Assembly: GCF_964194155.1 (NCBI RefSeq) | Contig: NC_135902.1 | Span: forward strand, 53,382,001-53,446,000 | Source: Cetorhinus maximus | Lineage: Eukaryota | Reading direction: 5' to 3' | DNA: 64,000 nt | Part shown: positions 1 to 64,000 of the stretch, piece by piece | Position numbering within the stretch: the stretch's first letter is position 1 | Layout of the letters: each line of letters starts with the position of its first letter | Translations under genes and position numbers: made by a program | The notes under the pieces: model-generated | Told to the model about the DNA's origin: nothing | Seen by the model: the letters and a program-made list of their open reading frames with translations, nothing else | The model's database searches: none

Positions 1-149
1 CTTTTAATTCTGTCCCTCTAGAAATGAACCCCAGTGCTTGGTTTGCTTTTTTTCCTAATGGCCTTATTAATCTCATTGCTACTTTTAGTGTTTTGTATTC
101 TCTGTATCCCTGATTTATGTATCTTTACATATATCCTTCAATGACCTTG

Positions 150-320
150 GGTAAATATCCTGAAACTCCCTCCCTAACAATGCAGTGTGGGAGTAACTTC
201 ACTATCCTGACGGCAGTGGTTCAAGAACAACACTCTCTTCTCAAGAGCAACTAAGGATGGGCAATAAATGCTGATCTTGCAGGGAAGCTCACAACCCAAG
301 AATGAATAACAAATAAAAGT
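150..320 (+). mobile_element. 3' tail fragment of a CR1-clade LINE (family seen at 62921-64000)
   Basis: 'ggatgggcaataaatgctg...cccaagaatgaataa' tail, homologous to 1375-1575 and to the reverse complement of 62921-63060. Confidence 0.7.
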
Positions 321-1374
321 CGCTAGATTGAATATGAATATTAATCGGTGTATTTTATGTATGTGGATTTATTACAATTTGTGCTTTAAAATTCTAAGGA
401 TACTCCTAGTAATCAGAAACTTTACCACATCAATTTTATATCGCACACAAGTGCAGCAAGATATAATGCTCTAGTGATTCAACCAACCTTATGGTTGAAT
501 AATTTGGAGGCAGCGATTAGTCTATGCATTTATTTCATAAATCTTCATATATAAAGCAATTAAATGGGCTATTGGCCTCTCTGTGCAGTTGGTAAACAGT
601 ATTGTGCTGAAGCTGGCGGGAACTGTTTGAGAGGGCAGCAGAAATATCTTCTCTGACCCTCAACTTCACTCCAATGGGAGCATTGCTCAAATGGCCAAGT
701 CTGTGTGTGGAAATTGTGAATCCACTTCCTGCCACTCAGTTGCACATATGTGTCAATGTGCTATTATGCTGCTTAAATGGAAATTTTTAATGAAATATTC
801 AGTGAACCAAAGGCAATGTTTGCAACTGCAGTAAGTTTAATTAGCTCTGGGTGTTAAAATAAGATGGTACAAGCAGCAGTTTTCTTTTTAATTGTATAAT
901 ATTAAACTGTCCTGAGCTGGATATATAGTGAACGTGGAATGTCATTTTTTCAATTAAGTTCAGGTTTTGTACTATCATGCTTTAGCCAGTTTATCTTCAC
1001 CTAAGTTAAGTGGACATTCTTCAATAAAAATGTATTTTTTTTTTGCTTCCCTTTCCATTTTGCCTTTAAAGTTGGTATATGGTTTCCCAAGTGATCATTC
1101 TTCAGTGTGGCCACTGGTCAAGTATTTGACTATAGAGACCGTCACAATTGAGCCTGTACCTCAGCCAATATTCATGGTCTTGATACAAGGGAGATCAGAA
1201 GTCCTTCCTTAGGCTACCACCTAGCTAATATCAACTAACCCAGTAGAGGCTTCTTGGTCAGTGTGAGTCAGTATTGCCCCATGTGATGTATTTGCCTGTT
1301 TAATTAATGGAATAAACATGTGCCCTATTAAGTGCAGCTGCAGGTCAATGGTGCGCACACATCATCCTGACATG

Positions 1375-1575
1375 GAAATGTATTGCCTTCCCTTCATCGC
1401 TAGATCAAAATTCTGGAACTCCTTACCTCGCAGCACTGTGGGCATACCTACACCACATGGACTGCAGTAGTTCAAAAATGTGGCTCACCACCACCTTCTC
1501 AAGGGCAGTTAGGGTGGGTAATAAATGCTGATCTTCACGGTGAATCCCATGTCCCACAAAGGGATATTAAAAAAT
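1375..1575 (+). mobile_element. 3' tail fragment of the same CR1-clade LINE
   Basis: 'catggactgcagtagttcaa...ccaccttctcaagggcagttaggg...aataaatgctg' matches the reverse complement of 62940-63060. Confidence 0.75.
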
Positions 1576-2747
1576 GTGAATGAGAGCTTGTTGGTGCTTG
1601 GTTTTGTTTTGCTGCACTCAACTTTCCCTGCTGGCCTTGTGATGGGCTAACTCACAATGTCATTGAAGGTATCTGCCCACTGACTGGACCTGCTTGGTGA
1701 ACTACCATTTAAATTGCATATTCCTTGAAACAAAGAATGCAGGAGAGAGGAGAAGGGGAAATGAATAAGTTTTCAACTTTGTGCTGTTATTTGCAACTTT
1801 AATTCTTCGTACTATTTACCAATTGACCCTTAACATAATGGTATGTCTATTATATGAAAATCTGGATTGAGTAATTGACTTCTTTACATTGTCTACCCTT
1901 GATGGGGCAGCTGGATAGGCAGAATGTAAAATGGTTTTTCTCTTGTATGCCTACACATTTTGTGTGAGTGGAGGTTACATGTTTTGTGTGGTTGGATATA
2001 CAATTTCTAGTTTTTTTAAATAAAATAATACTGTCTGTAAAGAATGACTTAATCTGGAAGATTTGGTCCTGAGTCTATCATCATCTATATTGTCTTACAT
2101 TTGAATTGGCACTGAGATAGAATTTGACCTGATTTCATTTCAGCTGGCTTAAATTTTGAACCTATAATTCAGGGACACAAGTTTAAGAAGTTGGTAAAAA
2201 TCAAAAAACTGCTCGATTTAATCCCCAAGATATACTAAATTAACTGATTCCAGTTGGCGCACAGGAGAGTTTGTATAATTGACCTCAGAACTCCGATGTT
2301 AGGTAGGAGAATATTGACCTGGATTCCTCCTCCTGTTCATCCAGCAGTCTTTTCTGAAAGTGCAATTCGTTACGAAGACAAGACTATGATCATCTCTATG
2401 GCAAAACAGCTTGCTAACACTCACTGTTGAGGCTTGCACATGCATGATGACTGTATGAGTGAGCTAACAGAGAGCTTTCAAAACTATGGAACTATACCAT
2501 AGTGACTTCAAAAGGAGAGGAGAGAAAGCTATTGATAAAGGTAAAAAAATGCAAGTTAGAAAGAAGAAGAAAGGTGAGATGGACTTGCTCAAGGGCAATT
2601 TGAGATGGACAATAAAAGCTGGCCTTGCCAGCAACGCTTATCCCAAGAACGAATAAACAAACACCAGAGAGTAACAGTTAAAGAGTAGCTTACCAATGAA
2701 GATCAGTGACGTGGACAGTATCATTCACATTATAACACTTTACATAT

Positions 2748-2806
2748 GGTGGGGTGAGGGTTGGGGTTGGGGGGGGGGGTGGGGATGGTGGGGGGTGTTG
2801 GGGGGA
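2748..2806 (+). repeat. G-rich tract, potential G-quadruplex
   Basis: At least 7 runs of GGG or longer within 60 bp. Confidence 0.6.
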
Positions 2807-4525
2807 GCCTGATGCTTGGGCAACTCAGGGTTTCCATGCTATCTGCCCAGACCTGCACCCTGGAGAGGACACTCCAGGCTCACGGTTTACATTGTCATAA
2901 AATTAGAAGAACTAGTTACTGGTTATAAGCTCTCACTTGATTGGCGTAGACCTTGAGTGCCAGGGATTACTTCCAACGGTGGGAGAGAGCATCACACCTC
3001 ACTGGCTAGCTAACGCCTGCCTCAGGCTGGGCAGCCCTTATCAGCTAGGTGCTGTTCTGCCATGGCCTGCTTGCTTAGTGGATGCTGGAGCTTAGAGAGT
3101 CATCTCTCAACAGGTGGATTCCTAATCTATATAGCAGGCAAGACTAACTCAACAAAAGGTCCTTTCACAGAAGAAGTGCTGTGAACAGCGCAGCGCAGAC
3201 CTTGTCAGCTGAGGCAGACTCTTTAAACTACTGCGGAAAATAGGCTGCCCGCCTGAATCCTGGGGGTCATTCCTTCTTTCCACAAGAACGTGCACACAGT
3301 TTTGTCAGTTACAGTGGAGCATATCTTTGTCTTTCAAGATCAGCAGCGGGATAAAGCAAGGCTGTATCCTGCTGCCAACTGTCTTTTGCATATTTTCCTC
3401 CATGCTGCTATTGAACGCTTTTGGCGATTCAAATGAGGATGTCTACCTGCATGCCAGAGCCGACAGCAAGCTGTTCAACTTGGCAAGACTGCGTGCCAAA
3501 ACCAAAGTGCGTAATGCCCTAGTTTGTGAGTTGTTGTTTGCTGATGACGTTGCACTGGTATCCCATACTGAAGTTCACTTGCAACTCCTTGTAGATTGGT
3601 TCTCCCGGGCCTTCAGGGAGTTTGGACTGACAAAGTTACGGGCCAGAATGTAGAGAATCCGTCTTCCATCAACATTGACAACCTCACTCTGGAGATCTTT
3701 GATAGCTTCACATACTTTGGATCAACAATTACCAGCGGCCTGTCCCTTGATGCCAAAATCAGCACCAGGATTGCCAAGGCTGTAGCTGTCATGTTAAAGT
3801 TCAGAAGTCAAGTGTGGGCCAACAGCAAACTAATGGAAAATACAAAGCTCCATGTATACCAGGATTGTGTTCTCAGCACCCCCTCTTTATAGTAGCGAGG
3901 CATGGACAATTTATGCAGGTTAAGAAAAGTACCTGAATATCTTTCACCTCCACTCTTCGGAGGAATATTGAGTATCTTCTGGCAAGACTGAATGATGAAT
4001 ATGGAAGTACATGGAAATATACCAGTGTGCAGGGATCCCCAGCATGGTTGCCTTCTTGAGTCAGCGGCGACTCCTTTGGCTGGGCCATGTGAATTGAATG
4101 GATGATAGCCGCATCCTTAAACACCTGCTGTGTAGTGAGCTTGCTATTGGCACAAGACCAACAGACAGGTCATCCACGTCAGTGATACAAGGATGCCTGT
4201 AAGCGAGACTTCAAATTGACCGGGATTGGAAACAATGCATGGGAAGTCCTTGCAGCTGAGCAGAGTGCCTGGGGATGAGCAGTCCAGAAGGCGTGGAAAG
4301 AGCAGAGGACAAAAGAAATATCCAGATGCGGAAAACAGAGCCCACAGGAAGGAAAAAACTCACTCTCCCTCGGGCCAACATTATTCATCTATGCCAGCTG
4401 CAGAAGGGACTGCCACCCACAAGTCGGCCACTACTGCCACAACAGACGATGTTCAATACAGTAGTGACACACACCCTGGGCGCATACCATCATCCCCCAA
4501 GATGGATGGATGCTAATAGATAGAA
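2807..4525 (+). mobile_element. Decayed RTE-clade LINE (RT plus C-terminal Zn finger; endonuclease not detected)
   Basis: Broken frames: LFKLLRKIGCPP, SGIKQGCILLP, LLFADDVALVSH, FTYFGSTI. C-terminal CRRDCHPQVGHYCHNRRC near 4395-4452. RTE-type 3' end 'ccatcatcccccaagatggatggatgc'. Confidence 0.88.
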
Positions 4526-6459
4526 GAGCAGAGGGTTTGAACAAGAGCGTCGAACTAGACGGGACTGTAGAGGTAGAGTTATTCACTTGTTGGGCTTGAT
4601 GGTCTTTTCCTGCAATCTTTGTGTTCTTTATTTCCAAGTGAATGAATTTGGAATCTCAACTTGGTTACAGTTTACCTTTTATTATTTTTCTCTCTCCCAC
4701 TCTCATCACCTCATGTCCGGCTCCCCTTGTGGGGTTGCAGATACTGCAGCCTGCACTGCGGAGACTGAACCATCCTTTGTTATTAATAGATAAATTCCTG
4801 ACTTCTCTGTTACCTTGAAGTGTTTTTAGCATTTTGAAGTTAACTACCAATGAGATATGTAAATAGTATGTGTGAAAATGTACATTGATGAAATGGCTTG
4901 TAGCAAGGGAGTTGTTGTAAACATTGTGCTGATACAACCATTTGAATGCTAATGTTTGAATACAAGAAAACAAGTTTTAACACATGAGCAAGCATCTCCG
5001 CTGGGTCTTTCTGATAAATTTATTTGTTCTATTTTGCTCAGCCAGGGACTCCTTTAATATGCGGTGTGTAGAAAAATGTTGAAATTAATAAATTCAAGTG
5101 AAACCTGTTTGTAGTGACCACCTGTTGGGATTGACTGAAGGTGTTCCACTAATAGCTGAATGTATCTATCTGCATGGGTAATCTTGGGACTAACTCAGTT
5201 TGCTTTTCTGAATACTGAACAAGAGATCCTCAATTCAATTATCATTTTTCTGGGTGTAAAGGTTGTACCTTATTCTAACTTCCAAGTCTCTTTTTTTTGT
5301 TTTCTCCTCTCCTACAGCTGTTCGGAGTCCTTGTCCAATTCTACGGTTGCCCGTTACCCTGGGTACTTCACTTAGCCTAGTAAGCAAACATCAGAGGCCA
5401 TTTTGATTGCAGAAGGTGTCATAGCTGGGCCCAAACTTGTTTTCAAAAGCAACCAATGCAATTTGTGCACAGGCGAAGTGAATATTTGCAAAATATTTCC
5501 AACACAGTCAGAAATGGTTTGCTAGACACATTTTGGTTGCACCCAAAATCTCAGCAGTACCCTTGCCATTTTGGGGAGATCAGCAGTGCAAGCATTAGGA
5601 GTGTGCACTGCAAGTGTACCCATTAGGTAGACCGTGACATCAGTCACCATATTACACTGATTTGAAAGCAGCGCTGCCATTTTTCACCTCGCCACTCCAC
5701 CTAACACCCAAGTTTTCGAGTCTTATTCAAATTTTCCCTTTTATCCTATTTGAATTTGAACTGTAGTAGAACTTCCAATGGTACACAGTATTGATTACAA
5801 ATGTAGGTTTGTGCCTCAAGTCTGTTTTGGGTTCCGCTTTCAACAACAATTGCCTAGCTTATAAAATATCCAGAAATTGAAAGTGCCAGGGGATGGCAGC
5901 TGCCCGCCACTTGGATGCCCAAGGCTTGCTGGGCGCCATTTTCACACAGTCCTTTAAATGGGTGCCCAGCAACCTTCCTGAAACTGGCAGGAAGCTGCGT
6001 GTATATACGAATCTAGGCCTGATGCTGTTTCTAGGGATCCATTTGGTTTTTTTTTCCAAGTACAAATGGACATGTGTACCAAGGGGTAAGCTGCCTAAAC
6101 CAGCAGCCCTCAAAGGCTGAATACGACAATCAAATCTGACCTGGAACATATTCGTGGGGCCAGGAGGAGACCCAGTGCTTCTCCTACTCCCAGGAAAAAT
6201 ACTGCAGCCCACTGCAGGCTAGGCTGTCCTCTCCGCTGCAGTATTTTTTTCTGCTTTCCTCTTAGTTGACATGCTGGTTGAGCATTGGATAGCACGTCAA
6301 CTGAATTGTAATGAAACCTGAACGTGCTGAATGGTTCGGGCAGGCACAGCAAATTCACTGCTGACTCGGAGTCTGTTTTGGGTGTCTGTTTAAAGTTGCC
6401 CCTCATCCCTGTTACGTTTAAGTGACAAGCCTGTCATTGTGCGTGCAATTTGAGTATTA

Positions 6460-6660
6460 TATTGCCTGAGGGGGTGGTGGAGGCAGATTCAATATTGACT
6501 TTCAAAAGAGAATTGAATCATTATCTGAAGAGAAAAATTTTGCAGGGCTACAGAGACAAGGCAGGGGAGCGGCACGAGGTAAATTGTTCTTGCAAAGAGC
6601 TGGTACAGACATGATGGGCCGGATGGCCTCCTTCTGTACTGTAACCGTTCTATGATCCTC
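6460..6660 (+). mobile_element. CR1 LINE 3' end
   Basis: 'tgcctgagggggtggtggaggcagattca...gatgggccggatggcctccttctgtactgtaaccgttctatgat'. Confidence 0.8.
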
Positions 6661-7114
6661 ACTTTAAACCCCTTTTCTCCCTTTGTGTGTTGACATCACA
6701 CAATATAATTATACTAGCAGCATCTCCATCTGCCCTGTTTTCTGCAGTTGACTTGATTGTGTAGTGTATAGGTTAATTTTAAACCCCAAGAAAGCCTTCG
6801 CCTTTAAATTTCCTGTACTGAAACTCACAGTGGTAATATGTAGCAGTGTGTGTGAATGTATTCTAAATAAAATCCCTAACATTTGCAGGATGATGCAGAT
6901 CTTTAATTGATCCTTAAACCTCTTTTTCTATTGATCTGAAAAGTACTTTATTCAAATTCTTCCATTTCACCTGCAGCTGTATTGAAGATGGGGTGTGCAG
7001 ACATCACACTGTTACGATGCCAAACAGCCTTCAAAAATAAAGTGCTCTGAGCTGCAGCCTGTAATCAAACAGCACATTCCAATTTGTAGCTCCCAAATCA
7101 AAAAAAAGAAATAC

Positions 7115-7300
7115 CAACTATTGTATTCCACCTTTCATGAGCTCTGCGCATCCTAAAGCGTTTTACAGCCAATGAAGTGCTTTTGAAATATACTTGCTGT
7201 TGAAATGTAGGAAATGCGGAAGCTGATTTTATGCACAGCAAGCTCCCATAAACAATAACGTGATAAATGACCACATTATCTTTTTTAGTGATGCTGGTTG
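7115..7300 (-). mobile_element. Deu-domain SINE (SacSINE1-like) 3' part
   Basis: 'aaagcgttttacagccaatgaagtgcttttgaa...gcacagcaagctccca...ataatgacca', homologous to 49561-50003. Confidence 0.75.
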
Positions 7301-7545
7301 AATCATTTATCATGCATTATATGATATAATGTTCTTTTTTTGTACAATTTTACAGTTCCGACTTACCAGGAGCAGTGTCATACAATATTAAAAATAACAA
7401 ACAGTGGTCAGAACAGGGGACAATGTGGGCGCAGAAATGTTTTTCTTTGGTTTCCAATTGTTTTTGGTTCAGTTAAGCTATAAAATTATATTGGCCCTTT
7501 TAATAGATGGAGCTCGCTGTGCTCTGTGGATTAGAGAGAATGTTT

Positions 7546-8456
7546 GGGCTAGATTTTCATTGAGTTGGGAAGCCTTGGTAGACCTTTAAAAATGGCAGGC
7601 AGGAATTGGATGTACGAGTCCTACCCTTTTTCCTGACACATCCAATTTTTGCCAGCAAGGGGAAGGAGGTGGGGTATGAATCACAGACAGGACACCCAAA
7701 CTCAAGGCCATTTGAACTTAGTGTTGAGTTCAAGCAGACACAATTTTGGCTTTTGCAAGGGCCTTAAGCAGCAGTGTGGGCATCATAAATTGATGAATTA
7801 GATGTAAATGCTCTTGAAGAGTGGCTAGGGCCTGTTTAAGTGTCATGATATGAAGTGTTTTAAATCCTTGCTGTTTAAACATGAAAAAGCACACTTAAGC
7901 TGTCAGTGAGAGTTTAAAAAAAGCTGTTGGACTGCTTTGATTGACAGGCCATCTGTAGAAGTTAGAAAAAAATACACCTGGCAGTGCTGTTTCAATAGAG
8001 GCCTTTCACATTTCCCCAAGGGCTATTATTACTATTACTATTATTATGAATGCTTGGCTGAACTTCAAAAGCTACCATTATCTCAGTGGGTGCTCTGAGT
8101 TAGCAGTTTGACAGTTTAAAGAGGCTATTAAAGGATTAGCTGTGTTTGTGGGGTCTGAATAGAAGTTAGTTTGTTTTTATAAGGGATTAGCCACTTGAGA
8201 TTTAAAAGTTTTCAATTCTGGAATGGGAGGATTTTTTCACTATCAAGTGTGTATGAGTACGAGCTGCGTAAGATTTTTTTTTCATCTCCACATAGCCACT
8301 GAGGTCTTCTCATGATGGATGCTGGGTGAGTGGAAGTGACATGGGAGTATAAGGGGGCACTTGAGTGGCATAGAGGTTCTTTAAACAGATGCAGGTCTGC
8401 TGAGTTAGGAAATTTCCTGACTCGAGCTACCTACCTTGGTAGTGAAAATCCGGCCC
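7546..8456. mobile_element. Non-autonomous TIR element (Harbinger-like MITE)
   Basis: Terminal inverted repeats gggctagattttca (7546-7559) and tgaaaatccggccc (8443-8456), 12/14 match. Confidence 0.6.
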
Positions 8457-8709
8457 TTGATTTCTGTATCTCTGACTGCTGTATTACAAATGTGTTGGGA
8501 ACCTATCAGTCTGACGCTCATCACGAATGCTTTGTTGAGTGCACTAAATAGGAATAGGTTCAGGCAGCATTTTGCTACCAGTTCTGTGATTATATGTTTT
8601 TACCCAGCAAAGTAATGGATCACAGAACTGTTTCTATACAGGGTTTAAAAGCTTTCTAATGTATTGAGTGGCACATCCAAAAGGTTACAGTGCAGGCACT
8701 TAGAAAAAC

Positions 8710-9142
8710 CACCAACAATAACAGCAAAAACTTGCATTTATATTGCATCTTTAATGTGGTAACACCCCCAAGGTGCTTCACAGGAGAAATTACCAACCAA
8801 GATTTGTCACTGAGGTGCATAAGAAGATACTAGTGCAAATGACCAAAAGCTTGATCAAGGAGGTAGGCTTTAAGGAGCGCCTCAAAGGAGGAAGGAGAAG
8901 CAGAGAGATGGAGAAATTTAGGAAGGAAATTCCAGCCCAGGCAGCTGAAAGCTGCCAATGGTGAAGCGATTAAAATTGGGGATGTGCTTTATGCCAGAGT
9001 TGGAGGAATGCAGATACCTTGGAGGGTTGTAGCTGAAGTAGGTAACAGAAGTTGGAAGGATAAGGCCATGGAGGGAATTGAAAGTAAGGATGAGAGTTTT
9101 AAAATCAAGGAATTGCTCCACCAGAAGTCGATGTAGAGGCAA
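8710..9142 (-). mobile_element. L2 LINE 3' fragment
   Basis: Minus ORF LHRLLVEQFLDFKTLILTFNSLHGL resembles the L2 ORF2 C-terminal LHWLP..RIxFKIL motif; homologous to 27730-28060. Confidence 0.75.
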
Positions 9143-9535
9143 ACAATTAGCCTGTCTCTAGAAATGTTGAGATTGTATTAAATTAGAACTGGCTTTTCAC
9201 TTGAACATAAGAACATAAGAGATAGGAACAAGAGTGGGCCATTTGGCGTCTCGAGCGTGCTCCACCATTCAATTAGATCATGGCTAACCTGATCGTGGCC
9301 TTAACTCCACTTTCTTGCCTGCCCCCAGTAGCCCTCAACTCCCTTGAAGATCAAAAATCTGTCTAACTTAGCCTTGAACATATTCAATGGCACAGCCTCC
9401 ACTCCTCTGTGGTGTTAGAGGATTCCAACAATTAATAATCCATAGATTTCTCCTCATCTCCATCTTCAACGGGGGCCCCTTCTTATGAAACTGTGCTCCC
9501 CAGTTCTAGATTCGCCCACAAAGAGAAACATCTTA

Positions 9536-9705
9536 GATAAAAGCAAAATACTGCGGATGCTGGAAATCTAGAACAAAAACAAAAATACCTGGAAAAACTC
9601 AAATGAGTTCTGATGAAGAGTCATTCGGACTCGAAACGTTAACTGTATCTCTCTCCGCAGATGCTGTCAGACCTGCTGAGTTTTTCCAGGTATTTTTGTT
9701 TTTAT
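9536..9705. mobile_element. Penelope-derived fold-back insert with hammerhead
   Basis: Inverted arms 'aacaaaaatacctggaaaaactca' and 'tgagtttttccaggtatttttgtt', homologous to the Penelope terminus at 60036-60138. Confidence 0.85.
9606..9644 (+). ncRNA. Minimal type-I hammerhead ribozyme (subtype A)
   Basis: AGTT-CTGATGA-A-GAGTC-attcg-GACTC-GAAA-cg-TT-AACT: canonical core, 5-bp stem II, stem I AGTT/AACT. Confidence 0.85.
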
Positions 9706-9799
9706 TCTCACGTCTTACCCTGTCAAGCCCCCTCAGAACCTGATATGTTTGAATAAAATTTCTTATCTCCATTCAAACTCGATCTTCCAAGCCAAATCG

Positions 9800-10195
9800 T
9801 TATTTTTTCTTACATGGGATGTCGCTGGCAAGACCAGCAATTGTTGCCCATCCCTAATTGCCCTTGAACTGAGTGGCTTTCCACACCATTGCAGGGGCCC
9901 GTTAAGAATCAACCACACGGCTGTGGGTCTGGAGTCACATGTAGGCCAGACCAGTTAAGGATAGCAGATTTCTTTCTATAAAGGACGTTAGTGAACCAGA
10001 TGGGTTTTTATGCCAATTGACAATGGTTTCATGGTGACCATCACTGAGAATAGCTTTTCAATTCCAGATTATTACTTGAATTCAAATTCCACCGGCTGCC
10101 ATGGTGGGATTTGAACACCCCCTAATGTTCCCAGAACACTAGCCTGGGCCTCTGGATTACTAATCCAGCAGCATTACTACTATGCCACCATCTTC
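9800..10195 (-). mobile_element. tRNA-derived SINE with CR1-type LINE tail
   Basis: Reverse-complement homolog of 43403-43735; B-box 'gggatttgaac'. Confidence 0.8.
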
Positions 10196-10519
10196 TTATT
10201 ACTATACTGATCTCATCCTTTATTAATTGAGCTATCCACCTCCTTTTCGTTTCAAACCTTTTGAAATGTCAAATACCCGTGAATATTCACTTCCCAGCCT
10301 TAGCCACCTTGAAACCACATCTCTGCAATTGGAGATGAATTGCCAACTTGATTGAAGCTGTAATGATTTGATACAATATTTAAAGTATTTTCTTGAACTC
10401 GGGTATAAATGAATGGGAAATTGTTAACCGCAAGCAATTTTTTGAAACTTACATTTTTCCTCATATTTGTCATTGGTATCCTGTCCTTCTGCTCGTGCCC
10501 TCTCAGGTTGAAATATAAA

Positions 10520-11380
10520 GCCGTAAGTAGCAGGGCATCAGTGAGAGAGACGCCTGATGGATATAAAGATGGGATACCAAATGGCGGACGGCGAGTTTTG
10601 AACCTTTGTTCTGCTGATGACATTATTCTGCTTGCTATCTCAGTGGAGGAGCAACAGGAGTTGGTGGATCGTCTCTATCAAGTTAACCAGAAATACAGTC
10701 CTCTGATAAATGTGGACAAGACAGAAGTGATGGGGTGGGTGGAAAGACCTGCAAGATTCTGAGTAACGGAGTTCAGCTTGAACAAGTTGATAACTTCTGC
10801 TCTCTTGGATCACTCATCATGGAAAATACACAGTCTACAAAAGAAATTTGGGCTAGACTTAACAACGGTCCTGGCATTGCGAACTCACTTAAAAGAGTAT
10901 GGAGTAGCCACAGCATCTTGATTACAACGAAAATGTGTCTTCTGAAAATTCTTGTGTGGCCGGAGTATGGCTGTGAAAGCTGGACCGTCAAGAAAAGTGA
11001 CAAGGCTCGAATAAGAGCATTTGAAATGAGAGGACTCAGACGGATGTTATGTGTATTATGGACAAACGATTGGGTGCTCGAGAAAGCTGGTGTCAAGAGG
11101 AACCTGCTTGAGGCAGTGATATCAAGGAAGCTCACGTATTTTGGACATGGGATACAGACAGAAGGGGAGTGTTTGGAAAAAGAGGTAACACAAGGCAAAA
11201 CACCTGGAAAACGTGCAACAGGAAGACCCAAGATGGCGTGGATGGATAAAATCAGAATGTGGACTGGCCTATGCATGGAACAGGCAGCGAGGAGAGCAGA
11301 GAATAAAAATCAGTGGAGAAAGATTATTGATAGTATGGCCAACCCTCGATTGAGGACGGATGAGAAACAAGATGAAACAA
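10520..11380 (+). mobile_element. 5'-truncated RTE-clade LINE (RT C-terminal part)
   Basis: ADDIILLA, then the ORF at 10735 with YGCESWT..K..RIRAFEMRGLRRML, RKLTYFGH and GRPKMAWMD; ends in 'gaaacaagatgaaacaag'. Confidence 0.88.
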
Positions 11381-13819
11381 GCAGAGACTCTTGGCTGGAG
11401 TTTCCATTGGCACTAGCCCTTGGAACCTCCTTGTTTTTTGTCATTCTTCATTCATTAGCCCGAACATTGTAGTGTGCTAACCTGCCTCCACACAGAACAC
11501 ACAGAACAAACGGGAGCTCTTGCTGATATTTTGTTAATTTTTTATCTTTTGGTTACATATTATCCTTTGCCTGCTGTTGCACTGATTGAAAAGACAGGAG
11601 GTAACAAAATGTCACATCTCAGGTTGCAGCTTGCTAACCAGTATTTGCTGCCGAAAATCTGTGTGTGTCAGGCTCTAGGTCAGGATATGGACCAACCCTG
11701 ACTACAATCTGGTATCACCTCCTCCAGACTGAAAGTATAAATGTCTATAATATATATATAGATTTTTTTTTGGACGAGTGCAGTTGCATGACTGCTAGTG
11801 GCTCTCTGGTCTCTCATTCAATATAATGTAATGTGTAAGCCTGGACATTGTTGTTGGTCCACTATTTGACCAAGACAGACACTTGCACTCAGATCTCTTA
11901 CCAGGAGTGACAATGGTTTTCACTCCCCAGCCCAGAGACATTGAAGCCAACTGAACATCTCATTTCCGCATTGCTGCTCAGTGATGGAACCTGGGTCCGT
12001 ATTACAATATGTGGTGCATTTACCCACCAGGGATTTCGAAGTATCCTTTTGTACTAAGCTTTTTTTTATTGTGAGCAAGTTTAAGCGTTAATGTTGAAGC
12101 AAGTTCCAAACTACCCTTGATCACATGAAAGCCCCATAGATTTTCTTCAGAAGGTACAAAATGTTATCAATAAAAATTACATGTGCCAGCTAAATGTAAT
12201 GATTCTCTGTTGAATGATTTGAAAGGCAGTCTTTCATTGTATAGCCTTGTGTATTGTCTGGCATTGGGTTCATTGGACGTAACAATAAGCACAGATGCAA
12301 GTTTTGTACAATGTGTGCTTATCTGACATCATTCATCAGTGCTGGGAGAAATATGATGATCATCTGTGGCTTCAGTTCCTTGAAGTTTGTAAGAATTCTA
12401 AAATGCATGTTTTTTTCTGCTAAGTTTCCTTTGCTGATTTTCTCACTTTCCCCCTTAAAGCACAAAGAAAACCATAGTTGAGGGGGGCCATTCAGCCCAT
12501 CCTTCCATGGTAACACAATCTTCAGCACAGCATTTAACAGGCTGTTGAGTTTTTGTTATTCCACTCTCAAAACCATTCTAAGGATTGAAAATTATTGTTT
12601 TCTGACATCACTCTTTTACCAGTTTGTAACCATATCCTGTCACCCTATGGTTCTCATTTAACTTAAAATGATGCTTGGGATCTATCTTCTCGATTCTAAA
12701 TATTTTATGATAGGGTATTATATTATATGATGTTTCTTTATCAACTCAAAAGAAAGCAACAACTCTTCTAACTATCTGTCAGCGTGAGGTTGTGAAAGGT
12801 GCCACATTAATGCAAGGTGTTTTTTTATGATTTATAACTCAGTCCACTGGTGCTGGACACCAGCCTTGTGATCCTTCTCTGCATCTGGCTGGAAGTGGTT
12901 CCATGGACGAAATGGCCATTATTAATGTGAATGGCAGTAGGCTGTATGAAAGTGAGGGACACCAAAGTGAGGCCTGATTATGCTTTCGCCACAGTGTGAA
13001 CTTCCAGAAAAGTTATCAGGAGGAGAACCACGCATCTCTTTTCTCATCACAAATCTGGTGGTGCTGTGGTCATACCCCCATTACTGGTTGAGAACACCCC
13101 ATTTGGCACACATTGGGGGATTGAATCTGGAATTTTCCTTTCTGTGGCTTGTAGTCATGGCCTTGGCAAGCTGAGCTGTCAAGAGGGGCATTAAAATGCA
13201 GTTTTAATAAGAAAGCTTCATTGACCTAGAGAACAGAAATCACTGTCTACTTAGGAACTATAAAGTTGAAATATTATGTGGGTGCATGCAATTGAGGTTC
13301 TAATTAAATGTCACAATCTGCAGATTAAGATAATTTATGTCTGAACTTTGCCAATATTTCCTTAAACATATTGAAAGATTGCTTTTTTGACCTCGCTTAA
13401 AGAGTTGCCACCTCTTGTTGAAAAACAATAATTTCTGTAATTGGAGTGGGTGTGCTGAAACAGAGTCTGTGATTCATCTTCATGTTTGCGATGCATACAA
13501 GGCAAGTAGCTGGCTACATTGGGACGAGAGGGATGTTTATTTCCTTGCTGGTGCTCTGCTTAAAGCCACCTGCATTCTTTGGAGTTGTTTATTTCACAAA
13601 GTAGTCTCACTGCGTTACTTCAGGTGAGAATATTAGATAACCGAGAATGATGAGTGAATTCTTCCAGTCCTTCACACTTTTTAGCAGGAATCTGGGGATT
13701 GTGGTCAGAAGTATGGACCCTGTTGTTTTTTAATTTCCTACCTTGCGAGCTGAGCCTAGGACCACCAACCTCTGCCAGCCTCTGGCTAAACTTAGTAAAC
13801 TTGATGTAAGAGTAATGGT

Positions 13820-14037
13820 AATTAGCCATAGTCCACAAAGGACCATAGCTATCTCTCTCCATTAGAGAAATACAATTGGTTATATATAGCTTGAGAGGCA
13901 CCACTCCACAAGCAAGGGGCAAGGTGAGAAGTCAGGCCTCCGTGAACTACCGTACCTTGTACACGGATTGAACCTGAGCCGTTGGCGTTATTCTGCACCA
14001 CATTTTATACATCTACCCAAGTTAGCTAACTGACTCC
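13820..14037 (-). mobile_element. tRNA-derived SINE fragment
   Basis: B-box-like 'ggattgaacc' and A-box-like 'agctaact' in minus orientation. Confidence 0.5.
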
Positions 14038-14329
14038 AAGGACTCAAGCATGGGACATCTTGTCCTATATGGTTCAGTAAAGTTAAACTTTTGGGGCACC
14101 CTAAAATAAACTGACTCCCACTATGCAGTGTTCTTGCCGTTAACAAGACAACTGCATTATGTTTCTATGATGTGAGGCCTAATACATTGATGGTTTGGAA
14201 GTTACTGCAGAACTATTGTCCAATCTTATATAAAAGCAAAATACCGCGGATGCTGGAAATCTGAAACAAAAATAAAAATTGCTGGAAAAACTCAGCAGGT
14301 CTGACGGCGTCTGTGGAGAGAGAGACAAG

Positions 14330-14368
14330 AGTTAACGTTTCGAGTCTGTATGACTCTTCTTCAGAACT
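14330..14368 (-). ncRNA. Minimal hammerhead ribozyme (subtype A)
   Basis: Reverse complement reads AGTT-CTGAAGA-A-GAGTC-ataca-GACTC-GAAA-cg-TT-AACT. Confidence 0.82.
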
Positions 14369-14727
14369 AAAGAGAAGTAAAAATGTGGTGAAATATATAC
14401 TGTTTAAGGGGGGGTGAGGCAGGTGAAGCTGGATAGAAGGCCAGCGATAGGAAGGTCTGGGTCATGCTTGCGGACAGACCGAAGGTGTTCTGCAAAGCGG
14501 TCACCCAGTCTGCGTTTGGCATAATGCTCATCCTGCTTTCTGCTCTTAATGTCACCATTAGCACCTCCTTTAGCCAGTCTCACCACCATCAACACCCCCT
14601 CGACCTTCTGTTTGTGACATCTTTCACAATCTCTCCTTTGCCTCTACCTATCGCTGGCCTTCTATCCAGCTTTACCTGTCCCACCCCCTTAAACAGTATA
14701 TATTTCACCACATTTTTACTTCTCTTT

Positions 14728-14766
14728 AGTCCTAAAGAAGAGTCATACGGACTCGAAACGTTAACT
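14728..14766 (+). ncRNA. Degenerate hammerhead (core CTAAAGA)
   Basis: AGTC-CTAAAGA-A-GAGTC-atacg-GACTC-GAAA-cg-TT-AACT; G5 mutated to A. Confidence 0.6.
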
Positions 14767-16149
14767 CCGCCTTTCTCTACACAGATGCTGTCAGACCTGC
14801 TGAGTTTTTCCAGCAATTTTTGTTTTTGTTTCTAATGTCCAACCTTCCTGTGTGTAAACCCTGTATAACGTGTATCTCTTCCTATTCTGTCACATTACCC
14901 TTCCAAAAATAAGCATAGATTGCTCAGAGGTGGTTAGCAGTGTTTCATGAATCCATTTATTCATCTTTAGAGAAAGTTAATCCATATTTAATTGATTCAC
15001 AAACAAAGCATGTTGACCACAAAGGTGAGGTGGGATCTAGCAACTGCCTTTTTTCTTGGTCTTCATTTTCCATGTTTCCAGTTTATGTTCAAGTATTGAG
15101 TTCTTTTTGTGCTAAACCTGGGCTAGGATTGAATTGCGCCCAACTGTGATGGCCCATGCAGTCACATAGACTCGCATGTGAAGAGTAGCCATTGGGATAA
15201 GATACTGGAGGGTGACTGCTGCTACTGGAACAGTGCCTCAGTGAGGAGTCAATTACTTCCAGGGTGTTACAGTGAAAAAAAGTAGCAAAATAAGAAACAT
15301 TCTTGCTGTTTAATGTCGGTAGCATCCAGATATAAAGTAGCTTGTTATTTCAGTGCTTTGTGTAGATAGTAACAGTGAAGATCACCAATAACCATCTAAC
15401 AATCTCTGGACATCAGACCAGAGCCAGTGTCTTTAATTCACACTATCATGGAACCAGGCTCTTTTGATTTTTAGCTGTTGTAAGTTTGGGAGCTAAGTGA
15501 TTTGAGTTCACAGCCATAAGTGTATGAGGCTACTAGAATTGGCAAAGTGTGAAGATCGAAGAAATAGAGGAAACAAAGAAAGAGATGGATGGAGGCCCAG
15601 GGTGGGGTCGAATGCGGGAGATAACAAAGCTGACAATGTTTGTAAATAACAGAAGCGGAGATGTTAAAAGGCAGTCTGAATTCATTTTGATTTAGTGTGG
15701 TTCTATTTTTTTCTTTTCCATTTTCTTGTATGATTCCCTTTGCATTAGGTGCCCTATCGTACCTTGGCCATATGACTTGTTTTTAAGAAGTTATCCTGAA
15801 GGTGCCAGCAGGCGATTCAACTTTGGAAAGAGTCACAGCCTGATGGACTTTCTGCAGGGCTCACTGATGGTGATGAGTGGCTGCCAACCCCTTCTTGATG
15901 TGTTTTTCTCTCTCTCTCTACCCATGGATGTTTAGATCAGTTGGGGCACCCTAACTCTTTTACAGCTTATGATATTCAACATAATATCTGCCCTCAATTC
16001 AGATACATCATGAATGTACAGACTACCTGTTGAGTGTGTTATTCTAGCTCTGTCAATTGGTATCAGCTTCCAGTGATCATAGTTTCTTGTTCTACACTTG
16101 CATTTTCTTTTGAAGTTAGAATAATCTTTCAAAACCTTTTAAACAGACC

Positions 16150-16490
16150 TTGCCATATAGTTTAATGAGTAGATGCACATGTAATACTGTGAAGGATCAT
16201 ATATATGGCAAGAACAGGGAAGTGGGCTGGAGAATTAGTTAATGATTCTGTTATAGCTTTAGCACTGTAATAGAATTAGCACTGTAATTGAATAAGGATA
16301 TCTGAGAGGTTTGTTGAAACAGGACGTACATAGATAGACTTAAGACATAAAGGAAATCGGACAACATGTATGCATTACAAGTCACTAAACATTAAGGATA
16401 AGATGGAAGGTAGGTCTCGGGAAGTTCCGGGATATGCAGGATCAAAAGTACAATAATATTGGGTAATTTTAACTATCCTGAGAAAGACCC
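16150..16490 (+). mobile_element. Highly decayed CR1 endonuclease-region fragment
   Basis: 'ataatattgggtaattttaactatcct' = IILGNFNYP, resembling the APE GDFN motif. Confidence 0.5.
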
Positions 16491-16689
16491 ATTCCTTTGT
16501 ACAGAATTAGTTTAAAATTTGGCTGAATTAACATTTCTGTAAGTGTGGGCATTGTTTGTAATTTGCCTATTGATGGTGTAGCTTTAATTACTTGACTGGG
16601 GCTAAGGTATTGCTGGCTCCAGTAGTTTCTATGAAAATCCATTGAGTATTGGAAACTGAAGTTGTGCAGGAAACTCTGAGAGACTTAAA

Positions 16690-17900
16690 AGAATCAATGG
16701 CTTCCTGTAAACCTGCTGTGAAAATTAAATGTTATGACTAAAGATGTGTCCAAAGAGTCAGAAACTCAGCTTGCTAATTTAAAAAGGACATTGAAGCATC
16801 AGGTTGAAAAGAACGAATTAGTGGCAGTTGGAGAGGAGTTAATGCTGTTTGAATCAAAAATGAAGGAAAAGCATCAGCAAGATGTGACAAAACAGATGGT
16901 AACAGTACTCAAATGATAAAATAAAGGGAAGTAATGCTTTGAAGGAGGGTGCAAAAGCTGAATCCAGTGCTGACATGATAGAGCTAAGAGGAAAGATACT
17001 TATTCTTGAATGTAAATTAAAACTTTAAGATGAAGAAGCAATCGCTCTTTCTAGAAGAGAATTAGACAAAGCTCAAGTGCAATGGGAGGACGAAAAGTGA
17101 GAGGAATTTTTTTTAAATTATGAACTGACTAAAGAGGAGTATCAGACTTTCTGAGGTGAACATTGAAATAACCTTAAAACAGCTAAAGAGGATTTTACTT
17201 GACAAAAAAATGAACTGCTTGCACAAAAGGAGGCAGCGGTAAACCTGCGTATCCAGAGAAAGAACATTGAAGGTTAAGTCATGGAAAAAAATTTAAAGTT
17301 AAAAATGATCCTGAATTTAAATAGGATGAGGTGAATTCAATTGTTATGCAGGGCAATTCGGATGTTTGGTTGGGTGAAACTTTTCTTACAGACATGGGCA
17401 CTAAAAACATGCAGACATGAACCAAAATGAAGATGAGGAGTTCAAAACTGAACAGAATGGTTTGGGGTCTGTTTTAAAACAGGAGGGAGAGATGGTGGCA
17501 TTCACAGCTACCAGTAACCAGAAGCCAGGTGGTTTTCCAACCATCAGTAATGTTGTTCTTGGCAGGGTTAACCAGACCAAACAAATTGTGCAATCTCTGG
17601 CTTATCAAAAGTACTATCGCAGGGTCCAGATTGTGCACAATCTGAACCAACATGATGGATGCAAAATCACAAACAAAGGACATGGAAAGGCTATCTAGAC
17701 TAGGCAAAATGAGAAAGGAGATCTTTTGTGGAGATTGAATGAAAGTGAATCAGCCAGTAGTAAAATAAGCTCTCATTTGCAAAAGAGTTGGGAATCTAAG
17801 AATTTACTCAAGCTGGACTTTAAATCCTAATTGTCACATTTGGTTGATTGTTACAGGTTAAGCCTTATAATGTTGCCAAGACAGAATGTTTAATGGTGAA
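16690..17900 (+). pseudogene. Decayed A/G-rich coiled-coil coding remnant, possibly retroelement gag or ORF1
   Basis: Broken K/E/Q-rich frames (KESETQLANLKRTLKHQVEKNEL...) upstream of LTR-like sequence; no diagnostic motif. Confidence 0.3.
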
Positions 17901-17989
17901 ATGTGACAAAAAAGGGAAAGAGTGTTACTTAGACTGTATGTAGTAAGTTAGTTGTTAAAACATTTACAACTTTATATTTTGAAAGTACT

Positions 17990-18561
17990 ACAGTAATGCT
18001 TTATTTTCCTTTTTTTGGGAAGCTATTGCAAATGCTGGAGTTTACAAGACAGTGATGTTTTAAAATGTCTCCTTTTACTTAAGGTAAAACAGAGTTTTCT
18101 GGAAAGGTGATGGTGAGGTCATACTAAATGCCTGCACATGGATACGGGCCCATGTGATCTGGTGGCCATGGGAGGGGAACTCGAATGGAAACCAAATTGA
18201 AATATCAAGTGATGGTTTCAACTCACTTCTACAGTGACTCACAGTGAAGGGACAGCTGTTTTTGTGAGATACAGGGAGAGAGACAAAGTAACTACTGCTG
18301 TGTGGAGAAGCATAGCCACTACTGTGAGAAGAGCAGAGAAAGACTGTTTTGTGGTAACAGCCAAGCAGGATGCTTCTGAGTTTTTGTTTTCTGTTCAGAA
18401 GGAAGGGGACAGAACAAGTAATGTTTGATCTATGTTGACTTTAGTATGTTTGTTACTGTAAAAGTCCGAAAACGTGAAGTTTTGTCCTTTGGTTATTTCC
18501 ATTGGTCATTGGGAAATTAATTTATTTTTTAAAGTTATCAGTTTCTACAGGGATCATAACA
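17990..18561 (+). mobile_element. Putative solo LTR
   Basis: Ends in 'gggatcataaca' with an LTR-like 3' composition, similar to the end at 19944; no TSD found. Confidence 0.4.
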
Positions 18562-18641
18562 TAAGTCAAGTGATCAGAGTGGGAACTACTTTCTAGGATA
18601 TATTCTAAATTAATATATTTCTTGCGCAACAAGGAAAGAAG

Positions 18642-18811
18642 TATGAAATGAGAACAGAAAATTCCGGAAATACTCAGCGGGTCAGGCAGCATCTGTAGAG
18701 AGATAAACATTCTCTCCACAGATGCTACCTGACCTGCCAAGTCTTTCCAACAGTTTCTGCTTTTATTTCAAATTTCCTGCATCTGCAGTATTTTGCTTTT
18801 GTATTAGTGAG
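18642..18811. mobile_element. Penelope-derived hairpin insert lacking the hammerhead
   Basis: Arms 'gggtcaggcagcatctgtagagag' and 'ctctccacagatgctacctgacc'; TSD aaggaaagaag at 18631-18641 and 18812-18822. Confidence 0.75.
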
Positions 18812-19033
18812 AAGGAAAGAAGCTTTGCTTGATTTAGTTCTGTGAAGTGTGAGAGGTGATGTGCCAATGTAGTTAGGTTCAGTGTCAAATTGGAAAAGAA
18901 TAATGGTTCAGAGATGAGAACATTGGACTGGAAAAAGGAAAAAAAAATCAGCAAGAGTGTGAGTTCAAGTCACATTCCCACAGAAACTAATGTGATGAAA
19001 ACTGGTGTCTGCAGTGAGCGTGGTTTGAAAGCC

Positions 19034-19213
19034 GGAGAAGAGCAAAGTTGACGTTTCAAGTCCTCATGACCCTTCAACAGAACTAAGTAGAAATAGGAAA
19101 GGGGTGAAATATAAGCTTATATCCACCGATTCTGCCAGACCTGCTGTGTTTTTCCAGGTATTTCTGTTTTTGTTTTGGATTTCCAGCATCCGCAGTTTTT
19201 TGTTTTTATCTCT
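19034..19213. mobile_element. Penelope-derived insert with 5' inversion and hammerhead
   Basis: Perfect 14-bp TSD gtggtttgaaagcc at 19020-19033 and 19214-19227; near-identical to the 56690-56855 terminus, in two orientations. Confidence 0.9.
19046..19084 (-). ncRNA. Minimal hammerhead ribozyme (subtype B, CUGUUGA core)
   Basis: Reverse complement reads AGTT-CTGTTGA-A-GGGTC-atgag-GACTT-GAAA-cg-TC-AACT. Confidence 0.7.
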
Positions 19214-20064
19214 GTGGTTTGAAAGCCTGTGTTTTTTCGGACAGTCCCTAACTGAAACAGAAACCAAGTGCAGGTTTCTGGGAGGGGGTGGTTAATTGGA
19301 TTTCCAGGCTATGACCCCAGACTTCTGAGAAATCAGCCTGTGGCCCAGGATGTTGGTTGGGAGAAAAAAAACAAAGAGCAGACTGAGAGGTCAAATTTCA
19401 GCCAGTGGTCAAAACAGGCAAGGGCTTCTTGCAAAGTTCAGTTTTTCAGCAGAAGAGGAGAACAATGACTGTGAAGCTGTGAGTGTAAGGCAGCTAAGGT
19501 AGAAAGTCAGAGTACAGCCGGAGAAGGAGACCGAAAAGGCTAATTCCCGAAGCAGTGCTGTGAAGCATCCGGAAAAGCATGCCTTTTGGTGGGCATTGTA
19601 CCAAGAAACTTGGGGGTGGTAATGTGACTTCAGGCCTAACTCCTGCGTGAATGAAGGAACTAAAGCTCTACCTGGAAAGAACCAAGTTTTGCGGGCCTCC
19701 GTGGCTGAGATTAATGCCATATGTGCTGAAGGAACAAGCTGAGAAGTCCGTGGGTCCTATTTTTGTTGTATTGGCTATTTGATGTGTAAATTATAGTTTC
19801 TACAAAATACAATTTTTCCGTTAATTCATGTTTGCTTTATGTTGATTTTAGTTTGACTATAACAGTAAAAGTTTTAAGAAGTGAAATCTTATGCAACAGT
19901 TTCTCCTTTTGGGGATTTTTTTTACGTTTTTGGGGATCACAACACCAGGCAAAATGAACTGGGCAGGAATGTAATCAACAGTGGGAAATCTTCAAATATG
20001 AGATGCATACGGATAGAATATAGATTCCTATATAAATCTATCTTTAATCTATGAATAGGTAAGG

Positions 20065-20300
20065 AGTATAGTAGCACTGTGGTTACTGGACTAATAATCC
20101 AGAGGCCTGACTAATGATTAATGATCAGTTAAATAAATCCGGAATAAAAAGCTAGTGTCAGTAATGGTGACCGTGAAACTCAGATTGATGTAAAAATCCA
20201 TCTAGTTTATCAATGCCCTTTAGAGTTGGAAACCTGCTGTCCATATATTGACTGGTCTTCACATGACTCCAGACCACAGTAAAGTGATTGACTCTTAGAA
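20065..20300 (+). mobile_element. tRNA-derived SINE fragment
   Basis: Homologous to 43403-43650 ('ctggactaataatccagag', 'gtgaccgtgaaac', 'catgactccagacc'). Confidence 0.7.
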
Positions 20301-20451
20301 ACGACTCATGGAAAAGGCACTTAGACATGTTTTCCATACTCCTTAAATATGCAAATTATGTGGTTGGGTTGAAGAGTTGCTCAAGAAGGGAAGAAAGATA
20401 AACTAGATAACTAAACTAGTTAATCTATCATTAGCTATGAATAAACCTTTG

Positions 20452-22238
20452 GGGCCAAATTTTCGTCTGGGCTCGAGGAAAATCTGATGTGCACACTTTT
20501 GAAATATGCAAAATATACACCCAACCCATGTGTGACTCTACGAGGGATTTTCGCCTTTTCATGGGTGGGGATCACAGTGCATTTTATGAGCCGCGACGGA
20601 GTGCGTGAGAAGTGGGGGTGTGAAGATGGACCAGTTAGAAGACCCGCCTCAGTTCTCCAGTAAAACAACCAAGTTCCCAACAATGTTTAAAGCCTCCCTA
20701 AACCACACCCTTCACCCCTTCACATCCCATGCTACCTCTCATTCCCCAGTGCCATGCAATATCCCCTCACATTCTCTCAAGTCATCTGCATTCCCCATGC
20801 CATCCCATGCTCCCTCGCATTGCCATGTGCCGCCTAACATTTCCCCCAGGCCCCCACATGCCACCTATATACCCCCATGCCACCTCATTTCCATGCCACC
20901 ACATGCCACTCTATACCCTGTGCCATCTCACATTCCCCATGCCAACCTATGTCACCTGTCTGCCACCCCCCCCCCCCCCCCCAATGTATGCACAATGTAC
21001 AGTTCTCAGGAGCCATGCAAGAGCAATGGGAATTATTTTAAAATCATCGCAAAACCATTAAACCTGTAACAATCTAAGGAAACCTTGAAATCAAACTTAC
21101 TATCATTGATACTGGATCAAAAAAACCCAAAGAAAAAAAGTTGTAATCCTTTAAGTACTTATTAAGTTTGTGAACAAATAAGAAACCACACCAAATACAT
21201 AATCTTATTGTAGGCTGAAGAAAGTTTCAATAGTTCTTGGATCTTGAATCAATAAGACCACCTGCTGAGTTGAAGCTTTTGAACCCCAGGCAAGCATTCA
21301 TAATGGAATGGCTGTTATAGCAAAATCCTCCAGCTCCACTGACAGAATGTGCATCCATTTCCATTTCAAAGAAGAGTGCCTGTCAATCAATGGAGGGGGA
21401 GCAGGCGCAGATCCATTTTTTCTACATTCAGAAGCAGGTTTTTTTTGAAAGAGCCAAATCCGCTACTTCAATTAAATCAGAGCACAGAAACATGACAGCA
21501 GAGGGCATTTTATTCCCACATTTTTTAATGCGTTGTGGTATTTTCTCCATTGCAAAAGCACCTTAATGCATGTGAACAATTACATGAAGCTAGTCAATCT
21601 AAGGGTCAACTTACCTTTGCAAGACAGATTCTATAATGAATCACCACATTAAAAACACACTTACATTACAATACAACACCTAATAGTGACATTTTTTATT
21701 TATTCATTTACAGGATGTGGTGTTGCTGGCTAGGTCAATATTTATTGCCCATCCCTAATTGCCCTTGAGAAGGTGGTGGTGAGCCATTGCCTTGAACCAT
21801 TGCAATCCATGTGGTGTAGGTACACCCACAGTGACATCAGACATTTAAAGGGGTCAAAACATTTTTACATTTACTTTTCAGAATGTTCCCAACTCATCAC
21901 CAGGCTTTTCATTTCCTTCAAGAATTCACAAACCTGGTATGCTTTCAATGTGCTTCCAAAACCCTGCAACACCAGATGAAAATTGTATGCAGGAGGAAAT
22001 CCAATTTTCACCCCCCACCCCCCCCCCCCCCCCCCACCCACCATTTAAATTAGGGAACCCAACCTCAGCAGGGGCACGTGTGTTTTGCAAATGAGGCATT
22101 CCTGACCTGCAAAAAGGCCAGAGGAAAATGGCAGAGGCTCAGGAATGTTGAGGAAAATCAGGTTTCCTCCAGAAAAATCAAAGTGTGATCATTCACGCAC
22201 CCAAAACGTGTCTCCGTCCTCCGATGAAAATTCGGTCC
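20452..22238. mobile_element. Non-autonomous TIR element (Harbinger-like), about 1.8 kb
   Basis: TIRs gggccaaattttcgtc and gatgaaaattcggtcc (13/16); ccatgcc-rich interior related to 42560-42990 and 60140-60290; contains a LINE-tail insert at about 21690-21835. Confidence 0.6.
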
Positions 22239-22259
22239 TTAGAATCTATGATTAGAGTT

Positions 22260-22990
22260 AAAAATATGAAGCGTGGGTTAATCACCGACGACCAGCCAGA
22301 TTTGTTAAAGGGCTGTCGTGTTTGACAAATTTAATTGAATATTTTTTCGAAGAAATGACTGACTTTTGCAGCAAGAGCTCCATAAAATGCCTCAAGATGC
22401 CTTTTAGAAAAATTCAGGCGTATTTAATAAGAGGAAACGTAGCACTTGGATAAAATGTTGGTTGGCGAGCAGGAAACAAGAGTTGAAGAAATGGATGTTG
22501 TTCAGTTTGAAAATGCTTTACCCTGGGGTGAGTGATGATCCACTTTTGCTTTAATAGATATCGATATTTGTGCTTGGGTATAGGAAGGCAATATTGAAAC
22601 TGTCTGACAATACACAAATAAGAGGATTGGCAATCAGTGAGGGGGACTGTATAATACTTCAATAAAATACAGGTAGGTTAGAGAATGGATAGGCAAATAT
22701 GAGATGTGACTTAGTAGATGAGTGAGAGTTAACAGATTAAAGAATGCACATGTATTCTCAGTGGGAAAACACTGAAGAATTTGGATGAGCAGATACTTGG
22801 AAATCAAATAAATAATTCTTTGAATGTGTGAATATAGGCTGAAAAAAATTTAAGAGAAACTTGGAGAAATAATTGAAGCAGAGGAAGATACAGGCCTACG
22901 GGGAGAGTGCAGGGCAATGTATTGCTCAAGACTAGGGTTAGCATTGACAAGATGAACTGAATGGCCCACTTCTGTGCTGTAAATTCATGG
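22260..22990 (+). mobile_element. Old decayed CR1 RT and 3' fragment
   Basis: 'gtcgtgtttgacaaatttaattgaat' = SCLTNLIE; CR1 3' end 'gaatggcccacttctgtgctgtaaattc'. Confidence 0.7.
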
Positions 22991-23084
22991 TTCTAAATTT
23001 CTGTGACTCTTTATGGACCAGATCCCATGGTTTGATCCCAGCCTGTGTTCAGTTAGTTGATCTATAATTTCCAAGGTGCTACAA

Positions 23085-23975
23085 TTTCACCGAATCGCAG
23101 AATATTTACAGTGCAGGTGGAGGCCATTCGGCCTATCAAGTCTGCACTGGCTCTCTGAAAGAGCATTCTACCGAGTCTCACTCCTCTGCCTTATCCCTGT
23201 AACTATGCACATTCTCTCTTTTCAGGTAGCAATCCAATTCCCATTTGAATACCTCGATCGAACCTGCCTCCACCACCCTCAGGAAGTTTGTTCCAGACTC
23301 CAGCCACCCTCTGGATAAAAGATTTTTTCCCCGCATCACTTTTACTCCAATTTTCCTCTGTTGGGTTAAAGTGAAGCAGGGTTCCTACTCCTGATTAGTG
23401 TCCAGTGACCACCCCGTCCCCCAGCGGCCCCAAAATCACAATTATTACAGTGCAGAAGGAAGCCATTCGGGTCAACGTGCCTGGACTAGCTCTCCGAATG
23501 AGCAATTCACCTAGTGCTGATCCCCTGCCTTCTCCCTGTAACCCTGCGCATTCTTCCTTTTCAGATAACAGTCTAATTCCCTTTTGAATCCTCGATTGAA
23601 CCTACCTCCACCACACTTTAAGGCATTCCAGACCTTAATCTCTCACTCGGTAAAAAAAAAATTTTCTCATGTCGCTTTTGGTTCTTTTGCCCATCACTTT
23701 AAATCTGTGCCCTCTCGTTCTCCATCCTTTCATGAGTGGAAACAGTTTCTCTTCATCTACTCTGTCCAGACTCCTCATGATTTTGAATATCTCTATCAAA
23801 ACTCCTCTCAGCCTTCTCTTCTCCAAGGAAAACAGTCTAACCTCTCCAATCTGCCTTCACAACTGAAGTTTCTCATTCCAGAAACCATTCTCGTGAATCT
23901 TTTCTGCACTCTCTCCAATGCCTTCACATCTTTACTAAAGTGCGGCACCAAGAACTGGGCATAATACTCCAGCTG
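23085..23975 (-). mobile_element. Two CR1 3' fragments (23085-23345 and 23435-23975)
   Basis: Minus ORFs LEYYAQFLVPHFSKDVKALERVQKRFTRMV and EKRRLRGVLIEIFKIM. Confidence 0.85.
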
Positions 23976-25689
23976 CACTATCCTCTTTGCTTTGAATATT
24001 CCTGTGTGGCCATCAGTTGTGGACAAGATCTGCCTCAGTTACTCACCCTGTCCTCAGACTGCTAACACTCACTGATTAGGTTTCTGCAGAAGAAGAATTG
24101 TGCTTGAGGCAAGGCTCTGGAGGGCTGAAGACATTGGTGAACCATACCCCAGCAAGTGCTGGTGACAGTGGATAGTAGGGAGTGGTGCAGGGGGAAGGAA
24201 CTGATCAAAAATAGTGTTTAAATGATTAACTTGCTTGTGGATGTTTATTTTTTAAAGCAGTCTGGAGTGCTTTCATCAAAAGCAGTGTCATTGTTTAAGA
24301 AAGATCAGCGCTGTATTTCTACAAAATTCTGTTGTTAATACATGAATTATAATGAATGGTTGGTGATTCTCTTTGTGTTTGTATTGATCCGATCTTAATA
24401 GCTCACTGCCAACTTTACACTTAATCCTTACTTAATATTGTATTTTGCCAGTTCAGTAGGAATACAGTGGGGATTTGCATAATTGCCTGGCAAGGCAAGT
24501 GTCAGCTTATCATATTCATTATGACAATAAGTTTTGGTTGCTTTGGGCAAATGACTAAATGCAGGTATTCTGAGATGAATATTAAGTCTGCTGGTTTGCA
24601 ATTCTGCTATTCTGGCATAGGGCCAGTCGGCCACTGGCACTCTTAATCATTTTAAATACGTTTTACATTTTGTGTTTTCATTTAGCTTTTATAGAAAAAA
24701 GGGATTTTTTTTTTAATTTTTGAAGATGTGTAATTCTGGATCAGAATTCTGTAAAGTGGCTCAAGTACCTGAGATTTACTGACTCTATAGTTATGCTCTC
24801 TTCTACTGTTCCCATCCCCTCCCTCTTCCATCGTTGAATAATAAGGTATGGCAGATTTGCTGAGATGATCTTGAATGAATAATCAAGATGCTGTGGATGT
24901 GAGTTGGGGAAACCCTCCCCCCACCCCCATTCACTGTTCAGATATGTATTTGGAGTGTCTGGCAGTTGATGCAGTTTGTGAATTTACCCTCCACTGTATG
25001 ACTGGCAGAAGGGAGAAGTGGTTAGGTGTTTAGCTGCAGAACTGCTAAAGAGATCCCGAATTCTGTACTAGAATGCTAAAAAATGCTGAAAACAACAGTT
25101 AATTTTTGGTACAAGGGGTGGAGGAGAGCAGAAAGTGGCTAGATTGACCCATGGGGTTAGAGTTCCCTATGCAATACCCATTTATTGGGAATTAATCTTA
25201 CCATATGGTGAACAGGGAGCGTGCACATGTTACAAGTTTGAAGTGCACCATGCAATGTATTGTTAAAAAGTTAGCGTACCTCTGTACCTATGCCCAGAAA
25301 AGGTATTACGCCCTTTGCATGGGCAAATAAGGGGCCTGATACCAATTTATGGCGCCACTGCACGACTGGTTTGCCCTGCAGGAGTCGACAGCAGCTGCAC
25401 TCAGGAAACCAGGCCTATGTGTGGCATAGCAGTTCTTAAAGGGACAGCTGCTGCCACAATCAACAAGGTCAGTATTTAAAATATACTTGCTTGATTAGTC
25501 AAGAGGTTTGAGGAGACACCTGACTGAACATGCAAAGAATGTGGGCTACTGCCACCACTGCTGGCCCTCCAGCGACGCCCCCCCACCCCTCCCCAACCCT
25601 CCACTCCCCACAGCACCCCCTCCCAAACCTGCTCCCCCAGTCATTGTCAATACTTCCTTCCTAAGTTGCAATAGTTAAGGATGAAGTGA

Positions 25690-26775
25690 AAAGAGAGCTT
25701 GGAGTCTTGTTAGGTTTGGCGTTCATTGCATCTATCATTGTAGAGCAGCAATCAACAAAGCAAGCAGGATGCTGGACTATATAGGGCCAAAAATGTTGAG
25801 TACAAGTTAGAGGAGATCGTGCTCAAACTGTGCAGTGCTATGCTGGACCATAGCTTGAGTACTATCTGCATTCTGGTCACCAAGGCAGAGAAATCCAAGC
25901 TCCGGAGGGAGTTCAGATACAAACCCAGGCTGATTCCTAGAGTCACAGATCTGAGGTATGAGGAAAACCTGAAGAAACTTGGCTGACTGAGTGGTGATCT
26001 TGTAGTGGTGTATAAGATAATAAATGGTATGGAAAAGAAGAATGCAAGAAATAACTTCAAATGAAATTCTGACAGTTGGACAAGGTGACACTGGTTCAAA
26101 TTAGTAAAAGGTAGGCTTAAGACTAATTTCAAGAAGTTCTTCACACACTCAGATTAAAATATGGAAGAGCGACTTGAATTATGTAGAGAGATTGGACTGA
26201 GATTAGCCCCTGGGTTGAACAACTGTGGGGTTTAAATATTGAACAGAACAATGGGCCTGAAATTGCTGAAATTATTTTATTCATTTAGCTATTCAGACAT
26301 TGGAGAGGATGCAGAAGAGATTTACTAGAATGGTACCAAGAGCAAGGGACTCGGTTATTTAGACAGACTGGCGAAGCTTGAGTCATGGAAGGTTAAGAGG
26401 AGATTGAATGGAGATGTTCAAAACCATGGATGGTTTTGATGAGGGTAAATAAGGGGAACCTGTTTCTAGTGGTACAAACATTGATAACCGGAGAACACAA
26501 ATTTAAGGGAATTGGCAATAGAACCAGAGGTGATATGAGTAGACATTGTTTTATGCAGTGAGTTGTTATGCTCTGGAATGGACTGCCTGAAAGGATGTTG
26601 GAAGCAGATTCAATAGTAACATTCAAAAGGAAATTGGCTAAATATATTTGGGAGATAATTTACTGATGCTATTTGGAAAGAGCAAGGGAGTAAGTTTAAT
26701 TCATAGCTCTACCAAAGAACTGGCACAGGCATAATAGACTGAATAGCTTCCTTTGGCACACTATAATTTTATGAG
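25690..26775 (+). mobile_element. Two tandem decayed CR1 3' fragments
   Basis: 'ttggagaggatgcagaagagatttactagaatg', 'ttaagaggagattgaat' and CR1 3' tails near 26260 and 26770. Confidence 0.75.
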
Positions 26776-27729
26776 TTGCAGAGGCAAATTCTCTGGAGTT
26801 ATTTAAGAAACAACAGGATATTGCATTAAGAGGGAATTGTGGGTTCTATTTAGCTGGATAAACTAAGATGGACTGATGGCCTTCACCATCTGTATTTATT
26901 TAGTGTGAGTCACACAATTAGTGGACATAAATCTAAGATGCGTTAGCTTAGAAGTGGTGCTTGCTTCCTGGTTAGAGATCTCTTTTTCCCTCTGCACTAT
27001 GTGGACTACTTTACTGAAGCTGATTGTAAAAGGCACAGATGTATAGTTGTGCTATGTAGCAAGCACTGTGGGAATTTTGTTTTCCAAACACACCTCTGTG
27101 AAGTAAGGAGCTTTCACTGTGTGAGAACTAGAAAGTTAGCCTGGAGTTGGCTCGAGGCAGTAACTTTACCAGTTTTTTCTGTGGATCAGGAAGGGCTGAG
27201 GGAAGAATGGAGTGAGCGCAAGCTTAGATTAAAAATGATAGGGAAGCTGTGCAAATCCTAAGCTGAGATGTTATAATACTTTCTGTAAGGTTTTCATTTA
27301 GTCTATGTCGAAAATTCACTTTACAGTCAGCAAATATAAAAATAGTTTTTCTTTGTTTCATCGGAATGTTTGCAAAAGGATTGTTTTTAGAGATCAGACT
27401 CCCCTTGACCCTTGATGATATCTTTTCTTCATTTTCCTCACTCTTTCAGAATAAGAAAATTGAAATAATGTAAAGCACTGATGGAATTTTTCTGCAGTTG
27501 ATGCAGTTTCATATAAGTTGCAGAGCTATTGGTCCACTGTATCACATTTTATTTTGTATCTTGGGCTAGTTTATATTTGTTCTAGGTAAATAATATTTGT
27601 CACCTCTGAACCTGAAGGGCAATAGTCCACCAGGATTCCTTGTTGGCCCTACAGAGATCTAATTTCATTGCCTTGTTCCCCTTTTTCTTGAATTCTTTCA
27701 CCCATTTTTCCACAGCAGTTGACTCCAAC

Positions 27730-28060
27730 AGCAACTTCCATTTATAAACTGCATTTAAAGTAAGAAAATGCCTGAGGCCTTAACAAGTACAATAGCAATA
27801 AAAGCATTTTGACACCAAGACATTGAAGGAGCTATTAGGGTAGATGACCAAGAGCCTGATCAAAGAAGAAGGTTTTAAGGAACATCTTAAAGGAGGAGAC
27901 AGAGAGAGGTGAGAAGCTTTGAGAGCAAATTCAAAGCTCAGGGCCAATGCAACTGAAAGGTTGTCTCCATAAATGGTGGAAGGATTTTAAATCAGAGATG
28001 CACAAGAGGCCAGAACTGGAAGAGTGCAGAGATCTCGAAGGTTGGAGGAAGTTACAGAAT
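27730..28060 (-). mobile_element. L2 LINE 3' fragment
   Basis: Homologous to 8720-9050 ('gatgaccaagagcctgatcaaagaag...ttttaaggaacatcttaaagg'). Confidence 0.7.
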
Positions 28061-28074
28061 ACCTAGTATTTGAA

Positions 28075-28240
28075 GATGTCACATGGCTGTGTGGGTAGGA
28101 CTCTCACTTCTGGGTCAGAAGATCATGGGTCCAAATCCCATTCCAGAGACTTGACCTCATAATTAAGGTTTGCCACTCCCAGTGCAGTATTGAGGGAGTG
28201 TTGTACTGTCAGAGGTGCGATTTTTCAGATGAGATGTTTT
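28075..28240 (+). mobile_element. SacSINE1-like SINE 5' part
   Basis: tRNA-like head 'gggtcagaagatcatgggtccaaatcccattccagagacttga' followed by 'cagtgcagtattgagggagtg'. Confidence 0.7.
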
Positions 28241-29134
28241 GTATCCCAAATATAGAACTCTCCTCCTTCATCCCTCCAAATTTAGAGATTAAAAAAAATA
28301 CTTCCAGTGTTAGCAGAGTATTTTATTTTAGTGTTGCCCTTTATTTTGAATTGAACATGTTACCATGAAAATGTACATTCAGGTTACTGTGTTCACTGGT
28401 TTAACTGTGGAAGCCTTATTGATTTTTCCTCCTAAATTTTGCTTTCTAAAACAAGTTTAATTTGGCCATATTTCATGCCTATTTACCTCTCAGTGAGATA
28501 CTTCATTTAAAATGTTGCCTTAAATATTTCTTATTTTTCGAATGTGTGGCCTGTAATGATACTGCTGGAGGAATAGCTGACTGTTGTTGTCTGGATTTGT
28601 GGGAAGCAGTATCCCATCTCGACAATGTGTTGCTGATGGATTCTGTTTATTTTATTAGCTGTGGTGTTTTGCTCTGGCTGATCGCTTCATAGAACTCAAC
28701 TGCTGTACTTTCGTTTTCCTTTTCCCTTTTTTTCTTACTGCTGATGAGTTATTTTACTGGCAATATCTGAATTTTGAGTGGGCTAGCAATACACTCATGG
28801 CTGGTTTACATCTTGGCATCGTTCAAGGCTTCTCTCACTGTGTTTGCAAAGTAAATAGGGCAGATTGCAAACTTTGTCACCACCCCCTCTAATTTTCTCT
28901 CCTCCTCTCCTGAAGGATGCCATTCCATGATAGCCTTATGATTTTCCCCAGAGGCTATTCATGTGAGCTGACTGAATTTTGGAGGGCTGTTTACCTGTGG
29001 ACTGCATTACGGCAGAATCTGTTCTCCCTTGCATCCATGCTTAACAACAGTAGTCACTGGATAGTGGGCAAGTGTGGAATTGTTACTGATTTTTTTTATG
29101 TCCCCCTTTGAGCCATGATGACCAATCTGAAGTC

Positions 29135-29866
29135 TTGCATTTCTGTAGTGCCTTTCATGACCTCAGGAAGTCCCAAAGCATTTTTCATTCAATAAAATAT
29201 TTTTGAAGCTTTGCCACTGTTGTAATGCAGGAAAGGTGGCAGTCAATTTGTGCACAGCAAGGTCACACAACAACAATGTGATAATGACCAGACAATTTGA
29301 TTTTTTACTGATGTTAGTTGAAGGATAAATATTGGAAATATGAGGCAGGACACTGGAGAGAACTCTCTTGCACTCAGAGTAATACAGTCATGTTAGCACA
29401 AGAGGAGGCTATTTGACCCTTTGGGCCCATTGAGTCTGTAGAGCAGTCCAACCTGTCCCATTCCCCCACTCTATCCCCATAGCCCTGTAAGTTTATCTCC
29501 TTCAAGTGCCCATCCAATTTCCTTTAGAAGTAATTTGTTATCTTTGCTTGCATCACCCTCGTAGGCAGCGAGTTCCAGGTCATTACCACTCGCTATGTAA
29601 AAATATTCTTCTTCACATCATGCCTGCATCTCCTGCCCAAAATCTTAAATCTGTGTCCCTAGCCCTTGTATCATCAGCTACCACCTTCTTTGAAATAGTA
29701 TCTTTATGGGGCCTCAGTTTAACGTTTCATCCGAAAGGCAGGGAGTTCCAACAATGCAACACTTCCTCAGTATTGCGCCTAGAATTCTATGCTAAAGTGT
29801 TTGGACTTGAACCCATACACTCTGGCTCAGGTGAGAGTGCTACCGCTGAACTGCAACTGACTGGCA
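29135..29866 (-). mobile_element. SacSINE1-like SINE split by a CR1 3' fragment (about 29380-29685)
   Basis: SINE halves match 49561-50003; the middle segment is a minus-strand CR1 3' end. Confidence 0.75.
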
Positions 29867-29939
29867 ATTGAGCCTGGTCTATATGAATCAGTGTAGTAGT
29901 GGTCTGCTTAAGGGCAGCTCCTCTGCTCATTTCTCCACA

Positions 29940-30720
29940 CCTCACGGTCTTGTGCTTTCCTCTTCAGTTGCTCATTGGATCCTGCCATTTTTGATTTCAA
30001 GTTGTCTAACATCATCATTCTCTTTCTCTCTTCAAGTATACATCCCTAGTCTAATCTTCCTTCATTCACCCTCTTCAGCAATTCTCATGCTTTAGAATAC
30101 GGCCAATTCAACCTTGTTGCCTTTTCTGGATAATATTCACTAATGATCTTCCCTCCTCCACCATCTTGAGAAATTGTTCCTTTTTCTTGCATTCTCTCCA
30201 ACTGGTCCGCTCCATCCTTCTCCAGAACCAAATTTAACAACTTTCTAATCTTTGTATGCCTGCTTCTCGCAAGGACCACATTTCAGCCCTGTACGAGATA
30301 CTCCAAATCAGTCCTGATAATTCTTTTCTTACAATCTCTACTCATTCTGATGCTGAGCAATTCTTTATGTTTGGAGAATGCATTCTTTGCTACTGCTATT
30401 CTAGCATTGATTTCTTTATGGCAGTGACCATCTTCTGACAAGATGCTTCACAGGTATTAAAATTATGATACCTGTTTCAGCTGTTGACCATTTATCTTGA
30501 CCTCTATTTTTTGTTTTTATTTCTTCCAATCTTCATAACTTATAATAATTTTCATTATGTAGGCTTTCACCACTTCATTCATTCTATCCATTTGTATCGT
30601 AGATCTTCTGATGTGTTAGCTACTAGGGCTTGTTCATCTGCAAAGTACTGCACAACAAAGTTAATTTACCCATTAGGAAGCTTTACATGAATTCTGACAG
30701 GCGAGCTGATAGACTGACTG
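29940..30720 (-). mobile_element. Decayed RTE-like LINE fragment
   Basis: Minus-strand remnants of the RTE RT C-terminus ('ttgcagatgaacaagccctagtagct', FADxxAL-like). Confidence 0.55.
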
Positions 30721-32229
30721 TATGCATTATCATTGTATGACTCTGCAGCTGGTTGAATTGCCTTGTGGGCATGCACAGTTTGTAAGTATTGCTGGCAGTA
30801 TGTAATGTTGCAGGCTAATGGGCTGATCTGGGTGAGCAATGAGCTGATACAGCAAGGCTGGCGGCACTAGCACTTCAGAGGAACTCATCAATAGGACAAG
30901 CAGAAAAGGTAATGGGACCCAGGACAAGTGATATACATTTCGTCTTGTCTGGCCATGAGCTTCCATTGAAATATGGTGTACGTTCCAATTCTCTCTATAA
31001 TCAGTTTTGTTTAGCATCAGCAACATTGCTGAAATTGATGAAGAAGGGTTGCCTTGAAGCATGTCCTACAAATCTAGTAGATCAATAGAATAGTAAGCTC
31101 CAGGGAAACATGCAAATAATGACAATATCTAGTTGTTCATAATAATAATAAAAAAGTCTGCTCTCAGTTACAAGCCTTGAAGTCTCACTACCTTCCCAGT
31201 TTTATTATCTTCCTGCTCAATATGTTGATCAAAAGTGTGTAGAATTTCATCTGATTTAGATCCTGAATTAAACTTTTGATTTTGAAAAAAACTTGTGAAA
31301 GAATTTACTTTTCAGAGTTAAGCAGCTGTAGTTCCATTATGGTTCCTGTGCTGTTTCATTCTATTATCTGATTGTGATGAATTCAGCCTGATCTTGTTTA
31401 ACGTGATTTGCCTGTGCAACACCCCCCTTGATTTTACAGTGGGCCGAAGCTGCATGTATCTCATGTGCTTGAACCTACCTCAACTGTTGTGCTTAGATGC
31501 ACATAGCATTTTGGGTTAGCTCCCTTAAATGATCTAGTTTAAATTTGATATTTCCACTAACACTGGTCTAGCCTTCTAGACCACTTCATGGGATGGAGAA
31601 ATTTGAGGCCACTTCAGCCTAAAGAGTTCCAAGAAATAATCATCTATAGAGTGGGGAAAAAAAGGTCCCCAATTGCCTGGATTCTGCAAAAAGTGTACGG
31701 AGGATGTGCACAAGCACCAGGATTGGCAGAAAGTAAACTACTCTGCCACCAACTGCAAGTAAACCAAGTTTCCCATAGACCAACAGCCCAGATGGTAATG
31801 TTTCACATAATAGTAATATTTTCTTTTCTTGTGGTGCCCTTCTTCTCCTCTGACACTTTTGCTAACTATTATTGTGTGACTGAAGGGTTCAGTTCTGGAT
31901 ATTGTTTGAACAGAGGTGTAATTCAGTGACTGTGAACAGTTCATAAATAATGTGCAGGCCATAAATAGTGCACAAGCTCATTCTTAGTGCACCAGATCCT
32001 CACACAGTTACCTGGTAGCATCAGTCAGTAGAAGGACTCCCACAGCTTCTTGCTTAAACTTGGCTGGTGTCATTGTTGCCTCTGAGTCAGAGGTCGTCTG
32101 TTCAACTTTATTTCTGTGCCATATGCCAGGCCAGTGGTGTCCAATAGAATTTGCTTCCCAGTCACACACATGGCAAGTGGCAATGCCACTTAACTATATG
32201 CACTAGCTTTATTGGAAAGCTCATTCAAT

Positions 32230-32560
32230 ACAGATAAATGTATTCTCCTCCTCCTTCAAGCACCATGCTCTAAGAGGGCATTGGCGACCATGGATTCCCA
32301 TTGGATTAGTCCATGATTAATGTTCGGCAAAGTACTGCAGTGGATGCCGTTGCTTTCTGCAGTATGGCTGACCAGGAAACTCTCCTGCTTTTATCACCTG
32401 CCATCAGGTGTTTTGAAAGGATTTACAGACTGATAATCAACCTGTTTGGCTACGTTATGAACACACTTTCCCTGGCCATCAAGTCCTGAAGTGGGACTTG
32501 AACCTGGAACTTCTGGCCCAGAGGTAGGGACGCAATCACTGTGTCACAAGACCTCCCTCA
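32230..32560 (-). mobile_element. tRNA-derived SINE
   Basis: Minus-strand tRNA head 'gtgggacttgaacctggaacttctggcccagaggtagggacgcaatcactgtgtcac'. Confidence 0.6.
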
Positions 32561-33129
32561 CACGTGTATATATTTCCTTAATAAACAGCTACCTCCATTC
32601 AGTAGCCAAGCAAGTAAAGCACTCAGCTATCAAAAATCTTTCACACACTCTGCTTTTTATTTCACCATTTTACCAACAAATACACAAAAGGATAAAGAAC
32701 ACAAGCATGCAGGTTCCAGTATCAGTCCCACAAACAAAGTTTTAGATTCTCGCTTCATAGGGGCTCATATAATGAGATTTCTATTGACGATGGGCCCAGG
32801 GAGAAGCACAAGAACTCTGGCCTCAACATGTGTACTGGGACTGGCTCCAAGGCCTGGTCCTGCTGAGTAATCACTGAGGGATTCAAACACGTGGTGCGGG
32901 TGTTTAAAGCATGGGGGGAATACTGTTATCTATCCCATTTACCCTAATGTTGGGCATTAGAGGATATTGTTATGTATTCTTTACCTCTAATACTAGGTTG
33001 AGGACTAGGTAACACTGAAAAATTCTGCTTAAGACTCTATTAAATCAAATCAGTGAGATAATAAAACACATCATCCAGGCAGTGCGTCTGAAATATAGGC
33101 AGCAATCCTCACATACCAGGCACTCTCAA

Positions 33130-34500
33130 GATGTTAGTAAGCAAGTTTGGAAAGCAGAAGAAGCAAAGGCTAGAAAATAGACAACAAAGAATTTGCCAAT
33201 GCTTAATGGTATCTATGTCAATCCAAGAAGTCTAGTGAATAAGGCAGATGAACTGAGGGAACAGTTAGACACTTGTAAGTGTTATGGACAGGAGCGGGGG
33301 TCCATTCAAACAGCACTAAATTTTTCTCTCGCCACCCGTCCATAAACAGAAAGGTGTTTTGATTTGTTTCCTTTTTTAATTAGGATGGTGTATTTCCTAA
33401 CCTCTCGGTCTTTGTGTGATCCAATTCCTACTAATAACCCCAAAGCAAACTCAAGGTAGGATGAACTCAAAATGGTTAGTTTATTGCACACATTTAAAAG
33501 CTACAAAAAGGAGGGTCCACAACGCCTCCCTCCATACACGTACAGTAAAGAGAGGGATAGAGAAAAGAAGGTTTTACGGTACAGAGACCACAGAGAAAAT
33601 AAATGTTGGTTCACGTGAGGTCCAGAGTCCAGAATCAAAGCCCTTGAGGAATTCCTTCACAGAGGTCGGCAGGCTGAAAACCGGGGGGTGTAAGATTCGC
33701 TTTTCCATTGGTGTTGACTTCACAAGTTGAAATAGGCATGCAGAGATGGATCAGTTTGTACATGATGTGCAGAACTTTCCGCAGAGGCAGGGTAGATGGG
33801 GCCAGTTGTCCAGCTTGGCCAGAGCTCCTGTGTGGCCTGCCAGTCAGATGTTAAAGCAGCATACTGGCTTGCAGCTCAGGAAGGCAACAAGCCTTAGGTC
33901 ATGTGACACAATATCTTCAGCAAAGGATGTTTATCCAGTGTCTGGAAATTGGCTTTGTGTTCCAGGCTGATAACGTCTCCACTATTACGGATTGAAAGAG
34001 GTGCTATTTGTTGAGGGTCTGGTGGTTGGGAAGCCATGGTCTCCGTAGAGTCTCCAACTCTGTTGGCAGGCCTGGTTTATCAAATACAAATGGCTTTCGT
34101 CTAGCTCCCTTTGAAGTTGGGCTGTGCAGTTCCCCGGGTGTTAGTAGCTCCTCAGAAATAACGAGGAATGACATTTTCAAAACTGCAAAGTGGCTTCTCT
34201 TGTTCTGGTGATTCACAGACAATAACTCAACATGATTTTTGTTCAGCCAAAAGATCCAGTTTAAAATTAAGAAAATTAAAAATAGACAGTGTTAGGTTCT
34301 GTTCCATCGCATATGTGTGATATGATAGCTATTGCAGAAACATGATTGGCAAAAGAAGAAGAGACTACATGAAGAAAAACGTGTCCACGCAGCGAGTGTT
34401 TAAGGTCTGGAATGCATTGCCTGAGAGTGTGTTGGAGGCAGGTTCAATTGAAATGAAATTTGACTGTTACCTGAAAAGGAGGAATGTGCATGTGAAGTGG
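33130..34500 (+). mobile_element. Internally deleted CR1 (APE N-terminus joined to 3' end), split by a solo LTR
   Basis: NGIYVNPRSLVNKADELREQLDTCK | CDMIAIAET, followed directly by the 3' region TQRVFKVWNALPESVLEAGS. Confidence 0.75.
33280..34311 (-). mobile_element. Solo LTR, 1032 bp
   Basis: TG...CA termini with inverted ends tgttatggacag / ctgttccatcgca; 4-bp TSD taag/tatg; AATAAA on the minus strand near 33480; interrupts the CR1 reading frame. Confidence 0.75.
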
Positions 34501-35967
34501 GAGAATTTTCCCTATGACAGACATTAAGCTAATTGGCCTATAGTTTCCTACTTTCTGTCTCCCTTCTTCCTTGAATAGAGCTTTTACATTAGAGATTTTA
34601 CAAACCCCTGGAATCTTTCCAGAATCTAGGGAATTTTGAAATCCCTTCTAGAAAACTGCCTATCACTGAAGTTAAACTAATAGGCTGATCGTTTCCCCAA
34701 TTCATCATCGTCCTTTTTAAACAGAGGCACCACATAGGCTTCTTTCCAATCCAGGAGAAGATATCTGATGCCTTCTTGCTTTGGTTTGAAAGTTGTCTAA
34801 GACGATGATTGTTCTTTGGATGAAAGGAAGTCCTGTCACAGCACTAGAACCAGTGAACCAGTTTAATTTAATTTCGTGAAGGAACCAACCTATTCAGTTT
34901 GAATCTGCTGACTATCAAGTTGTACAAACCAAGCCCAGAAAGCATCTTCAATTGTTTTATGTCCTATGGGTCCTTGACAGCCATAATGCAATTGTGAGAT
35001 ATCCATATTTTTTATATCCTTTGTTCTTGACTGAATTTTGAAAGTCATTTCACCTGTTCCCTGAGCCTGACCACATAGGGGCTGTACACATGTGGTTCCA
35101 ATGAAATCACATATAAGCTTTCAAACACACATCAGATCTGGGTTTAGTGCCACTAGAGTTAATGGAATGTTGTTTCTTTTTCTATTCTGCATTCATGCAA
35201 GATTGAGTTGAAAGTTTTGGTTTGAAACAGTTGAAAGTGATGTATTGTCTTTGTCATTACTTACATTATTCTTAATGACCCTACTCCATGGTTTCTAACC
35301 CAAGCCAATGATTTAGTATACCACTTTATGAACTTTAAGAAGTCATGAGAGGGTTTGTGAAATAAATACAAAACTTGGCATTTCTGTTTGACCCACAGAA
35401 ACACTACTAGACCTTGGAGACATAAACATGTGATACAGTTCACATGGAGTGATAGCACATTTAAAGTGTGGAGCATCAGGAAAATCTGAGTAAAATCTCT
35501 GTGTAAGATTGTTTCAGTTTGATTGTAGTAAGGAAAGGGTTAAGAACCCCCTACATATGGTAAGATAGTCATGAATGTTATCGTTACTACTATTCTAAAA
35601 TGTGAAGTATTTCAACACTTTTTCAGTTCTTCTGATCTGCAAATTCCTTTTTGTAAAGTTCTGTCTTTTAAAGCATAGCATTTTCAGCTAGATTATTTTG
35701 GTTTGGGTTAGGGGATGCAAAAAATAGATTGTATTTCAAGAGAATAATTTTTTGACTTAAGACAGCAACAGCCCTTGAGGTGAAACATCAGGTGGGTGTG
35801 CAAAATGTAATCTCTAATTAAACAATGTCATCTGATGATGCGTTGTCACTACTTAAATTTTTGAGACATGAATTATAGCCCGACCCTTGGAAGGTCACTT
35901 TCTCAAATGGAATGCTGTGAGACGACTGGAAATGCTAACTGCATGTTGCTTCATCGACTTAAATGAA

Positions 35968-36330
35968 TGGGTGGGATCTTGTGGAGGCAACAGCCAGCAA
36001 GTCCCCCATATCGCCTCTTTTTGAAAAGGCCTGCCGCATCTTGTGCCACTTAGGCACTTAACAGGCCAGCGACAGACCCTCCAAGGACCCCTGGAAGTCC
36101 AGCCTGCGGATAACTGCCAGCCAATCAGAGGCCGGCAGCGGCCAGCAAATCCGAGGCCTTTAGCTCCCCTGTACTCAGCAGTGCCAATTGGGTGGTGGTG
36201 GCTGCTGTTGGTATGACACCCAGCCGAGGCCCAGTATCGTCACTGGATCCCGGGCCATAGGTAAGTGGAGGAGGGAAGGGGGTCATGGAGGAAGTGGAGA
36301 GGGAGCCAGCAGCAAGGGGAGCAGGGGAAT
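35968..36330. mobile_element. Fragment of the GC-rich TIR element family
   Basis: 'gccagccaatcagaggccggcagc' is shared with 51640-51665 (reverse complement) and related to 39820-39850. Confidence 0.5.
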
Positions 36331-37046
36331 GTAAGAATTTTTTAAAATATAATTTTAAGTTAGAATGTAAAATACAGTAAATATTGTTTGGAGCTTAAAG
36401 TTCAAAGTCAGCAATATGTTGCCAAATTCATGCCATGCTGAGGAATGGAGTGGCATATGTTTATACCTTGTGACCAAGGCGAATATTTGTGTTTCCCAAT
36501 GGACAGAATTACAAATGCAATCCCCAAAACCATCAGTTAAAGTACAAGAAGTGAGTATGTGGCAGCCTTCTTTTTCATAAGATTATGGTTTGAGCCTCGG
36601 TGGTCAACTCTGTCCTAAGCATCGCCTGGTGTGGCTCAGGAGTCTTACTATGGCATGGAAGTCTCTGCCACACTTGCTGCAGAGGAAGACAGTAGGCTGA
36701 GAGGTGCACGATTCGCTGGCCCGTTTTGTCTGTGTCCTCTTCTCAGCCAGCTGAGCTTTTTATTTCTGCTCGCCCCTCCCAGTATTATCCCAAACAGTCA
36801 GCCTCCAGAGGTCACAGCCATCAGCGATTGTCTCCCAGTTGCCAGTTTCATTATCTGCCATCTTCATATCTCGCTTGCGGGTGTCCTTGTAAAAAAGGTC
36901 GCAACACCGAGGAGATCATGACCCAATGGTTGGTTCGCTGTACAGAAGGTGTTTGGGTATATAGCCATCATCCATCCAATGAAATGAAAACAAAAATAGC
37001 TGGAAAAACTCAGCAGGTCTGACAGCATCTGTGGAGAGGAAGACAG

Positions 37047-37085
37047 AGTTAACGTTTCGAGTCCATATGACTCTTCATCAGAATT
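37047..37085 (-). ncRNA. Minimal hammerhead ribozyme (subtype A)
   Basis: Reverse complement reads AATT-CTGATGA-A-GAGTC-atatg-GACTC-GAAA-cg-TT-AACT. Confidence 0.8.
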
Positions 37086-37092
37086 CTTCATC

Positions 37093-37131
37093 AGTTCTGA
37101 TGAAGAGTCATACGGACTCGAAACGTTAACT
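37093..37131 (+). ncRNA. Minimal hammerhead ribozyme (subtype A)
   Basis: AGTT-CTGATGA-A-GAGTC-atacg-GACTC-GAAA-cg-TT-AACT. Confidence 0.85.
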
Positions 37132-38579
37132 CGGTATTCCTCTCCACAGATGCTGTCAGACCAGCTCAGTTTTTCCAGCTATTTTTGTTTTTGTTTCAGA
37201 TTTCCAGCATCCGCAGTATTTTGCTTTTATCCATCCAATGAACATGGCTGAGCCAGCGCAGACATCCTTGGTTTAGCAGTGAGTGTATGCTGATGGAATT
37301 AGCAAGCTCCAGGATCTCTTACTAGCCAAGAGATGCCAAGGATACACCTGAAGCAACAAAGGTGGAAACTGTTCAGTCTTGGGTTGGCAGATTCACAGTT
37401 TGGTGTTCTCGGTCAGGTTGCTGTTGTTTCACACTCTTTTACACAGCTTGGATATTACAGCTGCAGCTTCTGAGATTTCAACATCAAGTGACAGACTGCT
37501 GGTGATTGTGGAGACTAGAGACGTGAAGCTATCAATAACCTCCAACGTCACATTGTCAGTGCTGATAAATGGTGGCAACATCCTGGACCATGACATTTGT
37601 CTTCCTGATGGTCAAACCAAACGTTTTACAGACATGAGAGAGTCTGTCCATTTGCTGCCATCCCTCAATATGGTTTGCTAGTGCGACCTCATCAGCAGAG
37701 AGCAACTCTGATGAGGACTTGGTGTAGCTTTGTCTTGGACCTTAGGTGGGCAAGGCTGAAGAGCTTTCTATCAGTTCTGGATGTAAGTAGACACCCTCTG
37801 TAGATGACCTGAAGGCATATGACAACAACAAAGAAAAGAATATGGCAAAGAGCGTCAGTGCCAGAACACAATCCTGTTTGACCCTGCTGTGAATTTCAAA
37901 GGGTGCAGACAATGGCCCGCCATAGCTGATCTTATCATCATGTTGTCATAGAAAGAGGAGATCACATTGAGCAGCTTTGGCGAGCAGCAAGGTTTTGCGA
38001 GTAGCTTAAAAACTGCCTCTGCTCATATGGTTGAATACCTTGGGGAGATCGAAGAAGGCAATATATAATGCGATATAATATATATAATCGTTTGTTCATG
38101 GCATTTCTCTCACACCAGCGGAATGAGAAGATTGTGTCAGTTGGAGATCTTCCAGTTCTAAAATTTCACTGGGATTCAGGATAGATGCGTTCAGCCAAGA
38201 TTTGCAGTCTGGCGAGGGCAGCACAGGCAAATACTTGTCCCACGGTGTTCAGCATGGAGATGCCTCAATAGATGGGCTTTGTTAAGCTCCTCCACTGTGG
38301 GTTTGATATCCGGCTCTGCCATGACAAGTAGGCTTTCTATGGTGTCTAGAGTTTCCTCGGTGACAGTGTTGTCCCTAGACTACAACTTAAGGTAGTGTTC
38401 CATCCATCTCTCCAACTGTTTATTGCAGTCAGTGATGGCAGTTCCCTTTGTTTTCAATGGAACCATTTTCTTTGCTGATGGACCTATTGCCTTTTTGATC
38501 CCTTCATACATGCCCCTGACAAAAGAAGTGAGTACTAATGACGATTTAAACTGTCTGTCCAACAATGCACGTGGCATCT

Positions 38580-41475
38580 AACATAAAACTGGGGAACTGG
38601 AGGCAATAATCCATAGCAACATATCAGGTAGTAGGAACAATTGAGATATGACTACATAAAGAACAAGGCTAGCAACTAAATATTGCAGGTTATGACATAA
38701 CAGGAAAGGATAGGAAAAGAATAAGGAATGTGGTAGCTCTACTAATTGAAGCTAACATAATGGCAATGGAAAAAGGACATGACTGATAGTGGGCTATAAA
38801 CAGGATCTATGTGAATTAAAATATAAGATAAAATGGGATCAATTACACTAATAGGAATATACTATAGAGCACCTCAGAGTGAAAAGGAAATGGAATAAGA
38901 AATTTGGAAGCAAAGATGTGAAAATAATAATCATAGGAGATTTTAACTACTCCCAAATGCATTTAAGGGGAGGCTGGATAAGCATATGAGTGAGAAGGGA
39001 ATAGGAGGCTATGTTGATGAGCTTAGATAGGGAAGGATGGTGTGCTGTACACTCTGTATAATTCTATGTAAAAAAAATAGACAAGAAGAGACAACAAAAG
39101 GGACATGAGAAATGGTAGTCTTTAACAATGTATGTAGGACTCCTTTCTTACCCAGTATGCAAAAAGCCCAACAAGAGAGGGAGCACTGCTGGATTTGGTG
39201 ATGGGGAATGAACCAGAACAGGTAAGAAAAGTAAGTGTAGGGGAACATGTAGGCAATAGTGATCACTACACCACAAGGTTTAAGATCAGGATTGAGAAAG
39301 ACATAAGTAAAACAAAGACCCGAGTAATTAAACCGGAACAATTATTGGTTTTAAGGGGATGAGAATGGAACTAGGGAAACAAAAATGGAAAAGGTAACTG
39401 ACAAAGAAGCAGTGGGAAGCATTTAAAACAGTGAGCATTAGAGTCCAGGAGAAATATATCCCTAACATCATGGATGAATAAATAAATAAGGGCAAAATTG
39501 AAACTAAAGAAAAAGGCAAGCACTAAGTACATAGACAATAAAGGAAAGGATGACTAAAGGGAATATGAAAAGGTTAGGAATTGAGTCATAAAGAAACCTA
39601 TTAGGAAGCCAAAGAGAAATGATGAAATTAAGGGATGGAAAAAACGGCTGGACTTGTTTTTGCAGAGGTAATGGCCCCAGCCCCTCCAGTTGAAACGTGG
39701 TGGGGGGCAAACCCGCCTCCACTGGGCTGGGAAGCCATGACTGAATTTTACGATTATCAGCTGTTAACTGCCTGAGTTTGTGGCTTCTGTCCCCATCTAG
39801 AAGGATGTTCCACCTCTGAGAGCTGCTGGTGAATTAGCTGGCCTGCAGCTCCTCAATGCAACTGGGAGTGGTAGCCACTGCTGAGAGTGTAACCAGTCCT
39901 TCCCAAGGGACAGCAATGGTGGCTAGACTGAAAGGTAAGTTGGGGTGGCTCCACCAGGGCATGTCAGGCAGTCCCCGTCAAGAGGGATGAGGAGCCATGA
40001 TTAGGAGGCCAGGGAAAGGGAAAAAGCTGAGGTGGCATTTACCTTTGTGGGGGAGCCATAATTGGGCACCGGGTAGACCCCTCAAACCAGCTGCCAGGGT
40101 TTACCTGAAACATATCAGCAGCAGGAGGAGGCCCTTAACTGGTCATTAATTGGCTACTTAAAGGCCTCAAATGGCTGAAGGGTGGGCAAACCAACTGATA
40201 CCTACTCCACCACTGGTAACATTCCAACAGAGGCAGGTAGGCAAATGCATGGCGTCTCCACATCATGCCACCCAATTTTACACCCTCCACCCAGTTGCCA
40301 GCCTACTCCTGAGTGGGCGGGGGGCAAGAAATTCTGGCCAAAGTGCCCTACAGACACACAAAAGCAAAATCAGGATAGGACCACTAAGGAATACACACAA
40401 TAAACTCACAGGCATTGGCAGTGAAATGGCAGAAATATTAAAAAGTTACTTTGCCTTGATATTTACCAGGGAAATTAACATGGTAAACATGACTTTAGAA
40501 GATGAGATCAAAAGGATATAAAAAATTTAAGGCAGAAGGAAAGGAGATGATTGATAAACTGATCAAACTTTGAGAGGATCATATGTCAGATCCAGATAGA
40601 AGTATAGAAAGTTTACGTGTCCGTGCTGACTGAAAACATTTATCCAGCCTAACCCCACTTTCCAGCTATTGGTGCATTGCACTGTAGATTATGGCACTTC
40701 ACATACATATCCAAGTATTTTTTTAAATGTGATGAGGGTTTCTGTCTCCATCATCCTTTCAGGCATGGGTTTCTTTGATACATATTAGTGACGTTATTAC
40801 ATATATATAAAAATCCATTAGAAAGTGAATATTACCAGAGGACTGGCAGACAGTTAATGTGATTCCTATATATAAAAATGGAAATGGAACAAGCCCGTGG
40901 AAATGTAGACCAATTATCTTAATGTCAGTGGCAGATAATGGAATCCTTAATCAAAGATGCAATAGAAAAGCATCTAGAAACTGAAAATATAATAAAACAC
41001 AGCACAGATTCCAGAAGGGAAGGTCATGCTTGGCCAACCTTATTGATAGGATGGAGAAGGTAAGTGCTGTAAAGTACTGCATGGTAGACTCAGGTCAAAA
41101 CATAGAGTCAGAGGATAAGTAGCAGAATGGAAAGAAAGCTGGCTACAAAACAGAAAATAGATAGTAAGAGTTAAAGTAGTGACTCAGATTAGCAAATATT
41201 GGGAGATGGTCTTCCAGAAGGATTTGTGTTGGGACCACTGTTGTATACCGTTTGCATAAACAGTTTGAACTCAGGAACCAGAAGTGCAATTTTAAAATTT
41301 GTGGCTCATCCCAAAATAGGGGTTGTCGTTAATACAGACGAGGTCTGTGGCAAAATATAGGAAGACATTAATAAACTTGCAGAATAGGCATATCATTGGC
41401 AAATGAATTTCAATATATTTAAGTACACGGTAATATATTTTGGTAGGAAGAATAAGGAGGCTTCATACTCTATGG
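38580..41475 (+). mobile_element. Long decayed CR1 ORF2 (APE plus RT), interrupted
   Basis: IGIYYRAP, IIIGDFNYS, 'gtgatcac' (SDH), RIGPLR..MAEILKSYF, GRSCLANL and GFVLGPLL remnants. Confidence 0.8.
39646..40339. mobile_element. GC-rich non-autonomous TIR element inserted in CR1
   Basis: Imperfect TIRs ggctggacttg / aagaaattctggcc; CR1 sequence resumes on both sides; related to 51274-51834. Confidence 0.6.
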
Positions 41476-42299
41476 AAACTAAGGCCTGAATTTTCACACA
41501 GATGGAGACGCTCACCGTATGCACAAAATGCTGACAGAGGCCCAAATCCAGAAATTCCACCCCTGAACCTGGTATCTGCCATTTTCACAGGGAGTAATGG
41601 GGCGGGTTCTAAATCACACCTCCATGGTTCATGGAGGCAGCTGTACATATAAATCATCAGCTGCCTCCACTCGTGATTTTAGTGAGGTAGGTGCCAGAAA
41701 CTTGAACTGTGCAGATTAGACCTGGTAGGAGGAGTTCTGAACCCTATGGATTCATTTGCATAGTGAGGGTACCTTTTTGGAGAGGTATGGGGATAAGCTA
41801 CCTCTTTGGATATGGTCCCGGGGATACCTTTGGGAGAGGTCAAGTCCCATTGGTGGAGGTAAGGTACCCTTTGGGAGAGGTCAGGTACCCCTATACAATT
41901 GTTAAAGTGGACATGAATGCATGTAAAAAGTGCATAGAGCTGTCAAAGAACTGTCATAGTTGTCAAAGAACTGTCAAACCATCGTGCTGTCAAAGAACTG
42001 TCATAATTTATTGTAGCTGTTAAAGCTGCCAAGGGATTTAACTCTGCTGGGCTTTAAATTAAAAAATGTGTGACCTTTAAAAAAATCTGTGCTGGCTATT
42101 TTACCCTCTTTGCTGAGATAAGGCTGAGGGTTATCATTATAGGATTTGTGCTGCATGACTGATTTTACAACCTAATATTATCACAGTGGGGTGCCTGTTA
42201 AGTGAGCAGTTTGATTGACAGTTCCAAGTGTTTATAGAATAGCATTGCTTGTTTTCATAAGAGATTAGTTGAAAGAATTTCAATACTACATTGTTTTTT

Positions 42300-42480
42300 G
42301 TCTGAACTGAACTGGGGAAAATAAAAGGCCTATGTGGATTATGTGGACCCAGAAGCAACTCCTTGCTTCTTGAAAGCAAGCCTTATGCTCTGAGAGAGAA
42401 GGTTGGTGCTGAATTGAACCGGCTAGAGAGGCTGGATGTCTTAAAAGTGGTTCAGTTCTCAGAGTGGGCAGCACCTATAG
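42300..42480 (+). mobile_element. Isolated Gypsy pol fragment
   Basis: Highly similar to 44757-44938 ('cccagaagcaactccttgcttcttgaaag...ggctagagaggctggatgtcttaaaagtggttcagttctcagagt'). Confidence 0.85.
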
Positions 42481-42813
42481 TTTTTTTTATCAATGAGAGC
42501 TTTTTTTAAATAGTGATGCCATCAACTGATAAACAATTTTATTTTATGTCAGCCTGCCTCCTGAGGTCTGCCCATGGTGGATACTAGATGAGCTGACATG
42601 AACAGGGTAAGGGCAAAGGGTGATGCGTGGGGTGCATGGGTTTGCACTAAGTTGGTATATGGGCTAGAGGACCATGGGACACCATAGGTTGGCATGGAGG
42701 GTATGGGGGTCCATGGGTGTTGGGTACAAGGGAATAGATTGGCTAGGATGGTATGGGGGTGCATTGGGTTGGGTGGGGGCATAAGTTGACCTGGGTTGGC
42801 ATGGATGGGGCAT

Positions 42814-42953
42814 AGAGTTCTGTTGAAGGGTCATGAGGACTCGAAATGTCAACTCTTTTCTTCTCCACCGATGCTGCCAGACCTGCTGAGTTTTTCCAGG
42901 TAATTCTGTTTTTGTTTTGGATTTCCAGCATCCGCAGTTTTTTGTTTTTATAT
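42814..42953 (+). mobile_element. 140-bp Penelope terminal insert consisting of hammerhead plus tail
   Basis: Perfect 13-bp TSD atggatggggcat at 42801-42813 and 42954-42966. Confidence 0.92.
42816..42854 (+). ncRNA. Minimal hammerhead ribozyme (subtype B)
   Basis: AGTT-CTGTTGA-A-GGGTC-atgag-GACTC-GAAA-tg-TC-AACT. Confidence 0.7.
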
Positions 42954-43239
42954 ATGGATGGGGCATGGATAGTTAGTGGGGAAGGGGCATGAGGGTTGAA
43001 GGTTTTCTCTAAATTTTCGAGTAGCATTTAAAAAAAAATTTTGACCCAGCAACAGTGAACAAACAGTGATATAGTTCCAAGTTAGGATGGTGTTTAGCTT
43101 GAAGGGGAACTTGAATTTCTCATCTTATGGTCCAATAACGTTAAAATTCAAGCTGAAACTACTTGCTTCATCTTTCTCCTCACGAATACTAAACATACCC
43201 AAAGCTACTCAAGGACATTTATATTGCACAGAATTCCAG

Positions 43240-44044
43240 GAGATAACAAAGTATTTACAGCACAGATACAGGTCATTTGGCCCAACTAGTCCATGCTGGC
43301 ATTTCTGTTCCACAGGAGTCTCGTTTCATCCTTCCTCATATATAACATTTTCTTCTATTTCTCTCTTCCTTATGTTCTTATCCAACTTTCCTTTTCATTT
43401 TTCGGGAGGCAGTGGTATTGTCGCTGGACTGGTATTCCAGAGACTCAGGGTAATGCTCTGGGGACCCAGGTTTGAATCCCACCATGGCAGATGGTGAAAT
43501 TTGAACTCAATAAAAATCTGGAATTAAAAGTCTAATGATGACCATGAAACCATTGTCGATGGTCATAAAAGCCCATTTGGTTCACTAATGCCCTTCAGGG
43601 AAGATTTACCTGGTTTGGCCTACATGTGACTCCAGCAATGTAATTGAATCTTAAATGCCCTCTTACCAAGGGCAGTTAGGGATGGGCAAAAAATGCTGCC
43701 CTAGCCGGTGATGCCCACATCCCATCAAAATTTTTTTTAAAACTACACCTTAAGGTAGTGAATCTCAACATCTAACCAATCACTGGGTAAAGAAATTGCT
43801 ATGAATTCCCTATTGGATTTGTTAGTGGCTCCCTTATATTAGTAGTTCCTAGTTCTGGTCTCTGGAAACATCTTTGCATCAACCCTATCAAACCCTTTCA
43901 TCATCTTAAAGACCTCTATCATGTCACCCCTCAGTCTTCTCTTCTAGAGAAAAAAGTCCAGCCTGTCCAATCTTTCTTGATATGTATAACCCTCAGTTCT
44001 GGTATGATTCTTGTAAAACTTTTTGCACCTTCTCCACTATGTCC
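43240..44044 (-). mobile_element. CR1 3' fragment split by a SINE and by Gypsy (continues at about 49023-49250)
   Basis: 'cttaaagacctctatcatgtcacccctcagtcttctc...ttttgcaccttctcca' is minus-strand CR1 RT C-terminus. Confidence 0.7.
43403..43735 (+). mobile_element. Full-length tRNA-derived SINE
   Basis: A-box 'ggcagtggta', B-box 'ggtttgaatccc', LINE-type tail 'aagggcagttagggatgggcaa...gatgcccacatccc'. Confidence 0.85.
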
Positions 44045-44399
44045 ATTGTTACGACCGGTCCCCGGGAGAGGTCTCCCAATTTGTTATGATTCCAGATGAG
44101 ATACCAGAAATTGTTGTGCTCCCGGGTAAGCACAGCAGCAAATTTGAAAACTAATTATTATCGACGTGGAAACAATCATATTCCCAATGACTGGCGATTT
44201 AAAGGGGTGGAGTGCTATTTTTGTCACAAAAACAGGGCACATATTGAAAAATTGCAAAGTGAGATTAAAACAGGCTTCCAGGCAACAAACAAAGTCAAAT
44301 GAAGCATATAATGTGGAAGAACCAGAAACAACCAATTCTGACAAATATTCCTTATTCAAAATGACATTTGGGAAGACAGAGTCAATTACTATCGCTTTA

Positions 44400-47300
44400 C
44401 AGGTGAATAGGAAACCCTTAAAAATGGAAGCAGATACTGGTGCTTCTTCCACTGTGGTAAGAGAACCACACTTTGAGATATTTAAATAAAGGTGCTCAGC
44501 AATTAAATTTGGAACAGACTTCTGCCAAGTTGAAAACGTACATAGGTGAAGAAACCCAAGAAAGGGGTAATACCAGTGTACCTGTTTATTATAGACACCA
44601 AACAGCACAACTACCAGTGAAGGTGGTAGAAGGTGAAGGACTGAGCCTCCTAGATCGTGATTGGTTGAAAGAGATTAAATTAAACTGGTACGAAATCTTC
44701 CAGTTGCAATTAGGAGGACTGCCAGAGCTGCTACGAAAATTGATACCATCTTCCGGTCTGAAGTGGGGAAAATCAAAGGCCCACGTGGATTATTAGCACC
44801 CAGAAGCAACTCCTTGCTTCTTGAAAGAAAGACTGATGCCTTATGCTCTGAGAGAGAAGGTTGACGCTGAGTTGAACTGGCTAGAGAGGCTGGATGTCTT
44901 AAAAGTGGTTCAGTTCTCAGAGTAGGTAGCACCTATAGTCCCTGTACTAAAACCGGATCAGACCATCCGGATCTGTGGGGGCTATAAGCTTACAATCAAC
45001 AAAGCAGCCAAACTGGACAGGAACCCTATTCCCAAGATTGAAGATCTCTATGCCAAATTAGCAGGAAGGACAGCATATACAAAACTTGATATGAGTCACG
45101 CATATCAGCAACTGGAACTGGATGATGCCTCCAGAGAATTTGTGACCATAAACGCCCACAAAGAGTTATATCAATGCACATGCCTGCCTTTTGGTGTTTC
45201 TTCATCCTGTGCTATTTTCCAGAGGGCAATGGAGAGCTTGCTACAAGGGCTACCTCAAGTTGTGGCCTACCTGGATGATGTACTGATAACTGGATTTACG
45301 GAAATGGAATGCTTGGCTAATCTAGAGGAAGTCCTGAAACGATTTTTAGAAGCGGAAGTGCGCCTAAAGAAGGAAAAATGTACTTTTCAGGCAAATGAAG
45401 TTATTTATTTGGGCCACTGGGCAGATGCCCAAGGGTTATACCCTATTGAAGAGAAAGTTAAAGCCATCAGAGAGGCACCTGCAGCTAAGAACATCTCTGA
45501 ACTTAAATCATTTTTAGGGATGGTAAATTATTATGGCCCATTTCTACCAAATTTATCAGCGGTTCTAGCCCCGCTACATTCACTGCTAAAACGGTACTGT
45601 CTCACAAGATGGACGACGGTACAGAGAGGCTGATAGGCTATGTATGCAGGACACTTACTACAGCCGAGAAAGGATATTCTCAAATTGAAAAAGAAGGAAT
45701 GTCGATTATTCTTGGAGTAAAAAAATTCCACCAATATGTGCATGGGCGACACTTCATGATAGTATCAGACCACAAACCACTTTTGGGTCTGTTTAGCGAG
45801 GAAAAGGCTATCCCTCCCATAGCCTCTGCATGAATTCAAAGATGGGCCCTAATTTAGCGGCATATGAATACACTTTTGTGCATAGTCCAGGAATTCATAT
45901 TGTCAATGCCGATGCCCTAAGTCGCCTTCCTTTGCAAGAGAACAAAGAACATGTCCCAATTCCCCAAGAGATTGTATTAGCAATGAATTTTCTGGATTTC
46001 TCACCAGTCTGTGTCAGGCATATAAGAAACTAGATGAATCATGATCCAGTCCTGTTTCAAGTGAGAGACCAAGTGTTAATTGGATGGTCCCAGGAACCAG
46101 TCCCTGCTGAATTGAAGCCATTTTTCAACCAAAGACACGAAATGAGCTGTCAGGATGGTATCCTATTATGGGGTGCGTGAGTAGTAGTTCCTTGACAAGG
46201 AAGGGGAACCATTCTTAGTAGCGTTACACAGTGCCCACCTGGGAATCTCAAGAATGAAGATGATTGCATGAAGTTATCTTTGGTGGCCGGGAATGGATAG
46301 CGATATTGAGAAGTGTGCAATGCCAGCAGCTACAGAAGTTGCCAGTGGCAGCTCCATTACACCCGTGGGAATTGCCTGGTAGACCCTGGGTGAGATTGCA
46401 CATAAATTACGGTGGCCCTTTTCTTGGAACCATGTTTATATTGATTATAGGTGCTCATTCCAAGTGGTTAGACATATGTGAGGTCAAGTCGCCAATGTCA
46501 GACAGTACTACAGAAAGATAACGCCAAAGCTTTTCTATCCATGGATTCAGATTCACAGAATCACAGAGTGCAGAAGAGGCTCTTCAGCCCATCGAGTCTG
46601 CACCGACACATGAGAAACACCTGACCTACCTACCTAATCCCATTTACCAGCGCTTGGCCCATAGCCTTGAATGTGCTCATCCAGGTACTTGTTAAAGGAT
46701 GTGAGGCAACCCGCCTCCACCACCCTCCCAGGCAGTGCATTCCAGACCGTCACCACCCTCTGGGTAAAAAAGTTTTTCCTCACATCTCCCCTAAACCTCC
46801 TGCCCCTCACCTTGAACTTGTGTCCCCTCGTGACTGACCCTTCAACTAAGGGGAACAGCTGCCCCCTATCCATCCTGTCCATGCCCCTCATAATCTTGTA
46901 CACCTCGATCAGGTTGCCCCTCAGTCTTCTCTGCTCCAATGAAAACAACCCAAGTCTATCCAACCTCTCTTCATAACTTAAATGTTTCATTCCAGGCAAC
47001 ATCCTGGTGAATCTCCTCTGCACCCCCTCCAGTGCAATCACATCCTTCCTATAATGTGGTGACCAGAACTGCACACAGTACTCCAGCTGTGGCCTCACCG
47101 AGGTTCTATACAACTCCAACATGACCTCCCTACTTTTGTAATCTGTGCCTCGATTGATAAAGGCAAGTGTCCCATATGCTTTTTTCACCAACCCACTAAT
47201 ATGCTCCTCCGCCTTCAGAGATGTATGGACACACACACCCCAAGGTCCCTTTGTTCCTCAGAACTTCCTAGTGTCATGCCGTTCATTGAATACTTCCTTG

Positions 47301-48450
47301 TTCAAATTACTCCTTTCAAAGTGCATCACCGCACACTTTTCAGGGTTAAATTCCATCTGCCACTTATCTGCTCATTTGACCATCCCGTCTATACCTTCCT
47401 GTAGCCCAAGATACTCAACCTCTCTATTAACCACCCTGCCAATCTTTGTGTCATCCATAAAATTACTAATCCTACCCCTCACATAATCATCTATGTCGTT
47501 TATATAAATGACGAATAATAGAGGACCCAGCACAGATCCCTGTGGTACGCCACTGGACACTGGCTTCCAGTCACTAAAGCATCCTTCTGTCATCACCCTC
47601 TGTCTCCTACAACTAAGCCAATTTTGAATCCACCTTATCAAATTACCTTGTATCCCATGTGCATTTGCCTTCTTTATAAGTCTCCCATGTGGGACCTTGT
47701 CAAAGGCTTTGCTGAAATCCATATAAACTATATCAACTGTACTACCCTCATCTACACACCTGGTCACCTCCTCAAAAAATTCAATCAAATTTGTTAGGCA
47801 TGACCTCCCTCTGACAAAGCCATGCTGACTATCCCTGATCAAACCTTGCCCATGTGGAGATAGATTCTCTCCTTCAGAATTTTCTCCAATAGTTTCCCTA
47901 CCACTGACGTGAGATGCACTGGTCTGTAGTTCCAGATAGCCAGAAGTAATCGTCTCAGATAATGGTACTGCATTTACTAGCGCTGAATTTCAAAGATTTC
48001 TCAGCCTAAATGGCATCAACCATGTGAAGGCTGCACCATACCATCCGTCATCTAATGGACTGGTGGAAAGAGCAGTACAAACTTTTAAGGCAGGAATGAA
48101 AATATTAATAGTTGAATCTTTGGAAACTAAACTTGCTCATTTCCTACCTCACTACAGAACAACCCCCCACACTACTACAAGTGCAAAACCTGCAGACTTA
48201 CTGATGAGGCATCGTCTTCAAACAAGACTAAGCCTGATACTTCCCAATTTGGAGGGAAAGGTGGAGAAAGGTCAAAGGAACCAAAAAGCGACTCACGATT
48301 TGCATAGTCGTGAGTGAGAATTTACTGTTGGTGAAGCAGTAAATGTAAGGAATTTCAGTGGGGGACCGAAGGTTACCTGGTAAAGTAAGCTCTGTGACCT
48401 AAAAGTGTAGGGCTGGATCATCTGTAAGCATGTGGATCATTTAAGAAGAA
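44400..48450 (+). pseudogene. pol: Gypsy pol pseudogene (multiple stops and frameshifts, CR1 insertion)
   Basis: ORF fragments at 44166, 44473, 45091, 45609, 45830, 46264 and 48024. Confidence 0.9.
46549..47934 (-). mobile_element. Young 5'-truncated CR1 LINE nested in the Gypsy integrase
   Basis: ORFs 47372-47842 (QHGFVRGRSCLTNL, YMDFSKAFDKV, GVPQGSVLGP) and 46634-47236 (LEYCVQFWSP); interrupts integrase FSIHG|PEVIVSDNG. Confidence 0.95.
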
Positions 48451-48790
48451 GGGAGATACCCCAGCAAAATGATGTTGCACCTGTAACCATTGTTGAGCTT
48501 GTAGTTCCTGTTGAGGTTGTGCAACCAAGGATAGACATGCCCGATGTCTCTGTCAGACTGGATGACACTGAACTGCCTATGCCTAATGAGGTGCTTGATG
48601 CTACTGCAGTTTCAGAGACTGTGGTTCCTGCCAAAGATTAGAAAGTCACGGCGCTACAACATCCCACACCGATCAGGAAACCACCTGAAAGACTGAACTT
48701 GTAATTTCATGACCTGTGTAAATATTGTAATGTCATGAGATAAACATCCTTGTAAGTACAAAATGTACAGAAAGGTTAAAGGGGGAGGAA

Positions 48791-49022
48791 TATAGCAATT
48801 ATAGTTTTGATAGACATAGGACTGTAGCTTTAAGAATGATCCTGTATTGTAGGATCACATGACCTGTATAAACCAACCAGTTTTCAGCGCAGGGAACCTC
48901 TAGGAGGGAGTTCTTCTTTAGTGATAGAGTTAGATGCACACATGTAGCTGCTGTTGCTATCTTGTAAATAAAGTTCACTGTTTCCACCAAGAAAAGTTGC
49001 CAGGAAAATCAACTCTCTAACA
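48791..49022 (+). mobile_element. Gypsy 3' LTR, 232 bp
   Basis: Follows the PPT aaaggttaaagggggaggaa; starts TA (probably decayed TG); TATAAA near 48867; AATAAA near 48968; ends TAACA. Confidence 0.8.
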
Positions 49023-49560
49023 ATGTCCTCTTTCTTTCTTCCATTATGGATCACCTTGCACTTATCTCTCTACTGAATTTTATCTGCCACTGCTTTGTAT
49101 TTGCAATTTTACTTTAAGTTCTTCTGTAATTCCTTGGCTGCTTCATAAACCTCAACTGCTCTCTCTAAATAAATTCCATCTGCAAATATGATCAACTTGT
49201 TTCAGTAAATTATCAACACTGCTCCCAAAATTGATCCCTGGGGCACTACACACAATCTATATATGGCACTAATGCATTTTTTATTGGATTTTGGTCTTTA
49301 TTTTCTGCTGAAGCAATTACTGGACAATCCTATCACCCAGACTTGACATGACATAATGCATATGGTTAGTCACTAAGTTTGATCCATCAGAACCACACTG
49401 GTTTATAAAAAATGAGCTAGTTAGAACACATACTGTACAAAGTCTTCTCTGCTTTGCAGTCTTGTTGAGCAGAAAAGGAGCTTGGCAATCTTCAACACTT
49501 AGATCTATATATAGTTTTTGAATGTAGTCAAAAGATGCTGCTGAGAAAGTAATTTATTTA

Positions 49561-50003
49561 AAAGTAAGACTTGTATTTATGTAACACCTTTTACAACCTC
49601 GGGACATCCCAAAGCGCTTTACTGCCAATAAAGTACTTTTTGAAGTGTAGTCTCTGTTCTAGGCACAAGGCAGCCAGTTGGTGCAATTTGAGCATTTTTG
49701 GAAGCTCCAGAGCAATATGATAATGATTGGATAATCTTTTCTTGTGATGTTAATTTAGGAATAAACGATGGCCAGGACACCAGGGATAACTCCCTATCCT
49801 TTGAAATAGCGCCATAGGATCTTTTATGTCTACCTGAGAGGGCAGATAGGGACTCTGTGATATCTCATTTGAAAGATAGCACCTCCAAAGTGCAGCGCTC
49901 CCTCTGTACTGCACTGGTGTGTCAGCCTTGAGTTTTGTGTTCAAGCCCTGGACTGCACTCGTTACTTTCTGATTCAAAGGTGAGAGTGCTACTAACTGAC
50001 TCC
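49561..50003 (-). mobile_element. Near full-length Deu-domain SINE (SacSINE1-like)
   Basis: Minus strand: tRNA head, 'gtgcagtacagagggagcgctgcac', 'taaaagatcctatggcgctatttc', and L2-like tail 'aaagcgctttgggatgtcc...ataaatacaagtc'. Confidence 0.8.
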
Positions 50004-50029
50004 CTAAATTGCTTCGAAGACAGTGAATA

Positions 50030-50700
50030 TTTCTTAACATTGAACATCAGTCAAATATCAGTTAAAGATTTGGAAGATCAAAGCAATCATCATTGGTCTC
50101 TTGCCACATGCTCAGGACCCTGGGTACACACTCCGCACCCTCGCCACACACTCCCCACCCTCGCCACACACTCCCCACCCTCGCCACACACTCCCCACCC
50201 TCGCCACACACTCCCCACCCTCACCACACACTCCCCACCCTCGCCACACACTCCGCACCCTCGCCACACACTCCGAACCCTCGCCACACACTCCCCACCC
50301 TCGCCACACATTCCCCACCCTCGTCACACACTCCCCACCCTCGCCACACACTCCGCACCCTCGCCACACACTCCCCACCCTCGCCACACACTCCCCACCC
50401 TCGCCACACACTCCCCACCCTCGCCACACACTCCGCACCCTCACCACACACTCCACACCCCCGCCACACACTCCCCACCCTCGCCACACACTCCGCACCC
50501 TCACCATACATTCCGCACCCTCACCACACACTCCGCACCCTCACCACACACTCCGCACCCTCACCACACACTCCACACCTTCACTGCTGCTTCTATTCCC
50601 CTAGCCACACATTGCCCCAGGTTGAACCAGACTGCTGATAACTTTGATATTCAATTTGATCCCAAGTTCAGCTTGCAGGCCCATAGCTTCTCCATCAAAT
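50030..50700 (+). mobile_element. L2 ORF2 fragment hosting a minisatellite
   Basis: Flanks translate as FLTLNI and RLNQTADNFDIQFDPKFSLQAH, resembling L2 NFLQLN and VRNLGVIFDxxLSFxxH. Confidence 0.6.
50125..50584 (+). repeat. 20-bp minisatellite, about 23 copies
   Basis: Unit tcgccacacactccccaccc with ctccgcaccc and tcacc variants. Confidence 0.97.
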
Positions 50701-51273
50701 GATAACCAACTCCCACTTGTTTACCATGACCCTGCCTCCTCAGCCCAGCTGCTGCAGAAGCTCTTCATACTTTTTGGCATTATCATCTGTTTTCCAAGAA
50801 GATTTAAATGTTTAAGTTGCAATAAAATGGATCTATTGAATTAAAGAAAGTTCTTCCATTTAGATCGTGTCTTTCATGACCTCAAGAAGTCTCAAAGTGC
50901 TTTATAGCCAATTAACTGCTTTTGAAGTGTAGTCATCCTTGTAATGAATTGGACAAAAGTTACAAAATCTTATTGATTTGTCTTCAGTTGCTCTGTCAAT
51001 TTTTGGAAGAATGCTACATAGAATTAAATAGAATTTTCTGCATGGAAAACAGTCGTTTGGTCCAATTGATATGTGCTGGTGTTTAAGTTCCACAGGAGCC
51101 TCCCCCAAGTCCACATATCTAACTCTGTCAGATATTAATCATAGATTTGATACTTTATTAAAAATCAGTAATCTGGCATTTCATTGTCCGGATTTTTGCT
51201 AATATGGGACTTGAATTACATAATTCTTAATTTTATTTTGACTGTTGATGTTACAGTCATTCCCAGAGACAGA

Positions 51274-51834
51274 GGGCTGAATTTTATCAGCCTCCTGGAG
51301 ATAAGCTGGGAAGTGGAAGAGACCTTAAAATGACTGTGGAAAGCATTGGGAGGGAAGCCTTATGTGTTCCCACTGCTGCTGTATATTATCAAAGGGGAAA
51401 TGGCAGTGGCTTGTCATGGCCAATTCAGCTAATTAATTGACCTTTTGACGATCATTTTACAGCCCCGCTGGCATTTGACTGGAATGGGAACAGTTCCCTG
51501 TTTTGAGGCAAGTCTGCCTGGCCCCAGGACAAAACTGCTTTTTCTGCTGGCCCTCCAAGAGCCATTCAATGTTGAGGTGCTCTCTCTGTCTTCTGTAGTC
51601 TCAGTAGCAGCCACCTCTATCGATGGCGCTGCTGAGCTGCCATTCCTCTGATTGGGCTGGCAGCTCAGAAAGACAGGCTGTCATCCTTAATGGGACCACG
51701 GTCCCCGTGGCAATCTCTTAATTGGACACTACTTGTAACATCTCTTCTGATGCCCCACCTTTCGCCTGCCCAGGTTCGGGACCTGCTTTTGGTCCCAATG
51801 GCAAAACCTATGGTGTGCTGGTAAAATTCCAACC
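51274..51834. mobile_element. Non-autonomous PIF/Harbinger-like MITE
   Basis: TIRs gggctgaattttatcagc and gctggtaaaattccaacc (14/18); 3-bp TSD aga/aga. Confidence 0.7.
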
Positions 51835-53134
51835 AGAGTGTAAAATTTATGTGATTGTTTTTGCTGGGAGAGATAGGAAAAAGGAGGTGAAGTCTTAATT
51901 CACATTGTTAGGAGATTAGATTAATGAACCCTGGACTGAGATGCTTGCTGAATGTTTAGAAATTTGGATTGATGTTGTAGCTCGGTGCAGTAGGACAGTG
52001 GATTGATATGGTAGCCCATTGCAATGGATTGGTAATAGGATGCAAGGTTTATTTGCAATTTTGTATGTAGCATAATCCCAGACATTCGGGAAATGCAGAT
52101 TGGGGAAGTCCCCTTCTTCACCCCATCATCATGCTCCTGTTAATCCTGGTGGCTAGCTTGACTGGGAGTCTGAAAACAGTGAATTTCCTTGGTTTTCATG
52201 TACAATGTAGAAGTAGAGGGTGAAAGAATATGTTTTATTTAAACCTATATATGCCAGTGACTATGGTGAATGGACTGGCAGGTTTTATTACGATATAGGT
52301 GCCCTCAGAGCCCTGTGGTCATCTACGGTTTGTTAACCAGGCGTCTGTTTTCATAGCCCAGTATAAAATGTGTTGGGTTGTTTATGAAGTGAAACTTGCA
52401 TAAGTGCTAGTTCTGGGATGTGTATCATTTGGTGATCCAGAATATTTTTATGGTTTGAAAATATGTATGTTGTTATCTAGCAATACCAATGAACTAATCC
52501 TGGCTACTCCATCACCAGTAACTATCTGCCCTCCTAATGCAGTTAATAAATAGATGGCGTGCCCTGCTTCTACAAAGAAGTTAAAACCACAGTGTGCACT
52601 GCCAGATGTGAGAATAGGTGAATACGTTACTTAATGCGCATTATCTTTTGAAATTATATGATTCACCACCAACACAACATGCTGTCAGATGTTGGCTTCC
52701 TTGATTTAGTGAAGTTAGAACTTGTGCAGTTTATAAAAAGCAATGTTGACATTGAGTTACATATGAGCCATAGGGTAGCAGATGTTGGTGAACTGCCAGG
52801 TTTTCCCTGGTGTCTACTGCGTATGTACAGGATCTGACACTGCGGTGCACATAAACTGTATAATACCAGATGGGAGTGAATTGTTAGGTATTGTCTAGGG
52901 TGTTGGATACAGATAGCAAAGAAAAAAATGGTTTATCTCATCTTCTAAAGTGTAAGGGGTTTGGAAACAGGAGAGATGGCTTGGGGGTGGGCAACAGCTT
53001 GAGTGCAGTGGGATGGAACATTGGTTCAAGTTTTGACCCCCCTGTAGATCAGCTGAGTTCATCAGCAATAGTGTGTCACTTTGAGAGGGCATAAAGTGCA
53101 CACTAAGTGGTCCCTGACATGAAGACAAGCTCCT

Positions 53135-53840
53135 TTAAAGCTAAAGAAGTACTTTTGAGTGAGTAAGCTGTTGTAAATGTAAGAAACGCAGCAGCCAATT
53201 TGCACACAGCAAGGCTCCAAAACAGAAATAGACTAAATTGGAATAAACTGTTTCCATTGGCTGAAAGGTCGATAACCAGAGGGCACAAATTTAAAGTGAT
53301 TGGCAAAAAAAAAAAAGGCCACATAAAGAACAGCTTTATTACTCAACAAGTGGTTAAGACTGAGAATGCACTGCCTGCTAGGATGGTGGATGCAGATTCA
53401 ATAATAACTTTCAAAGAAAATGAAATAAATACTTGAAAGAGAAAAAAATGAGCAGATAGAAAGACTCAGGGAATGGGATGAACTTGATTGCTCTACGAAA
53501 GAGACAACACAGACTTCATGGCCTGGATGGCTCCCTCAGTGCTATGGCATTCTGTGACTCTCTTCAATGAGCAGATAATCTGTCCTACTGATGTTGGTTT
53601 AGGGATAAATATTGGTCAGGATACTGGAGAGAACTCCCCTGTTCTTCTTCAAATAGAACCTTGAGATCTTTTATGTCCACTGAGGGGAAGACTTGGTCTA
53701 ACACCTCATCTCAAAGATGGCACCTCTGACGTTGCAGCACTACATCAGTAGTGCACTTGGAGTGTCACCCTGGATTATGGGCTCAAGTCTCATTCTGACT
53801 CAGAGGTGACGGTGCTACCCACTGAGCCACAGCTGATACT
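53135..53840 (-). mobile_element. SacSINE1-like SINE split by a plus-strand CR1 3' fragment (about 53225-53560)
   Basis: SINE head 'ctgactcagaggtgacggtgctacccactgagccacagctga'; the insert encodes KLFPLAERSITRGHKFKV. Confidence 0.8.
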
Positions 53841-55576
53841 TAAATGTATAACATTTCAACACAGTGACCTTGGACGCTATTCACCCTCTCTCCTGGTCCC
53901 AGCTGATGTCTAGAGTGAGCAGCAGAAGACAAAAATAGTTGGCCCTCGATTTTGTTTTGTCACATTCTCAGCTGGAACAGCTGTATTTTCATTGAATTAT
54001 TGCGTGATGTGTATCCTTTTTTGGACTTCCATATGAAATTTATTTACAATTTGTATTGGAAATAAATTGGGCATGAAAGGCAGTATTTAAAGCAAAAGCT
54101 TTCCAGCTTATTAAAAACTCTGTAATTTGTGTGTCATTTGTACCGAATCAAATCTGCCCCCGACTCAATTTCAAACAAAATGCTTTGGACTTAATCCTGC
54201 ATCCTACGGGTTATTGCAGAAGTAGTGAAGCCTCTGGAAAGAAATTACTAATGCAGTGTGCAAATTAAGTTTTAAACATATGAAGAATAACATAAACGTT
54301 TCTGGTACATTAGCTTGAAACGGAGATGGTTTGACGGGACTGGGTCATACGTTTCCACTTGTGCGAGCACTCCCAAGCGAGCGGAAGAACACTGCGCTTT
54401 TCTGGTTTTACTGTAATATTGAGGAGATCAGGCGTAAAGCAGCGGTTTTTCTAATGAATTTGGTATAAACTGGCCTGGGGGAAAAGATTCATTTCAATTG
54501 AAACGTATTTTGTTTAATGAAATGATGTTTTTTTTAATTTTTTCTGATTATCGCAAGAACACTGTGGAGTATTTGCTGTTCCATGCACAATGTAATGTAG
54601 GATGACACTGCGAGCCAGAAGCTGGGTTGGATTTTGAAGTACTTGCTTCATGTTTCCACTCATCTGAGGACAAACTGTACATGATGGTAGAAAACTAGAA
54701 ATGTTCAGAAATTGTAGGACCCGAAACCCCCCTTTGCTAATTTGAAAGGTAACATATCACTACTTCCTGTTCCTGTTTAGTTTATGCTAAAATGTATAAT
54801 TTCAGGAAATTCAGCTCCTAAATGACATAGGTCTGAAAGTATTCCATGATATAAAAATTCTATGGATCTCCTGGAACACAACACAAGTTTTATTACTGTA
54901 TGAAAATTTTCACAGTACTGCTCCCACTCATCATGTTGCTGCTGCTATCCTGACACTGCAAAAATGGTGGTTTCCAAACCCATCCCATTCCCTCTTTGCT
55001 ATTGTTGAGAGTAGACATGAATGTAATAAAAGGTGGATAAGGTCTGGGGAACTATCAAGCTGTCAAGTAATTTAAATCCCCTGCTCTTTAAATTTGGAAA
55101 AAAGCCTGGTGTGTGTCTCAGTTGAAATAAACCCGTGCTTGCAACTTCAGTAGCTGTTTGTTGCCATAAGCCTGAGGGTTATCATTATAGTATTAGTACT
55201 GTTTGACTGCTTGCACAATCACTATCACAGTGGGGGGTCTTGTAAGTTCAGTTTGTTTGACAGTCCCAAGTGGTTTTAGAGGGATTAGATGTCTTTGAGG
55301 TGGGGCTATGAATACAAATGTTTGTTTACATAAGGGATTAAGTACATGAAGGGATTTAAATGTATTGAATGGGCTTTATCAACAAATGTTTTTTTAATAT
55401 AGTGAAATCTGTAGTAGATACTACTTTATTTTATTCCATCTCAGCATGGCTCCTAAGGTATGCCCATGGTGTATACTGGGTGAGTTAGCATGGAGGATGT
55501 AAGGCACTAAGTTGGCAAAGGGCACTATAAAAAGCCACGGGGATGAGTAGGGGGTCATGGGTAGGCATGAGTTGGC

Positions 55577-56323
55577 ATGTCCTCCTTCTTCCTTAACTGA
55601 GGTTTTCCACCCACGGTAGTTGACAGGGCCCTCAACCGTGTCCGGCCCATCTCCCGCGCATCCGCCCTCATGCCTTCTCCTCCCTCCCAGAAACATGATA
55701 GGGTCCCCCTTGTCCTCACTTATCACCCCACCAGCCTCCGCATTCAAAGGATCATCCTCCGCCATTTCCGCCAACTCCAGCATGATGCCACCACCAAACA
55801 CGTCTTCCCTTCACCCCCCCTGGCGGCATTCCGTAGGGATCATTCCCTCCATGACACCCTGGTCCACTCCTCCATCACCCCCTACTCCTCAACCCCCTCC
55901 TATGGCACCTCCCCATGCAAACGCAAGATATGCAACACCTGCCCCTTCACTTCCTCTCTCCTCACTGTCCAAGGGCCCAAACACTCCTTTCAAGTGAAGC
56001 AGCATTTCACTTGCATTTCCTTCAACTTAGTCTACTGCATTCGTTGCTCCCAATGCGGTTTCCTCTACATTGGAGAGACCAAACGCAGACTGGGTGACCG
56101 CTTTGCAGAACACCTTCGGTCTGTCCGCAAGCATCACCCAGACCTCCCTGTCGCTTGCCATTTTAACACTCCACCCTGCTCTCTTGCCCGCATGTCTGTC
56201 CTTGGCTTGCTGCATTGTTCCAATGAAGCTCAACGCAAACTGGAGGAACAGCACCTCATCTTCCGACTAGGCACTTTACAGTCTTCCGGACTGAATATTG
56301 AGTTCAACAATTTTAGATCTTAA
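55577..56323 (+). pseudogene. 5'-truncated Penelope ORF C-terminus (Cys linker plus GIY-YIG endonuclease)
   Basis: CKRKICNTC, NLVYCIRCSQCGFLYIGETKRRLGDRFAEH and GLNIEF. Confidence 0.92.
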
Positions 56324-56723
56324 ACTCCCTCCTCCATCCCCACCCCCTTTCCGTTTCTTCCCCCTCCTTTTTGTTTTTTCTAATAATTTATATAGAGTTT
56401 TCTTTTCCCACCTATTTCCATTATTTTTAATGTATTCCACCGATTATTTATCTATACCTTTTATGCCCTTTTAGTCTTATTTCACCCCACCCCCACTAGA
56501 GCTATCTGTACCTTGCTTGTCCTGCTATCCATTCTTAATTAGCACATTCTTTTAGATAATATCACCACCTTCAACACCTCTTTGTTCTTTTGTCTGTGAC
56601 ATCTTTTGGTTATCTCCTCCTATCACAGCTTGCTTGTCCCAACAACCACCACCCCCCTTCTCTCTTCACCTCCCTCCCCCAACTTAAATCAGCTTATATT
56701 TCACCCCTCTCCTATTTTTACTT

Positions 56724-56762
56724 AGTTCTGTTGAAGGGTCATGAGGACTCGAAACGACAACT
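56724..56762 (+). ncRNA. Hammerhead (subtype B) with mutated cleavage triplet
   Basis: AGTT-CTGTTGA-A-GGGTC-atgag-GACTC-GAAA-cg-AC-AACT; GUC changed to GAC. Confidence 0.62.
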
Positions 56763-56887
56763 GTACTCTTCGCCGATGCGGCCAGACCTGCTTTGTTTTT
56801 CCAGGTATTTTTTATTTTGGATTTCCAGCATCCGCTGTTTTCTGTTTTTATCTCTGTGTTTAATTGACTGCCACTTCTCTTCAAGAA

Positions 56888-59637
56888 ATGCCTACCTTGA
56901 AGAAGTTTTGTTTTACTCTCCGTCAGGATTTTCGTATCTCTCTTCTGCCTTGTTCACCTTCATTGCTTTCTATTTCTCTCCTGGTGTTTGACAAGGTGTT
57001 TACTAAAACCCGCTTTCACAGCCATATTTCCTTTCTCGGTGACTGTCTCCGTCTCCGACTTACCCCACGTGGATTTCAACTGAAATTCCATCCCTCATGT
57101 TTCGAACCCACCCAGGATTACAGGTATCTCCGGGACATACAACACTCCTCAGACTGCTGTTCCCGTCGCATTCTGAGATCCACACTCAGTGCCATGCGCT
57201 GCCATATGAACACATTCCACTTCTCCCTCCAGCAGCACCGCCGCACCCTTTTCCAAAGCTGCCCGTGCCCCCAGTTTCATTTTATTCTTCGTCTCATCCA
57301 ACACCTCAACAAGAAACTTTTTCTCTTTCTCTCAAGTGCTAAGGAACGCAAGCTCCAACAACTCATCGACACCAACACCCATCCAGGACCCTCCAACCCT
57401 GCCTGTCCATTTGTCCTCACCCCATCTTCCAATCCCAGCCCCGGCCGGGTATTCACTATACCTCCTGACCTTCCCCTCTCTGACGCTGAACGTTCAGTGC
57501 TCAGCAAAGGACTTAGTTTCATACCCTTACGCCCTCATCTCAATGAATTTCGGGCTCAGCACGATGCTGAACTCTTCTTCCGCTGCCTTCGTCTCCGAGC
57601 TCACTTCTTTGGGCAGGAGTCCTCTCCCCGTTCAACGGATCCTTTTACCCACCTCCAATATTCTCCCTCCACCTGGACCCCTCCCTCTGGATTCTTACCT
57701 TCTCTTGATCTTTTCATAGAGAACTGTTGGCGTGACATTAGTCGTCTCAATTTCTCTGCTCCTCTCACCCATTCTAACCTGTCTCTCTCTGAAATTACTG
57801 CACTCCGTTCTCTCAGGTCCAACCCTAACATTGTCATCAAACCCGCTGACAAGGGTGGTGCTGTTGTTGTCTGGCGCACTGACCTCTACCTCGCGGAGGC
57901 TGAGCGTCAACTCGCAGACACTTCCTCCTACCTCTCCCTGGACCATGACCCCACCACTGAACATCAAGCCATTTTTTCCAGGACTGTCACTGACCTCATC
58001 TCCTCTGGAGATCTTCCTTCCACAGCTTCCAACCTGATAGTCGCCCAACCTCGGACGGCCCGTTTCTACCTCCTACCCAAAATCCACAAACAGGACTGTC
58101 CTGGCAGACCGATCGTGTCCTACCCCTGCCCCACGGAACTCATTTCTTGCTATCTTAACTCCCTTCTCTCTCCCCTTGTCCAGTCCCTTCCCACCTACAT
58201 CCGTGATTCCTCTGACACCTTACGTCAGATCAACAAGTTCCAGTTCCCTGGCCCCAACCGCTTCCTCTTCACCAAGGATGTCCAATCTCTCTACACCTCC
58301 ATCCCCCACCAGGATGGCCTGAGGGCCCTTAGCTTCTTCCTTGAACAGAGGCCCGAACAATCCCCATCCACCACTACTCTCCTCCGTCTGGCTGAACTTG
58401 TTCTCACACTGAACAATTTCTCCTTTAACTCCTCTCACTTCCTCCAAATAAAAGGTGTGGCTATGGGTACCCGCATGGGCACCAGCTATGCCTGTCTCTT
58501 TATGGGGTATGTGGAACATTCCTTGTTCCAGTCCTACTTCGGCCCCCTCCCAAAACTCTTTCTCCGGTACATCGATGATTACTTCGTTGCTGCTTCATGC
58601 TCTCGTCGGGACCTGGAAAAATTTATTAATTTTGCTTCCGATCTCCACCCCTCCATCATTTTCACCTGGTCCATCTCTGACACTTCCCTTCCCTTCCTTG
58701 ACCTCTCTGTCTCAATTTCTGGTGATAGACTGTCCACCAATATCCATTACAAGCCTACCAACTCCCACAGCTACCTCGACTACAGCTCCTCACACCCCGC
58801 TTCCTGTAAGGACTCCATCCCATTCTCTCAGTTCCTTCACCTCTGTCGCATCTGTTCTGATGATGCTACCTTCAAAAACAGTTCCTCTGACATGTCCTCC
58901 TTCTTCCTTAACCGAGGTTTTCCACCCACGGTAGTTGACAGGGCCCTCAACCGTGTCCAGCCCATCTCCCGTGCATCCGCCCTCACGCCTTCTTCTCCCT
59001 CCCAGAAACATGATAGGGTCCCCCTTGTCCTCACTTATCATCCCACCAGCCTCCGCATTCAAAGGATCATCCTCCGCCATTTCCGCCAACTCCAGCATGA
59101 TACCACCACCAAACACATCTTCCCTTCACCCCCCCGACGGCATTCCGTAGGGATTGTTCCCTCCGTGACACCCTGGTCCACTCCTCCATCACCCCCTACT
59201 CCTCAACCCCCTCCTACGGCACCTCCCCATGCGAATGCAAGATATGCAACACCTGCCCCTTCACTTCCTCTCTCCTCACCGTCCAAGGGCCCAAACACTT
59301 CTTTCAAGTGAAGCAGCATTTCACTTGCATTTCCTTCAACTTAGTCTACTGCATTCGTTGCTCCCAATGTGGTTTCCTATACATTGGAGAGACGAAACGC
59401 AGACTGGGTGACCGCTTTGCAGAACACCTTCGGTCTGTCTGCAAGCATCACCCAGACCTCGCTGTCGCTTGCCATTTTAACACTCCACCCTGCTCTCTTG
59501 CCCACATGTCTGTCCTTGGCTTGCTGCATTGTTCCAGTGAAGCTCAACGCAAACTGGAGGAACAGCACCTCATCTTCCGACTAGGCACTTTACAGCCTTC
59601 CGGACTGAATATTGAGTTCAACAATTTTAGATCTTAA
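56888..59637 (+). CDS. Penelope-like polyprotein (RT plus GIY-YIG), one 1-nt frameshift near 59136
   Basis: ATG at 56888; IKPADKGG, FYLLPKIHK..PGRPIVS, DVQSLYTSIP, GVAMG, RYIDD, LPFLD; GIY-YIG lies in the shifted frame ending at 59637. Confidence 0.93.
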
Positions 59638-60035
59638 ACTCCCTCCTCCATCCCCACCCCCTTTCCGTTTCTTCCCCCTCCTTTTTGTTTTTTCCAATAA
59701 TTTATATAGATTTTTCTTTTCCCACCTATTTCCATTATTTTTAATGTATTCCACCGATCATTTATCTATACCTTTTATGCCCTTTTAGTCCTATTTCACC
59801 CCACCCCCACTGGAACTATCTGTACCTTGCTTGTCCTGCTATCCATTCTTAATTAGCACATTCTTTTAGATAATATCACCACCTTCAACACCTTTGTTCT
59901 TTTGTCTGTGACATCTTTTGGTTATCTCCTCCTATCACTGCTTGCTTGTCCCAACAACCACCCCCCCGCCCTTCTCTACCCCCGCCCCCCTCCCCTTAAA
60001 CCAGCTTATATTTCACCCCTCTCCTATTTTTACTT

Positions 60036-60074
60036 AGTTCTGTTGAAGGGTCATGAGGACTCGAAACGTCAACT
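60036..60074 (+). ncRNA. Minimal hammerhead ribozyme (subtype B), intact GUC
   Basis: AGTT-CTGTTGA-A-GGGTC-atgag-GACTC-GAAA-cg-TC-AACT. Confidence 0.75.
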
Positions 60075-60789
60075 GTGCTCCTCTCCACCGATGCTGCCAG
60101 ACCTGCTGAGTTTTTCCAGGTATTTTTTATCTTTTTTTATGAGTTGGCTCTAAGTTGGCCTGGGGGTATAAGGGCCCATGGGGTTGGGTTGAGGGACATA
60201 GGTTGGCATGGAGGGTATGAGGAGGGTGGGGGAAACGAGGTGGCATGAGTTGGCACAGATGGGGCATAGGGAGTATGTAGGAAGTGAGGGCTTTACTGTT
60301 TTTATTACAACTGGGATAAAGTCCCAGAGCACCAAGGTGGGCCTCGAAAACAGCACAAAACCGCACGCCTCAGCACTTGGCAACCTTTGTGGCTGCCCCC
60401 GAACTGTATTCAGGAACAGTGGGTCCGACTCCAGTTAGCACCTGTACCCCCCAGAATGAAAATCCAGCCAGTCAGGGAAGTTTCTCTCAAGTTTCTCTTG
60501 GAGTCGGGAAATTTCCTTACTCTGTGCACCCAGCCCGGGAGTGAGAATTTGAGCCCATATTTGGAACATTTAGAGAATATTTGCTGCCTACTTTGAAAGG
60601 GCTTTGATACATTTGAGAAGATTCTAGGATTTGTACTCAGTCCTGGGGAGAAAGTCACAGAACTGTACTTCCGTTTTTTAATAATAAAAAGGAGGGTGAG
60701 GAAGAAACTGAACCATATTTTTAACTTGATGAGAGCCATATCTGATATAAATGTAAGCAACTTACTTATAGAACTTATGAAGGACACAG

Positions 60790-61240
60790 ATTTGAATTTA
60801 ATAAACCTAATGTACAGCTAGAGGTTAGAAGATTTTACCCATTTTTTGCTGCATTCTACAATAATAGAACTATCCCCAAGCTTGTTGAATATCAATTCCT
60901 GTACAGAGGATCTACATAAATATCTGATTGGAGATAGTACTGAAGGCTACATAGGAATAAGTGTGGATTTAGCTGATAAATCCTTGGGACATAGTGGTTA
61001 TTGGGCTGCAGCTTGGGGTGGAATGATGAAAATATGAGGATGAATGAATGTTATGAAGTTTTGTCAGATGATTGTTGTCATACTCTGAGAGTACTTATGC
61101 AGAAATTTCCTCGGGGACATTACATGAATAAGGAAGTAGTGGGAGAGAGATTACACAACAGTGTACATTATACATGGTATGGGGATGAAGTGTCTTTGAT
61201 ATGCCAAATGGCCTCCTATTTCCATTCTTGGTTTCTTAAT
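60790..61240 (+). mobile_element. Old CR1-like fragment
   Basis: CR1-type 3' end 'ccaaatggcctcctatttccattcttggtttctta'. Confidence 0.45.
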
Positions 61241-62064
61241 TTAGAACATTTGTTATGGCGAAATTGCAACATTATTCATTCAGATCTTTCACAAGTGCTG
61301 CCTGCAGTCTTTTGAAGGCACTGATGAAGGCACTGCCTGAGGCCGGTGGAATAAGTGTCTTTCTTTAGCTCTGAATGCTGCTCAATACAACGTTATTTTA
61401 TCTTCACTCCTGTTGAGTTGTGCCTGTAAAACCCTGAAAAGCATTCCGTTTACTTGTGCTGAGCAATATTGATTGAACCTGTAACACTGGCAAGGTTGCA
61501 GGTGTATTGAAGGTGTTGCCTTAGGCCTCTGAGATTGTGTCCTCATCAACGTAGAAGCAAATTGAATGCACAGGTTGCTTTATATCCCAAAATAGTGCCA
61601 CATGCTGGGATTTTCAAATGCACCAGCAGACAGCATTTTAAAATTTATAAACTATTTAATAATTCCTGTAGTTATTTCTCATAATTAGAGTCCAACGTTT
61701 TTATTCCCGATTCATCAGATCTATGTGGCTTTTGTCAAATTCTGCTTCTTTGTTGGAGTGGGAAGGTGGAGGAATGGGTCTGGGGGGAAGTGAAGAAGTG
61801 AGACATGGAAACACCTGGAGGGCAAAATTGATTGACATAGAGGTACTCAGCAGCATGGTCCACTACCTCCGCATCATTCTTCAATGATGTCAATGAAGAA
61901 CACTGGGTCACACCTGTATGGCCAGTGGTGTTAGGGTTACATACAGGTCTGCCTATCGGCACAAATGGATTTCTCTCCCTAGATCTTCAATAGGATAAGC
62001 TTAATTGGATGTGGCACCAAAAATATTTTTTTGCTTTTATCAAGTTTAGAGTTCATTTCCCTCA

Positions 62065-62345
62065 ATGGTTCCAGTTTATCCAGTGGGTAAGTGATACTTT
62101 CAGAGCATTAAAGTTCCAGGTTCAATCTCAAGGCTGTGTTGAGTTAGTTGATTTGAGCTGAAAGGGCAGGTGGGCCCCAGCAATTACTCAGTGAGCCTGA
62201 TTTAGGTTGGAGATAAATTAGGCTGAATTCTTGGTCCTGATTGTTAGCCAGGAACACCTACTGGAAAGGAATGTTTGGATGCTGGATATGACCAGATCAG
62301 GCTTGCTGGGCATGGCCATGGGTGGGTTAATCAGTGCACTGACAT
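62065..62345 (+). mobile_element. Old SINE-like repeat (related copies near 1130-1300, 2280-2520 and 23015-24190)
   Basis: tRNA-like 'ccaggttcaatctc' followed by 'tgtgttgagttagttgat', shared with 23030-23062. Confidence 0.45.
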
Positions 62346-62920
62346 TTTGGGCCCAATATTCATTGTGTGGTGGAGGTGAGAATGGAGGAGGGGAGGCTCT
62401 CAATTTCATGCAGCTGGGCAGTGTGCCAGCTTCTTGGCGCAGCACCAATGCATGGCAATTTTCATATTGGTGTTGGAAAGCGGTACTCTGCAACCCAATC
62501 AATAAGGCAGGTGAGCAATTGATAATGCAATTGAGCTAGTTAATGGCCCATTGAGAGCCAGTTTACTATTTTGGAAAGGATGCATGGGAACAACTCCCAA
62601 TGTCTGTCAGGCAATACAGCAGGGAGCCAGTCGTGGCCAGGGGAGATAATCAAAGGCAACATAAAAGGTTCAGATAGGCCTTGTGCATTGGCCCATATTT
62701 GCCAATGTGTGGGTAGGGCTCCTGGAACATTTAGACTGTGAGCACTGGGGTAAATGAGGGGGGTAGTAGGTCAGCAGGGATCAAGGGGGCCAAAGGAGCA
62801 GGGGGTTCTGGCAGGCATTGACTGATTTGATGGCAAACAAGGTCAGATCTGGCAATGGGAATGAGCTACTCTGATATAGGAACAAATAGCAATGAGGAGC
62901 AGCATGCACTGCAGCAGATC

Positions 62921-64000
62921 TTTTTTTATTCTTTCATGGGATGTGGGCATTGCTGACTCAGCCAACATTAATTTTCCATTCTTAATTGCCCTTGAGAAGG
63001 TGGTGGTGAGCTGCCTTCTTGAACCGCTGCAGTCCATGTGGTGTAGGTACACCCACAGTGCTGTTTGGAAGGGAGTTCCAGTATTTTGACCCAGCGACAG
63101 TGAAGGAACGGCGATATATTTCCAAGTCAGGATGATGAGTGGCTCGGAGGGGAACTTGCAGGTGGTGGTGTTCCCATCTATCTGCTGCCCTTGTCCTTCT
63201 AGGTGGTAGAGTTCACTGGTTTGGAAGGTGCTGTTGAAGGAGCCTTGGTGAGTTGCTGCAGTGCATCTTGTAGATGGTACACACTGCTGCTACTGTGTGT
63301 TAGTGGTGGAGGGAGTGAATGTTTGTGGAAGGGGTGTCAATCAAGTGGGCTGCTTTGTCCTTGACAGTGTTGAACTTCTTGAGTGTTGTAGGAGCTGCAC
63401 TCATCCAGGCAAGTGGAGAATATTCCATCGCACTCCTGACTTGAGCCTTGTGGGTGGTGGACAGGCTTTGGGGGAGTCAGGAGGTGAGTTACTTGCCACA
63501 GGATTCCTAGCCTCTGACCTGCTCTTGTAGCCACAGTATTATATGGCTGGTCCAGTTCAGTTTCCGGTCATTGGTAACCCCCAGAATATTGATAGAGGGA
63601 GATTCAGCGATAGTAATGCCATAGAATGTGAAGGGGAGATGGTCATTGCTTGGCACTTATGTGGCGTGAATGTTACTTGACACTTATCAGCCCAAGTCTG
63701 AATGTTGCCCAGGTCTTGCTGCATATGGGCACAGACTGCTTCAATATCTGAGGAGTCGCGAATGGTGCTGAACATTGTGCAATCATCAACGGACATCCCC
63801 ACTTCTGACTTTATGATGGAGGGAAGGTCTATGATGAAGCAACTGAAGATGGTTGGACCTAGGACACTACCCTGAGGAACTCCTGTAGTGATGTTATGGG
63901 ACTGAGATGATTGACTTCCAACAACCAAAACCATCTTCCTTTGTACTGGGCATGATTCCAGAGTTTTCTCCCTTATTCCCATTGACCCCAGTTTTGCTAG
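62921..64000 (-). mobile_element. CR1-clade LINE, RT C-terminus and 3' tail (runs off the window)
   Basis: GVPQGSVLGPTIFSCFIIDLP, VDDCT, QTWADKCQVTF and RAGQRLGIL; tail ends at 62921. Confidence 0.9.

Follow-up and report, generated by a model that had tools for sequence, protein, structure and literature searches.

Head-to-head ends of a Penelope-like element in Cetorhinus maximus: a palindromic insertion and its probable assembly at the target site

Inverted Penelope-like insertions and their ribozyme-bearing relatives

The head-to-head inverted architecture of endonuclease-bearing (EN+) Penelope-like elements (PLEs) is already published. According to the available parts of the reports cited here, such insertions display an inverted 5'-truncated copy, a tail of 30–40 bp on one side only, a target-site duplication (TSD) and palindromes at the junction (PMC8557442, PMC3846280). 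The formation of the inverted repeats and one-sided tails has been called undefined (PMC8557442), and self-priming, in which an antisense template folds back on itself, has been proposed to account for the inverted repeats (PMC3846280). Pairs of PLE hammerhead motifs on opposite strands, lying 100–700 bp apart, have been noted, and single minimal motifs showed no cleavage in vitro (PMC4209133). The protein of the Anolis PLE Poseidon, a predicted dimer, cuts and extends both strands in vitro, with RT initiating at two sites, one on either side of the tail; inverted pairs are not addressed in the available text of that study (PMC11167929). Two further systems bear comparison, namely the non-LTR retrozymes, which are head-to-tail tandems with at least two hammerheads on the same strand (10.64898/2026.07.22.740005), and viroid-like RNAs with paired ambisense ribozymes, which adopt a rod-like fold with one motif per polarity (PMC10162972).

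Here we describe a palindromic insert at positions 36984–37228 of a 64,000-nucleotide stretch of Cetorhinus maximus DNA (the window). In common with Adineta Pen2a, and with inverted EN+ PLE insertions generally, it contains head-to-head 5'-truncated pseudo-LTR (pLTR) ends, a one-sided tail, a TSD and a palindrome at the inverted junction. Unlike Pen2a, its arms are trimmed to the hammerhead edge and no ORF is left; the most frequent TSD length in Cetorhinus pairs is 14 bp, compared to 8–10 bp in Pen2a, and the statistics of Cetorhinus copies favour two primed cDNAs over the self-priming proposed for Pen2a (PMC3846280). The insert resembles non-LTR retrozymes in being non-coding, PLE-derived and equipped with a type-I hammerhead (10.64898/2026.07.22.740005; PMC4209133), but it carries one motif per strand, head to head, and two or more tandem units with same-strand hammerheads were not found in it. 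With viroid-like RNAs it shares the rod-like fold and the single motif per polarity; it differs from them in being linear chromosomal DNA flanked by a TSD, with no circle-forming layout, and in that its ribozymes are mutually complementary within a duplicated arm (PMC10162972).

The insert and its source family

The insert is 245 bp long and is bounded by identical 14-mers at 36970–36983 and 37229–37242. It interrupts an older dispersed repeat (36588–36969 and 37243–37700) whose copies are ~80% identical and whose minus-strand translation resembles what we take to be the end of an RTE-type LINE ORF. In 11/11 fetched copies of this host repeat, which represent empty sites, the 14-mer is single and the copy is colinear with both flanks, and the duplication thus arose with the insertion. 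These empty sites bear out an initial annotation of the locus, made from its letters alone, which had described a 245-bp insert with a perfect 14-bp TSD.

The tail-less arm (36984–37085, minus strand) extends from the hammerhead 5' edge to element position ~102–106. The tailed arm (37093–37228, plus strand) is likewise a 5'-truncated pLTR end, and makes the insert asymmetric, as a 34-nt PLE tail (37195–37228, plus strand) is present on this arm only. Over 104 nt the inverted arms are 93% complementary (93/100 positions in a second comparison). They were already annotated as meeting at a duplicated centre, and this is indeed a 12-nt direct repeat with one mismatch (37070–37081 and 37083–37094), the second copy of which forms the junction and is likely a templated re-copy made during the joining of two cDNA ends. 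Matches to the arms occur at several further sites in the window, including both pLTRs of the element at 56724–60138 (77–85%). Judged by these matches, the insert is two 5'-truncated PLE pLTR ends placed head to head, and it combines all of the features of an EN+ PLE insertion (pLTR origin, head-to-head inverted 5'-truncated copy, one-sided tail and TSD).

The element at 56724–60138 (plus strand) is a near-complete PLE of a sister subfamily, comprising a pLTR, an 815-aa RT frame, a GIY-YIG frame past a frame break, and a second pLTR; its Pfam matches to RVT_1 (E 3e-5) and GIY-YIG (E 2–5e-4) both lie slightly under the cut-offs. The sister-subfamily translations contain CCHH in the endonuclease and a CX2-5CxxC motif in the RT–EN linker. 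Both features belong to the definition of the Neptune and Nematis clades (PMC8557442), and the linker motif points to one of these as the probable affiliation, a clade different from that of Anolis Poseidon (PMC11167929). A truncated partial tandem copy, 95% identical, precedes the element at 55573–56818, and the hammerhead core of the sister-subfamily element (window 55573–60138) reads CUGUUGA.

Hammerhead motifs and their predicted fold

The insert carries two minimal type-I hammerhead motifs, one at 37047–37085 on the minus strand, with one mismatch in helix I, and one at 37093–37131 on the plus strand, where the predicted cut falls after 37127 at a GUU triplet. They lie ~7 nt apart on opposite strands, as compared with the 100–700 bp reported for dual motifs (PMC4209133). 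Helix I has 4 bp, helix II has 5 bp and helix III is reduced to the palindrome ACGU. As in the pLTR hammerheads of metazoan PLEs, helix I is short, an extra base precedes helix II, positions 15.2–16.2 are palindromic and there is no loop 3 (PMC4209133); the core boxes and helices I and II of the minimal type are all present. The predicted triplet is GUU in the subfamily of the insert and GUC in the sister subfamily. The motifs had been annotated as canonical CUGAUGA hammerheads, of which the coordinates and strands stand while the term canonical does not: the loop of helix III is absent, Rfam returned no hammerhead match in the window at E ≤ 1, and the motifs are of the minimal, dimer-type PLE form.

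Folding predictions give each of the two transcripts a hairpin of about −164 to −168 kcal/mol, with one MFE at −163.6 kcal/mol. Forcing helices I and II to form within the palindrome costs 49.9 (plus) or 50.6 (minus) kcal/mol, compared to 2.8 or 9.5 kcal/mol in a lone arm. The expectation that a long hairpin would compete with ribozyme folding was therefore sound, the hairpin being predicted to win by ~50 kcal/mol. A single minimal hammerhead per strand allows at most one cut per transcript. It has no partner on its own strand with which to form a dimer, and there is no further cut that could release a unit, so that no unit-length RNA or circle is expected. In the 202 arms compared, the G of the GAAA box is retained in 164 and other CpG columns are retained in 161–178; there is no sign in these arms of selection on the ribozyme, the GAAA-box G appearing to decay as other CpG sites do. 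We predict that the hammerhead motifs at 36984–37228 are passengers of the pLTR, inert at this locus. Such stubs mimic ambisense-ribozyme rods and hence call for caution in searches for ribozymes and viroid-like RNAs.

Genome-wide copies and the assembly of inverted pairs

The 15-nt core motif has 11,281 exact matches in the genome (1 for a control sequence) and a 35-nt motif has 1,654. Short head-to-head pairs, defined by a gap of up to 40 nt, occur at at least 262 loci (524 core matches, 4.6% of 11,281), and an inverted arm was found upstream in 8/30 random copies. Our comparison set consists of 101 distinct loci out of the 262 or more short pairs, all selected for intact cores. A TSD-like repeat of at least 10 nt with at most one mismatch brackets 95 of the 101, again with a mode of 14, and all 95 are different. 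There are 37 junction types among the first 50 of the short pairs. Two types recur, at 32 and 31 loci (30 of each fetched), the commonest (32 loci) forming a perfect hairpin whose loop is 2 nt long. The exact junction of the insert at 36984–37228 was found once in the genome, with 4 further loci within 2 mismatches. Among 12 loci near this junction, 3 were set aside (one divergent, two with other inserts) and 9 are of its type genome-wide, with the tail on the right in 4, on the left in 4 and on neither side in 1. Among the first 50 loci, none joins two arms that start at position 1 or 2 in a perfect palindrome without a loop; joins of this kind may be purged, or may drop out during assembly.

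Exactly one arm is tailed in 101/101 pairs. Across these loci the tailed arms end at positions 134–139, and the tail-less arms mostly at 94–106, with a spread of 37–115. Arms within one locus differ less than arms taken from different loci (0.051 vs 0.083, 0/2000 permutations), agree at diagnostic sites (e.g. 76/81 vs 55.9 expected) and share rare alleles (27/146, at 17 loci), which suggests that both arms usually come from one template. Loci L005, L022 and L136 (also L186 and L187 by eye) have arms with different subfamily markers, which suggests that a minority of events involved two RNA templates or gene conversion. Either arm may extend further upstream. In 50 short pairs the tailed arm leads in 22, the tail-less arm in 14 and the two are equal in 14, while of the 8 inverted pairs among the 30 random copies, three have the longer reach on the tail-less side (L057, L067 and L073) and three on the tailed side (L058, L061 and L070); L063 is mixed, and the locus edge interrupts L074. 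In L073 the lead of the tail-less arm amounts to 555 nt. A tail-less arm could seem to extend further if the loop between the arms had flipped, or if deletions had occurred, after the insertion.

Many arms begin at the hammerhead. The start lies at most 6 nt from the hammerhead core in 9/30 random copies and more than 60 nt upstream in 17/30, by a measure that undercalls L065, which does extend upstream; among the short pairs, a set selected for short gaps, 91/100 arms start at the hammerhead edge. L063, L067, L068 and other copies contain a branch-point-like motif, a polypyrimidine tract and an AG ending at the 5' edge of helix I. This site coincides with the hotspot of 5' truncation, and in Drosophila virilis Penelope the end of an intron likewise precedes the hammerhead 5' edge (PMC4209133). 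A spliced-template origin of the hotspot was considered and rejected, there being no upstream exon common to the truncated copies. A cap-derived G at the hotspot was also unsupported (an eye count of the 100 matches listed out of 140 gave 47 G to 53 A; p 0.31 against 42% expected). Microhomology at the target junction of the tail-less arm is 1.33 vs 0.47 nt (75/92 loci), in a comparison that uses a one-direction null and in which the TSD caller may overshoot, and we give it no weight.

We think it probable that the locus represents two truncated PLE ends joined between the 14-bp TSD and assembled on the spot, rather than copied from an earlier palindrome. As to how, the set of copies speaks for a pair of cDNAs, each primed from one of the nicked target strands, rather than for fold-back, because there is one tailed arm in 101/101 pairs, the template is mostly shared and either arm may extend further upstream. 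In the mechanism that we propose, to which we give an even chance of being correct, a dimeric RT-endonuclease primes both nicked strands on one RNA from start sites that bracket the tail, and both cDNAs end by run-off where the RNA has its 5' end, at the hammerhead edge. The GIY-YIG endonuclease would nick both target strands ~14 bp apart, and each target 3' end would prime its own cDNA, usually on one RNA, the distal start site giving rise to the tailed arm and a site ~34 nt upstream to the tail-less arm. Both cDNAs would often halt at the hammerhead 5' edge, likely an RNA 5' end, and their 3' ends would be joined with small microhomologies, slips and re-copies, so that a few junction types would recur by convergence. 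At 36984–37228 one end apparently slipped back on a microhomology of 3–4 nt, and a few bases were copied a second time ahead of joining. In L1 twin priming, too, both nicked strands prime on one RNA, leaving an inverted 5' part. Twin priming inverts without duplicating, whereas in the scheme proposed here both cDNAs would copy the same stretch and so produce a palindrome. The in vitro behaviour of Poseidon offers parallels to our proposal in the two tail-bracketing RT starts, the cutting and extension of both strands and the predicted dimer (PMC11167929). Among the points against double priming are that the in vitro study, in its available text, saw no strand bias in the choice of start site (PMC11167929), that the tail-less ends are spread over 37–115 instead of lying at one site, and that the arms of L005, L022 and L136 are discordant.

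The main rival to double priming is that the second arm arose by self-priming, the cDNA or an antisense template folding back at a short palindrome and then being copied; this would leave the de novo origin of the palindrome unchanged. It is the published reading (PMC3846280), and would be in keeping with both the perfect hairpin of the commonest junction (32 loci) and the rare variants that the arms share (27/146 rare alleles, 17 loci). We nonetheless consider fold-back unlikely. A tailed cDNA that folds back cannot yield a tail-less arm reaching further than its partner, as is seen in 14/50 short pairs and in L057, L067 and L073, and a tail-less cDNA that folds back cannot yield a tail; moreover the hairpin junction is found both ways round (16:14), and some pairs of arms come from different subfamilies. 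We hold it distinctly improbable that two insertions occurred independently, with the second targeted to the first or its immediate neighbourhood, or that an inverted duplication arose later at the DNA level. The PLE protein is able to nick its own pLTR (PMC11167929) and a few loci do have discordant arms, but a single TSD pair brackets the whole unit, the one-tail rule is strict (101/101) and the concordance of arms at diagnostic sites is far above chance.

It is also conceivable that the palindrome is itself a unit of propagation, either an independently amplifying, non-autonomous MITE-like retro-unit or an ambisense viroid-like RNA with a genomic copy. The initial annotation had raised the MITE-like option, likened the layout to the ambisense-ribozyme rods of viroid-like RNAs and retrozymes, and named a repeated by-product of Penelope 5' inversion as the alternative. 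Copies sharing the identical central junction with different TSDs were to be the mark of amplification. Some junction types do recur with different TSDs, and the insert does have one ribozyme motif per polarity and a strongly folded rod; the exact junction of 36984–37228 is unique, however, and the recurrence is convergent rather than clonal, because the orientation of the tail is random and sharing a junction does not bring loci closer together than they are to other loci. In copies of one composite, junction and tail should always be oriented in the same way, yet the two recurrent types are found at 16:14 (p 0.86) and 18:12 (p 0.36) and the type of 36984–37228 at 4:4. Arm distances were compared, after exclusion of CpG columns, at 81 of the 101 loci, those with a short arm extending to position 90. 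At these loci, the distances between like arms and between unlike arms are equal in each of the 4 junction classes; pairs of loci with the same junction are separated by 0.082 vs 0.083 for others, a value as low being obtained in 405/1000 shuffles; and arm-specific differences are shared at 0.053 vs 0.055 per pair (same-junction vs other), with maxima of 1 vs 2. Several subfamilies are represented per junction. The 81 loci thus display no MITE-like descent from a single composite, which would have left junction, orientation and arm-specific variants in common, the amplifying unit is refuted for the loci tested, and no copying of a whole hairpin was seen among them. For an amplifying or ambisense unit, excision would in any case be impossible with one minimal hammerhead per strand, single minimal hammerheads are uncleaved in vitro (PMC4209133), and the core positions decay as other CpG sites do. 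Sequence of this family is abundant in assembled contigs (RNA status guessed, mostly with other species labels), and none of those listed spans the junction together with flank, which weighs in neither direction. We regard such a unit as very improbable, and it is the by-product of Penelope inversion that is upheld, with arms derived from pLTRs and many independent junctions.

The locus at 36984–37228 is, in itself, ordinary debris of a very abundant retrotransposon, and its value lies in the set of copies to which it belongs. From the strict presence of one tail per pair, the common template and the way in which each arm extends upstream independently of the other, we predict that inverted products in the existing in vitro system (PMC11167929) need two nicks and two start sites. 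If true, double priming would supersede the self-priming model in print and account for the tail being on one side only, and the stubs would be a record of the PLE integration mechanism. We did not find a double-priming reading of PLE inverted repeats in the literature searched, a search whose scope excluded most subscription papers.

The window contains other inverted PLE insertions. A longer one at 14230–14832, of the insert's own subfamily, is flanked by an imperfect TSD of ~13 bp. Its tailed arm, on the minus strand, extends from element position +136 to −81 and then from −564 to −644 (endonuclease ORF), and its tail-less arm, on the plus strand, from −203 to +103; each arm has sequence absent from the other, and the spacer contains a fragment of the endonuclease ORF. 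This insertion had been annotated at 14228–14831 as having the same two-strand layout, which is correct for the layout, with boundaries at 14230–14832, although the core on the plus strand is degenerate. Three further inverted PLE stubs lie at 9537–9706, 18638–18800 and 19033–19207, and in each of them one arm has the tail and the other lacks it. The sole Rfam match, to mir-196 at 18674–18740, falls on the second of these stubs and is under the gathering score, and we consider it spurious. The hammerhead is absent from 18638–18800 and is kept in only one arm of 9537–9706 and of 19033–19207.
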